From Oculina patagonica (taxonomy: Eukaryota): DNA of 64,000 nt. Position 1 is the first letter of the stretch; each line of letters opens with the position of its first letter. Below, piece after piece: positions 1 to 64,000 of this stretch. Made by a program: the position numbers and the translations under genes. Below the pieces are notes generated by a model. The model was given only the letters and a program-made list of their open reading frames with translations, was not told the origin of the DNA and did no database searches. The stretch lies in assembly GCF_052425735.1 (NCBI RefSeq), contig NC_135762.1, positions 27,094,001-27,158,000 on the forward strand, in the 5' to 3' direction.

Positions 1-2849
1 GCTGAAATTACACCTTTTAAAAAACACGGTATTAAAATTGTCAGTGAATGTCAATCTTACATTCAAATTCGCACTGCGATTTGTCCAGATTTCGTCGTTG
101 TCAGTTAACGTAAACAATAGATCTTTACTTTGGCGGCAGCGAAAAGGGAAGCTTGATATTGTCCAATTGTTTGGTAGTCGTCTTTTACCGTTGCTTTACG
201 GGTCTACAAAGTATTTGGGGACAGATATCTGGTTTATACTCGTTTGGAAACAGGATTGTTTTGCTTTTCATCGACAAATTTTATTTTTGCCGCCTTAGAC
301 CTTGCTTTGAGATATCTCTGTTCTTAAAAAATAAACTAATCGGCCCGCCTTTGTTATCAGAAGTGGTCCGAGACACGAATACTTTACATTTGGAAGCGAC
401 ATTAGACTAAGTGCAGGCTACGTTAAAAAACCCTTAAAATCAACTCTACTGCTAAAACTGCAGTACCATAGCAGATGTTACGATAATGAGCTCTTCACTA
501 GAGAATCTTAATATCCAGGAATCATTAACTTGGACAAATGGAAGCCTGTAAAGCAAATGTGACCTTTTGTATTGTGAATTTCCATTCATTTTGTATGGGT
601 TGCAAAGATGAATTATAAACAGGAAATATGCTAATCTTTATTTGCATTGCGTTCAGTACTTTTTCATTTAGTTGGACACAAATTAGACTTTCTTTAAATC
701 CCTAATCAGATCTGATAAGAATAATATTTTCCTGTTCTTTAAGGAGTGGATTATATAAGGATTTTCGAAGGCTTATGTATTTAGTCGACGCGACAAAGCG
801 GGTTAATTATGTCTGACAAATTCAGTCTCGCTCCAAGAAAGTGTACTTTACTTATTTATATGGGTGACAAAGGCTACTGACGAACGTAAACAGAAAGCTT
901 TCAGCGACCGCAGTAATTAAGGTATCAAAGCCCGCTTATACAAATGTCTACACAAAAATCCTCCTTGACACTAATTGGCAGTTTTCCGCTAAAATTGTAT
1001 CCTGTTAATCAGACAACCCTGTCATTTGAATTTTTTAAGTAACTATGAAGCTCTTCTCTCTTACAGCTTTAGCATCTATCATGCACTGAGCAGGGGTATA
1101 CACGGGGGTAATTTTTCGCACCTCATGCGCACTCAATCTCGTGCACGGAGTCCTGGCTCCTAACTGCGCGCGCATGTTTGACTTAACTATAGTTTCTTGG
1201 TGCTGACCGAAAGAAATGTAACGCGGCCTCTGCGGAAGAAAAATTACGCCGTCTCTCAAGTTTGCCTTACTCCCCACTCCAAGCATGTCCATTGCGTAGG
1301 TCATAAAAATTGCTTGAAAATGATGGCAGTGCCCAGATTCAAGTTTAAACTCAGGTTTTTACAGCGATAATGCATTTAATACGTTTGGCTCACATGCAGT
1401 CAAGGAAAACGAAATTCAACAAAACTCCAGTCGTTAATTTTATTGATCCTGTAATTTTAATAAAAAAAGAGATTTATTAGATTTCCTGCATTTGAAATAA
1501 AACACTACAGAGGTTTACCCTGGATACTCGAGAATTTCCTCGCGCGCTTTTACTGACTGTAACATTTGTCTACTTGTCTGTGAGAGCGCGAAAAAACTTT
1601 CGGGTAACCATGGTAACAATGATACTTCATTTGAAAGAAAAGTCACTTAAGAACAGAGAGAATTATATGCTCTAAAGTCTTACAACGACAAAAATTAAGT
1701 GTATATATATGAAATTTTTTGTGGTTAAAAATATAGCTTCAGCAATTTATAGCTGTAGGCATTATAAGATAACTATTTGAATGTATTTACATTTTCGTAA
1801 TATTATTAACATGGTGAGGATCTACAGCAATATGGACTTCGCTTACCGTTAACAACTGCTTTAGCTACTCAGAATTTAAAAGCCTCAAACTATATTTCTT
1901 TTCTGATTTCTTTGTTAGTTCAACGTGTTTACAACAATGTTGACTATTTTCAGTCCCTCTATGTGTCAATATAATTGGTTTTATTAGTTTCTAATGATTA
2001 CACCTCGCCAAAACCGCCTATGTGTCAAAAAGACAAGCCAAAGCCATAATCTATAATAAAAACTGTTTTCCTTGTAAATATATTGTATATTCTCATGTTA
2101 TTTCAATTTTTCAAGGGATGAAAGCATAAACAAACTTTCTCCCCAAAAAACAGATTCCTAGAAATATACATAAAAGAACTTTGTACAGGAGCACTAATCA
2201 AGTATTCGACATAGTATTGACATTATACATGACGAAACGTTTTGGATGGTGTAAATTGCTTCATTTTGAAACAATTTGATTCTTTTTGGCACTAGAAACT
2301 TGGTACAGGGGAAAATTTTTCCTAAAATTATAACACTTATATACACGAGGTACATACAAGTACCTCAAACGTGATTGAAGACTTCAACTTTCACAGAATA
2401 GAAATCTCTTTGAACAAAACACCATAAAAACACCTACATTCCGTTAAAGCAAATTGCTGTCAAATTGTTGAAAATATGGTAAAAACGTTTATAAGTTTAA
2501 TGAATTTCCCGCGTACCGCCATTTTGGATCTTATGACATTACAGAATTCTTTAGCGATCCTCTGGTAAATTCCATCTCATCAAACATCGTTTTTTTAAGG
2601 TCTCAAATTTCAGTTTCTTGTTGATAAGTTAAGTATAACAATATTTACATGTTGCAGTCAGCCCTCGTCTTACGGAGTCACTGGGTCGTTTCTTGATCGC
2701 ACACTGTAGCCCCTGACAAGAGGGAACTCTCCATAAAGGGGAACTTGAAAACGGTCCCAGCTGCACACAAACGCTTCATCGTTTGTTGGTCCCTAATATA
2801 TGGTTTCTCCTTTTGAGGGATTGCACAGCAGTCGCACAGACTAAGCCAT

Positions 2850-5800
2850 TTATAAATTAGCCTCAATTTGTTGGCTGAGCTCTACAAGTTCCGTCAAGGA
2901 TTCTTCATCCATTCCTATCAGAGACGCGTCGCCATTGATCTCTTTCCCGTCGCCATTCTCAATTTCTTCTTCATCGTCCTCATCCTCGTCAATACTCTCG
3001 CTCCTCTTGAAGCTTAATTTGAAGATTGGACACATGCTCGCCACTGTGGTTCTTCGTTTCAGGGGAGCCTTATTGTTGTTTTCTTGATCGTTCCTCAAGC
3101 CTTCTAGCTTCTCGTTGACCGTTGAGATGTCTACAGCGCTCACTCGACGCGTAGGCAGTCCGTCTGGTGCGATATGGCGGTACGCCGCGGGCCCAGTCTC
3201 GCTCCGTCGTTTCATCGATGGGGAGTGGGTTGGGGAGGCCATTGGTGATCTGAACATGCAGATGCTGTTGGGTGCCACGGATGCGGCGATGTCCATGATG
3301 GAAGGCAGTTGCGTTGCGTTCTTGCTCTTTTTGAGGAAGAAACATGGCAGTGGATTGGGGATCTCCGTGTTTGGGGTAAACTCAAATTCAGTGGACCCTC
3401 GAAGATAGCTGCGAATAAGAAAGGAAGATCAAATAATATTAACAACACCAATATTGCTGATCCTAGAAGTATGCAGGACGCGTGTCACATATCAACCTAG
3501 AAAATGGCCCAGCCTCACCACGAGTCTCTCGTGGCTCAGTTGGTTAGAGCGCCCAACCGGTATCTGGGAGGCCATGGGTTTGATTCCCGTCGGGGACTCA
3601 GAATTTTCCTTTGTTTCATGCTTGTGTCATTGTTGAAAAATTAATCTTCAACACCAATATGATAGAATTAAATCTCAGCCGAGGGTATAGTAACAACACT
3701 CCTATCCGCTTCATGCTATGGAAGTCGGGTTACTAATGCGCTAGTCTGTTGAGCCACTTTAAGTAATTCTCGCAGTCGATTTGATTGAACGTATTTATAC
3801 GAAGACTCGTATTCAACTGACTTAGTTACAAACACAATAAGAAAATATAATAAAAGTCTCGCGATCAACTGTCAATCAAACTTTGTACAATCGCGAATCC
3901 AATCTAGAATCCATAAAACTATTCTAAGGGCACTTTCTCAATTACCAGGAAATCAGGAAACTTAAAATATTTTTAACTTTTGACTAGTCTTGCAAATTTT
4001 TATTTAATTTTTTTATATACTATTTTAAACTTTTTACCATTTGTAATTAATTAGTAGTCATTTGTAATTAATTAGCACTAAATTAATAGTTAATTAGTAG
4101 TAGTTAATTAATCAGTAGGTCCACATTAGACTTAAGTCTGGCCGATTTTTAAAAACCTACTTTATAAATAAACCATGTAATATGTGTGTAAGTATGCGTA
4201 CATAAACAAATCCCCCGGTGGGCTATAAAGTTTCGCGACACCCCGAAAACGCTTTATGTATAGATACTCGACAAGCACTTTTTCCTTCTTACCGTTTGGT
4301 CTCGTAGCTTACGTTGATGAAGCCTGGTTTACTGCCCGACTCCATTTTGTTCGCCAGTGTAACCGTGCTTCCAAACAAACAATACCGAGGCATCATCTTG
4401 CCGACAACGCCAGCCATAACTGAACCACTGTGAATTCCAATGCGAATCTGGGAGAAGGAGAAAACATCTTTTTAGAGCAGTTTTTAATTGAGTGTCGTAA
4501 AACCAAAACCAAAGTAACTTCTCTGGCCAATCACAAAGGACATGCATAAACAATCCAGTGAGCAAAGGAAAACTCGAAGCAAATACATGTAGCCGCCACG
4601 AAGCGCGGAAAGACGTGCGCGAGCGAATCGCGATTAGCTTTGCATGAAAGAGAAAGTGACGCGAGTTTTTTTAGCCAATCACTAAGCGTTGAAATGCAAA
4701 ACCAAAGCAAACGAGAATTCTGACTTTCGACACTCGAGTGAAAACGGCACTTTTTCCATCCATACACGTATCACAAATAAAATTATGTCGAGGGAAGAAC
4801 GTTTTTGCGGGAGATTGGTCACGGCGTGCTCAGTGTATTTTGACACGCCTCATGGGGAAACATTGTTTCTCTAAACGTTTCCCCGTTTAGGCGCACCCAC
4901 ATGTGACATTTGTTGCGGAAGCAAATTTGTCTTCGAGAATTTTGAAACAAAACTGTTTCTGATTTTTTTTTTCAGAAGTATTTTGCTTCCACAGCAAATT
5001 GGGAACCAATTTTTCCGCTACAATGGCCGTTTTCACATTAGAAGACGGACAAATCGTCTAGACGGGCAAGTCCTCTGACGATTTGTTCGACTAGGGTAAA
5101 TTTAAAACGACTTTTAAACGGCTTGTCCGTCTAGACGACCAAGTCGTCCTCAAAACATCGTCTTCCTAGACTGTCAAATCGACGGACAAATTCAGACGAC
5201 TTGTACGTCCAAAATCGTGGCCGTCCCGTTTTCACACTAAGACGATTTGTCCGTCTCTAGTGTGAAAACGGCCAATGTTTTCTCGTTTGAAGAGGCGGAG
5301 GCCTTTAATCGCGCGCGCTCAACTAGTCCTTGCGAGAGACCATCGAGAAGTCTTCGGCTTCGGCGACTGAACAAATTTTACAAGTGACGAGGGAGCGGGT
5401 AAATAGAAGCTTATTTTTCCCCTTCCCCTTCTACCTAGACTCGTCTATTATTGTGAGTGTTAGTGAGCAAGCATACCCTGAGAGGAGTCTTGTCGACGGG
5501 TGAAAGAACCTTTTCAGAAGCCTCCATCATTGAGCATGCCATGTGCGCCACCTTCTCTGCGTGATTGTCACATGGCTTTGGTAGACCACCCACCACCATG
5601 TAAGCGTCACCGATGGTCTCTACCTGCGAAGAAACCATAAGTAGGAGCCATGAGCAGAAGCCACAAGAAAAAAAACAACAACGACTATGCTTTCCGCCCC
5701 TTTCTTAGTGCGGTTCCCATCTGTTTGTGCATCTCATTCGGGTAAGGTCTCTGATTTGATGAATTGACAACCAATAGAAACACAGCTTGAGTGAGTGGGA

Positions 5801-8800
5801 GTGTGGATTACAGTCAACTATCCACACACAAGACGGACACCTGAAGACGGACACCCAGTTTTGGGTGGCGACAGGATGAACCTAGCCGATGTCACACATA
5901 CGTCACTGTGAGAAAGGAAAATACTGCCGGCAGCCGCGAAACAGCCGCCCCATCGCGTCCCGCAACGAAGAGCGAAACACTTCGTGTATGAGAGGCGGCT
6001 GTATTCGCAGGCTACTTTCGGCTTAGGCCAATCAGTTTTGAAAAGGTGTCAGCGTTTTTCACAAATTGATATAAAAACAAGCTTGTTCCTTATTAAATAT
6101 CGGGAATGCTCCTTCACAAAACATCCGAGTGCGGAAAAAAGTGAAATGTCATTAAAGCATTCGTCAAAACTATGAGAAATAATTTATTCCCTACTCCCGC
6201 CGAGAAAAGGAAGAGCGGAAGAATGAAAACACACACGGAAAACTATAGTTTCTAATTGCTCTAAAAGATCTGAGGATTAAGAATGAGTTGAAGACGATTT
6301 CTTCTTTTTAATGATTTTCTATAATTAAAAATTATGGAGAATTAGGAAGTCGATTTTGCTGAGGAAATTAACCGTAAACGAAAACTAACTGAGAAATTTT
6401 GTTTTGGGTTTTATAATTGATTCTTTTGCCAGAGCAAACCGTTTCGTATTAATAGTCTTTACAAAACCTTAAACTTTCTTTTGTCAGCTATATGAAGCTA
6501 ACAAAAACAAAGAATTAAGCGGATTTTCAGCAGCGCCTTAATTACACCACATTCCTTTTGATCTTGCCGGCTAAGGCAATTGCAATTAACATTTGAAAAG
6601 AAATTAACTTGCTGCGAAAAGGTAGATCTTAAAATAATTTTTTTTTTTTTGCGGTTTCCTTTTTTTGGGTCTGAGCCTGTTTCTTGAAGAAGCCACCTTT
6701 TTATTTGTCGTTAAGTAGTCGGTTTATTTCACAGTTGAACTATAGCTACGCAAAAACACAAAAGAGAACTTCGTAGGTGCTAGCCATTAATCGACGTTTC
6801 TAAATTTTCGACATCTTAGTTGGGGGCAATTTTGGCCGACTTAGAACAATTACACTCAAATTTTTCGAAATTTGCCAGCAGATAAGTGTTTTACGGGGAA
6901 AATCATCTCTCCTGGCTGTGATTATTTTCTCTAAATGTTTGGGAATAGTTATGTATTACAGCATGAAACAAATTTGTTTGTAAACTGCATACAAACTCTT
7001 TTAATCGAAATATGCAAATTACAAGGGAATAATCAACAGATTGCCTTCGTTGTGGTCTCATTTTCTTTTTCGATGTGATAAATGCGATAGCTTGCTAATT
7101 GCTAAACGCAGATTTTAAATTTTGAATATCCGTTAATTTCGAGCGTCGGTTCTAAACTCGGCCAAAATGCCACACATTTACGAAAAAATTAGAGCCTTTC
7201 ATGCCCCCAACCAAGATGGCGCCGGAAATCGGGGAGAAATTCTATTGATTGCTTGTATGAATAACAAATTAACTATAGTCATATTAAAATGTCTTCTAAT
7301 CAGCACACAGCTGCCTCTATGCTATAGTCCAGCGAGACATGGTAGGCAGCATTTTTGGTCGAAAATGAGGGTTTTGATTTTTGCATGATATTTCGATTTC
7401 TCCTTCGGCATTTTTCGTTGATCGCTCCATGTTCTACGAGGGAAAAAAGGACGCATTCCCTTGCAGGACATAGCTCCTAAATTTGATAATGAAATACCAC
7501 TTCAACTTATAAATAATCAATGACTTTTTGTCAGTTCATTTAGAATTCATAACTTAAACGACAAGATAACAAATAAATCGGTGATATTAACACGAAATGA
7601 GATGATTTCTTTTTCTTATCTCTAGTATTTTTAACTTTTAAATGTTTAATATGTTTTTTTATATATATTTTAGATACTGCGAGACAGAATTTACAGTGAG
7701 TGAATGACAGACTTTCAGACAGCATTGTGGCCCATAAAACATTATCTTGGATATTTGGGTCGAAGGGAAATTAATTTTCATTATCGCAATTTGTGATTAG
7801 GACGTCAAACGAATGCTAAAAACAATTATTAATTAGAAAGGTTTAAATATTATGGTTTTGGAAATAGCCAAAATAACCGACAACAATAGTTATCTTGTGG
7901 GTTTTATAGTGTAAATGTTATAGACATTGCAAAACGCAAAGACAACCTATTAAATTTTAAGAAAAATTAAGCAAAGGCCATTTGACATTTGTGGGCGATA
8001 AAATAAACCTGTATATCAGAAGATCACAAGCGTAAATTTCTCACTAGCACGTAGAAATTTCACATGTGGAGTGAAAATAGGCATTTTATTTGACACCAAA
8101 ACCGCGGACCATCAGTAGATTTTATACTAAATTTAAAATTTCATGTCGCTACCGCCCACTTTGCCTTACCAGGTTTCTGTTTTGTTATTACATTCTAAGC
8201 TTTTAATCTTTCTTCATTCCACTTTCGAGTAAATAAATCTCTAGTTGCTACGTGCGAAAAATACTTAGATCGCTGGAATAAAGACATGCACTTATAGCAG
8301 GTAAAATTGAATCAAAAATATGTCGAGTGCCCGGCGGATAACCTTAAGGAGAAAAGAGCTACTTGGGGGTCGAAACAGAATGGAAAAATAAATAAAACCC
8401 TCTTATGCAGGAAGTCTGTAAAACCTTTTTAAACAAATACGACTGTCACATACGTACAATAATCAAATATCAGAGGCGAAATTTGCATAAAATGTTTGTA
8501 GTAGCTGTATAAATGATGAAGAAGGAAAATTGTGTTAATGAAAAAAGAGTTTCTGTGGTGAAGCTGTCTTTATAAATGATTAATCGTAAAGGGGAGAAAA
8601 ACAAATTTTAAGATCTCACGCAATCTGAACATTTGGATAATAAAGTTGTAAAAAAAAAATTGTCTTTATCTTTTTGCGGGTAGTATAAAATAAGCGATTA
8701 TAAATGTGAGCGGATTGAATTCACCGAACCGCAGCCGCGAAATTCGATCATCGCGTCTGTTTGCTCTTTGGCGCGAAATTAATTCGCGGTCGATCCAAAA

Positions 8801-10905
8801 TGTCATCGTTAATATAACCCGCTAAACGAATAGGCCGAAGGTCTTTTCAAGAACGGCAAAGTCGCAAACATTTGGAAACGACGCAAGCTTAGTAGTTCGG
8901 CGTTTCGGTAAACATTTGTCAATCACGGAAGACAAAAGACGGGTCCCCGTGAATGACAATAGGCGAGTTAAAAGGCAGAAAGGGAGTTTATTTTGGGAAT
9001 ATAAACGTACCTTGTAAACATCGTTCATCCCGCTTAGCATATCGAAGTAGGTGTAGAGCTTGTTCAGCATCCGTACAATGTCCATAGGTACAATTTTGTC
9101 GTCGGAACATAACGCTGTAAAGCCGACAATGTCACTGAAAAGAATTGTAACAAGTTTGTAGTTTTCAGCGGGAACCGGTTGATTTAACCGCAGTTTTGCC
9201 GCGACTTCTGGGGGTAAAATAGAGTGCAACAAATCATCCGTACGGTTCTTGTTCTCCGTGAGTTTGCTTTCAACTTTCTTTAGATCGTTGCTAGTTTCTT
9301 CCAGCTTTTCCACCAACTCTCTCTCGGCTCTCCTCGCTTGCGACATGAACATAAGATCGCGCGTGGCATCGTGAACGGGAATATCATTGAAAAATATTCC
9401 CAACTGTTTAAAGCTCTCCAGGTTGCTTGCCCGAGGGGAACACAGAAATAGAACACTATCGTTCTTCGGTATATATATCATTTGACCCTTCAGGCGTAGG
9501 GTCGGATTGGCTTGGCTCATTCTTCGACCGTCAGGGACATCTGTAGGGTCGGGTGCAATCGCAAATCTCAGCGCAGACTGTTTTGCCGAGACTATAAAGA
9601 CCGTGTTGATATGGGACAGCACAGTTTCGAAGGTAAACTCCATTCGCGGTCTTGCCAATTCGAAAGCGTCCGTGAACGGGAAGGGGTCACCGGTAGTAAA
9701 GCGTTTGTTTAGGAGACGCATCATTGCTACTCCGGTTTGCGTGATATTCAGCTTTCGATCGAACATCACGTGGAATGGAAAGGCTTTGCAAAAAGACAAC
9801 AGATTAATACCTCCGCGCTGTTTCTTTGCAACCTTCTGTGCATTATCCGGCAGCTGAACACCCTGTTGCCCCGGGACGCGTGTTTAAATCAAACGTTTGA
9901 AGGCCGAGTTTGGAATGGGTCGCATTTTTACAACCGGTTTCTCTGATTGCAAACACTACATGTCCATGATCGTCCGTTCGCGCTTGATTCACTGAAACTA
10001 CAACTTCAGTGTTCAGCATTTCCTTAGCAACGGCTTTCACAATCCCGATCACAATATGCTCTAGTCCCTGTCTTCTTGAGTAGTAATGCAATAGTAAGGT
10101 GCCGTCAGATGTCTCCGTACAGCGGAACGACGGTGCTTCCATTCCGGGATAAATGGTGGCAAGATGGTCATGAAGCGCATCCAGATTGCACAAAAAATCC
10201 CGCAGATTTCTGCCCAGCACTTTCAAAATGCGGTCGTAGCCAGATTGCACGCAGTAGTCCAAAAAGTGCGCGCCAAATGCTTCCAAAACATCGTTTAAAG
10301 GCAGACCTGAAATAAGTAATTGAAGATCTGTAGGTTTATGTTTTCAAAATTTCGAGTACCGTCGGTAATTTTACACTTTTGACCCACTTAGCTACAGTCC
10401 GCCACATTCTAAGCCTAGATTTACGGCATAATACCATTTTTGTGGCCTGTTGTAGAACGCATTCTATACCAATATAAATTTACAAGTATATAGCTCCATT
10501 CTGTACAAAATGAACAAGGTGTTAGTAAAACGCATACCTAAAGTCTCGCAGGCCGCGGCAACCAAGCTAAGCGTCTCTTCATCATCGTAAACTTTGTGAA
10601 TAAGATACGAACCGCCGTCGAGCTCAACCCCAGCTTTCTCGCTAAAGAAGAAAAGAGAGAAAACAAGCAACGCTTACGTTATGAAGCGATGGCTTTACGA
10701 ATCATTTTCGAGCCGTTCGAAAAACTATTAAAGTTCGCTTACATGATCGATCGCCACACGTCTTCACCAAACTTACTGATTACTAAGTCCGCGAGGGCGC
10801 AGTGCACAAAACCATACTGCAACAGAAAAGTAAATGCAGTGAGCAACATGCGAAAGTAACGGTTTGAGAGATTTTAGTATAACAAATATGCGAAATCCTT
10901 ACCAT
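2850..10905 (-). CDS. Soluble guanylate cyclase subunit (H-NOX + PAS/HNOBA + coiled coil + cyclase), 7 exons, ~778 aa if the +1 frame break is bypassed
   Basis: Exons (minus): 10905-10903 (ATG|gtaagg), 10816-10743 ([24 protein letters not shown]), 10641-10538, 10306-9011, 5623-5477, 4447-4293, 3408-2850. All introns are GT-AG and phases are compatible, apart from one extra base inside exon 4. Motifs: NLDALHDHL (heme His), HYYSRR (YxSxR), [37 protein letters not shown]|[24 protein letters not shown]. Confidence 0.92.
3524..3650 (+). mobile_element. tRNA-derived SINE
   Basis: A-box GTGGCTCAGTTGGTTAGAGC and degenerate B-box GGTTTGATTCCC, followed by a non-tRNA tail; lies in the last sGC intron. 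Confidence 0.65.
4473..4752 (+). mobile_element. MITE family A (TAGAGCAGTTTTCAATTGAGTGTC terminus), copy 1
   Basis: Shared CCAATCA-rich ~280-bp body also found at 16916, 34447, 39703 and 52383; terminal inverted repeats TAGAGCAGTTTT / AAAACTGCTCTA (degenerate here). Confidence 0.8.
5025..5273. mobile_element. MITE with ~35-bp TIRs and 3-bp TSD (PIF/Harbinger-like)
   Basis: GGCCGTTTTCACATTAGAAGACGGACAAATCGTCT ... AGACGATTTGTCCGTCTCTAGTGTGAAAACGGCC, flanked by AAT/AAT. Confidence 0.75.
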
Positions 10906-13900
10906 TATTTTGCCAATGGTCCGCAGAGTTGGCCTTTGCTTTGTAAACCGACTTTCGGCTTGCTTCTAATGGTTTTCCTGATTGTTTGCGGTGTCAGTCA
11001 CGTGTCATGATATCTATCAAAGCATCTGGGCTGTAATTATCAGCGATAGCTCCGGCCGTCCAATCACTTTGTATTGCTATTGTCAATAGGACACCTTCAC
11101 ATTCTAAAGTGGCGTATCTGAAAAGCAATCGGCTTGTCAAAATTCGCTTAGTGGCAGCGGTGATTTTGTCTTCTATGGATGAACAGAACATCCGATATCG
11201 CAATAGATCGCGCCGCCTAAAACGCCTAAAACATCATCGCTGTATTTGACAGCCTATCACATATCTTGTGTTACCCTCATCAATGCATCCAGCTAGCAAC
11301 ATTGCTAGCATAACACAACAGAAGTTAAGCACATAATTCTAGTTTCATTATTCACTTTTCTTCGGGTTCTGTGTGCAATCAATGTGAAAGATAAACAAAC
11401 AATTCAACATGCGAGTCGCTGGATGTCAAACACCTATTTGTTACGCGCAATGTTTTCTTCAATAAGCTTATAAACTTTTCGTGTGTCCATGTTTCTTTTC
11501 ATTGTAAGCGATAACCTTGTTGTCAACATGAGCTCTTTCATCAGATGCTGTGAGGTCTAACGCAATTTTATACCCTCGACGACAACAGAAAAATGCGAAG
11601 CTCGAGAGTTTCTCTTATAGCGTTATCTCCTTATTTTGATAGAAAGATCTCGATGCAACATTAACCGGACCATGACAACCTATTGTTTCCTGTAATCGTA
11701 CACAAAAGCCATTATTCTAAACTGTCTTTTGATTGCCAAGGCAAGTGAAGCAATATTATATTTATCAAAACAACTGCAGGGGGCTTGCTCTCAAATCATC
11801 GAACATCATTTGGTTCACTGCGTCTGCTAAACACATATCAGCTTAACTTTGAACGGACCAAAAGAAGAGCTAACCAAAAGAAACCCTTTAAAAACAGCTA
11901 TCATCCAATGGTAGATGATAGTTTTAAATGCTGTTATTTTGAAACAGATCGTCTTCGAAATTCGTGCGTTTGATAAGAGAGCGGGCGGCCGCAATTATTA
12001 CAACGGCCTTTGACATTTTTATTGATTTTAAAAATAGAATAATTTCGTAAAGTATTCACTTTACGCCGCAAAATGACTGCTACAGTAGTTGTAAAAAAAA
12101 AACAGTACCTTAGCTTTGTACTGTACGCGATAAGCTGTGATTTTCAGCCCTCTAGCGTTTAATATCGCTTGCGACTGAAGTACCTTTGTCTTAATTTTAG
12201 CTTCATTAAGGCAACCCAATACACCAAATTTAGGTTATGGTTGATTTCTTATCAGCCTGTTTCTTCCATTAATAAATGCCTTGGGCTAAACTTGTTAGTT
12301 AAAAACACCCTCGATATTACTGTTTTTAAATCGTTTCTTTTGGTTTTACCTAGAGATGTTCACAAAAACATTTTGTTATGCGAAAACTGGTCGGGAAACT
12401 ACAGACACGAAAACAAACTTCGGCGTTTTCATCGTAAACTGCGGAAACATCAATTACTATCTCGCCTTACCTCGCTTTTGACACTCTCAAAATCGTATCA
12501 GCTCGTCCGATCAGATTAAATTGTGGGCGATTTGGAGCTTTCGCTAAACTGATCAGCGAATTATACTCGAGGAGAAGAAAATAATTGTCGCGAAATGAAA
12601 TTCAATAAAAGTACTACTATTCACAAACCGGGTCCAAATTTATGAACATAAGCAAAAAGACTTATTGTCGCCTAGCAGCGAAGAATCTTTGAAAGGTTTT
12701 TAATTTGCAGATACTCCATTTGGCTGCATGAGATGTAAATTTTCCATCATGAACTGAGACGAAAGAAAAGCAACCCTTTCTTTATAAAACCGCCAAAGTG
12801 TTATTCAAGTAAAGAAGCTTATTTCTTAGGCGCAAGCAAGACAATGGTCAATCACTTCTATAACAGACTACAAAGCTTGCCGAAAAACTGTTAGAAATCG
12901 ATGTTTGAAATTCAAAATCAATTTATTATAATTACATTTCTCCCGTTTAACGCATATATATCCGTAGCAATGTGCTTTATTAAGCAAAAGAGAGTCTATA
13001 CTGTATTCTGGCTGGTAAAATGAATTAAGAAAGGTTTCTCGCCATAAATTATTTGTAATATTTAAGCCGCAAATCCCCTCATGGTTTTAATATTTATTTC
13101 GTCATGGTTTTAATATTTATACATAAAATGAGTCCCTTATATTGTATTGTGGTCATTTTACTGACCTCCGCCATCTAGCCAACTCTTATTGCAGACGTTC
13201 AAAGTGGATAGTTTTACCATCACTCTATAAAATAATAGAAATATACTGCACGATTTGTTGAAAGAGATGGTTTTTTTTTTCATTTTTCATTACAAAACAA
13301 TTTTTGATATTGATATCGTAGGGGAAAAAGGAATAATAAAATTATTGACCATAATTAATGCAAAAACTAATAGATCAAATATATAAGGTACGGTACTTCT
13401 CAAATATTGGTTGTGAATGCTTTTGTATATTGTTCCAAAACCAAAATTTCCCATTTTGAGTACATTTTATTAGATCTATCTGCTTGTCAATTCTAGAATT
13501 CTACACGAAAGTTCACGACACATGCAGTATAAAACGTAATGATGTCCAAATTTGAATCAGAAAAACTAAATATAAGAAAAAAGGTATCGAAAAGCGCTGT
13601 AATACCCGGAGTGATTCGAAAAAAAATTCGAAACTTAATTAATGGCAGAATTAACACACATATACAATTACGTCGAAAAATTGCGAGTATGTAAGAGAAA
13701 TAACATCACCGATATGTTCATATTTTAGATAAACATGTCAACTAACCTGGTTGCTGTGCATAATATAACTTGACAACATTTTTATGGACCTTTCGGGCGA
13801 CAACAACCGGCATGCTAGCTTTCCTATTCGTTCTGTACGCTATACTTAATTTAAAATACATAAACCTGTTTGAACATATCTTGATTAACAGACTTACCAT

Positions 13901-14859
13901 TTTTAACCAGTTTTTGTCATTGTAATACAAAGTTAAATTTTCCGTGACTGCGCAACCAAATCACAATACATTTCCATAAGCTAAGGTTGACAGTGAACAA
14001 ATATGAATGTGGAGATATTGTAATCAAGTTATAGCTATTACATGTATGATATATTTGGCAATATCATTTTCAGTAATGTGTGGTATTGATAAAGATCTGT
14101 TCTATATATAATCTTAACAATTTATTTGATGCGATCCAAACTGGATAATTATTACATTGGTTCATGGAGAACATTCTATTTGGGCTTATCATAGAAACTT
14201 TCGCAATACGTTATTTTATTAGCTGAATTTTTATTAATATAAAATTACCAGGTGAGTTCAAATGCAAATGAACTACAGTAATCATGTGTTTTGGCGTTAG
14301 ATATATGTAAAATTCAACGTCTGGAGTAATTTAATTACTAGTTAAATTTCTCGATCGTAAAAGAAACGTCGCGAAAATTTTTAGGGCATAATTTTTCACG
14401 CAAGGCGGCGCTAGCTGAAATCTTCTTTCACACGCCTGTGAAGAATGTTTATAAAGTTGAAAGGCCAACATAACTGTACTAATCAAATCAATCAATTATT
14501 CTACGCGCAGTCGGCCTTCTTGTCATCATGATAAATCCTTTTATAACATAATGCTGTTTAAGCTGAATGATGCTAGACTGTTTCGGATCAAGGTAGCGTC
14601 GAGATTCATGCCCTAGATTAATAAAATTCCAAAAGATAAAACTGCAAGATGGAGCCAATTCCATCATTTTGCATTTCCACCCTGGCTTTATCGACTATTG
14701 CTATATATGGCTTGGATAAAAATGCTAACCAGTGTAACGTACAAGAATGTGTGATATTACTGTACTGAAGATGAAAAAAAAAAAATGAGATTTCATGGAG
14801 GGGTGGGGGGGGGGGGGATCCTATGGAGAAACTGAGAAGTGGAAATAAAGCTTTTCCGG

Positions 14860-15190
14860 AGACCAGTGGTTTAGCAGGCCAGTGCTTGGGTAACTCTCTA
14901 GTTTATAGAAATGAAGCAGCTAGGAGGTTTGCTTCTCCCCCTAATGAGATGGTAGGTCATCGCAGGGTTACCCTCCCCCTTCACCCGTCCCCACCCCCCC
15001 GGAATTCTACCAGGTTGCACGAATAAACGGTTCAGCGGTGGTGCCTATTTACGTTCCTGGGTGGAGAGTGGCACAGTGAGAGTAAAGTGTAAGTGTTCCC
15101 AAAATAGGTCCAACACCGGAATGACCTCGGGCAGTGCTCGACTAGACAGCTCGATCAAGAGTCCAGAAAGGTAGCCATTGGGCAGCCGTG
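14860..15190 (-). mobile_element. Degraded tRNA-derived SINE (same family as 31426)
   Basis: Reverse complement of the conserved core (CATCGCAGGGTTACCC...CCTGGGTGGAGAG..GCACAGTGAGAGTAAAGTG). Confidence 0.65.
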
Positions 15191-16915
15191 TGCCCCGCGT
15201 AAAAAGCAGCCATGAGTCTATTTATTCGAGAAAGTTGTTTCCTATTTCCAATCGGCACGGACGACATAAATAAGTGTGCCAGAGTGCACTGGAAAGAGCT
15301 CCAATGATAAAAAGTGCGAAACTCCTCGACGAGCCCTTAACCCATCAGTTAACTATACTGACTATATCCCTCAATTGCTTTAATGAGAGGCTATAAAGAT
15401 TTGACACGCTGATCAATGCATGTAAAGAGACTGAGATTTGAATGCTCATTTGTATCTTGCACAATGTTAAGAATGCTCAAAGCTGTAACTTGGCTAACGA
15501 TACAGACACTCATCCTCTCTTGGTTGAAAGTATTAGAATTTTTTTTTTATCTAGAAATAGATGAAATATTTATAGAGAAAGCACTTGACACGATCACGAT
15601 CAATGTTAGAATATTGTATTTTTATCGCACACATACACCTTTGAGCACGCCCTTGATTTAATGAAGAAAATTTTATCAAATTTATTTAGCTTTTCCAATT
15701 GCTCCCTCTATCTAATGAGTTAGGATGACCAATTGAAAATAATCCGTGGAATCCTAGCACGGGAGGCTAACAGACCTAACACGGTGCGAGCATGTCACTT
15801 TTTCTTCTTCCAATTTGCTAAAGCAAGGGGAGTGAAATTGCATTGGTGTTATTTGTATTTCAATGAAAAACGGACAGAGCTAGCACTGCGAAGAGGTATT
15901 ATTTCGCAGTTGAATATTTGAAGCTTATTTCAATCTGCTCATTTGACCTAACAGCCTTGATTTTCCAATTACTTTAAAAGCCTTTTCTTTATCTTTATTC
16001 GCCTGCAGAACCGAGGTCGAGGGAGATTATGCCCTCATATATAATAAAATTTTATGTTTGACACGAAAACGATGGATCAGTGTCTGGCGTCAAAAGATCG
16101 AATACACTTGCAGGCAACAGCTTGTGTGGCCTTTCACTATCATAATTTCTTTGTCACTCACTACTTCATTCGAAAGATATACTTCGAAAAATTGGAGAAA
16201 AAAGTATCCGCTTTTGACAAATTTGCGTTGATGTTCCAGGAAAGTTCCAATTCTTGTTGTGAAATCTAAAAGTTGCACGTTATAAAGCAACGTCGTTTCT
16301 GGCAAATACTGACTTCTGGCCAAGAGAGGTACTGGTTCTGACAATTTCAAAGGAATCCTTTCGGAAACCGCGCAAGAAAAACCTCTGGCACCCAGGGTAA
16401 GGAATCCTGAACTGAATAATAATAAAAAAACTTGTGAAATGTAAGCAAACTTTTGCTCGAAAGAGAGCTTACTAAAAAATTTGAATCTAACCAATGCCAT
16501 TTCTGGGATCGTGTCCGCACAAAGGCGTGGCACAAACCACGTCTTTGCTAACGGGAACATGTATCCAACACAGCCCAAGGACCCCTTGGTTAAAACGCGA
16601 TAACTCGTGCGTTCTTGTGAAACGTACGAGAATTCAAAAATAAAATTAGAATTGAAGAATTGAAAGAGGTACATGTACCTGGTACTGAAAACACTCGTGA
16701 AGAGTTTTGAGGAAGGACAAAAAACAGACCTGTAAATAAGGGCCTCGGCTAGCTTTCTTTAGCGATGCAAGCACAAAAAACGTAATTTTACCTGAAGAAA
16801 GAATCGACGTAAGCACAAGCATGAGGACAAACAGAAGGCGGCTATTTTCCCTTTCCTTGTTCTTACATCGTTAGTGAGAGCCAGTCTTATGATTTAATAA
16901 CATTATTAAAGTGCA

Positions 16916-17203
16916 TAGAGCAGTTTTCAATTGAGTGTCCTAAAACCAAAACCAAAGTAATTACTCTGGCCAATCAAAAAGGACACAGACAATCCAGTGA
17001 ACCAATCAAAACTCGAAGCAAATACATGTAGCTGGCACGAAGCGCGGGAAAACGTGCGCGAGCGAGTCACGATTGGTTTTGGTTTTACTCCTGATTGGCT
17101 GAGAAAGTGGCGCGAGATTGTTAAGCCAATCATTAAGCGTAGTAATGCAAACCAAAGCAAACACAATTTACTTTCGACACTCAAGTGAGTGAAAACTGCT
17201 CTA
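16916..17203 (+). mobile_element. MITE family A, copy 2 (best preserved)
   Basis: TAGAGCAGTTTTCA...GAAAACTGCTCTA inverted termini; highly similar to 4473-4752. Confidence 0.85.
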
Positions 17204-19166
17204 GCGACCAATCAGAAAACAGCAATGAAATGCGAGATAATCCAACCAATGCCTAGTCATCATCGGGCTTTTTTGGGGGAGGGACCTGGATACGGCCAGT
17301 ACACAGGCAACAAGCGTCCGCCCGAGCGCCGCTGTTCCAATATATTGCACCCTGAAATAAGGCCTCCCAGACGGGGGTATTTCTGCAATAAACGCCTCTA
17401 TCTCCAATAAGCGCCCCCTTGCCCCCCCCCCCCCCCCCCCCCCCTCACTTCCTCAGCTGCCAAAGCGCCTCGCGTGCTACATCAGCTTTTATGGTAACTG
17501 TACAATAAAGGTACAGTCATGCCGTCAGTATAACAAAGACCTTCTTGAACAAAGTGTTTTGAGTTTTTAATGTAAAAACATTGTGGTATACACGAAATTA
17601 AAAAAAAAATCTTCGACATCATTGTGCTAATAATATTTACAATTCAAGAGAAGAGGGTGCAAATGGGCTAGGCAGATCTAATATAATATTACATGTAAAA
17701 AAAGAGAACCATTTACAGTCCGGCACCCGGCTATTACCAATAAGTCTATTGCCTTACTAACTGGCTAACATTACAAACGACCTAAGACCTAATGGTGCTG
17801 TTTCCACACCACATTTTTGGGGGGCTGTTTCAAAACAAAACCCAGTCTATATTTTACATCTTAAGTACACAAGTTGTTTTACAACTTGAGAACAAAAGTA
17901 CAACTTTAGTGCTAAAATTCAGATATTTTTTAAATACTCACGCAGACGATGCGTGTTCTACAGTTGTACCTTTCAGATACTTTTTTGAACTTGTACAAAG
18001 CTACTTTCTATTTTTTCGCGGCAACAAACAGCATTTTTGGCAAATCTTCATTGAAGCTAGCGGTTTTTACTATCTAATTATTAAATAGTAGCCCAAACTG
18101 AGCACAATCACCTTTTCTATGAGTTGTCACGTGATAACACATGTTGCCAAGCAACGTCTTTGACCAAAAAATCGCAGGCTTCTTAGCTCTCGGTACTTGT
18201 TGCCCGTGTGGACTAGAATAACCGTTTAGGTATCGTTTAAAATAAATTTATTACGCATTAATTACTGCACTAGAGACATTTTAGTAGAGAAACATGTCAA
18301 TTCCTAACAACTGGAATATGTTTGTGGCGCAATTATAAATTTAAAAAAAGTGAGTTTGCCACATTCAAGTGATAATTTTTGTTTTATCAGACAAAAAAAA
18401 CATTTTTTTAGCTTCCAAATAAAACTAGCATGATGAAGTATAAAGTGAGGAAATGAACAGACTTTAAGAAGCTGTGTCAAGGACAGTGGATATTAAAACA
18501 ACTGGCCAATTTTATGAAGTTTGTCCTGCGTTTACCTTCCTCAGTCGTAACTATCCTTGTTAATTTTTAATTCTTTTTACTTTTATGGTGTTTTTCTATC
18601 TTAGAAAGCTATTATTTTGAGGATTACTTCAATTTGAAAATAATTTTACAAATCAGAAAAATAAATAATAATGGATTGATGTGTGGAGAGAATAAACTCA
18701 GAAAAAAATTCTTAGTTCACAGATGGGACTCGAACCCACGACCTTCACAAATCAGAAAAAAATTGCTTAAAATAACAAGACAGAGCTCCTTTAACTTCTC
18801 AGTGCAAAAACAAGTACAATTGTGGCCATATAATAATTCTATTCTGTAGTGTTTTTCTACCAGTCAAGTCCCGAAAGCAATTAGACTTTCCTCATCAAAT
18901 ACACTGTCGTTGTAGAAAGACAATACTTCGCGCATGCTATTTTTATAAAACTCTTTAATTGAAACAGCGAGAAATCTGTTGAAAAAAGAAAGGTATCACG
19001 TTTTTGCACTTCCAAGGACAGAACTCCAAATGAAGTGAACATTTTTTAGCCAATCATATCAGTGCATTTCCTTTGGATTGGAAACAACGCTTTATACGTT
19101 AAGACTACCTAAAAGTGCTAAAACATCTTCTTTAAATACGATTCCTGCTTTCACTTAAACCATTAA

Positions 19167-19870
19167 TTACATGTGTAAAAATATCTTTCCATAAGGCCTC
19201 TCAAAAGGAAAGGCCGTTTTCTTTGTACATTTCCTTGCCTTTAAAGCAATATGTCCTTCTAAGTACACGTTGTCATAGAGATCCCCAAGATACTCGGTCG
19301 TCCCAGGCCCTTGAACGAGCCCACGCAGGTTCTTGACAAACTCTCTCTTTGACATTTTGTTTTTCACGTGAGGACTGCTGAGATCCACGCTGAGAAGAAT
19401 CAGCGAGTGGCACAGGATAAACACACTCTCTGGAGAGGAAAAGACAAAAAAAAAATGTTGGTATCCCTGTAGATATTTAAAACCTCTAATAAATGCCTTT
19501 TAACAATATTGATACATTGCCAAGCAGGCAGACAGCCAGTAACAAGACAGAGAGAAAAGTGGACATACTGGCAGACCGCCAGGCAGAGAAACAAACTGAC
19601 AGCCAGCCAGATTGATGGATAGGCAGTTAGTTTGATATTGAGAAAGACAGGTGGACAGTCGGTCAGTCAGACAAATGGAGAAGCAAACATGCTAGCGATG
19701 TTAATCAATCAAGGGTGTTTTAATTTTTTATATTTTTAATCATGTTAATTATATTATCTATAGTAGCTAGCATTTTTATATTGTATATATTTTAATTAAT
19801 TTAGATTTTAGTTTTTATTTTGTAAAATAACTGTAACTAGCCGTAAGCTAAGATATTTCACGCAATAAAG

Positions 19871-19952
<82 letters not shown>

Positions 19953-20344
19953 GACCGACAGCCAGAGAAACAAACTGGCAGTCAGCCAGATGGATGGATA
20001 GGCAGACAGTTTGAGATTGAAACAGACATGTGGACAGTCAGTCAGTCAGTCAGTCAGTCAATCTTCAGTCAGTCAGTCAGTCAGACAGACAGTCAGTCAG
20101 TCAGTCAGTCAGTCGGTCAGTCAGTAATCTTTCAGTCAGTCAGTCAGTCAGTCAATCTTTCAGTCAGTCAGTCAGACAGACAGAAGTCAGTCTTTCAGAC
20201 AGACAGACAGTCAGTCAATATTTCAGTCAGTCAGTCAGTCAGTAAGACAGACTGACAAAAAACAGACAGATTAACTGACAGAGAGACAATAAGATCAACT
20301 GACAAAAATAGAGAAAAACAGACAGACCAACTGACAAAAGGACA

Positions 20345-20376
<32 letters not shown>

Positions 20377-23300
20377 AATAGACATTGGGAGGAGAGGGCA
20401 TAATTTGAAATACAAAAATTAATATATACCGTTTAAAAAAGAAAATGTCTATCAAGAATGCTGCAAACTAAAACCAAACCGCTTACCTGGTGTAAAGGAT
20501 GTGGTAGGATTTGTAGCACAAAACCGGATTGAAAACTTGTTCAAAAGGGCGTCTAAGAACTCCCCTCGTTGATCTGGGGGATAAACTCGTTCAAAAAACT
20601 GCCTAAAATTGAAAGGCAAAAGATTTGTCACAAACCACACAAAGAATTGAAAGCAACAACAAGTACACATATCAAAATATCGTGGCTAAAGACTACCTAT
20701 ATAGTAAAAGAAAGCTATCAGGAAAAATGAGTGAAGTAAACAGGGAAAACTAAGGACAAGAATGACCTTAGAGCCACAGGCAGAAAAATTCCTTCATAAT
20801 TCTGCATATTAACAATTTCCTGTAGAACATCTCTTCTGCAAAAAATAACAAACAAAAAAGAATTACATCACAAACGTCAGATTAGATTATACATCTAACT
20901 ACTTTCAAAGGCATGGAGAACATGTGAGTTCTGCTTAGAAACTATAAAGAGGTTCTTCAAATCAAACATCACAGCCATCCTCCTGTATGGCTGCGGGACT
21001 TGGAGAATGACAAAAGCAGATGCAAACCGGCTGGATACCTTTCTTCGCAAATGCCTCAGGAGAATGTTGCAAGTTTATTGGCCCATCCGTGTCCAATGAC
21101 AAAATGGGGAGAAGAGGTGGTATAAAAAAGATCAGTTCACAAGTATGATACAGGAGGGGGGCGTAAGAGTTTGCGGTGATGCCGTTTTGCGTTATTTTTT
21201 CGTGCGGTTTTGTGGTAATTTTTATTTTAACCTGCGGTATTGCGGTTTTACAAGACTACGCAGTGTGCGGTTATTACAAATTTTTGGCCGCGGTAGTCGA
21301 TGAGAAAATTGTCTGCGGTAATATGATTCTCTTACGTTTCCTCTGGATCCTTTCACATTCGGTTGGTTTGCTTCAGTTAAACAAGCTTGAGCCAAGTGTT
21401 TTGTTTTACAGTGTATTAGCTTACACAATTAGGGTTCGTTATTAAGCAAACTTGCTGTGTGGCTTGTAATTGCAGCCTCTTCCAGTTAATACTTGATGTG
21501 TTTAACTGTTTTATCCAATGATACGTTGACTTGATGACATTCCAGGCCAGATCTTCGGCTCAGATCCAGTCTTACCTACCGTTGTTGGTCATTTGAAACT
21601 GCGGTTTCGGTGTTTTGGTAAAATTTGATGCGGTTTGCGATTTTGTAGCGTATTTCTGTGCCGTTTTCGGATCCCCCTTACGCCCCCTTATACAGATGGT
21701 GGAGATGAATAGGTTCGTTTTCTATGTAAAGCAACAAGCCATAACTCACACATAGCAAAAGCATTATCCTAGGCACCAAGTGGGAAAAGGAAACAAGCAC
21801 TGCTGAGGGAAACGTGGAGGAGAACAGGAACAAGTGGAGGAACAAGGTACAAGTGAACAAGGAAACGGGAACAAGAAACAAGTAACAAGTGGAGGCAGCT
21901 CATTTTAATTCCTCCACCTGGGGGAAAGGAACCAAGCTACAGTTGAATCCCGATAACTTGAACCTTCAAGGGAAATCAAAAAAGGTTTGAGTTATCAGGA
22001 GTTCGAGTTATCGAGGCTAAAATTAGTAAGAAAATGACCTGGAGGGGAATAAAAAAGGTTCGAGTTATTGAGGGTTCAAGTTATCGGGATTCAACTGTAG
22101 ATTATACAACTGGCTTGAATCAATCAAATGGAAGAACAAAGAACTTTGGTTGACTCACTACTGTAGCTACTTGTACAACACATACATGTACATGTACATG
22201 TAGCATGCAGCTGCATAAAACAAAGTTCTACATTGAAGTCAAAGTGGGCAACAGGGGTGACCCAATGCAGTGCACCTGACATCGTATGTGGGTTGCATTT
22301 GATTCTTGGGTTTTCCTCACTCCACAAAAACCAACACTCCAAATAATTTGAAATGCTGGTTTTTGTGGAGTGAGCAATTGCTGCAAATCGATCTTGCTGC
22401 ACATGTACAGCGAAATGAGCTCCCGAGTACACTTCTGTGTTATGTGGGTACCAGTAAATAACATTAATTACAGTTACTTTTACATATACATGTAAAGGAT
22501 AATACATGGTTGTGCGGAGATATGGCGCTCACTCGTAAGATATCAATTTGAACACTCGAAGACAAATTTCATATCTCCAAGCAACCATGTATTACTCTGT
22601 TTATTATATAAACTTACTAATTACGATGTTTGTGTTAATTTTCTAAAGATTTCTGACCATTTTCCGAAGATTTCCGAAGAATTTCAAAATGTTTAATTGT
22701 CTTAAGGTCATACGAATGTTTACGAACATTTTCCGAAAATTTCCGAAGATTGCCAAGGAAGATCTGAAGATGTTTTGACTTAAAATCGGTTAACTTTGGT
22801 TCATTATTGAAACAGGGCAAACTTGTCATAAAACGTTTTGAAATCGATATCTCCACATGTGAAAATAACATGTTATTCTCACATGTGAAAATATGATTTT
22901 TTTCAGCGGGAGAAATCCTAGTATTTTACTCTAGTTATATAATAATTAGCGCTTATCCCTGCTTGACTAAGAGAAGTGTTACTCCACCTAGACTGGATGG
23001 TATTTAAGTCTATTGTTATTGTTGCCTTACCTCATATCAAGATATTCTCTGACTGACTTTCCATAAAGTGCTCCAGTGCAGTTGATAAATTTTGCTATTT
23101 CTACAACAGAGTCCTCCAAAACATTGTGTCTCACTAAATAAATTATTCCCTGAAACAACAAACAAACAAACACAATATTGATTAATTCTCTTGTTTTGCT
23201 TAATAAAAAATCATGGTCATACTGTTATTATGGGTTAGAGACTGTTGCGAGTGTTTTGGCGTAGCCAAGTGCAGTATTAAAAATTTCTTGTTCATTGTGA

Positions 23301-23769
23301 GGCCAGCAATTGCGTGTATTTGTAAACAAAACACGAACGGACAGACTCTAACCCTTTTAATATACAATCTGAGTACACTGGAAGCGATCATCAACTTAAC
23401 GAACTTCAAACAATAATGTTTAAAAATAAGAAGTGTAGTAGTACATAATTACATGGGATTAGATCAATAATATAAATATTACAAATAAGCCGTACAGAAA
23501 TAAAGCTTAAAATGGTTCATGAAATCGTTCATCAGCTGTGGTCGTTCCTAAATACAGTCAGCGAGAAGCAACAAGCAAGTCAATCACACACAAAAATGTA
23601 TTAATTGAGCTGCAGTTTACCTTTGAACATGGATGCACGATTTTTTGTGTGTTATTGTCAATACTGCACTGTCGAAGTTTGCTGACCACAGGTAAAGCAA
23701 GATCATGTGATCTATTTTAACCAATTGCGCGCTTGAATTTTGGACAGTGAACGAAGATAATTGTATATT

Positions 23770-23802
<33 letters not shown>

Positions 23803-26800
23803 AAGGCTAGTAAAAATGCAGTTTTGGCTAGTAGGTTTTGGACTTTCACTAGCCAAAATGGCTAGTGAAAATTTCAGGCATTGGGCAGTTCCAGAAAATA
23901 TCCATACACCACGACAGATGGCTTTTTGGAATTCCGAGGGCAAGGGGGGGTTCTTTGAACTGGAATTCCGAGGGCATGGGGGGATACTAACGATTGGAAT
24001 TCCGAAGGCATGGGAGGTCCAGATCTTGGATTTCCAGAGGAGACAGACAAAAGTGTGTTCCTTGAAATGCTAATTTTGTGGATTACTCATTTGCAAATAA
24101 AGCACGAACTGACGACCGCGTCCCAGAAGCAGGATACAAGAAGATACAAGACAAGTATCGATCGATCAGGCGTGTGTTTACGTTCATTTACAAAAGAAAA
24201 CCAATAAAATGTGGGTTGTACATCAAGCTCCAGAGGCCTTAACGTTGATGAATGTCTTCATTCACTCTTTTCTTGTCAAAGCGGATCCACAACATATTCA
24301 GCACATTCAGTGGAGCGCGAAACTATTTTGCCACGCTTCGAGACGCCATTTTGAAGCACGTGGGTTGGGAGCGACTGCTGATACTGAAGGCTCAAATTCA
24401 AGATGGCGGATATGTCAGTGCACTCGATCATATTATCTTCCGAAAGTACACACGTACATAACACGATATTGTTATTTTAATGTTCTTTACCAGTTTGGGG
24501 CAATGTAAATTTAATGTAGGTTGTACCTGTTGAACAAGAGTAAGGAGAAAACTCTTTTTTTACATTTTCATCCCAGCCTCTGTTACAGATCGAGTCATTT
24601 TAAATAATTTGATGTAAAAATTATACGCCAAATTGGGCATATTTTGCGAACCCTGCCGGGAATTGTAAAGGACTTTTAAAAAGAAAAAAGGAAAAATCCG
24701 AACGGGAGGGGGGGTTAAGGATTATGGAATTCCGAGGGCATGGGGGGGGGGGGTAACGCATTTTGGAATTTCCGAAGGCAAGGGGGGGGGGTTAAAATAT
24801 TGAAGCCGTCCGTCGTGATGTATGGATATTTTCTGGAATTGCCCATTAGTGCAAAATAACTACATTTATCAAAATCGTCTCTGAGAGAATAGAACTAAGA
24901 AGTAAACTGTTGACATAATAAAAAATGTGTACACCCTGAGGTATTAAAAAGCGAAGAAACCGCTGCAGTAACGTTTTTCAGAGATCTTCAGATGCCTTTT
25001 TCATGAGGAAGGCGGCAAATAATGGGAAATTGTTTCTGCTAAAATCATTGAAGCATAACTTCACCATAACATTGATTGGCGATGATGGCCGCAGGGCCCG
25101 AAATTGCAACTCACTGGTCGCCAATGCGACTAACGCTTCATCCTTGGCGACTTAAAATTCGGGTTCAGTCGCCAAAATGGCGATTACCGGTACATCTCTC
25201 TGTGTTGACCTTTCTCAGACATTTGGTCCTTTCAGAAAATTAAATTGGAAGATCTTTGCTTCTAAGACATTCAAACAGAGAAAAGAAGTTGATCCATCAT
25301 TTTTCTTTTCAAGACGTAAAAGATTCTCAAACTTCCGAAAACTTGCCGTGTTAAAAATCGCCCTATAATGCATTGCAAACCCTTGAGTATTGACTACGTC
25401 AGGTATGCCTATGGATTGTGTCTCATATTTACATCGCTATCCGCCATGTTGATTCCTTCGACGTTCCTCACGGTTCCTTACGTTTGCCACAAAGTTAGTA
25501 CTTGTTTTAAACCTTGTGATAAGATTATTTTGTTTTTCAGTCCTTTGTATTCAGTTCTTTTTTGGATAAAATTCCTACAAATGATTTTAAACACTTTTAA
25601 ACTAGTCCCTATTTGATTTTACAATCTGGCGACTAAAAAATTGCATTTGATGACTATTTTTAAGAAGGATTTCTTTTGATGACTTCTATTATGTGACGCA
25701 CATGTGATTGGAAGCAACACAATTTAGTATAATTTGACAGGACGTGCATGTTATGGACATCCGGGGGTATTTATCGATATTTAGTGCAGGTGGAGCAAGG
25801 CAAACAAAAACAAAAAAACACCCCCTGGGGCTTTCCCTTTACTACAAGTAACGTTAATAAACTGATGAAGAAAAAACAGTTTACTCACCTGATGTGGGTC
25901 AAAATTGAAGAGGCATGTCCCCTCGTCTAACAACATATAAAGCTCCTTGAAGGAGATCTTACCCTAGAATACAAGAATACAGTTAATTTCTTTTAACTCG
26001 AACCTGTGATAACTTGAACTTTCTGCTAACTTTAACCTTTTTCGGTTCCCTTTCAGGACATTTTCTTACTAATTTTGCCCTATATAACTAGAACCCTCGG
26101 TACCTAAAGAACAGCTTAAAAAACATTTTGCCAGCAATGGACAACAAAACTAAAAAACTCTCTAAAAATGGACCATCATCACACCTTTTTGAAGTTACCA
26201 TTTTTTGGTTGTTTTTTGGGTGATTTGGACATATCTACAAATCTGTAGATTAAAATGTGGTTATAATAATGAAAATAGGCATTCTTTGGAATAATATCTT
26301 GTCATTTGTAGATCTATGAAAAGAAGTTTTGAACAAGACTGCTTAGAACTGGGTGTGCCAGATTGGACTCTTTTAAGGTATCTTGGAGACCTTAAGGGCC
26401 AATTAACACCATGCGACTTTCTTGCACGCGACAAGCTTACGACAGGCCTACAACATGACTTAGGACCACTTACACACATGCATCTCTGTCGTAAAGATGT
26501 GGTAGCTTGATTTACATGTACAGGACGTGATTCCTGTTGTTGTGGCGTAAGCATGTAATATGCACTTATTTTTGGCAAAGTCATACCATCCAATCCACCC
26601 CAAAGTGAACCATTTCATGCTGGAATGTCATGCAGATTCAATGCTGAACACAGTTTTAGTTTTGGAGATATCTTTTGTAGCAAAGTGATTATTTCAAGAC
26701 TTTTTTATTACCATTAGTTGTACACTGTACTTTAAGAAACAAGACAAAAGTTACATGTACCTTATGTTTCCTGTTATAAGCTGTGGCATAACCCCAAGTG

Positions 26801-27936
26801 GCTTTTGAAAGGCTGAAAGAATAAATAAAGAGACTTGATTAGCTTTCTGTTGGAAAGAATTATTCATTTTCCTACTGTGTCTCATTTATTATTCATGAAT
26901 ATAATTTTTAATTCTCCAGACTCTTGGTTACCAAGAAATTCCAACAAAAACAGGCAAATTAACAAGGTTCATAATTGTGCCAATTAGAAAATAACCTTTT
27001 GCAAGAAGTAAGATAGTAAGCCCATACTAAGTGTTTAACCAATGCTTACACTGTATGAAAGAAGCCAACTTTTTCCAGGTCAAATGCATCAGACTCACAC
27101 AGTGGGACACAACAACGTCTGAAGATTTCCCAAGACTCTCGAAGAAGTGTTTCAAAGATTCTTATGTTTGAAATTGGATGCGAAACAACCTTATCCCTAG
27201 GTATTTACTCTCAATAATTGAGAATTTTCAAAAACTGACCTTGATTTACATGTAAGAAATATATTTTTCTCCAAAGTGTCAGAATCAAATTTATATTATT
27301 TTTCTCAGAAATGGCTTATATGCATTTCACAAGCTCAAATGTGTGAGCTGGGCATGAAAAATTGGACTGTGTACGTGAGTTGGGCAGAAATCGGAAGTTT
27401 CAGATGGCTCACTTTCGTGTTGTACGTGAGGGATGACAGGTCTAAATTGTTCAATGTTGACCCATCTCTTTGTACATGTCATGGCAAACCAAATTTTGGT
27501 TGTCCGCATAAATGCCACAGGAGAAAAACAGGAAAATATTGTTTTAAAATGCATGGATGCCTAAGAATTGTAGTGCCTGGTGCTTAAACAAACAGACTTC
27601 ACTTACATTAATTAACATAAGCTTAACATGACACATTAGGGCTTGAATAGTAATACAGTTTCAATTAAAATGTCTGAAGCAGCCGCAACGCGCCTTTCAA
27701 GAAGAAAAGCAAATATCAAAGGAAAGGAAATGAAGTATGTAGTACCTTTGCCACAGGAGTTCATTGTCAGCTAGATGTTTCCAAACGCAGGCAGCGAGAC
27801 ATAGATCTGTCGCGTTTAAGTGTGAAAGAACACTCACGGCGACCTCTGGAGGAAAGTTACTCAGATCTGGAAATGTTTCCAGCTGGAGATTTCGGCTTCT
27901 GCGACTCCGAGGGACTATAGACTGCAGTTGGCCCAT
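19167..27936 (-). CDS. FBXO8: F-box only protein 8 (F-box + Sec7-like domain), 7 exons, ~294 aa
   Basis: Exons (minus): 27936-27746, 26812-26761, 25963-25889, 23149-23031, 20835-20767, 20602-20487, 19429-19167. All GT-AG and in frame. The segments FPPEVAVSVLSHLNATDLCLAACVW, LLDEG..FNFDP, RGEFL..KFS.RFC..NP and SLILLSVDLSSPHVKNKMSKREF..LYDNVYLEGHIA match FBXO8. Confidence 0.95.
19871..19952 (+). repeat. (TATC)n microsatellite, possibly the 3' tail of a truncated non-LTR element
   Basis: About 20 perfect TATC units directly after AATAAAG. Confidence 0.9.
20035..20376 (+). repeat. Compound (CAGT)n/(CAGA)n/(GGCA)n microsatellite
   Basis: Directly visible tetranucleotide arrays. A ~100-bp direct repeat (19573-19670 vs 19952-20050) leads into them. 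Confidence 0.9.
20940..21720 (+). mobile_element. RTE-clade LINE fragment (RT C-terminal region), interrupted by a MITE
   Basis: Translates FKSNITAILLYGCGTWRMTKADANRLDTFLRKCLRRMLQVYWP (LLYGxETW motif) and resumes after 21695 with a RWWR*IG-like stretch (degenerate RRWRWIG). Confidence 0.75.
21154..21689. mobile_element. Non-autonomous TIR element with GAGGG termini and 6-bp TSD
   Basis: ATACAG|GAGGGGGGCGTAAG ... CTTACGCCCCCTT|ATACAG; internal TGCGGT repeats. Confidence 0.7.
21937..22099. mobile_element. Tc1/mariner-type MITE (TA TSD)
   Basis: TA|CAGTTGAATCCCGATAACTTGAACC ... GGTTCAAGTTATCGGGATTCAACTG|TA. Confidence 0.8.
23883..24844. mobile_element. TIR element with 3-bp TSD nested in a CAGGG-terminated DNA transposon remnant starting at 23770
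   Basis: ATT|GGGCAGTTCCAGAAAATATCCATAC ... GTATGGATATTTTCTGGAATTGCCC|ATT; subterminal GGAATTCCGAGGGCA repeats at both ends. Confidence 0.75.
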
Positions 27937-29060
27937 GCGATCAGAACTACATAATCCTGTATCGAGACTTGGCCGATGGCTCGGGATTCTGAAGAACCCG
28001 TCGTGCCGTTTTCACAGAACGAACACTTTAAATTTTAAAAGTACATCTTGCTGTACTCAGCCAAAACCCATCTTGTTTTGATCACAACAAATGACATCGT
28101 GCAGTGTGACGTGGCTACGCAAGTGCGCGTGCTCAATATGTAAGACTGCTGGTTGGTATGCTCGCCTCATTGAAAAAACAAATCATTTCTGAAAATATCT
28201 CAGAAATCTCTAAAATAAGATCAGCTGGCCAGGCAATATTTTTGATCTAGAAATATTAGCTCTTTTACAGCTTACCTTCTTGTGATGGAAAAATAATTTG
28301 TATTGCATGTAATTTTTTTGCGTCAATAATAATGCATGAATAAAAAGGCTGCTCGCATTGCGAATTGCATATAAAACTTTAGCTGGAAATGCAACTTTAA
28401 TTTAGTTATCCACATTTGGACCCCCAAAATATAACAGTTATTGGAAAAAAAATATTATGATATCTGGTGACGTAGAAAATACCAATGATATATTTTTAAA
28501 TGATCAGATCTAGACAGTTGAACTACTAATGATGGGATTCGAAAAACAATAGAAGAAGACTTTTGTATAAAATTTATTTTTTTTAATTGGCCAGTAAGTG
28601 CTATTTCAAATTCAAAAAGACAAATGTATTTACTAAACTTTTCAACTACTAAAATTGAATTTAAAATTCCTAACCACTTAGATTAAATCCCATTTTACTC
28701 CACAAGAAATAAAATAAGTAATAAAAAAACCTTTTTATATTACTTTTTTAATGATTATCATTATTACTTCCTTTGAAATTTTACAGAACCAGCTTGGCCC
28801 TTTTTTAGTGAATATTTAACTTTTTTCTTCAATGATATCGATTGAAAAGTAAATTCTCTTTAGGTCGTAAAATAAACAGAGGCAAATTTGAAAGTCACGC
28901 ATGCGTTCTTGCGCGGTTGTCAGGACGCTGTCTTTGAACCCGCGAACAGTCAATTAGCAGTAACGGTTTTCCTCTGAAGATGAATTTTTTACAAAAATAT
29001 CCATGATTTCGGTCGAAAATTTAAAAGAGCTGAATAGAGTAGTCATTGGAGTGTCCAAAA
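27937..29060. promoter_or_regulatory. Divergent (bidirectional) promoter region of FBXO8 and CEP135
   Basis: The ATGs are ~1.1 kb apart on opposite strands. There are CpG-containing patches near each end: TGACGTGG (28107) and GTGCGCGTGC (28123) near FBXO8, and the palindrome ACGCATGCGT (28897-28906, NRF1-like) near CEP135, separated by an AT-rich core. Confidence 0.55.
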
Positions 29061-32000
29061 ATGACGGAACGAAAATTCACTACGCTCAGGAAGCGCTTAG
29101 ATCAGCTTGGTTACAGACAAGCTCTTGGAATCGAATCTGTGCCTCTTGTGGAGAAGCTGTTTAGCGATCTTGTTCACACAACAGAAAGCTTAAAAAATCT
29201 TAAACTTCAAGTAGGCAAGCAGGAGAAAGAAAGGACAGTTTACGAGGATAATGTGGAACCGTACAGAAGCGATAATGCAAAGCTGGTTAAAGAAAACAAC
29301 GAGCTTCATTTACAGCTTATAAAACTACGAGAAGAAACTGACCAAATAATCAGGGATCTTAAAACCAGCGTTCGAAAGCTAGAGCACGAAAATGCAGACC
29401 TGAAATTTCTAAATACACAATATGTACATAAAGTTAAAGCTTTGGAGAAGGAAAACAAAGCAAAAACCGACAGAATACAGGACTTGCAGGAGAAAAATAT
29501 GCATGCTGTCGTGGAAACTCCAGGCGGCCGAAGGAAGCAAATACCGCTCCGTCGTCAGCGAATGGATATCGAAAGCACAGTTTCTCCTGCTCGGGATCTG
29601 ACCGGCAAAACAGATGATTTGCAAGATCCTTATGTCGCCGACTTGTTAAGTGTGGCTGATACTAGAATAGAAGAATTACAGGTTCAAGTGTCGCAACTTC
29701 AGGATGAAAAGTCGAGTATTGAAAGACGAAACAAAAGTCTGCGAAAACAGGTAAATTCTCGAGTAACTTCCGGTAAAATTGCAGCAATTGAAATCCAAAA
29801 TAATAATAAAATACTGTCATCTAGAGGTAAAATAAGCTTAATATTGCCACATTTTTAGACCTTTATTGTTCCTTTATCCACAATTTCTGTCCTTAACTAA
29901 TAATTTTTGTAAGCATAATTATTTTCATTTGTATATATTTTTATCAAAGCCTTTTCAATGCAAGTTGTAAATTGAATTGCCACTATCTTGCTAGAAGTTA
30001 CACCTTTTCAATGCGTGGTTGTGTTACATTATAATTTCAGATTCTACATTTATTTTTGCTCGCCATTAGCAATATAAACCAGAATCATCCATAACATTGT
30101 AAGCCAACTTTAATTAAAATTTTCCTTTTTGACAGTTTCCCAATCAAAATGATCATAATTTTTTTTGCTGATAAATAAAGCAAGTTGAAATTTATCTTAA
30201 TTGAAAGCTTACTTAAGGTCACCTGCAATTTTGTTCCAAAATTAATTATATCTGCTCATCTCAGATAGGTGCTTGAAGGAAATATTTACATAGCACAGTG
30301 TGTAATTTTCAAATGAATATGTTAGGGCTATATAGGTGGCAAAAAATTATGCATGCAGAATATGACAGAGGTTAATAATACAACACTTATCAATATGTAT
30401 TATTTTAATTTTGAAGAAATTTATAAGCCAGAAAACTCATGTGAAAAAGCTGGAAATCTCACATGAATTACATGTAACCAGAGCTAGCTACAATTGTATA
30501 TAAAAAAAATTTACCTGCTTGAAAATCCCTGCCTGGTCCATGAAAAATACATTATACTGTATTTAGCATTTTTATTACATATTGGCTTGGTGTATGCATT
30601 TACTTTAATCAAAGGGATGCATGGAAAACATATATTTTTAGAGTTCAAAAACTTCCAAGTTTTAATATCATAAACTCAACACTGATTCATTAGAAAATAA
30701 AATACAATGCAATAAAAAAGGTTTGTGAGTTGTAGGGGATTCGTTATGGAAAATGGAAATGGACAACATCTTGTCCTAGTGACTCAAAATATCAGAAAAT
30801 GGCACTTTAGAGAGTCAAAATCTAAAAATGTTCCCTGGGGGAGCATGTCCTAATCCCCTGTCCTAGAGGAACATGCCTTTAGAGCTTGTGTTATTGTAGG
30901 CAGTCACCATTTTCCCTGGACCTGCATGCGCATGGTAAAGGCTGTTGAATTACTGATCAAATTTACCCTTAACATGTATGTGGCACATCTAAAGGCAACT
31001 GGCAATTTAGCAGAAGAAAAGATAAATGCAATGACAGTGCTCAGTATTGTTCCTAAGATAAACAATTTGGAATGCCTTATTACAGTAACTCTAATTATTT
31101 AGTGCCCATTATTAATAACCTAATTTTTATTTCAATAATTATTATTGGTAATAAAAATTGCCTTCTTAGGTGGAGACTCGTGACAAAGAAATTGAAAGAC
31201 TGAACAGGCTTTTGGATGGTGGTCGGCCTGTCGAGGCAGTCCTTAGAGAGGGCAAGAAAGACAGTAGTGAAAGAGTTGTTGCACACCTTAATGTTCAGGT
31301 AATAATTATTATACACAAACTTAAGTCATATCTTTGCCCTCCCCTCTCGCTGTCTCTTGTAGGAGGCACAGTGGCCTTATGGTTAGTGCACTGGATTCCA
31401 GATCAAGTGGTATGGGTTAGAGTCCTGGCCTAATGGTTAGCGCGCTCGACTCCGAGTCGAACGGCCCGGGTTCGAGGCCTGGCAGGGGCGCTGCGTTGTG
31501 TTCTTGGGCAAGGCACTTTACTCTCACAGTGCCTCTCTCCACCCAGGTGTATAAATGGGTACCGGCGAATTTACTGCTGGGGGGTAACCCTGCGATGGAC
31601 TAGCATCCCATCCAGGGGGGAGTAGCAATACTCCTAGTCGCTTAATGCTACAGAAACCGGGATAAGCTCCGGCTGTATGAGCCTCATGGCCCGGACACAG
31701 ACTTTACCTAGGAGATTGAATTGTATTCTTAGGCAAGTGAATCAGCAAATTTAATGCTGGGGGTAACCCTGCAATTGACTAGCATCCCATCCAGGGAGGA
31801 GTACATGTAGAATTACTCCTAGTCACTGAGCAACAAGCACCCACAACAAGCACCGATCATTCTGAGCAGAAACCTTATTTTGCGAGCACTGCACAATTTT
31901 GAGGGACCATTCATGACCCCTGATTTTTTTGATTGATTTGGCAGGTGGATTATCTGCAACAAGCCAATCACGATTTAGAAAAGCAATTAAAGGATACAAT

Positions 32001-35000
32001 AGACCAGCAAGTTGACGCCACTAGGCGAGCCAACGACCTTGAAGCTAAGAATGCCGAACTCCTTCTAGAGCTTAAAGATATCAACAGACTGTCCAAACAG
32101 GTGGAAGAGGATAAGGAGAGGGATGTCAATATTGTGCGATCAGAGTTGGTAGAGTCTAAGGTTTGGCTGAGTGTAAATGCTCCTTGAATTAATGAATGCT
32201 GCCAACATGTAGATTCTCCCCTTTTTCCTGCACCACAAATGTTTCTTCTAGGATCCTCATGAGTTCTTGCATACTGATGGATCAACAGTAGTGTTTTTTT
32301 TTTTGTAATTCACATACAGGCCATACACAATGTACTTTACTTGCTGTTTGTTTTCTAAACTTCTTGGCAATCAAAAATGTTAATTACCACAGACCATTAC
32401 TATTCATAAAACTCGCATACACGTAAGCTAAGTGCCCTTAAAAACAAAACTGTCTTAACAATAAAGTATTTTTTCGTTTGTCATATGACGTAGTCACGTG
32501 TGATGGAGATCGCGACGTTTCGACTGCACACTGCTAGTCTTCATCAGGCGATAAAGTCGACTGGTTGTGTGTGAACTTATAAAGCACGCTGCTGCACTGT
32601 GATTGGTTGGTTTTGAACAGCTGTGATTGGTGCATTTCGATCTTCGCTGTTTCTGTGTCCTGTTGTTCCCTCAGCGGTCCGCTGTCGCACAGTTATCCTG
32701 TTGTTGTGTTTTTTTATCGTGGGCATCCATGCTTCAGGAATTTCAATTCCATTATCCCTGTTGATATTATCGCCTGATGAAGACTAGCAGTGTGCAGTCG
32801 AAATGTCGCGATCTCCATCACACGTGACTACGTCGTGAGACAAACGAAAAAATACTTTATTATTGTACTCTACCACGATGAGTAACCACAACATTTTTTG
32901 CGATATTAAAACTGTCTTAACTGGTGAAGGTCATTTGCTTTTGGCAATGTTGTAAAGATTGCTTTTTAGAGTATTTCTTGTTGATATATACGGAACATGA
33001 TCTTCCAACCCTCCCCTCTTCTCAGCCTTTTATCCTAGTGACCCTTCACCCTCCCCTCCCTCTCCTCCCATGCCCATGCACGGTGCCACAGGATGACCAG
33101 TAAGAATGGCAGACTCAGCCATTGCACCCTTACCCTCCTCACTGCTCTCTGTGCATGCTTCCACCCTCCCCCCCCCCAGCCCTACCCTCTATTTCTACAA
33201 TGCCAATCTTCACCAGCCCCTCCTCAGTCGGGGGAATAAGTGCCAGTTTTGGCAAATCTTCCTTGAAGCACTCGATGTATTTCCGAATTATTTCATCCAA
33301 TCAAAAACTAGCGCAAGTGCTCACAAGTACTTCGAAAGCAATCGCACGTACAAATACGTCATGTTGCTTAGCAACTCCTGGGGCGAAAGCTGCGGGCTCA
33401 GTCACTTCTCCGAGAAGTGATGTCGCCATCAACTGGTACTTGTTCCCTCGACTGTCCTAGCAAGTAAGCAGTATGGGTGAACTACATGTACTGACAAAAA
33501 AGTGAAACCACAAGAATTTTTGACCCATGCTCACCTCAGGCTTCCCAGTTAATGATGATTAAGCAGAAGTAATTTATTTTTTATTTTAAGGCTGTGCTAA
33601 AAAATCTTCAACATCAAGAAGGTGTCCACAGAACTGAAATACAGGAGCTTAGAAAGGTGGGTACAATTTCGATAGTAAGAACATTACAAAGGTAGAAAGA
33701 ACAGGTAGACACAGATTGGCGGTTTGCACTAAAATAACTGTAATGTCTAGCCAACAGATTAACATATCTGAATCAAGTAAAATAATTGCTTGAAAAGCAT
33801 GTGTTTAACTGAGTTGGAAAAAGACCATAAAATGCTGAGTTATAAGCCCCACTTTCAGCTTATAAGACACCCCCCCCCCCCCCCCCCTCCCGGATATAGG
33901 CCCGCCCATCCAACTTTTCTATATCAACTTACTAACGTCCTCACAGAACATTTAAGTGTTCAAATGGAAATGGGTAATGAATGAGTTTGCAAGTAAAGGT
34001 GCAAATCAAAACGCTTCTAAATCAGAATGGCGTTCTTACAATATAACGCCTACAAGCCCCTCCGTCTGGATATAAGCTCCCCCAGTTATAAGCCCGCTCA
34101 AATCCCCTTGCTTACGAGGTTGTATAAACCTAGAGTTAATAACCGACATTTTACGGTATACATGTATAGAGCATTTTTTTAAAGGGACACTGTCACCAGT
34201 TTCACTTCAAAAACTCAAGAGCCTAAAGACAAATGGAAACTACGAATAGTGGTCCAATTTTGGTACAAATCACCATGCAAGTGTACCAAAGCGATAAATA
34301 AGTAATATTATTGTGATGCCATCAGAAACGTTTGATCGCAACTTGAAAAACTCAGGCTGATTTTTTCAAGTTTTGTCCTTGTGGACTGAATTTTAGTACT
34401 TTTTACCGAAAAGTATTAAAATCCCCGTGACAGTGCCCCTTTAAGGATCGAAAAACCAAAAACCGAAGAACTCATTCAGGCCCGAATCACAAAGGACACA
34501 GACAATTTAATTAGTGAATCAATGAAAACTTGAAGCAAATACATGTAGCCGTCGTAAAGCGCGGGAAAACGTGTGTGAGCAAGTCACGATTGGTTTTGGT
34601 ATTGGTTTTGATTGGTCGAAAAAGTATAGGGCGCGATTTTTAAACCAATTACAGAGCGTACTTTCGACATCTGAAATCATAAAGTATGGTGAATCTACAA
34701 GTGCACTATCTTTGATTCTAGGAGCGTCAGCGTCTTATGGAAGAAAACGAGCGTCTGGCTGTGATAACAGATAACGCCGAACATGATGTTAGACATGTCA
34801 CGGAATTACTGGATAAATCAGACAAAGAGAGGAAACGTTTGTCCGACAGGAACGCACAGCTCACTATAAACGGTATGTACTATGGTTTCAGTCCTTTTCT
34901 TTTCTTCTTTTGGTAGTGGGAGGGGATGGGGGGGGGGGGTACAAATGTACTTCCAAGAAACTGTTTATTGAGCTAGAGTTGCATGTTAACCCCAGTAGGA

Positions 35001-38000
35001 GATTAAAAAGAGATTGAAAAGAAAAAAAAAAAACACATGAAAGTTAAGCCTTTTCGAAACCTAGTGGAAAGACACTTCACTCTTTCAGTAGCATGCATTA
35101 CTGGCGTACTTTGGACGAGCGAGAGCGGAATATTCCATCGAGTGTTTTGACATTCTCGTCCCCATAGCCCTTTCGTTTCTCTTAGCCGACTTGGCACGAG
35201 AAAACTAAGGGCTCTGGGGACACAGAATTTTTGAATTTATTCGAATTTTTTTGATTGGCTGTTCGGAACAAAGAATTCCTAAACGGAAGTCGAAAACGTA
35301 ACGACTCTCTCAAACATTCTTTTGAAACGTCATTACTGCATACATGAAGACCGGAAGTCCTAGAATCTAGGACTGGAAATCCTGTGTCCCCAGAGCCCTT
35401 CGATTCCTCTTGCCAAGGCTCAGCCGGCTAAGAGAAACGAAAGGGCTATGGGGACGAGAATGGTGTTTTGAGGGTTGGGAATAGTGGGAAAACGGAAAAC
35501 GGAATAGAAGTTAGGCCAAAAAGCGAGTTGGGGGGTGGGGCTTTTCCATTTGCGTTTTTTAATTCAAGCGCTTGTCCACCGACAATGCGATGCCTCGCTT
35601 CACCCAAGAGTAAAATGGTGAAAGACAAACTGTTACGGTTAGGGCAACAGGAGTAACTGCGGGAAGGTTTCTTGAGATGGACTAGTATCCCAGTAGAGTC
35701 TGTGGGGAGTGGTAAAACCCCTAGTTGCTACATGGTGCAGAAACCGGTGTTACATAAAGAGCTGGTCTGCTGAGCCCAGGAACACAACACAATAACCCCT
35801 TCTAGGTCGCAACTATTTCTCGTGGTAATCACTTTGTGTACCGCGATGTTAACAATATTTTGTCTTGTTTTGTTTCAGAACGGGAGCTTGTCATGGATCT
35901 TGAACGGCTAAAGTTGGCCAAGTCTGCGAAGCCCAAGAAAAGTCGAGATAAGGTAATTATGGTTTTTTACTTCTTACTTTTGCAACAACAAAAAAACGTT
36001 AATTATCCACACAAGATAAACCGGAGGAAAGCCATTTATTAATATGGTTCGTTCATTCGATCACTTTTAAATACTCCCATGAAAAAAAGCTAAGGGTACT
36101 ATAATAAAATTCCTGTAAAAAAACATTCAGTAATTTGAACTTATTTGTTTGGAAAAAACTCACTTTTGTACGACCTAACCCTATGTTGCCATTTGGCTGA
36201 GGTTTGAGAAGAATTTTTAATCTTTTTCTTGTTATATGAAAGCGCGCTTCGATACAACAGGGATTTATTGATTTTCTCTCAGTCAAATTTCACGCCTTCC
36301 AAGATAGTAAGTAGCATCTTGAAGTACAGTGGAATCCCGCTTTACGGACACCCGCTTAATACGGACACCCCGATATAACGGACAGTTTCGTTGGTCCCGA
36401 CGAAAACCTCATACAGTTTCTCTTAAATTAACCCGCTTAATACGGACACTCGTTAATACGGACAACGGACACTTTTCCGTGTCCCGAGTAACAAACTGTC
36501 ATACATTGTCAACCCTGCTTTACGGACAATGTTTATCTGTGCACTGTCAATTTTCATTGTCGCGATTATTTGGTAACTTGAAGACATTAGACCTTAGTCT
36601 GCTTGGTCAAATAGTGACAGAATTCGATGAGCTAAAACGATTTTATTACAAATAGTAGCTTAATAGCGTGACTTGCAAAGGTTTTGTCGAATCTTCAGTC
36701 CGCCTGGTTGTGTCACAAGCTAAAAGCTTCACTGCAAAGTAAAGTTACCGTCTTTTTTAAACGAGTTTAGAGTTTAAGAACGGTTACGGTCAGAGTCAGT
36801 TTAGTTACAAAGGAAACTTTATAGAAAACGTTCTGTTGCTGTTGAAATGCGTTTTATTTCTTGTATATAGTAAATTAAAGTGGCGACATTTTCAGATAAT
36901 TCCGCTGTTGAGTTTATTAAAGTTTAGTTCGAGTGTCTGACTAGATCGTAAGGTTTTCGTAGAAACTATTACTTTTAGTCAGAGAGTTCACAGTTTGCAT
37001 GTGTTACAGTTACAGTACAATTGAACAACGTTTTGATGCCGTAAAAACGTTTACTTTCCTCTTTGTGTCGATAAAACATTTATCCGTGACTTTTTCTGAG
37101 ACCTCGCTTAATACGGACACCCCGTTAATACGGACAATTTGGCCTGTCCCCTTGGTGTCCGTATTAACGGGGCTCCACTGTACTGTAAAATGAACAAAGC
37201 CCTTTCTCCTTTCAGTCTCCATCCAAGATAGAATCACTGGTGAAAACTCTGGAAAAGGAGAGAGATTATTACAAGAGTGAATGTGAAGCTCTTCAGGATA
37301 TGATGAGACGGCGACTAACAGGAGCAGAGTCACCATCAACCAAACGAAAAGGCGGCAAGGGCAAAGGAAAGGTAAACTCTCTCTGAACTAAAGAAAGGAA
37401 AAACTCTGGTACGCACTTTTTTATAAGAAGCTTTCTTGTAAGAAATGTAAAACTCAACCTTCGAATACAGACGCCTCTCTCCCCTCCCCCCCCCCCCGGC
37501 TATATTTGTACGCTACAGCTGTACTTGACGCTGAAATTGACCAGAATTTTAAGAATACGCTAAATAAAAAACATACCTTCTCGTTTCATATCGAGCTCTA
37601 AAAACAGTATTTCGCTACTCATTTTTTGACCGAAAAATTTAAAAAGAATGTAACTACCGTTGAAAATACGAAGCAAATACGCATTGAAATTGAGCCTAAG
37701 ATACTTAATAATCACATTTTTTCCATTCTATACATTTTGTCGAAGAAAAGAAAACACGCATAAAACAAATTTAAATTTGCCCAAATCATGAAAAAATAAG
37801 AACACTTTAGTATCGTCTCAGCCTCAGCTAAAAGAATAGACGTTCTGTACTTGTAAAAATTGTTTTACTCGGCGGCATCGTTTTTGTGTTTCTGCAAAGC
37901 GTCGTCTTTTTGAAAGTGACTTACAGTGCTTTGAAAAATGTATTTGTGATTTATTTGCAGGGGGTGGGTCATCTGGAAAGCATGTCGCAGCTACTACAAG

Positions 38001-41000
38001 AGGAGAGAGACTTCTATAAACGGGAATGTGAACTGCTTAGAAACATGAAGGAGAAGAGTGTTTTAATGTCACCGCCAACAAGAGAAAGGGTAATAAATGA
38101 AAACTAGTCCACACACTCTTAATTTCGTTGTTTAAATTATCGGATAACAAAGCCCTAAGACAACTCTCCTTAAAAACCTCGTGATCATCTTTATAATACT
38201 TCCGCTTTCTCTTGTTATTGAGCTTTGCTATAGGAAATAAACTTTTTAACGTGCTTTAAGTGTTGGGGTTTTCACCGTTTTTGTTGTAAAAATTTGATGA
38301 CTTAAAGTTACGAAGTTCTTTGTAACTCTACGGAAGTTTCTTACTTTCCCGCCCTTTTTGGACTCTTTTTGTGGCGCGCGGCGCCAGGTCTCCTGTGATT
38401 GGACGATTTAAAAGTAAAGTTGCCGGTCGATTGGCTGGTATTTCTACTATATTTGAATAAAATTTATTTGTTCTCTTAGGTATCACGTGACAGCCCCAGT
38501 GAAGTGAATCGTTTGAGAAGAGAAAGAGATGAACTGCAATCACTCGTGGAAAAGTTTGAAAAACATCTAACAGAGGTACATTACAGTAATTTACTCGGCC
38601 TGATACTTGTTCCCACGGGTAAAAATTGTGACATTGTTTCAAGCAATTGTCTTTGAAATGCGCCAATATTACTCCTGTTTACTTTAGATTCAGGAAAATG
38701 TAAAGACACTAACTCAGGACAGGGACAATATACAACTGCTTTACGAACAGGTTAGTAACGCGTTTGTCGAAGTCTCCATTTTTTGCGAGTGCAGTCTAAG
38801 CAACGCGGATTCTCAAAAAGGATCCGGGAGGAGAATGAATATGTTGCGGGGGATTGGCGAGAGTGTGTGAATGGTCTTTTCTTTGTTCCCAGGCTACGGA
38901 CGAAATCCAGAGATTACGACGCCAGGTGTCTCAAGCCCGGTCCCCTTCACCGTCGCGTGCAGCCTCGGCGGTTTTAACACGAGTGGAGTCTGAGAGAGAC
39001 GAGGCCTTGGCGGACCTTCGAAGAGCTAACAACCAGCTTGACAACTTGGAGGACAAAATGAAGGTTCGTGGAGGAAAATATTGACACGAAAAATAAAACT
39101 GAAAGACAGTAAATCATACCCAGTACAGATACAGTGGAACCTCGCCAAAGTTACAGTAAAATATACGAAACATCACCTCGATATAACGAAATCCTCGTTT
39201 TAACGAAAAAAAAAAAACTGGAAGCCCAACACGTGACAAAAGATGAATGTAGAACAGACCAACAAGGTTGAAAATACTAAAATTAGAAATTAGACATTAA
39301 AGCCAAATGTAATTTTTGACAATCGTTCATATCATTATATGCTGGATAGTGCAACGTAACAGTTTGAAAAACAATTATTAACTATACCTCCATATAACGA
39401 ATATTTTGGTTGTTTTTTCCGCAAATTCGTTATATCGAGGTTTTCGATATAACGAACAAATTTCCCCAGTCCCTTGGCACTTTTTTAAATCGAGGTTTCT
39501 CTGAACTAAACTTTACCTAATGTCACTTTTTCTAGGCTTCGAAGGAAAGCAGTCTTCAAGAGAGACGGCGATATGAAGACAAAGTAGAGCGATTAGAGGC
39601 TATGCTTGAAAAGGTAACGAATTATATTAAAATAACACGGTTTTGTTCTAATCAACCACCAAACTTGCTGTTTTTCAGCCAATCACAATAAAATATTTAA
39701 TCTAGAGCGGTTTTCAATTGAGTGCTGAAAGAAATACGGAATTGCTTTGGTTTTGTGTTACCACGCTCTGTGATTGGTTTAAAAAACTCGCGCAACCTAG
39801 TATTCAACCAATGAGATGAAAAACCAAAAACAATGGCGACTTGGTAACACGCGTCTTCCCGCGCTTGGCGCCGGTCACGTGTATTTGCATCGTAATTCAT
39901 TGGGCATTGCGATTCCTTTGGTTTTGGTTTTACCGCACTGAAATGAAAACTGCTCTATCTGCTGATGAATTCTCAGCTACACAAGTGAGCAGTATAGAGT
40001 ATACAGTACATACAGTATAGAGTTCTTTTTCAAACAAATTGAACTATAAAAAGTCATTTCTTTCAACCAAATCAAGCTTCGTCTTAGCCTGTTCCAGGCA
40101 TTCAGTTAGTCCTCTCCTATTTTTCCACTCGCTGGTCTTCGCGCTAATCCTGTTTTTCGCGCTGCTCTCCAACTTGAGCCGAATTGAGTCTTAGGTAATT
40201 TCAAGTGCTGGAAAATAACCCAGGAACTTCCTTCAGATCGTTAGCCCCAGAAAAGAAATCGGGGACCACACGAGGCAAAGAAAAGTTCTTTGACGACGGT
40301 GAGATTTTCTTTCTTCGCCAGACGCTCAGTGGGAAATTCCTGCGTTATCTTAAGGTGGCTTAATACAGTTTTGAGAGGGCAAATCAGTGCAATCTTCAAC
40401 TCTCTTGTACAATCTCCAGAAAAGTTTTTTCTTTCTCTTATCACTATTTGTTACATCCTAAAACCATCTAATGCGATATTTGGAAAATAAAAATGCTAAT
40501 AAACAGCTTTAATGGACGGCCGAGTGCTTGAGAGGGGACTGGCACTAGTAGTTTAAACGGCGTTTTTCTCAAAATCTACCCGTACGACCCTACCTCAAAA
40601 TTTCAGAAATAAGAAATTGGCTTTGAATTATCATTCATGCAAAATAATATAAAAATTTGTAAGACAGATTTTTCGCAAAATAGGAAACTGTGATATTTTG
40701 CCGATTTTTAAAATAGCTCAAAATCTGTCTGACAGATTTTTTGAAACTTTTGGCTAAAAAGCAAGGTATTTATACAGACTAACAGGCGTCATTCCACATC
40801 AGGTCGAGGCAGACAGAAACGAGCTACACACCCGAGTGACGTCACTGAGGAACATGGTGTCCAATCTCGAGGACAATTTGAAACAAACTACAGCCCAGCT
40901 CTCCATGGCGAAGGACTCGGCCTTGGAACTTGATGCCGAGGTTAACAAAGTACAGCTAACCGCTGACCAGGCTAACCGCACGGCGGAGGACATGGAAAGG

Positions 41001-44000
41001 AGGCTGAATCGAAGGGCAGGAGAACTACAAGCGTCGGAAGAAAAATGCGCGCAACTGGAGCGAAAAATAGGTAAGCAACAATATAACTGCAAAGAGGAGT
41101 AGTATCTAAAGTAGACTGCAAAGCAGTTGTAATTTTGGCGAACGCGCTCGGTTTTCCAACGAGAGGTGCGAGACGATCGGCGCTTCGCGCTATCGATACG
41201 CGATTGTTTAACGATTTTAGAGAAAAAAAAAACGACTGTTTTGCAGTCTAAATTGCGCCGTGTTTCCACTCCTAAACTTGTTACGCTCTATTTAGCAGAA
41301 GAAAGATCTTGTTCTACTTTCGCATTACGCGCAACAATTTTAACGTGTGTCCACTATCGGCATCACTGCGCGCAATGGTGTGGCACAACTATCAAGCAAG
41401 TGCTTCCTTCTTGCTATCCAATGTCTTTCCCAATGAAACACGACGATTTGCTTCTTTTTTCGAATTCGTTACGGAATTACGTCTTTTTACGCCTTGCTCT
41501 TCTCCGAGGCATGACAAGTCACTTCTAAAATACGTTTTATGTTTAATCAGGAATTTCCTTGGGTTACCATCTTGGGGATAAGAAGTACATGTAGGTGTTT
41601 TGGAAACGAATTTAATTAATTTTCATTACAGTAACGAGTGTTGTAGATTGAAACAGTTGACCATTCGAGCGTTCGCGGTGCCTCAGAAAAAAGGAATTTG
41701 TTTTGACGTGCGACTCAGTTATGAAACAGAAATGGAAAAGAGACTTGCATACAAACAATATCGAAAGGATAAAAAACTAATATTTTGAAGTATAAAGGGA
41801 CTATAATGACCTTTATCGTCATATTTGTTTGCTGTTGTAGAGGAAATCGAGAAGAGGAATGCAGAACAAAGTTTTGAGACAGCCGAGATACGAGCAACAC
41901 TGAAATCCCTGGACCGCGAGCGAGATGAGTTACAGCAACAGGTTGACGAGAAAACAGAGGAAATCATGAACCTTGAGGCTAAGAAAATACACTCGGTATG
42001 TTTTATTCCAATGAGAACAATTTTCATTCGTTTTGTATATAGTCATGGGATAACGTCATTTCACGTATCGCGCTCGTTTATCTCAAATCACACTTGACGC
42101 ATACCAACTCTTATTTCACGCGCACATTTTTGCGCAAATCACACTGTACTTACCTTCTTTTGCGTGCATTTGCGCATATCACGCGATACGCACAACAACT
42201 GAACTTTACCTTCTTCCTCGCATCACGCGCACATTTTTTGCATAAACCATGCGTCACGTACACGCATTCGAACTCTTCACTTTGTTTCTTGCATCACGCG
42301 CACATTTTCACACAAATCACGCGACGAGCATAATAACACTACTTTCTTTCAAGTATCACGCGCGCATTTTGCACAAATCACGTGACACGTACACGCATAA
42401 GAACTTTTTACTTTCTATCTTGTCACGCACTCATTTTTGGCCAATTGAAATCGCAACCTCTTGCACTCAGGTTTACACGTAACACATTCCCTACAGATTG
42501 TTTCTCGCATGACAACTGCACTTAGTTTCTTTCAGACATCATACACGAGTTCTTTTAAATTGCCCAAATCACGCATCACTCGTAACATGCATACGATTTG
42601 GTACAAATTTCCCGGTTATGATTTTTCAGGATTAAATCATTTTCACATTGAATCTGTTAGTTAGTTCTTTATGTTAGTTTTAAATGTTAGGCTTGAAAAT
42701 AAAACAGTATATACATATATGTGGGTAATGTATGAGAGGGAGAGGTTTTTGTTTTGTGTGTTTTAATGAAACTTTTTTTAATTTTTCTGAGAAAATTAAT
42801 CAATTTGCGCGTACTTATTAGAAATGACTTCAATTTTCGCACATGTTTGTCACGAATATACCCGGGAGTCGTTAAACACTTATAAAGCCCATTAAATATA
42901 AGAAACTCTGACTCCAATTAATTACAAAAAGATATATAATACGATTTAACAAGAACTACGGTTTCAATTAGCGTTAAACTACATCGCCGCGGATTACAAA
43001 ACACAATCGACTGCCAACCTGTGTCGTTTTGTGGCTTACCGTATTTCCATCACAAATATGGCGGGCGTTTTTCGGCGACAACAGTGAAAAAGATATGTAT
43101 ATTTTGTAGCTCCTTGTCTGTAACACGGCAAACAACTTGTTTGCAAAAGAAGCCCAACAATAGAGTTTTGGAAATGAGGCGTTCGTTTTGTTTACTTTAT
43201 CATTAAACAACGCCGTGTTGTTAATTGAACAATTTCACAGGTGCTTCCGTAGTAACAAGAATTTTCCATGTTGTTGTGTTCATTTTGTGAATTTCGCGGT
43301 GAAAGGAGACTTCACGGTCGAAGGAAAACATTACTTGCTAGGTTAAGTTTTCAATTTTGATATTTTTTGGTATATTGCCATTTTTTTGGTCGAAAATAAT
43401 TTCCTAACGACGCTTTCGTTCGCGAAGCAAACCCTGTTGAAGTCGCTCGAGTTCACCGGCGTTACACAAGACACGAGTTTTTGGAGATTCCTTTGTTCTG
43501 TATAAGGCGTGCAATGGCCTGGTTAGCGGCTCTACACTCGTTAAATTACCTTAAAACATTTGTTGAAGGCGATGAGGTAAGGTTAATTTACAACTATGTT
43601 CATCATTCCTTTGCATGATTTAAATCCGTGACACGAAGGATTTATTTTAGTGCATTCTAGTCGCTTCAAAACGCGTACGACAAATTACACCTTACTTCTT
43701 GTGCGTGGCCAATTAAATTATTAAATTCTATATTTGTCGTCATGCGGGCTATTTTGTTTCCAAATCATGCGAAGAAGTAATCTAAACGTCAGCATTTCGT
43801 GGCATTACAGTTCATGTGCTTGTGGACCAGAATTTGTTGTTCGTAAAATGTGCTTGTTATTTAGGGATGTAGTGAAGTTTGTTGCTTGATATCACAGTTT
43901 CACTTTACTTGAAATTTGCTGTAAGTATATGGAAAACAAAACAATCGGGGCCATTTGGATCAAAACAAATGTTCGCTCAATGTTCGGAGGATTTATCACT

Positions 44001-46930
44001 GTCAAAGATATTCGTGTAACAAATCTTATTCTGAGAGAGTTTTTTATCAGGAAGTTTCTCAGATGTTTTTAGCCTTTTACCCTTAGAGAAGTAGAAACAA
44101 TAATTTTTTTTCCTGCGCATAAATCACTGGCCCTCCGCTGAAAAAAAAGAAAGACTCGTAGTGAAAAATTTATTTAAGAATTTGTAAACTGAAAGCGAGT
44201 AAATGAAACCAGTGCAAGTTAAAATCTGTGATCTAAAGAAGTTTTTTTGCCTCAATTCACCATTTCCATATTTATCTTTAAGGAAAAAGCAGAAAGCGAG
44301 CTGAAGATGAACATGGAAGATATTGAGGCCCAGTTAAGGTAACCGTAGCTACGTCTTTGTTTTTAATAAAATGTCCCTGTCAGCCGAGCCAAAAATTGGC
44401 CCTACCAATTTCACGCATGCTCTGTATGTTCAGATTTGTCCCTGGTGGTGATCTCGTCCGCAGAGCCCGCGATCCTTCTGGTCTGCGCCAGGGATCGAGA
44501 CCTCTGGGCTAATTAGGGACCTTAAGATACGAGGACGGGAAGGCCAGGACGGCAACGGCAAGGGACGCGGGAAACTCACGCGGGTCCCGTCATGTCGCCA
44601 AAGACAAAATGCTTAAGATGTGTATTTTCGTATAGGACGGCGACGTCAATAACTTGAGCTTTATAAAAGCACTTAACAAAACTAATCCTTTCGATTTGGT
44701 AGAAATCATTTCCTATCAAACTTAATCGATTATCAACGGAAGACGCTGAATTTGTTCTTCTTGACTTATATAAGCAAACATCTAAGTATTTAATGAAGGA
44801 TTCAACACTGTTTCCGTATGACTAAACTAACACGAAAACACTGCACGAAACGATCTGGCCTGGTTCAGATGAATGACCTAGAAAAAAGGGTACAATCCCA
44901 TTCTCAAAGAGCCAGAACGTCAAAAATCCTGTCGCGAATCCTAACTTCGTGCAAATGTTGCATTTCTATCTGTAATTGTATTTAATAAGAATTTGTAATA
45001 AACAAACATAACATCAAGTTCCGGCCGGGTATTGTAATAACACTGAATAACACAACTAAAGATCGATTTATTTATGTACATTTATTATATTTGCTCGATA
45101 GATGCTTTCAGTGCACTCGTTCATACATAATTTTCTCAACTGTACTTACACTGATTTATTTTCTTTGCATGTTTCCTTTTCCGCTTGAACACTCGTGATA
45201 CCGGCGTGATAGCGACTGAAACTCAAACGAACAGACGAAGAATATTTTCACATTTTGTCGAAATTCAACGTATTTCTACGCTACAATCACGAAAAATGCG
45301 AACTTAACAAACAGTCTCGTCAGTATAACCGAAAATAACGTCGATTATAACATTTGCCAAGCCAAAACAAGCGTAAATACTCACGTTCTCGGCACGACGG
45401 CAAATCGGGTGAAATGCCGTCCTCGACGAGACGAGGACGGCATGGAGATGAGTCGAGAGTTCTCGTGCGCATGCCTGGTTGTCTAAATTTACTTCCGGTA
45501 GCCGTCCTAGCTCCTCCCGTCCTGGTATCTTAAGGTCCCTAATCTGAAAGCCCGCCACAAAGGCGACCGAATCTGATTGGCTGTCGAAAACTTGTTCGTT
45601 TTACCACAATCTCCGGATCAAACCGGAACCAGGAAGTTTTGGATTAGCCCAGAGAAGGGGGGACGCCGGCTCTGGGAACGAGATTGCCCTGGTAGGCGAG
45701 TCAAAAGAGCCAAAGTGTTTACATGGAACAAAGTTGGCGCGCGCCACAGGGTCACCCTTCCTTCAAAGCGTGTGACCCTCCACCCAGGGTCACCCTGCCC
45801 TCGAGCCGCTTTTGCGATTTTTTATGTTAACGGTTCGTAGATATTTATAAAGAAATGTATGAAAAGCTCTCTCGCCCGGGGTGGATCGGTATGGAGGGTA
45901 AGCCTCCTACCAAAGACAACCTTTCTCCATTTTAACAGGCCCTTGCTAAAGTCAAGTCAGGCAAACTGAAAGTAGGCGTAAAGCAAACAGATGAAGTGAC
46001 GAGGAGTATTTTCTAGGCCCCCTGGATGGGATGCTAGGCATTTAATTTATCGGCGATCTTTGCTGATGCCATTGTTTACATTTTGCCTCATTAGCGTACA
46101 ACTTTACGTAGAGAAGGCATTAGGCCATATACAAAGTGACAACAGATATTTAAAGAGCTTGTAAAAGTTAATTATCGGCGAAATGTTTAGCTCTTTGTGA
46201 GCAATATTCAAGGAGATATGTGTTCAAAAACTGCAAAATTTCTGGGTGACAAAAGCGCTAATGAGCCCATACAATCTTTGTAAAATATCACGTTTTCAAA
46301 CCTGCGTCACAGAAAAAGTATTTAATATATCGGGCCTAAATTTAAAGCAAAAGTTAATCGTACCGTGTACTTTCAATATTTAGAAATGATATTTTTGTAG
46401 CTTGATCAGAAAGTGAAGCGCTTATTTTAATAAGGCAAATATTGTAAACAAAGATTCCCCTTTTTTCCGGGGTGGAGAGAGCTCCTGTGGGAGTAAAGTA
46501 CCTTGCTCCCAAACCCGGACTAGCCGATCCGAGTCCCGCGCACTAATTAGGCCACCGCGCCTCCCCAAAAGATAGGTATGATGAACCCAAAAATAATTGA
46601 CCAAAAATATGTGTATTTCTTGCCGACAGCCACGCGATAGAACAGGGTGGCCTGAAGGACAGAGAAATAAAGAGTCTACGCAGGCAGCTAGATTCCAGAG
46701 ACGACGAGTTGGCTGAGATGACGAGAGGCAGAGAGGTGGCTTTGAAAGAAAACAGGCGACTACAAACAGATCTAAACACCATGACAGAAGAACATCAGGT
46801 AAAAGAGAAAGTCGTCCTCATTCTGCAAACTACAGAAAAAAAATGTCACTTAAGTTATCTCCTATAAACACAGAAGTTAATTAAAATAAAAATGTAAAAA
46901 TAATTGAATAACTTTGTATAGAAAAATGTT

Positions 46931-46972
<42 letters not shown>

Positions 46973-46973
46973 T

Positions 46974-47008
<35 letters not shown>

Positions 47009-50000
47009 TATATATATTGTTTCTTCACAGTTAATCGAAGACTGAATTACTGAACACAGGTTTGTTTCCCAGTCGTGAAAAAAAAAGCAAAATTGGTGGC
47101 GATGAGCTTACACTTACAAGAACATTAAAAACAGTTGCTTATGGTACAGAAAATTATTTCTATCTAGTAACGAATACAGAATCAATAACGAGCAAGATGC
47201 ACTAACCATGTGTATTGAATTGGATTGTTCACTGCTCAAAATAACTTATCCCACATTTTTTCAGGCGATTCACCAACAGCTTCAGGAAGCTCTGGAAGAA
47301 CAAGAGAGTCTGAAGATACAAATATCTGAGTACGCCAGACAGGTGGCTCGAGTAGAGGAACTTCTAGCTCAAAAGGTCAGTTCACTTCGATACACGGTTT
47401 AATTTACTGCAAAGTTTGTTGCAACAATGTCGAGAATCAAAAGCTGTCTTGTGTAACATGGATTAAATGCCGCTGCCGGTTGTAGCATGATGTGTTAGAT
47501 GGCATGGCATGGCGCTGTACGCAGCAAGGTCACGCATCTTGCAAAGTCTAGCGTGTGAGGTTTTCAAGTTCCGTCATTCGTAATCTGTCCCAGTCTTCTC
47601 CAGCTTCATCCATCCCTGTTTTCCAATCATTAAGGTGTCTTTGTCGTTTTTCTTCTTAACTAAACAATTATTTGTAGGTTTCTTTCAATTTCAAAGTGAT
47701 TTTGTGCATCGCAAAAACGACTCAGTATGTCATGGCGTATCGGGACGTCCCTCCTCAGAGTCGTGAAGTCCTTTCTTGTCAGCTCATTAGTGGTGTTTTT
47801 ATGCCGCTTATATACCCAAGTAATTAGGTCATCCAAAAGCCCCGAGGAAGTTATTTAAGCCCAGGACTTATAACCGGCATTTTACGATCATAGCTTCTTC
47901 AAGAGTGGTAGCGCTATTTAAATCATTATCAATCGCCTTTGCGTCTTGGAAAGTGGTATCGTACAAGCTTTATGGGCATCCCCCCCCCCCTTTCAGATCT
48001 TCATACCTTTAAAAATTAAAATGAGTTCCTTCTTTACTTCTTCTGTAAAATGGATTTCTTCTTTTGCTCTAAGACTAGTAAGCTAAAAATTTTGTATGGG
48101 CCTTCCCTTCTCAGGAGCAGGAAAAAGAAGAGTTATTGGAGCAGTACCGTTTGTTGTCGGGTGAAACAGAGCGGCTTGTGTCTGAGACCAAGGCATCTGC
48201 AGGAAAGGTTACCAATTATCACATGGAATTAGTACAAAAACAACGAGCAGAGATGGAGCTGGGCGATAAAATTAGAAGACTTGAAAGCGAAATTCAACAG
48301 GTAAATCAGACTGAACTGATTTATTTTACGTTACCGAATCATACTTGCTACGCGAACGTTTGTTTGACATGCAATGGTGGAATCATCAAGCAGCAATCTG
48401 TTTTTTATTTTGTTATTAATATAATCAATATAAATAAACTGAAATGAAATAATGGTTTTGTTAAATACGTCAATTTATTAATCACATAGAAGGCCATTCT
48501 AATAAAGAAAGTGAAAGTTTACAAGGAATCTTACTTTGTATTTCGGAGATTTTTAAGACATTTTACCTATTTACAGTACTAGTCGGGAAGTTTGAAAAGG
48601 GCGTGGTTGTAAAAATATTTGATAATCCAAAAGCTGCTCTTTAACAGTTTTAAAATAACTTAACATAACTAACATGCTAACCTTATTTTAAAGAAATAAA
48701 TATAAATTTTTTCAATAAGCGAGTATTATTAGAAGCGCAGGTTGTTCATTAAGACCTAACATACATTTTAATTTAATTTTGTTTTGTTTTATAAATCTTT
48801 CTTCAGGTTAGAATTTCACTTATGAATAAAAGGCAACAGATGAGAAGAGATGTAATACATCCACACATATCATCTGCAGGATTTTTTGAATAACACGAGA
48901 AAATAGGCTTTATTTTATCTAACTTTTTTTAAACAATGTTCAACAACTAAGTTTGTAAAATTTTATAAACTTGTTGTAAAGTTATAATTTACTTTGTTAA
49001 TATATGATTTACAACCGTTGATCTAAAATGATCTAAAAGTTTTAATTAAAAGTAACATGCATGAACTACCTTAATTTTTCAAGGACAAAATAACAGTTTT
49101 AATTTATTTGCTAAAAATCGTACATTCAATTTGAGACAGAAATACTCTGGTAACGTATCACGAAATAGCTTAAGTTATTTATTTTTCTTGCTTTAATGGC
49201 ATAAACTAAAACCACAATCGAGTGATGGTAAAAACGTTTCTTTAAGAACGCTTACAATTAAATGTCTCCTGTCTTAAATACTATCAAATCTTTGTTATTA
49301 AAGCAAACGATTGTATTCCAGTTTTATTTTTAAAAGAATGCCTGGACAAAATCTTCCTCAAACTCCTCCAATAAAGCAACTATTGCTTAACTTTGCTTTT
49401 TCGTCAATACATATTTCATAATATTTATCTTTAGGGTAATCTTTTAGTTTATTGTTTGCACGTTTAAATGCGTGATATTGATTTTATAAACAGCTATTAC
49501 TACTTAGTTCCTCCTCTCCAAGTGAGGAGTAAAACCATTAAAACTTTGTCTTCGAGTCAGCTAAACTAAACCGTATCATTGATTTAAATCGTTCTTCACT
49601 TTGAAGTAAAAAACGAATAACTTAATTTCATATCATTTGTTTTCATTTTACTTGGAAAAGAAAAAAGATAGCATTAATTACAAAAACATTACAAACATCC
49701 TAACATTATCAAACATAACGTTTTATGCTAGCTAGCTTATGCTTCGTAGACTGGTTTATAAACTAAGGGAATTTAGAAGATGTATTATATAAAATAATTT
49801 TGGGTGAAGTAGCATCAGTACTTTGTGTTAACAACTTCAAATAAAAACAGTTTACATTAAAAAAAATCGATAATCATTTAATTTTTATTTATTTTTAAAT
49901 TAATTTCCATCTAACATTTTTTTAAAAAAAAAATGTTTTCATGTATTTTGTAAGTCGTAATTTCCATTCATGTTTAGACATTATCACAAATGGCAAACTG

Positions 50001-60514: not shown

Positions 60515-63500
60515 AAAATTTTTTTTTTTTTTTTTTTTGGGCCGGTTGAAAAAAAAAAAATATTTTTTTTTTTTAAAAATTCAGGCAAGAAAAGTGCTGA
60601 CACTGGGTGGGCTGGGAGGATTTTTACTGCCATTCAGGGCTGCCTCAGCCCTCTCCCCTAGATCCACCATTTGACATCAGTGGGAGGCTCAGTGGCCTTT
60701 TAGTGCACTGAGATCCAGGTTCAAGCCCTGGCCAGTGTTGTTGTGTTACTTCACATGTTCTTGGGCAAGACACTTGACTCTTGCAGTGCCACTCTCCACC
60801 CTTGGGAGTATACATTAGAATCCCAATTTCTCTAACCTCCAAGGGAAATGAAAATTGGTTTGACAAATCTGGACATCAAGAAATCTGGGGTAAAATTGCA
60901 GTTTTCAACTGAAACAGCTTTTGGTTCAAGTTATCAGGAGGTTACAAAAATCAAGTGGGAGGCACAGTGGCCTAATGTTAAGTGCACTGTACTCCTGATC
61001 AAGCCTTGCGGTTCGAGCCCTGGATGGGGTCACTGTGTTGTGTTCTTGGGCAAGACACTTAACTCTCACAGTGCCCCTGACCACCCAAGTGTTTAAATGG
61101 GATAAGCCCTGGCCTGATGGGCCATTAGACTCTAACGCAGACTTTACCTAGCAAAAATCGATGGTTTAAGCAAAATCGGGGTTCCACTGTTTAAATGGCT
61201 ACCAGTGATCTGTTCCTGACAAAGTCCTTGGGGGTTGCCTGTGATGTGCTATAAATTTTAACGGTAATAAACACACCTTTTGTGCCATCATTCTGTAAAA
61301 GAGTAACACCACTGAACACTGTATGATCCTTGCCACTCAAGCTACAAAAAGACAGTTTACTTTTAGCTTTCATTATATTAAGTATTAAAAAAATGTCATT
61401 TAACCTTGACTAGCACAATTCCAGGGTTATGAAGTCTGTGGTGAACAAAAGTAAAACTATATATATATAGGAGTAAAAACTGTTCCTGGCTCTTGTCAAA
61501 AACATTTTGATCTTAATTGTAAACAATTTTTTAAGTCAAATTTTTAAGCCTTTTTGAACCACCTTTACATGTACATCCAAAATAGTTTACCGGTAACAAA
61601 AGAACTTGGGACTTTAAAAATATACTTATTTATATACAGTAAAACCCTGTCACGGGCACCTCATTATAATGGTCACGTTGTCGTGGCCAAACGCCCATAT
61701 ATTTTCTTATAATAAAACCCTGCTAATGTGGCTACCCCGTTTATATGGCCAACAGGCCACATTCTTAAATCCCAACCTGTATAATCCTTAAAAATGTTAC
61801 CCCGTTAATACGTCCCCTTGTGAACTTGAAAGTCAACTGATTTATCTTGTTAGGTCAGAAAGTCTGGGACCTTTGTTTTGAGAAGATAGCCTAGCCTGTT
61901 GATGTTTTATGTTTCTCAATCCAGTTGCTGTATGTTTATTTTCCATCATACAGTAAATTGTAGATATACCCTGATTGAGTCTTGATTTGTTTCTTTAAAA
62001 AAATTACTATAATATTACTGCAGTCTGGATGTTTATAAAAGAACAGTAAGTGTTGTTTAAAAGCGGGATTGTGCTGTGTATCTGTTATGACATCAATTAA
62101 AAAAGGCCAGTCATGAAATCTGACCCTACCTAGTTAATGCAGCCACCCCATTAATACGGCCAAATTTCCATGGCCCGCTGGTGGCTGTATAACCAGGGTT
62201 CCACTGTATGTGAAAATGAGAGAGAAATTTTGATGGCCAGTTATAATTTGGGTCCAACAATGCAAAATATATATCAAGAAAACAGTAAAGCATGGACCAA
62301 ATGTTGTGGCCAAGGTATGACTTTATGGGATCAGTCAAACAGAACCTCATTACAATTATATCAATTAATTGTTTCATGCATAAATTCAGAAAGGGAAAGA
62401 AAAAGCTCAGACATCAAATCATTGACAAGTCACCTTTTTAACATCGAGAATGCATTGGCTTTGCTTCTAGGTTTTTCCAGGATAACGTCATTCAAGACCT
62501 GACAAAACAACAAAATCAATCTTGACACCATTTCAGATTTAAGGGTGTTACATCTTGGCAACATTTAGAAAAGTCTTAAAACCATGTAATCTCAGAGTCA
62601 GAATTGAAGGGTGTATAGAAATCTTGAAACCCTATATATGTCTCAGTAAATATATTTACCGGTAGCTATGTATAGATGCATATGTGACCTACTGGGAGAA
62701 TATAGATCCTTGGTCTTCAGTGGTGGATAAAGACCTTCAGATAAGTGGGGGGGGGGGGGGGATCATCCAAACCCTGGAATAAGGGGTGCTCTCAAAAATA
62801 ATTTTTCTCGGTCCTACAGGCCTCTATTTGGCCTTAATATATGGTAGGGGCCCGGGGAACCCTCCCCTACATCCACCACTGGTCTTGACAACAGGGATCA
62901 AGCATAGCGAGGTCCATACAGAAAAGAAGAGAGGATTGATATTCCTACAGTATATCCCAAGTGAGCATAGTTAATAAAAGTTTTTTACATGACTGCTGTT
63001 GAAATTTTAGTCAGTCCAATACTCAAACAGCTGGGCTGCATTCAATCTGACAGAGCTCTAGTATTCTCCACCTCAGTTCAAATGTGTTTTTGTCTCTTAT
63101 TTCCAAACTACATGTAGAAACTCGGCATCAACAGGATGAAGAAGTACCCGCGGTGAAGTTCACGAGGACCGAGCAGACCGAGTGGAGGAGAGTAGTGAGG
63201 AGGAGAGGCGGCGAACTCGAAAGGCCGGAGACGCGGCCGCCCACCCGACGTGGGTCCACCGCGCGACCTCCCCGACTGTAACACGACAGACGAATGGCGA
63301 CGTAATCCTACACCAGGACCCGCGGGTGAGACGAGGGAGGCGTGTGGCCTGGCCCGGGGTGCCCACAGAAGTATTGGTTTACAAGTGTCTGTGTCTTTGA
63401 CACCCACTTTCAGTGTTCCATGCATAGCTATCTTTCTGCATCCATCTTTTGACATTGTCTTTCGATGTGCTGTTTGAAATGAGCCAATCCAAAGCGATGC

Positions 63501-63755
63501 ATACCAGTGTTTGGTTTTGTGCAAAAAAACCCACAAGTTCAGAAGGTCATGCTAGTGGGCTGTGTTTGCCTGATTTTTATCCATGTTGTTTGTCAAGCTT
63601 GTTGAAAGATGGATGTTGATAGAAAGCCCCCATGCATGTAACACTGAAAGCAGGTGTAATAAAATTCAAATTTAAATATATTTTTTTACTAAGCACAGGT
63701 TCGATTCACTTACTACCACAGTATCTGCTCCTATAATCAAGTTTGCTTTCTCACT
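58058..63755 (-). CDS. Maf-family dTTP/UTP pyrophosphatase (ASMTL N-terminal-domain-like); 5' end lies beyond the window
   Basis: Exons (minus): 63755-63714 ([14 protein letters not shown]), 62498-62434 ([21 protein letters not shown]), 61341-61277 ([15 protein letters not shown]), 59864-59759 ([27 protein letters not shown]), 58949-58935 (DKAGS), 58187-58058 ([30 protein letters not shown]). The canonical Maf motifs GADT, EKP, LSG, GEP.DKAG.YGIQG and GDYFNV.GFP are present. Confidence 0.92.
58188..58934 (-). other. U12-type (minor spliceosome) AT-AC intron, 747 nt
   Basis: Donor |ATATCCTT at 58934-58927. Branch site TCCTTAAC at 58204-58197. The intron ends ...GTTGTTCAC| at 58188. Splicing restores the conserved DKAGSYGIQG. 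Confidence 0.95.
60680..61150 (+). mobile_element. Two degraded SINE copies (31426 family) mixed with a MITE remnant
   Basis: GGGAGGCWCAGTGGCCT heads at ~60682 and ~60957; GTTCTTGGGCAAGACACTT.ACTCT cores; AGACTTTACCTA end. Confidence 0.65.
61638..62206. mobile_element. Degraded Tc1/mariner-type element
   Basis: TA|CAGTAAAACCCTG ... CAGGGTTCCACTG|TA, with TTAATACGGCCA-like subterminal repeats. Confidence 0.6.
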
Positions 63756-64000
63756 CTAAAACAAACAAACAAAAAATATATTTAAGCTAAAATATCATTA
63801 CATGAATGATATTAAACTAATGATGTGATGAAACTGATTAATAGATCAATAGGTTTACTGTAATGACATTTAAGACTCCCGGTTCCTGGTTCTCAAGTTG
63901 GGAAAATCCCAGACTATCGGGGATTTGTTTGTTTCCTGATGTCTCGCCACACAATTGAGATTAAGCTTATGTTTCCACAAGTTGGGATTTCACGACCAAG

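Follow-up and report, generated by a model that had tools for sequence, protein, structure and literature searches.

In the textbook view NO is sensed by a one-heme alpha/beta enzyme, and the reason for the dead sensor domain of its alpha subunit is still open. A soluble guanylate cyclase (sGC) subunit gene of Oculina patagonica raises the question of whether an alpha-type catalytic role and an NO-type heme sensor can reside in one protein and, if so, with which partner such a protein would act. The gene lies on the minus strand of a 64,000-nt stretch of DNA (GCF_052425735.1, NC_135762.1, positions 27,094,001-27,158,000 of the forward strand), referred to here as the window, and all positions are those of the window.

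Gene structure and transcripts

The gene extends from 10905 to 2850 in seven exons and encodes about 778 amino acids, as listed below.

10903..10905, minus strand: coding part of exon 1, the ATG start codon, followed by an 86-nt GT-AG intron (10902-10817)
10743..10816, minus strand: exon 2, residues 2-26, the H-NOX N-terminus
10538..10641, minus strand: exon 3, H-NOX residues ~26-61
9011..10306, minus strand: exon 4 (large, ~1.3 kb), the remaining H-NOX, linker, PAS/HNOBA, coiled coil and the 54 residues that open the cyclase domain
Heme residues in exon 4, minus strand: His106 (10172-10170), Tyr135 (10085-10083), Arg139 (10073-10071) and Ile145 (10055-10053), and also Ser137
9877..9881, minus strand: a surplus base inside ACGCGT, a +1 frameshift within exon 4
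9133-9131, minus strand: first metal-binding Asp452, in exon 4
5477..5623, minus strand: exon 5, residues 493-541 (cyclase), which include Glu494 (5620-5618) and, within VETIGDAYM, the second Asp that binds metal, Asp498 (5608-5606)
4293..4447, minus strand: exon 6, residues 542-593 (cyclase), which include Arg543 and Cys564 (4381-4379)
Replaced residues in exon 6, minus strand: Thr571 (4360-4358) for the catalytic Asn and Lys575 (4348-4346) for Arg
2850..3408, minus strand: exon 7, the last, encoding the cyclase end without a KGK hairpin and then a tail; stop codon TAA at 2852-2850

The MYGFV start is present, with the ATG parted from YGFV by the 86-nt intron (donor ATG|GTAAGG, acceptor ttctgttgcag|TATGG), and run X1 has a cDNA contig with the corresponding joint 10816|10903. 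Contigs of X1 and X4 contain the joint 10641|10743 (101-nt intron), and those of X1, X4 and X7 contain both 10304|10536 (231-nt intron) and 5621|9009 (3387-nt intron); in the same three runs a loose end at 5477 is the start of exon 6. Exon 4 is unbroken in the cDNA contigs from 9008/9009 to 10304 and is collinear with the Nematostella and Montipora orthologues. A single 2294-nt cDNA contig spans exons 2-7. The contigs of these three runs show transcription and correct splicing of the gene; the raw poly-A run X23 gave zero reads on this stretch.

Contrary to the original prediction, the coding sequence continues beyond 4293. A further exon at 3408-2850 has a phase-matched acceptor (ttattcgcag|C), and an X4 contig continues for 721 nt past 5477, which fits exon 6 plus exon 7. 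This exon adds 186 residues, including a tail of ~170 residues that is Ser/Pro-rich and then acidic; the tail matches no Pfam family and is conserved in the Montipora orthologue P0191.

The frame of exon 4 is interrupted in the genomic sequence, with frames 0 and 1 overlapping near 9877-9881. The cDNA contigs omit one letter here, at 9877 in X1 and X7 and at 9879 in X4, and Montipora reads straight through in a 13-residue stretch; the assembly thus has one surplus base relative to the spliced cDNA of all three runs. The site is rendered XX (residues 203-204) in our protein model. A first gene model had bridged the frame change with a 124-nt intron (9934-9811), which we rejected because the cDNA differs by one base only and Montipora has no interruption; the first trees were built on that model, and the linker it affects is outside the conserved columns.

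A beta1-type sensor and an alpha-type catalytic half

The exon translations match the Pfam families HNOB (2.7e-36), HNOBA (7e-60) and, on three exons, Guanylate_cyc, and one cDNA contig joins all of these in the order HNOB - HNOBA - Guanylate_cyc within one polypeptide, as expected of an sGC subunit. When the H-NOX exon is compared by phmmer with solved structures, the best matches are beta1 chains of Manduca (6pas_B, 8e-42) and human (6jt0_B, 2e-40), and the matches to alpha1 are far weaker (6e-8 and 3e-4). In alignments with 6jt0_B, 5mnw_A and 6pas_B, the proximal His106, the YxSxR propionate clamp and Ile145 coincide with beta1 H105, Y135/S137/R139 and I145, and in an alignment of 63 sequences the heme positions read H-Y-S-R-I; the equivalents of Pro118 and of Cys78, Cys122 and Cys214 are also kept. 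The distal residue is thus the non-polar Ile145, whereas O2-binding cyclases have, at this position or the nearby one used in nematodes, the Tyr on which selectivity for O2 rather than NO depends (PMC1435932), and the protein is not of the O2 type.

The catalytic half resembles alpha. The roles of eight active-site positions have been assigned for alpha1/beta1 (PMC3591389), and by alignment to the solved chains and to the 63 sequences the three alpha-role residues are present (Asp452, Asp498 and Arg543) and all three beta-role elements are absent, with Thr571 in place of the Asn that binds ribose, Lys575 in place of the Arg that binds phosphate, and no KGK hairpin. The active-site string is accordingly D-E-D-C-T-K, as compared with D-E-D-C-N-R in homodimer-competent sGCs. 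Human alpha1 is the best PDB match of exons 5 and 6, the last two cyclase exons matched (3uvj_A, 8e-10 for exon 5), and 'vtlank' aligns with alpha1 'vtlankfes'. The first 45 residues of exon 7 gave no phmmer match in the PDB, and we therefore compared the hairpin by alignment: it is present in beta1, beta2, O2-type and sponge proteins, and absent from alpha and from every examined member of the clade to which the Oculina protein belongs.

Both halves of the original prediction, beta1-type heme determinants and an alpha-type catalytic half-site lacking the beta-role residues, are therefore borne out by alignment, and every motif that it quoted occurs in the minus-strand translation, including segments of 41 and 13 residues.

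The protein nevertheless corresponds to none of the familiar sGC types. It shares with canonical alpha (GUCY1A1; human 6jt0_A and 3uvj_A, Manduca 6pas_A) both metal-binding Asp residues and the alpha-side Arg (equivalents of Asp486, Asp530 and Arg574), Thr and Lys in place of Asn and Arg, the lack of a KGK hairpin, and a short spacing ahead of VETIGDAY. However, the alpha H-NOX is degenerate and cannot bind heme (PMC3591389), and in the alpha of the Oculina genome itself the five heme positions are V-C-D-R-F; the solved alpha chains also have an N-terminal extension, such that alpha1 residue ~128 aligns with residue ~63 of the Oculina protein, which starts MYGF. Canonical beta1 (GUCY1B1; human 6jt0_B, Manduca 6pas_B) is ~60% identical in the H-NOX and has the same heme ligation set and the same cysteines, and the PAS-coiled-coil part scores 217 bits to beta1 and 174 to alpha1, but beta1 has Gly at the first metal-binding Asp together with Asn548, Arg552 and Lys593, where the Oculina protein combines Asp, Thr and Lys and lacks the hairpin. 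Homodimer-competent sGCs (vertebrate beta2, Manduca beta3, choanoflagellate Cf-sGC1 and Chlamydomonas CYG12) likewise have a heme-type H-NOX, both metal-binding Asp residues and a common 10-residue motif, but keep the Asn, the Arg and the KGK hairpin that the Oculina protein lacks.

The O2-sensing pairs, C. elegans GCY-35/GCY-36 and Drosophila Gyc-88E with Gyc-89Da/Db, provide a precedent in which both subunits are 'beta-like' with a heme His (PMC1435932); unlike the Oculina protein, whose clade is placed with alpha and beta1, they have the distal Tyr, sense O2 and form separate clades. Heme-bearing alpha-role subunits as such are already known among these cyclases of worms and flies. Two-heme pairs of alpha-like and beta-like subunits are known genetically among the atypical O2-sensing cyclases (PMC1435932), which the original prediction had overlooked. 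The Oculina genome has O2-type members of its own, genes E to H, with Tyr at the 145 equivalent in E, F and G.

An orthologue clade beside alpha and beta1

Orthologues of the Oculina protein are found in cnidarians, placozoans, an annelid, a nemertean, ticks and mites, a centipede and amphioxus, and include Montipora P0191, Nematostella P0186, Trichoplax P0010, Strigamia P0006, tick P0004 and P0154, and Branchiostoma P0173. All 16 that we aligned have the full heme set and both metal-binding Asp residues, and none has the catalytic Asn; the common pattern is H-Y-S-R-I/M plus D-E-D-C-(T/G/S)-(K/R), with Arg kept at the Lys575 position in four. The two Asp residues, the alpha-side Arg, the Glu and the Cys are invariant from placozoans to amphioxus. 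Over nearly its full length the Oculina protein is 75% identical to that of Montipora and 69% to that of Nematostella, which by sequence comparison is evidence of strong constraint on the gene. NCBI labels these proteins 'beta-1-like', and in databases the amphioxus one is called 'GUCY1A2'; our literature searches found no description of this subunit class, which is apparently unstudied.

The clade is monophyletic both for the cyclase domain without motif columns (99/95*) and for the N-terminal half (100/99*), and its internal branching is similar to that of the species tree. The alpha clade excludes the Oculina protein in both analyses (100/96* for the cyclase domain, 100/100* for the N-terminal half), as does the beta1 clade (100/99*). 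The best cyclase-domain tree makes the clade sister to alpha (97/87* for all columns, 94/76 once the catalytic motifs are removed), but AU tests reject neither the grouping of the clade with beta1 (p 0.20) nor that of alpha with beta1 (p 0.14), and the tree of the N-terminal half does not fix the branching order of the three; we favour the sister relationship to alpha without regarding it as established. Placement of the cyclase domain firmly within beta1, with T/K as a one-off substitution, had been named as grounds for abandoning the original prediction, and both the exclusion from beta1 and the loss of Asn in 16 of 16 orthologues go against it. The orthologue group dates from before placozoans, cnidarians and bilaterians diverged, and the class seems to be old and widespread and to be missing from vertebrates, insects and nematodes.

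Partners and alternative roles

We consider it probable that the Oculina protein is an sGC subunit with the alpha (C1) catalytic role and a working NO-type heme sensor, and that it obligately pairs with a beta-type subunit to give a two-heme NO receptor. By the logic of alpha1/beta1 (PMC3591389), no complete site could be formed from one chain that is missing all of the beta-role residues. A homodimer would have two incomplete catalytic sites, and the protein would therefore need to bind, by way of its PAS, coiled-coil and cyclase domains, a partner in which the first Asp is missing but which provides Asn, Arg and Lys. The heterodimer would contain a single active site, a degenerate pseudo-site and two hemes, and NO at either or both sensors would lead to cGMP synthesis. 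Heme binding, ligand selectivity, the beta-type partner and enzyme activity are what we infer.

Candidate partners are close by. The gene is the last in a tandem cluster of four cyclase genes (beta1, beta-like, alpha and the gene described here), and one or both of the beta-type genes of this cluster, C and D, which are on the same strand 13-35 kb away, may provide the partner; both have Gly where the first metal-binding Asp would be, retain Asn and Arg, and so are complementary to the Oculina protein. When the PAS-coiled-coil parts of the Oculina protein and gene D were modelled as a complex, the ipSAE was 0.44 against 0.00 for the best control, with contact agreement between runs of at least 95% and a partner pLDDT of 74. 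At scores of 0.60 or lower, 5 of 78 solved complexes passed in our calibration, as did all 4 of the mismatches that passed, and since a solved alpha1/beta1 complex exists the result may reflect mere likeness; it weakly supports pairing with gene D. Isolated cyclase domains associate promiscuously (PMC3591389), and adjacency and a weak complex score therefore carry little weight. There is also no support from synteny for a particular partner: no other cyclase is present within 10 kb of the Nematostella orthologue, and in Tubulanus the cyclase genes are on one chromosome but megabases apart.

An alternative explanation, which we regard as unlikely, is that the protein is a regulatory or decoy subunit that forms inactive homodimers, sequesters beta (or alpha) subunits in inactive heterodimers, or buffers NO or heme. 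Three catalytic residues are missing, a canonical alpha gene is already next door, and catalytic interfaces are promiscuous, with inactive homodimers documented (PMC3591389); Manduca beta3 is reported to form inactive heterodimers with NO-sensitive subunits (work cited in PMC1435932). However, the invariance of both Asp residues, the alpha-side Arg, the Glu and the Cys in 16 orthologues is hard to explain with a site that never works, and the residue pattern equals that of canonical alpha, which is catalytically essential.

It is considerably less probable that the partner is an O2-type subunit (genes F, G and H, contig C4), giving a mixed NO/O2 sensor. These three genes lack the first metal-binding Asp, with Tyr instead, keep Asn and Arg, and need a provider of Asp, but their own clade includes the homodimer-type gene E (C12), which has the distal Tyr, both metal-binding Asp residues, Asn and Arg, in an arrangement that mirrors the fly pair Gyc-88E/Gyc-89D (PMC1435932); moreover, F, G and H lie on a different chromosome and are distant in every tree.

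We give an equally low probability to an active homodimer, perhaps weak or with Mn2+, in which Lys partly replaces Arg. Lys is a conservative change, Arg is kept in 4 of the 16 orthologues, and some supposed obligate partners, such as rat beta2, show Mn-dependent homodimer activity. Against this, the ribose-binding Asn is absent from all 16, the Lys hairpin is absent from all members examined, and alpha2 homodimers, which have the same pattern, are inactive, as are those of beta2 (PMC3591389).

A pseudogene or artefact, either a frameshifted copy or a hybrid joining the neighbouring beta and alpha genes, is very improbable despite the +1 frameshift at 9877-9881 and the fused alpha1/beta1 models with a like signature in vertebrate databases (P0183, P0190, P0197), since the H-NOX from residue 62, the PAS domain, the coiled coil and the cyclase start all lie in one exon, cDNA spans exons 2-7 with the extra base absent in all three runs, collinear orthologues exist in Nematostella and Montipora, and the cluster neighbours are only 33-44% identical. 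That identity and the age of the clade rule out a recent chimera of the neighbouring genes, and the single large exon together with the cDNA excludes for the Oculina gene the gene-model fusion that is real for P0183, P0190 and P0197.

Returning to the alpha-role subunit with a heme sensor, we tentatively suggest that its clade may be a surviving alpha lineage from before the loss of heme, forming a two-heme receptor that was lost separately in vertebrates, insects and nematodes. If this is so, cnidarians, placozoans, annelids, nemerteans, chelicerates, myriapods and cephalochordates would have two parallel NO receptors, the dose-response would be unlike that of the one-heme vertebrate enzyme, for example with two-step or cooperative activation, and the losses would explain why the class has gone unnoticed. 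A subunit with alpha catalysis and an intact NO-type pocket is a natural comparison for the effect of a second heme on NO sensitivity and activation, and the clade could show when and why alpha lost its heme. For annotation, the labels 'beta-1-like' and 'GUCY1A2' conceal a third subunit class that occurs in corals, ticks and mites, among other animals, and in such animals NO/cGMP signalling is under study in bleaching, metamorphosis and tick salivation.

Structure and transcription of the gene

Translation of the window shows a eukaryotic, multi-exon gene on the minus strand for the soluble guanylate cyclase (sGC) subunit, and all of the motifs described in the original prediction are found there. 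The proposed 'MYGFV' start exists only after splicing and not as contiguous genomic sequence, as an 86-nt intron with textbook donor and acceptor sites lies between the start codon and TAT GGT TTT GTG. The lower limit placed at 4293 was incorrect: the coding exon that ends there is followed by one more.

Terminal features of the gene (window coordinates)
10905-10903, minus strand: start codon, the final three bases of its exon
3408-2850, minus strand: last exon, completing the cyclase domain and adding a long tail

The gene is transcribed. We placed contigs from three public transcriptome runs (X1, X4 and X7) on window positions 5400-10950; these are spliced and therefore represent cDNA, and one 2294-nt contig (X4) covers exon 2 through the last exon. 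Introns of 86, 101, 231 and 3387 nt are borne out, as is the junction to the exon beginning at 4447. A weak 124-nt intron, proposed to explain the shift of reading frame from 9935 to 9810, is ruled out by cDNA contigs that are unbroken from 9008/9009 to 10304. Within this interval the sole difference between cDNA and window is one base, absent at 9877 (X1, X7) or 9879 (X4), and as the contigs from all three runs lack it, we conclude that the window has a surplus base in ACGCGT (9877-9881) that frameshifts an otherwise conserved exon; its source is either an error in the assembly or an allele private to the sequenced animal. In Montipora, the linker of the orthologue is uninterrupted at the frameshift site (a 13-residue stretch), and the Nematostella gene is collinear across the same large exon. 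The corrected protein, with XX written at the frame break, has about 778 residues.

The last intron also contains a tRNA-like element on the plus strand (3524-3599), which ARAGORN calls as tRNA-Thr(GGT) and which scores 37.5 bits against the Rfam tRNA model (gathering score 29); it may represent a tRNA gene, a tRNA pseudogene or the head of a tRNA-derived SINE. Transcriptome contigs pile up in the 3.4-kb intron at 5958-6143, chiefly at 5984-6016, with a summed word depth of 150-286 compared with 20-107 on exons. Each piece matches over only about 30 nt before running on into unrelated sequence, suggesting a short motif repeated across many transcripts.

Sensor and catalytic half-sites

The H-NOX exon matches beta1 with E-values of 8e-42 (Manduca) and 2e-40 (human), versus 6e-8 and 3e-4 for alpha1. 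His106, Tyr135, Ser137, Arg139 and Ile145 of the coral protein align with beta1 His105, Tyr135, Ser137, Arg139 and Ile145, and the equivalents of Cys78, Pro118 and Cys122 are retained. For the PAS-coiled-coil part, which retains the Cys214 equivalent, the score is 217 bits against beta1 and 174 bits against alpha1. By the distal-Tyr rule (PMC1435932), the sensor would be NO-selective.

Human alpha1 is the best match for the two cyclase exons that follow, and a 13-residue coral segment aligns there with alpha1 FGNNVTLANKFES. Eight active-site positions have been assigned in the human catalytic-domain crystal structure, to which alpha contributes Asp486, Asp530 and Arg574, and beta contributes Glu473, Cys541, Asn548, Arg552 and Lys593; neither homodimer can rebuild the active site, and neither is active (PMC3591389). 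The coral protein carries the alpha-role Asp452, Asp498 and Arg543, together with Glu494 and Cys564, which are present in both alpha and beta, while Thr571 and Lys575 occupy the positions of the beta-role Asn and Arg. The original prediction recognized these two substitutions correctly, but its count of beta-role losses was one short. In a local C-terminal alignment, beta1, beta2, O2-type and sponge sequences share an 'R-G....KGK' hairpin bearing the Lys593 equivalent; alpha and every examined relative of the coral protein lack this hairpin. All three beta-role residues are therefore gone.

Cyclase genes elsewhere in the genome

Four minus-strand cyclase genes stand in tandem within 35 kb (NC_135762.1 [C5]:27069453-27104905), and the gene studied here is the last of them. 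Most of this cluster precedes the window start. The neighbouring gene models are chains of tblastn pieces. Residues are listed below for the five heme positions and then the six active-site positions; C12, C4 and C1818 are other contigs of the same assembly.

Cyclase genes of the Oculina genome
C5:27094001-27158000, forward: the window, within the 529-Mb genome
C5:27069453-27073352, minus: gene D, beta1-like, H-Y-S-R-I and G-E-D-C-N-R
C5:27079765-27083320, minus: gene C, beta-like, H-Y-S-R-M (Met at the distal position) and G-E-D-C-N-R
C5:27088840-27091602, minus: gene B, canonical alpha with degenerate H-NOX, V-C-D-R-F and D-E-D-C-T-K
C12:12467366-12491954: O2-type (distal Tyr) gene with both metal Asp, Asn and Arg
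C4:62301724-62310145, C4:62408975-62416324 and C4:62422007-62437175: three copies of O2-type (distal Tyr) genes, Tyr replacing the first metal Asp, Asn and Arg retained
C1818:888-1241: O2-type piece, near-identical to two of the C4 copies

From these residue patterns, two alpha-role and two beta-role NO-type genes lie side by side. The C12 gene, having both metal Asp residues, Asn and Arg, is of homodimer type, and the C4 genes, which lack the first metal Asp and keep Asn and Arg, look like its beta-role partners, paralleling fly Gyc-89D with Gyc-88E.

Relatives, phylogeny and proposed role

Searched exhaustively, the large exon yielded best representatives sharing 50-56% identity, and more were added by profile search; the closest match is from the coral Montipora foliosa (75% identity), with Nematostella at 69%. 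Members of the group were found in a jellyfish (Sanderia), two placozoans, Capitella, the nemertean Tubulanus, the centipede Strigamia, many ticks and mites, and Branchiostoma, under the database names 'beta-1-like', 'beta-2' and, once, 'GUCY1A2'. Across a 63-sequence alignment, the 16 members of the group without exception retain His, Tyr, Ser, Arg, Ile or Met, the two Asp, Glu and Cys. The Asn is absent from every one of them (Thr in 12, Gly in two, Ser in two), and Lys stands in place of the Arg in 12, with Arg kept in four. There were no vertebrate, insect or nematode members among the matches examined. Three apparent vertebrate members (P0183, Bagarius; P0190, Camelus; P0197, Danionella) are public models fusing adjacent beta1 and alpha1 genes, which mimic a protein combining a beta H-NOX with an alpha cyclase and are a trap when mining this signature. 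In Tubulanus polymorphus, OZ123230.1 carries the orthologue, two beta1-like genes and a further cyclase adjoining one of them (L039, L040 and L041; 3.9, 6.4 and 22.3 Mb), a single-chromosome arrangement that suggests an old sGC linkage group.

Separate phylogenies of the two domains, as envisaged in the original prediction, were built on about 140-400 columns. The H-NOX-only tree had no backbone resolution. When all cyclase columns are used, canonical alpha is the sister of the group (97/87*). In an expanded set with the catalytic motif columns removed, it forms one clade (99/95*) whose inner order is close to the animal tree, alpha (100/96*) and beta1 (100/99*) form separate clades, and the group joins alpha at 94/76. 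The N-terminal half (H-NOX, PAS and coiled coil) again gives one clade (100/99*), with its best placement outside alpha plus beta1; constraining it to join alpha lowers the log-likelihood by 1.7 units (AU p 0.34). For the cyclase columns, AU tests reject neither the group with beta1 (p 0.20) nor alpha with beta1 (p 0.14), so that more than one branching order of group, alpha and beta1 is allowed. Nothing points to a domain swap. The beta-type appearance of the sensor is therefore best interpreted as an ancestral state that was retained, and not as kinship with beta1.

We found no description of this class in the open-access literature searched. A placozoan survey reports only that the seven cyclases it covers group with the human alpha and beta subunits (PMC7400543), a 2026 preprint notes uncharacterised 'divergent lineages' around GUCY1B1 (10.64898/2026.09.15.751659), and in a choanoflagellate study the distal Tyr is the sole criterion for classifying sensors. 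This class and the logic of its residues thus appear undescribed, although gene models are already public and the principle has precedent. In C. elegans, heterodimers are known from genetics (GCY-35/GCY-36) in which two heme-bearing 'beta-like' subunits behave as an alpha/beta-like pair, and fly Gyc-89D subunits depend on Gyc-88E; these are O2 sensors and belong to other clades (PMC1435932).

Judged from its residues, the coral protein most likely takes the alpha role in an obligate heterodimer and has a functional NO-type heme. Its partner would be a beta-type subunit, and genes with complementary residues are present in this genome. Complex prediction with the PAS-coiled-coil parts of the coral protein and gene D gave a weak pass (0.44 versus 0.00 for the best control), which may mirror likeness because alpha1/beta1 structures exist. 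In such a heterodimer, one active site would be complete and the other a degenerate pseudo-site, and there would be two hemes.
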